DNA from: an uncultured virus (IMG/VR IMGVR_UViG_3300027708_001828)
Taxonomy: Duplodnaviria; Heunggongvirae; Uroviricota; Caudoviricetes
Virus record (IMG/VR): IMGVR_UViG_3300027708_001828
Strand: one strand, 5' to 3'
Length of the DNA stretch: 20,000 bases
The translations under genes were made by a program, and so were the position numbers. Positions 1 to 20,000 of the stretch are shown piece after piece. Under the pieces are notes generated by a model, which was not told the origin of the DNA, ran no database searches, and saw nothing but the letters and a program-made list of their open reading frames with translations. The number at the start of each line of letters is the position of its first letter. The stretch's first letter is position 1.

Positions 1-640
1 CTGTACCAGTTGTGCCGGGCAATGTTATTGTTGTTGAATCAGTGCCAGCTAAGGTAATTGTGTTTTGCACTGCAAATGTTTTAAGATTGGTCAGTGTAAA
101 TGTACCTGTACTAGATGTAATTGTTAGTCCGTTCAAACTGGTAGCAGTTGCAACACCTAATGTAGGAGTTACTAGCGAAGGACTTGTTCCAAATACTACG
201 TTACCTGTTCCGGTAACACCGGTTGATGTTATTCCATCTAGAGAAAATGTACCGGCTGCACCTAGCACCAAGTTGTTTACATTAAGTGTACCAGTTCCCG
301 GATTATAACTCAACGGAGTAGTTGTGCTTTCATAGTAGAGTGTACTACTAGTATAGGTGCCTGTAGCAGGATTAAATGTTCCAGGTGCTGTGGTGAACAC
401 AGGGTAATAAGTACCAGCTGAGTTCTGTGCTGTAATCGTTGTTAGTGCGCCTGTACCGTTACCAGTGTTTGTAATGGTGATTTTACGGTTTGCAGTATCT
501 GAAGTAAGCGTAATACCGAACCCGCCCACTATGGTAAGTGTACCGCCCACGCCGGGTGCTGTTAATGTTCCGTCAACTTCCCCTGCGTTTGTGCCGCTGG
601 TTGCGACATAACGGAAAGCATCTGCAATGGCTACTGACAT
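1..640 (-). CDS. Phage structural/tail-fibre-like protein, 5' part only (runs off the left edge; not in the ORF track)
   Basis: Manual translation from ATG at 640-638 is open to base 1: MSVAIADAFRYVATSGTNAGEVDG...TGTGNVVFGTSPSLVTPTLGVATATSLNGLTIT...TITLPGTTGT. It is Thr/Gly-rich like fibre shafts. An SD-like AAAGAGGA and a minus-strand TAAATA (661-666) lie upstream. Confidence 0.85.
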   Translation of the reverse strand, partial: MSVAIADAFRYVATSGTNAGEVDGTLTAPGVGGTLTIVGGFGITLTSDTANRKITITNTGNGTGALTTITAQNSAGTYYPVFTTAPGTFNPATGTYTSSTLYYESTTTPLSYNPGTGTLNVNNLVLGAAGTFSLDGITSTGVTGTGNVVFGTSPSLVTPTLGVATATSLNGLTITSSTGTFTLTNLKTFAVQNTITLAGTDSTTITLPGTTGT

Positions 641-660
641 AAAAAGTCCTCTTTATATGA

Positions 661-691
661 TATTTAGTGTAATTTGGGCTTAAGATAAATA
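661..691. promoter_or_regulatory. Divergent pair of T4-type late-promoter motifs (TAAATA at 666-661 on -, 686-691 on +)
   Basis: Each motif lies about 20 nt upstream of one of the two divergent start codons (640 and 710). TAAATA is the core of the T4 gp55 consensus TATAAATA. Confidence 0.7.
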
Positions 692-709
692 CTTGAAAGA
701 GAACCCTAT

Positions 710-2161
710 ATGGCCCAACTATTAAATGTAACAGAAGACGGCACCGTCATAATGGACAAAGTAGCCCTGAAATACACATCAGGGAGCATAATCCATTCTG
801 GAAGTCTTGAAGTAATCAACTCTGTACAGATCGACAACAATCTAGTTGTTGCTGGAACCATCACGGCCGACACGTTCAATGTTAAGAATTTAATCACAGA
901 AAACGGCAGTCTAGCATCTGTAGGCAATTGGATTTACAACTCAGAAGCTGAACTAAACGGCAAAGGTTTTACCTGGAGCTGGGGTACTGGACAAACACAA
1001 CTGGTGTATCGTTCGGGTAGCAGAATTTGGGCCAACGCTAGTTTTGACATCACAGCAGAATCCAGTTACCGTATTGACAACATTGCTGTGCTTACCAGTA
1101 ACAGTTTGGGTGCCACTATTACCAACAGTAGCCTGACCAGTATAGGCACTCTAAATTCACTTGCAGTGTCCGGCAGTAGCACATTTGCAGACTTTGTTTA
1201 CATTGACAGCGACAGTAATAGAATTGGTATAGGCACACCCGAGCCCAACAGTTCGCTCAGTATTTTAGACAACAACGTGGAACTCACTATAGGCAGTCCG
1301 CAGATCAGTCTAGGTGCCATTGGTACACACAGCAGTCACGATCTTGCTATTGTTACAGACAATATTCCACGTATCACAGTCAAGAATATGGGCGAAGTGC
1401 AGATAGGCAACGCTCAAAGCAACGGTGCTGTGCTACGTGTTTACGGTACTATCTATGCTGATCGTATCGAATCAGCTGGCAGCACAGGCATACCAAAAAG
1501 CGTAGAATTCGTATCCACGCAAGAATCCAGTATGTTTGGTACAGGTCTAGTATGGACCAGTGGTGCTTTATCACATCAGTTGGTCATGATGGATCATCCT
1601 CGCAGACTTTGGACTACAGAAAACTTTGATCTTGACAAAGATCGCTCGTATCATATCAACGGTGAAGTGGCCCTTAGCGCCGGCACCCTGGGATCATCTA
1701 TCACTATCAGCAATTTGACCAAATTAGGCATACTGAGTGATCTGCACGTGAGCGGTCCTGCAGTGGTAAAATCAATCACAGCTGGATCTCTAACAGTGGA
1801 TAACACAGTGTATGGATCCGGTGGCTTCTCATATGAAGGACAACCAGTGATCACAGCCTATGGCAATCAAACTATCATAGGCAATAGAGATGTACAAACT
1901 GCTCCGGTCAAGATATTTGGACCGTTGAGCGTGAATGTAAACAATCCAGAACCGGGTGTACAGTTCAGCGTCAACGGTGATGTCAGTATCGGCGGCAAAA
2001 AGTTTACCAATGGTATAGGTGTTCCAAGTAGTGGTACATTTACACAGGGCGACATTTGCTGGAACATAGGACCGCAGCCAGGCGGATATGCGGGTTGGAT
2101 TTGTACAGCCAGTGGAACCCCAGGAGCATGGGCGCCGTTTGGATTGATTGCTAGCCAATAG
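710..2161 (+). CDS. Phage structural/tail-fibre-like protein (483 aa) with an internal ~73-aa duplication
   Basis: Contains fibre-type motifs RIGIGTPEP and SSLTSIGTLNSLAVSG, and a C-terminal PSSGTFTQGDICWN..P.PGGYAGWICT..GTPGAWAPFG module of the kind seen at the ends of phage tail proteins. A late-promoter motif is upstream. Confidence 0.7.
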   Translation: MAQLLNVTEDGTVIMDKVALKYTSGSIIHSGSLEVINSVQIDNNLVVAGTITADTFNVKNLITENGSLASVGNWIYNSEAELNGKGFTWSWGTGQTQLVYRSGSRIWANASFDITAESSYRIDNIAVLTSNSLGATITNSSLTSIGTLNSLAVSGSSTFADFVYIDSDSNRIGIGTPEPNSSLSILDNNVELTIGSPQISLGAIGTHSSHDLAIVTDNIPRITVKNMGEVQIGNAQSNGAVLRVYGTIYADRIESAGSTGIPKSVEFVSTQESSMFGTGLVWTSGALSHQLVMMDHPRRLWTTENFDLDKDRSYHINGEVALSAGTLGSSITISNLTKLGILSDLHVSGPAVVKSITAGSLTVDNTVYGSGGFSYEGQPVITAYGNQTIIGNRDVQTAPVKIFGPLSVNVNNPEPGVQFSVNGDVSIGGKKFTNGIGVPSSGTFTQGDICWNIGPQPGGYAGWICTASGTPGAWAPFGLIASQ

Positions 2162-2163
2162 AG

Positions 2164-2191
2164 TTGACCTTTACAGTTAAATCTGTATAAT
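2164..2191 (+). promoter_or_regulatory. Sigma70-type promoter for the queD-like / membrane protein / uvsE operon
   Basis: TTGACC (2164-2169), 16-nt spacer, perfect TATAAT (2186-2191), in the intergenic gap. Predicted +1 is near 2197-2199. Confidence 0.8.
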
Positions 2192-2195
2192 TACT

Positions 2196-2246
2196 ATATG
2201 CGGACTTAGGCATTCATCCCGCAATATAAACTCTGCATGCCATTGC
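2196..2246 (+). ncRNA. Candidate cis-regulatory pseudoknot RNA (preQ1-I-riboswitch-like) in the queD 5' leader
   Basis: P1 is TGCGG (2199-2203) with CCGCA (2219-2223). Loop GGCAT (2209-2213) can pair with ATGCC (2237-2241). The linker ATATAAACTCTGC starts A-rich. SD AAGGAG follows at 2253-2258. Confidence 0.55.
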
Positions 2247-2264
2247 TTAATCAAGGAGATTACA

Positions 2265-2750
2265 ATGGCAAAATTTTACTCAACAAAAACTTACGGAAAC
2301 GACCGCGGCTTATCATGCTGTTTTAGACAATGGCGTGCCACACACAGCCACTGCTCGACACTACATGGTTACTCAATCGGCATCAAGCTAATCTTTGAAT
2401 GCGATACACTAGATGACAAAAACTGGTGTATGGACTTTGGTGGGCTTAAAGAATTTAAAGCGTGGGCAGACTATATGTTTGATCACACGTTAGTAATCGC
2501 AGAAGATGATCCTCACTTAGAAACATTCCAAAAACTAAATGCAATTAAGGGCGGTTTTGAAGACAGCGGAATATGTGATCTACGCATTGTGCCCGGAGTA
2601 GGCTGTGAAATGTTTGCTAAAATAGCCTACGATAAAATGGCTGAACTTTTGGCAAGTGGTGATATGCGTTATCCAATTAATCCAACAGTAAGAATCAAAT
2701 CGGTCGAGGTGTTCGAACATGGCGCAAATTCGGCTACCTACGAAGGTTGA
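2265..2750 (+). CDS. queD: 6-pyruvoyl-tetrahydropterin synthase / QueD-family protein (non-canonical HGY variant)
   Basis: Motifs HCSTLHGY, MDFGGLK, FDHTLVIAEDDP, GCEMFA and C-terminal VEVFEHGANSATY fit the PTPS/QueD family. Strong SD AAGGAG. Confidence 0.85.
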   Translation: MAKFYSTKTYGNDRGLSCCFRQWRATHSHCSTLHGYSIGIKLIFECDTLDDKNWCMDFGGLKEFKAWADYMFDHTLVIAEDDPHLETFQKLNAIKGGFEDSGICDLRIVPGVGCEMFAKIAYDKMAELLASGDMRYPINPTVRIKSVEVFEHGANSATYEG

Positions 2751-2964
2751 TTTTTATATTGAGTGGCTCGCTACTGTATCATTTTTATGTTCAGTGGCGT
2801 TGACCTCTCTTAACTACTATCCAACTTATCTATATATCAGTCTATTAACCAATGTACTTTGGTTAATAGTAGGTATTATCTGGCGCAAATGGTCGCTCAT
2901 AACAGTTGAATTTGTCGTCTGTTTCATGTATACTATAGGTATTATAAACTACTGGCTACACTAA
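2719..2964 (+). CDS. Small integral membrane protein (81 aa, about 3 TM helices)
   Basis: Three hydrophobic segments with a W..T....LTS.N.YP......W...G..W...SLI pattern. SD-like GAGGTG upstream. Overlaps the queD end by 32 nt and is coupled to uvsE by TAATG. Confidence 0.7.
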   Translation: MAQIRLPTKVDFYIEWLATVSFLCSVALTSLNYYPTYLYISLLTNVLWLIVGIIWRKWSLITVEFVVCFMYTIGIINYWLH

Positions 2965-3989
2965 TGAAACGTCTCGGCTTTGCCTGCAAGTGGATCGATC
3001 GTCCAGATCAAGTGGACGGTATCAGTCCAAAAGACGATGCAAAAAAATACAACACTGGTTCGACTACAGTTTCTTGGTTAAATAGACAATCGAGAGATCA
3101 AGCGGAACAAAAGTTATGGGACCTAATGGTAGGCAATATCGAGGCAACTCGAAAGTTGGTAGAACGTGTCAGCACACTTGACCCTCATCTTAGGATGGTT
3201 AGGATTAGCAGTGACATTCTCCCTGTTTATACTCACGCTGACTTTGCTGATTATTGGCGTAAACCTGACGTGGTTTCATACGCCGAAACCGCGTTTAAAA
3301 GAGTGGGCGATCTTGCTCGCAATAGCAATGTTCGGTTGTCTATGCATCCTGGGCAGTTTACTGTCCTGGCAAGCGATAACCCAGGCATTGTCGAACGCTC
3401 AATCGCAGAGTTCGAATATCACACAGACATGGCCCGCTGGATGGGCTATGGAAAGTCGTTTCAAGACTTTAAAATCAATGTACACATATCAGGTAAACAA
3501 GGTCCCGAAGGTATCAGACGAGCCTACGGAAAACTAACACCCGAAGCTCGAAACTGTATTACAATCGAAAACGAAGAAAACTCATGGGGGCTAGATGATT
3601 GTCTCACTATTAGCGATATTATACCTATTGTTCTTGACGTTCATCATTTTTGGATTCGAGAAGGAAGTTACTTAGATCCTAGCGATATCCGAGTTACACG
3701 GGTTGTTGACAGCTGGCGCGGCCTTCGTCCTACTATGCATTACTCCATATCAAGAGAAGACTATCTTGTTGGACACGATCCAATGGTTCCACCAGACCAT
3801 AAACAGCTTCTTTTAGACGGTTACAAAAAGCAAAAGCTCAGAGCCCACTCTGACTTTTATTGGAATACAAAAGTTAGTGAATGGGCCTTGAGCTTTTTAG
3901 AAACACACGATATTATGTGCGAATCTAAGGGTAAGAACTTGGCTAGCTTTGCTCTATACGAGCAAGCTAAACTACTTAAACTGCTTTAG
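2964..3989 (+). CDS. uvsE: UV-damage endonuclease (UvsE/UVDE family)
   Basis: Family motifs RLGFAC, RISSDILP, RLSMHPGQFTVLAS, NVHISG, IENEE, LDVHH, MHYS, AHSD and DIMCESKGKNLA. Confidence 0.93.
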   Translation: MKRLGFACKWIDRPDQVDGISPKDDAKKYNTGSTTVSWLNRQSRDQAEQKLWDLMVGNIEATRKLVERVSTLDPHLRMVRISSDILPVYTHADFADYWRKPDVVSYAETAFKRVGDLARNSNVRLSMHPGQFTVLASDNPGIVERSIAEFEYHTDMARWMGYGKSFQDFKINVHISGKQGPEGIRRAYGKLTPEARNCITIENEENSWGLDDCLTISDIIPIVLDVHHFWIREGSYLDPSDIRVTRVVDSWRGLRPTMHYSISREDYLVGHDPMVPPDHKQLLLDGYKKQKLRAHSDFYWNTKVSEWALSFLETHDIMCESKGKNLASFALYEQAKLLKLL

Positions 3990-4191
3990 GCTTACGTGGA
4001 GCACGTGGCTTTTTAACAGCTGGTGCTTTCTTAGCCGCTGGCTTTTTCTTAGCTGGTGCCATAGATTCTACAACTGCTTGTGTAGCTTGTTCAGCAACTG
4101 CTGTAGGTGCAGGAGTTTCCACTTTATAAGGAACTTCTGCTTCTACTGCTTTAGGCTTAATACCAAATAGTTTTTTAATGTGATGTAACAT
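3976..4191 (-). CDS. Small basic protein (71 aa) with a Lys/Ala/Pro-rich, histone-H1-like tail
   Basis: Start reassigned to the ATG at 4191 (MLHHIKKLFG), which has SD TAGGAG and an upstream TATAAATA. The C-terminus is PAKKKPAAKKAPAVKKPRAPRKPKAV. Confidence 0.75.
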   Translation of the reverse strand: MLHHIKKLFGIKPKAVEAEVPYKVETPAPTAVAEQATQAVVESMAPAKKKPAAKKAPAVKKPRAPRKPKAV

Positions 4192-4211
4192 AGTTAAATC
4201 TCCTAGTCCAA

Positions 4212-4226
4212 TATTTATAATAAATA
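4212..4226. promoter_or_regulatory. Back-to-back late promoters: TATAAATA on - (4219-4212) and TAAATA on + (4221-4226)
   Basis: Perfect T4 late consensus facing the basic-protein gene, and a TAAATA 5 nt before the SOD ATG. Confidence 0.75.
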
Positions 4227-4231
4227 TCATT

Positions 4232-4792
4232 ATGTATAACTTTATTAGGTACGTTAGTTTAAATGAGGGCTACTCTCCCAAAACATTGGAGCAATCTCCC
4301 TTGCCATACGCCAAGGATGATTTAGAGCCAGTCAAAAGTGAAGATACTATAAACTATCATTATGGAACACTGTACAAAGGATATGTAGATCGCTACAACA
4401 AAGGTGAAGGAGATCCCGACTTCAACGAAGCAGGTGCTTTTTTACATGACATTTATTTCAAACAGTTTCATAAACCCACAGGTAACAATCATCCCGATCA
4501 CATAGCTTTGAATTTTATCAACAAACACTTTAAGACTTTTGAAAATTTCCGAGACAAAGTGCAAAAGTCAGCTATGGGTATACAGGGGTCTGGTTGGGTA
4601 TACCTGGCTCGTGATGGGTCAATCAAAACTATCAAGAATCATGAGATTCGAATGGATATCATACTGCTGATTGACTGGTGGGAACATGCTTGGGCTTTGG
4701 ATTATCAAGCTGACAAAAAAGCCTACTTGCGAAACATCTACAAAATAATCAACTGGAATGTGATTGGCTCTAGAGTTGGTCGAGTGTCTTAA
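4232..4792 (+). CDS. sod: Fe/Mn superoxide dismutase
   Basis: Motifs LPY...LEP, YHYG..YKGYV, AFLHDIYF, GSGWVYL and DWWEHAWALDY. All four metal ligands (H, H, D, H) are recognisable. Confidence 0.9.
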   Translation: MYNFIRYVSLNEGYSPKTLEQSPLPYAKDDLEPVKSEDTINYHYGTLYKGYVDRYNKGEGDPDFNEAGAFLHDIYFKQFHKPTGNNHPDHIALNFINKHFKTFENFRDKVQKSAMGIQGSGWVYLARDGSIKTIKNHEIRMDIILLIDWWEHAWALDYQADKKAYLRNIYKIINWNVIGSRVGRVS

Positions 4793-5057
4793 GACTGCTG
4801 GCCGGCATTGACCATACTTTTCTAGCTTCCACGCCCTTGAGCTGGGCAAACTTTTTAGCGTCACAATCACCACACACATGGTATACATTGTTGCTTAGTC
4901 GCTTGGGATCCATTGATCCCCTATCTCGTGTAAACACTTCCTGACAACAGTCGCATCTGAACACAAGTACTTGCTTTTCTCGCACATAGGTGTGAGTAAA
5001 TCCCCGATTACTGGTTCTTACATAGTGGTTTTGTCGCTGTTCTGTTCTGATATACAT
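4770..5057 (-). CDS. Hypothetical basic Zn-ribbon protein (95 aa)
   Basis: CDCC...CGDC cysteine pairs and Arg/Lys-rich sequence. Start reassigned to the ATG at 5057 (MYIRTEQ) because the longer ORF runs across the promoters and into erpA. Confidence 0.7.
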   Translation of the reverse strand: MYIRTEQRQNHYVRTSNRGFTHTYVREKQVLVFRCDCCQEVFTRDRGSMDPKRLSNNVYHVCGDCDAKKFAQLKGVEARKVWSMPASSLKTLDQL

Positions 5058-5098
5058 TAATGTATTTACATTAAGGTTATAAAATTCTATGCTAAATA
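5052..5098. promoter_or_regulatory. Divergent TAAATA promoters (5068-5063 on -, 5093-5098 on +) with overlapping palindromes
   Basis: The motifs face the Zn-ribbon gene and erpA. Palindrome ATACATTAATGTAT at 5052-5065 and inverted repeat TTAATGTA-TT-TACATTAA at 5057-5074. Confidence 0.65.
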
Positions 5099-5115
5099 TT
5101 ACAACAAGGGACAAC

Positions 5116-5439
5116 ATGATCACTATTTCTGCTTCGGCCAAGACTAAAATTAAAGATTTGATCTACGAAGAGGGCAATCCTAACCTAGCACTGCGTACAT
5201 TTGTACAGGGCGGCGGGTGTAGCGGATTCAGCTATGGCTTCACATTCGATGAAATAGCAAATGAAGATGATTTTACAATTCCCTTAGACGAATTTCGAGT
5301 ACTTGTAGATGCAATGAGTATGCAGTATCTTACAGGTGCAGAGATAGATTATAAAGAAGATTTACAGGGCAGTTCATTCAGCATAAAGAATCCCAACGCA
5401 CAAACAACATGCGGTTGCGGTTCTAGCTTTGGAGTTTAA
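5116..5439 (+). CDS. erpA: A-type Fe-S cluster carrier (ErpA/IscA/HesB family), 107 aa
   Basis: Motifs [26 protein letters not shown] and [14 protein letters not shown] with the three conserved Cys. Start at 5116 (MITIS) after SD AAGGGA. Confidence 0.92.
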
Positions 5440-5442
5440 TAA

Positions 5443-18948
<13,506 letters not shown>

Positions 18949-18950
18949 GG

Positions 18951-18956
18951 TAAATA
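18951..18956 (+). promoter_or_regulatory. TAAATA late-promoter motif
   Basis: Intergenic, 17 nt upstream of the ATG at 18974, similar in geometry to 686-691 and 5093-5098. Confidence 0.65.
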
Positions 18957-18973
18957 CTAAAAGAGAGTCTACT

Positions 18974-19723
18974 ATGACAGCACCATTACAAATTAATATC
19001 GGATCATACGCAAACGACGGCACAGGCGATGATTTGCGCAGTGCTTTTACCAAGGTAAATGCTAATTTTCTTGCTATCAGTCAAAGTGTAGGAATAACCG
19101 GTGTTACTAATCTGGGCACTGGCACTGGTATTTTCAAAGACATACTTAACAATAATGCAGAGTTAAAAACACTAACCAGCACAGGAAATACTGTGGTCTT
19201 GACCGGTACAGCCACAACTGTAAACCTAGAAGCCAAGACTATATTATCTAGCGATACTACACCGTCGCTGAGTGCAAATTTGAATTTAAACAATTACAAA
19301 ATCACCGGTGGCGATGCACAAACCACAGTGTATGGATATGATCAACGTATAAGCGAAAATTTACTATCATTACTGTTAAACACAAACAATCTCACAGTAG
19401 ACATGGGTACTATCGCCGCACCCACTGGATTTGAAACAAATGCCAAAGGATACTCTTGGGATTTCGGGGCAAATTTTATAACCAATAATAATCACATAAA
19501 CTTTGGAACTATTGCCGGTACTACACTAATTCAAGATGGACAAGACCATCAAGTGACACTGAGTGGGAATTTGGTTACTTCAGGCGGCTACAATTTGAAT
19601 TTAAATCTCATAGGAAACAGTTCAGTAACATTGCCAGCCAGTGGCACCATATTATCAACTACCAGCCCAGCTGTTAGTTCACTAAGAGCACTGTCTGTGG
19701 CAATGGCTGCGGCCTTGGGTTAA
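18974..19723 (+). CDS. Structural protein (249 aa) with a gp9/gp10-like N-terminal motif
   Basis: Start reassigned to 18974 (MTAPLQINIGSYANDGTGDDLRSAFTKVNANF). Contains fibre motif DTTPSLSANLNLN and ends in VAMAAALG. Confidence 0.8.
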   Translation: MTAPLQINIGSYANDGTGDDLRSAFTKVNANFLAISQSVGITGVTNLGTGTGIFKDILNNNAELKTLTSTGNTVVLTGTATTVNLEAKTILSSDTTPSLSANLNLNNYKITGGDAQTTVYGYDQRISENLLSLLLNTNNLTVDMGTIAAPTGFETNAKGYSWDFGANFITNNNHINFGTIAGTTLIQDGQDHQVTLSGNLVTSGGYNLNLNLIGNSSVTLPASGTILSTTSPAVSSLRALSVAMAAALG

Positions 19724-19724
19724 C
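19695..19724 (+). repeat. 30-nt direct repeat, copy 2 (3' end of the 249-aa gene)
   Basis: CTGTGGCAATGGCTGCGGCCTTGGGTTAAC. Confidence 0.9.
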
Positions 19725-19734
19725 TAAAAATATT

Positions 19735-20000
19735 ATGCCTTTAAATATCTGGACACAACCAACAGGTTATAGTTTTGGAACATTTCCTGAGCAAGTATCG
19801 GTTAACTTACCATTACCGTTAATACCTGCGGCAGGATTTAACGGCGTGCCGCCGCCAAGCTACGACGGAACTGGGCACCATCCTACAGCACCGTTACGCA
19901 ATAGTGCAGGAGCACCATTTGCTCGAAATGCAGTAAACAGCTATACAGATGGCTTACATGCTATGCGTACTGATCTAGCCAATGCTCGCACAGTTAGTAA
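19735..20000 (+). CDS. Partial gene (not in the ORF track); N-terminal segment followed by the probable start of an animal-type heme peroxidase domain
   Basis: Manual translation, open to the window edge: MPLNIWTQPTGYSFGTFPEQVSVNLPLPLIPAAGFNGVPPPSYDGTGHHPTAPLRNSAGAPFARNAVNSYTDGLHAMRTDLANARTVS. The CDS call is firm; the domain call is tentative. Confidence 0.6.
   Translation, partial: MPLNIWTQPTGYSFGTFPEQVSVNLPLPLIPAAGFNGVPPPSYDGTGHHPTAPLRNSAGAPFARNAVNSYTDGLHAMRTDLANARTVS

What the first reader, a model, noticed from the sequence alone, without database searches (positions are those of the whole stretch)
2196..2264. Candidate phage riboswitch: preQ1-I-like pseudoknot in the leader of a queD-like gene
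Seen: a sigma70 promoter puts +1 at about 2198, right where a 5-bp stem begins (UGCGG/CCGCA). Its 15-nt loop contains GGCAU, complementary to AUGCC at 2237-2241 beyond an A-rich linker. This gives an H-type pseudoknot ending 11 nt before SD AAGGAG. Competing pairings exist: GCAAU (2221-2225) with AUUGC (2242-2246), and CUCU (2231-2234) with the SD GGAG. Known: preQ1-I aptamers are small H-type pseudoknots that regulate que genes, and QueD acts in preQ0/preQ1 synthesis. From memory, type-I aptamers end in CAUCCC-stem-A-rich-AACU, which matches CAUCCCGC-AAUAUAAACU here. The 5' loop (ACUUAGGCAU rather than UUCG) and the P2 partner differ. Inference: a divergent phage riboswitch, possibly with altered specificity (preQ0, CPH4/CDG or a pterin), or a protein-bound autoregulatory operator controlling the pathway.
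Basis: partly seen in the sequence, partly recalled or inferred. Interest (0 to 1): 0.88.

Follow-up and report, generated by a model that had tools for sequence, protein, structure and literature searches.

The report
Phage queD ON-switch RNA pseudoknot
The short leader before this uncultured giant phage's queD gene folds into a small RNA knot that many related phages keep through compensating base changes and that is wired to switch translation on, while a similar knot before folE is wired to switch it off, which points to an uncatalogued, untested phage riboswitch pair that may sense the intermediate between the two enzymes.

Summary
Confirmed. Window 2199-2241 is an H-type pseudoknot in the leader of a phage QueD-family gene. 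Gene-blind scans put the motif directly before QueD in 114 of 123, 112 of 120 and 106 of 120 hits, almost only in phage DNA. It fails preQ1-I membership: the first loop base, U6 in preQ1-I, is U/A/C in near-equal parts. The knot competes with helices that bury the start codon or the Shine-Dalgarno, so it reads as a translational ON switch, not feedback repression. A sister mini-knot with a similar core precedes folE (115 of 120 hits) and would bury the SD, an OFF switch. The two co-occur in 10 of 12 loci. Best reading: a metabolite riboswitch (about 0.65). The opposite wiring suggests the FolE product and QueD substrate, dihydroneopterin triphosphate or its reduced-pterin pool (about 0.3). Ligand binding is untested; Rfam and the papers searched do not hold it. 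This scan has noted the queD motif and its ON wiring before on other genomes.

The parts
710..2161 (+). Upstream gene, virion structural protein; its stop opens the 103-nt intergenic gap
   Evidence: ORF; phrog_6002 E 1.5e-14
2164..2191 (+). sigma70-type promoter TTGACC-16-TATAAT; predicted +1 about 2198
   Evidence: 11 of 12. A -10-like or TAAATA element lies just 5' of P1 in 185 of 238 leaders, against 70 on shuffled flanks. Start site not measured.
2199..2203 (+). P1, 5' strand; G2203 forms the top G-C pair
   Evidence: 4 of 5 P1 pairs change on both sides, top pair G-C 53 of 53; P1 complementary in 118 of 120 hits with two positions left free
2204..2208 (+). Loop L1: variable first base, invariant C2205 and U2206, variable spacer
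   Evidence: invariant columns; first base U 53 / A 47 / C 44 of 144
2209..2213 (+). P2a, 5' strand
   Evidence: 4 of 6 P2a pairs change on both sides; 87% of first four positions pair natively against 48% in chimeric pairings, n=239
2214..2218 (+). U-C-A-U-C: U opposite C2236, P2b pairs C2215-G2235 and A2216-U2234, short L2 ending in invariant C2218 (candidate ligand-pairing base)
   Evidence: A-U swaps to G-C: with a UCCGC tail the loop base is G in 113 of 113 parseable hits of 120; C2218 invariant; ligand role inferred
2219..2223 (+). P1, 3' strand
2224..2233 (+). Loop L3: A2226, A2228, A2230 invariant, ending in invariant U2232-C2233
   Evidence: invariant columns; fixed length in 77 of 80 protein-anchored loci
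2234..2241 (+). P2b 3' strand (U2234, G2235), invariant C2236, P2a 3' strand AUGCC 2237-2241
2238..2245 (+). Switch strand: overlaps P2a and alternatively pairs with 2263-2270 over the start codon (OFF state)
   Evidence: MFE; the base after the anti-AUG triplet matches position -1 in 95 of 96 leaders of this class, C:G 58 and U:A 37
2248..2262 (+). Inner hairpin UAAUC/GAUUA around the SD (AAGGAG 2253-2258); persists in both states
   Evidence: opening cost 11.5 kcal/mol without the knot, 5.9 with it, for the identical leader L001
2265..2750 (+). QueD/PTPS-family gene, 161 aa, C-x3-H-G-Y subfamily
   Evidence: PF01242 E 1e-15; phrog_2389 E 2e-37; below the TIGR03367 cut-off; 51% identical to the annotated QueD of phage Iggy

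Best explanation
A phage-specific, metabolite-sensing translational ON riboswitch. The mRNA starts at P1 (inferred). Without ligand, the strand just after the knot core pairs with the start codon or SD and blocks initiation (computed, and supported by covariation). A small molecule with a guanine-like face pairs with the invariant C before the 3' strand of P1, is also read by the invariant U-C at the end of L3, and locks P2b and P2a (inferred). That pulls the switch strand off the initiation region, so QueD is made. A sister mini-knot with the same core elements buries the SD of folE, giving OFF. The simplest single signal for 'folE off, queD on' is the FolE product and QueD substrate: dihydroneopterin triphosphate or its dephosphorylated reduced-pterin pool (about 0.3 of all readings; some other guanine-faced ligand about 0.35).
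For: Covariation in P1, P2a and P2b. Invariant unpaired bases cluster at the helix junction, as in a pocket. Tight gene link independent of the gene search: 114 of 123, 112 of 120, 106 of 120 hits directly before QueD, most others truncated or with an inserted gene ahead of QueD. The leader is kept across 7 protein clusters, including a canonical C-x3-HGH QueD. The motif sits at the predicted 5' end. ON wiring: opening cost 8.1 against 4.9 kcal/mol (n=173), native above a shuffled-switch-strand control in 146 of 173; at least two different platforms, anti-AUG and anti-SD, and further anti-SD forms in the G-C variants (6.7 against 2.6, n=78). Sister motif: 115 of 120 hits before FolE, P1 middle pair complementary in 120 of 120, SD open without the knot (median 1.6 kcal/mol), co-occurs in 10 of 12 loci. 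Precedent from passages read: one C plus one U reads guanine and pterins in THF-II and Guanine-II (PMC12445698); THF-II binds 7,8-dihydroneopterin (PMC6800512).
Against: No binding, structure or expression data. The knot-versus-free energy comparison is biased towards ON by design, because removing the aptamer can only remove partners; only the first set had a shuffle control, and in 12 of 173 leaders the shift went the other way, with no P2a-to-initiation pairing in 22. Counts are of sequences, not independent events. The two motifs differ (top P1 pair C-G against G-C, L1 one base against three or more), model R1 gave no hit at the sister motifs, and the sister's P2 never varies, so their kinship and a shared ligand are inference. 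The window's own genome shows no folE and no sister motif in the 36% and 72% complete records. 19 of 80 folE loci lack the sister motif. RNA-run contigs cross the promoter and cannot show the start site.
Confidence: 0.65

Rival explanations
1. Protein-bound translational operator. One protein, for example phage FolE, binds the shared core, represses its own mRNA through the folE mini-knot and activates queD by stabilising the larger knot.
For: It explains the opposite wiring without a small molecule. Phage pseudoknot operators have precedent: T4 gp32 binds a pseudoknot 5' of its own gene (passage in PMC10690425). The motifs are nearly confined to one group of phages, as expected for a phage-encoded partner.
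Against: The leader is retained across QueD proteins that fall into 7 clusters at 70% identity, which argues against QueD itself as the binder. The invariant bases are pyrimidines facing each other at the helix junction, above a G-C floor and next to an A-rich L3, the layout described for a preQ1-I pocket (PMC11625349).
Confidence: 0.2
2. A divergent preQ1-I riboswitch that still binds preQ0 or preQ1 (made with host QueC/QueF) and acts in feedback.
For: G-C floor pair 53 of 53, invariant C before the 3' strand of P1 (preceded by U in 121 of 144), A-rich L3, H-type knot, que gene downstream. Rfam's silence is weak for such small aptamers: it also missed a preQ1-I-looking leader before folE in a Flavobacterium phage.
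Against: The U6 position is U in only 53 of 144, the next base is C rather than U, and L3 ends A-Y-U-C. The knot frees rather than buries the initiation region, so end-product binding would be positive feedback. No full-length QueC in 4 near-complete carriers.
Confidence: 0.1
3. A ligand-free structural element: a 5'-end knot that protects the mRNA or sets a fixed or temperature-dependent translation rate by folding kinetics.
For: It sits at the predicted 5' end, and two competing folds can tune output without a ligand.
Against: It is found only before QueD (one copy per genome in G001 and G002), has invariant unpaired bases, and has re-evolved different switch helices with the same logic. The T4-style block on upstream read-through transcripts (recalled) does not fit, because the whole switch lies downstream of the promoter.
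Confidence: 0.05

Closest known systems
preQ1-I riboswitch (Rfam RF00522; types I-III, as described in PMC11625349 sections 4 and 8)
   Same: Small H-type pseudoknot in the leader of a que gene; G-C pair closing P1; C directly before the 3' strand of P1, mostly as UC; A-rich L3; translational platform.
   Different: First loop base not U; second base C; L3 ends A-Y-U-C; P2 is 7-8 pairs long with a U-C mismatch and lies upstream of the SD; knot formation frees initiation (ON); found in phages; no Rfam match at E 10.
THF-II riboswitch (folE motif of Rhizobiales; PMC6800512)
   Same: Lies before a gene at the GTP-pterin branch; binds reduced pterins, including 7,8-dihydroneopterin; a C plus a U read the ligand (PMC12445698).
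   Different: Two-stem hairpin with the SD in P1, OFF logic, bacterial; no Rfam hit to either phage motif.
Fremin et al. 2023 candidate DNAVirus_1239 (PMC10690425, supplement rows)
   Same: Viral candidate structured RNA within 25 bp of folE (59 nt, 25 marine sequences); may be the folE sister motif described here.
   Different: I could not see its sequence (files 1 and 2 unreadable). No QueD/PTPS-linked candidate appeared in the readable tables, and the rows seen give no pseudoknot, ligand or direction.
T4 gene 32 autoregulatory pseudoknot operator (passage in PMC10690425)
   Same: Phage leader pseudoknot controlling translation.
   Different: Bound by the gene's own product to regulate its translation; precedes an ssDNA-binding protein gene. 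The queD knot precedes a metabolic enzyme and frees initiation.

Membership tests
preQ1-I riboswitch | Match to Rfam RF00522 | tested here: not met
   No hit at gathering score or at E up to 10 in the window or in 20 homologous loci. Weak test: a preQ1-I-looking phage leader was also missed.
preQ1-I riboswitch | H-type pseudoknot with P1, P2 and A-rich L3 | tested here: met
   Covariation
preQ1-I riboswitch | G5-C18-equivalent floor pair closing P1 | tested here: met
   G-C in 53 of 53
preQ1-I riboswitch | Specificity C before the 3' strand of P1, as UC or AC | tested here: met
   C invariant; preceded by U 121, C 21, A 2 of 144; often AC in the G-C variants, 44 of 78
preQ1-I riboswitch | Conserved U6 (and U7 in types I and III) at the start of L1 | tested here: not met
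   First base U 53, A 47, C 44 of 144; second base invariant C
preQ1-I riboswitch | A30 (and C31 in type I) at the end of L3 | tested here: inconclusive
   L3 ends A-Y-U-C. In one register A30 is kept but C31 is U in 77 of 144; in the other C31 is kept and A30 is U. The register needs a 3D structure.
preQ1-I riboswitch | Ligand-bound knot turns the gene off (SD burial or termination) | tested here: not met
   Computed and covariation evidence point to release of the initiation region; no terminator-like site
preQ1-I riboswitch | Binds preQ1 or preQ0 | not testable with these tools
   Needs in-line probing or ITC
THF-II riboswitch | Two-stem hairpin with RBS in P1, before folE, Rfam match | tested here: not met
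   Architecture differs (PMC6800512 passages); no Rfam hit
Riboswitch (general) | In the 5' leader of functionally related genes, with conserved structure and an expression platform | tested here: met
Riboswitch (general) | Direct, protein-free ligand binding that changes expression | not testable with these tools
   No data
QueD (CPH4 synthase), for the downstream gene | PTPS-family fold in a FolE-QueD-QueE context | tested here: met
   PF01242 and phrog_2389; FolE and QueE-like genes nearby in G002-G004; 51% to Iggy QueD. Below the TIGR03367 cut-off; activity not tested.

The most novel reading that the evidence does not exclude
A new riboswitch class found essentially only in giant phages that senses dihydroneopterin triphosphate (or its reduced-pterin pool), with two forms wired in opposite directions: OFF on folE and ON on queD. 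One intermediate would then throttle its own synthesis and call up the enzyme that consumes it, keeping the phage pathway from draining host GTP or competing with host folate synthesis.
Probability: 0.3. Interest if true: 0.92.

Novelty: new variant of a known kind. Interest (0 to 1): 0.76.

Why it matters
Riboswitches are described as rare in phages, and the examples cited are predictions from known bacterial families (passages in PMC9004378). This motif is in no Rfam family, occurs in hundreds of phage contigs, is almost absent from 185,579 prokaryotic genomes for the pattern tested, and comes with several different ON platforms and a sister OFF motif. It is about 45 nt long, so ligand, direction and structure can be tested cheaply in vitro and in a laboratory E. 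coli reporter. If the ligand is the pterin intermediate, it would show a virus metering a branch-point metabolite with RNA and a preQ1-like fold re-tuned to another ligand. It also raises a separate question: these phages encode FolE, QueD and QueE but no detected DpdA, TGT or full QueC, so the end use of the pathway is open.

Tried and rejected
Two early pattern scans had a linker one base too long; they returned mostly chance matches and were not counted, and the corrected pattern was checked on known loci. Rfam: nothing in the window or in 20 homologous loci. Cultured phages: no blastn match in 50,697 records; model R1 found nothing in 8 annotated QueD regions of about 10-12 kb, so I found no cultured carrier. 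RNA runs X1 and X2 are contigs only; pieces cross the promoter, so they say nothing on start site, strand or level. CUCU/GGAG is not the main competitor in the window, though a CUCC/GGAG form serves as anti-SD in some G-C variants. A DNA-modification reading was not supported for these carriers: no DpdA by NF041059, phrog_887, phrog_7068 or phrog_19058 in 5 genomes each (two of those models rang in no control genome), none by tblastn with DpdA1 and DpdA3 queries, no TGT, only partial QueC-like hits; a weak DpdA3 hit at L214 lay over an unrelated short ORF. PHROG scans covered about 200 of the 130-420 aa ORFs of G002, not the whole proteome. Model R1 does not detect the folE sister motif. No tree-based count of independent changes was made. 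The supplement of PMC5737381 and files 1-2 of PMC10690425 could not be read.

Full report
Setting. The window is part of a 133-kb phage record, G000, which lies at about 100% identity inside a 265-kb record, G001. It has T4-like structural genes and 29 tRNA genes plus a tmRNA. ORF 2265-2750 is a PTPS/QueD-family protein (PF01242 E 1e-15; phrog_2389; below the TIGR03367 cut-off). It is 51% identical to the annotated QueD of phage Iggy, whose DNA carries dPreQ0 (PMC10484667, passages read).

Observation. The promoter match is 11 of 12. Rfam has no match in the window at the gathering score or at E up to 10, nor at the motifs in 20 related loci.

Conservation. A protein-anchored search found 343 relatives, of which the best 80 were fetched. 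77 of 80 carry the leader motif; the other 3 abut the upstream gene. On the 53 distinct full-length leaders, 91% of cells pair, 9 of 13 pairs change on both sides, 0 of 500 shuffles reach this, and slid registers give 28-53%. Three further tests left partner positions free in the search pattern. P1 was fully complementary in 118 of 120 metagenome hits, and the 2 exceptions had no QueD. When the tail was set to UCCGC instead of UCUGC, the opposing loop base was G in all 113 parseable hits of 120; the 7 unparseable ones had no QueD. That establishes an inner P2b pair, A-U or G-C, next to an invariant C-G. Over 239 unique leaders the first four P2a positions pair 87% of the time against 48% for strands taken from different leaders, with 23 distinct fully paired combinations. 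These are counts of sequences, not of independent events. Invariant unpaired bases are C2205, U2206, C2218, A2226, A2228, A2230, U2232, C2233 and C2236.

Gene link and range. Of the other 9, four are cut by contig ends, three have a cupin or methyltransferase-like gene inserted ahead of QueD, one precedes an endonuclease-like ORF that is followed by QueD in the longer locus L272, and one precedes a weak PF01242 match. The downstream proteins fall into 7 clusters at 70% identity, one of them a canonical C-x3-HGH QueD, and the leader variants are mixed across the three largest clusters, so the leader follows the function rather than one gene lineage. The GTDB scan of 185,579 genomes gave 3 hits on 4-8 kb MAG contigs, one next to the same virion gene; that pattern covered only the commonest variant. 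G001 and G002 each hold one copy. A -10-like or TAAATA element lies just 5' of P1 in 185 of 238 leaders against 70 expected. No cultured carrier was found.

Direction. In 173 unique leaders the computed cost of opening the SD-to-start region is 8.1 kcal/mol without the knot and 4.9 with it; the gain exceeds 1 kcal/mol in 145 and is reversed in 12. The 3' strand of P2a pairs into the initiation region in 150. This comparison favours ON by construction, so I shuffled the 10 bases after the core: native leaders were more closed than shuffled ones in 146 of 173. Sequence evidence agrees. In the anti-AUG class (n=96) the switch strand matches position -1 in 95 (C:G 58, U:A 37) and the first base of codon 2 in all 96; a second class (n=65) pairs with the SD instead. 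The G-C variants use further anti-SD helices (6.7 against 2.6 kcal/mol, n=78, no shuffle control). Different platforms, one logic: knot formed means initiation free.

Sister motif. In near-complete relatives folE lies 3-4 kb upstream of queD and a QueE-like gene is also present. 61 of 80 folE loci carry a smaller element: a covarying 3-4 pair P1, loop AUCC(A/U)C, then UAAC-UC-GGAG. A gene-blind scan put it directly before FolE in 115 of 120 hits, and the middle P1 pair was complementary in 120 of 120 although left free. Loop UCC can pair with GGA of the SD; those pairs never vary, so they are unproven. Without the knot the SD is open (median 1.6 kcal/mol, n=99), so a knot would switch folE off. 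It accompanies the queD motif in 10 of 12 loci holding both genes and the queD leader. Both motifs have a C just before the 3' strand of P1 and A-Y-U-C at the end of L3, followed at once by P2. They differ in the top P1 pair and in L1, and model R1 does not cross-detect the sister, so kinship is inferred. Neither folE nor the sister is in the incomplete G000 or G001.

Mechanism. Shown by sequence comparison: the knot, its tie to QueD, the competing helix. Computed: OFF without the knot, ON with it. Inferred: a ligand with a guanine-like face pairs with C2218 and is read by U2232/C2233. The pathway is GTP to H2NTP to CPH4 to CDG to preQ0 (PMC10516641 and PMC10484667, passages read). A signal that turns folE off and queD on is most simply H2NTP or its reduced-pterin pool. 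Precedent: a C plus a U read both guanine and pterins in THF-II and Guanine-II (PMC12445698, passages), and THF-II binds 7,8-dihydroneopterin (PMC6800512, passages). I give a small-molecule riboswitch with a ligand other than end-product feedback 0.65 (pterin intermediate about 0.3), a protein operator 0.2, preQ0/preQ1 feedback 0.1, no effector 0.05.

End use of the pathway. I detected no TGT, no DpdA and no full-length QueC in the carriers searched (limits under Tried and rejected). PMC10516641 proposes that all deazaguanine-modifying viruses encode a DpdA, so either a divergent DpdA was missed or the product feeds host QueC/QueF/TGT; G000 encodes all four GUN-anticodon tRNAs, the queuosine substrates (recalled). 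This is open, and I do not adopt the DNA-modification wording of some earlier notes.

Comparison. Against the preQ1-I features given in PMC11625349 (sections 4 and the first part of 8 read), the floor pair, specificity C and A-rich L3 are met, U6/U7 and OFF logic are not, and A30/C31 is ambiguous. It works like a preQ1-I-type knot but is not a member. Rfam's silence is a weak test, since it also missed a preQ1-I-looking leader before folE in Flavobacterium phage immuto_2-6A.

Print record. Seven full-text searches on the RNA found no description of the queD motif; most results were seen as listings only. PMC10690425 (passages and supplement rows) lists a marine viral candidate, DNAVirus_1239, before folE that may be the sister; its readable tables hold no QueD/PTPS entry, but its alignment files could not be read, and its 25-bp cut-off could miss this motif. 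The supplement of PMC5737381 was unreadable. PMC9004378 (passages) calls riboswitches rare in phages. PMC4342423 and PMC11317127 (passages) added nothing. Subscription papers are not searched. This scan has noted the same queD motif and ON wiring on other genomes; I had recorded the ON reading before seeing those notes, and they are not counted as support.

Verdict. A real, well-supported, uncatalogued phage regulatory RNA; probably a translational ON riboswitch with an OFF sister; ligand untested. Interest 0.76.

Noticed in passing
L207:4970-4998 (folE leader in G002): Sister mini-pseudoknot overlapping the SD of phage folE, with covarying P1; predicted OFF switch. May equal DNAVirus_1239 of PMC10690425.
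   Followed up: yes
[quoted passage not shown]: By eye a compact preQ1-I type II-like hairpin with A-rich tail in a cultured phage; no Rfam hit at E 10. A different element from the two studied here, and testable in culture.
   Followed up: partly
G002, G003, G005, G006: Near-complete giant phages encode FolE, QueD and QueE-like genes (checked in G002, G003; FolE and QueE in G005) but no detected DpdA or full QueC; the end product of the pathway is unexplained.
   Followed up: partly
L272, L354, L361, L368, L214: Genes (endonuclease-like, cupin, methyltransferase-like, a 130-aa unknown) have inserted between the RNA motif and its queD or folE gene and taken over the regulated ribosome site.
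   Followed up: partly
L367; L691 (Pseudomonas phage PA5oct): Two different QueD-family genes in one region: in tandem behind the motif in L367; two annotated paralogs near folE in PA5oct, without the motif.
   Followed up: no
window 2719-5439: Stress and cofactor gene cluster after queD: DUF6552, UV endonuclease UvdE, Fe/Mn superoxide dismutase and an ErpA/IscA-type Fe-S protein.
   Followed up: no
window 5443-18693: A 4416-aa ORF, probably a tail or baseplate fibre; its first 1000 aa match no PHROG.
   Followed up: no
G000:C1 84270-92930 and 112031-112261: Cluster of 28 tRNA genes and a tmRNA flagged as permuted; by eye a ribosomal protein bS21-like ORF elsewhere in the record.
   Followed up: no
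   Followed up: no
upstream of P1 in 61 of 238 leaders: A TAAATA element in place of a -10 box, resembling a T4-type late promoter (recalled); G002 encodes a late sigma factor. The switch may be used in both early and late transcripts.
   Followed up: partly
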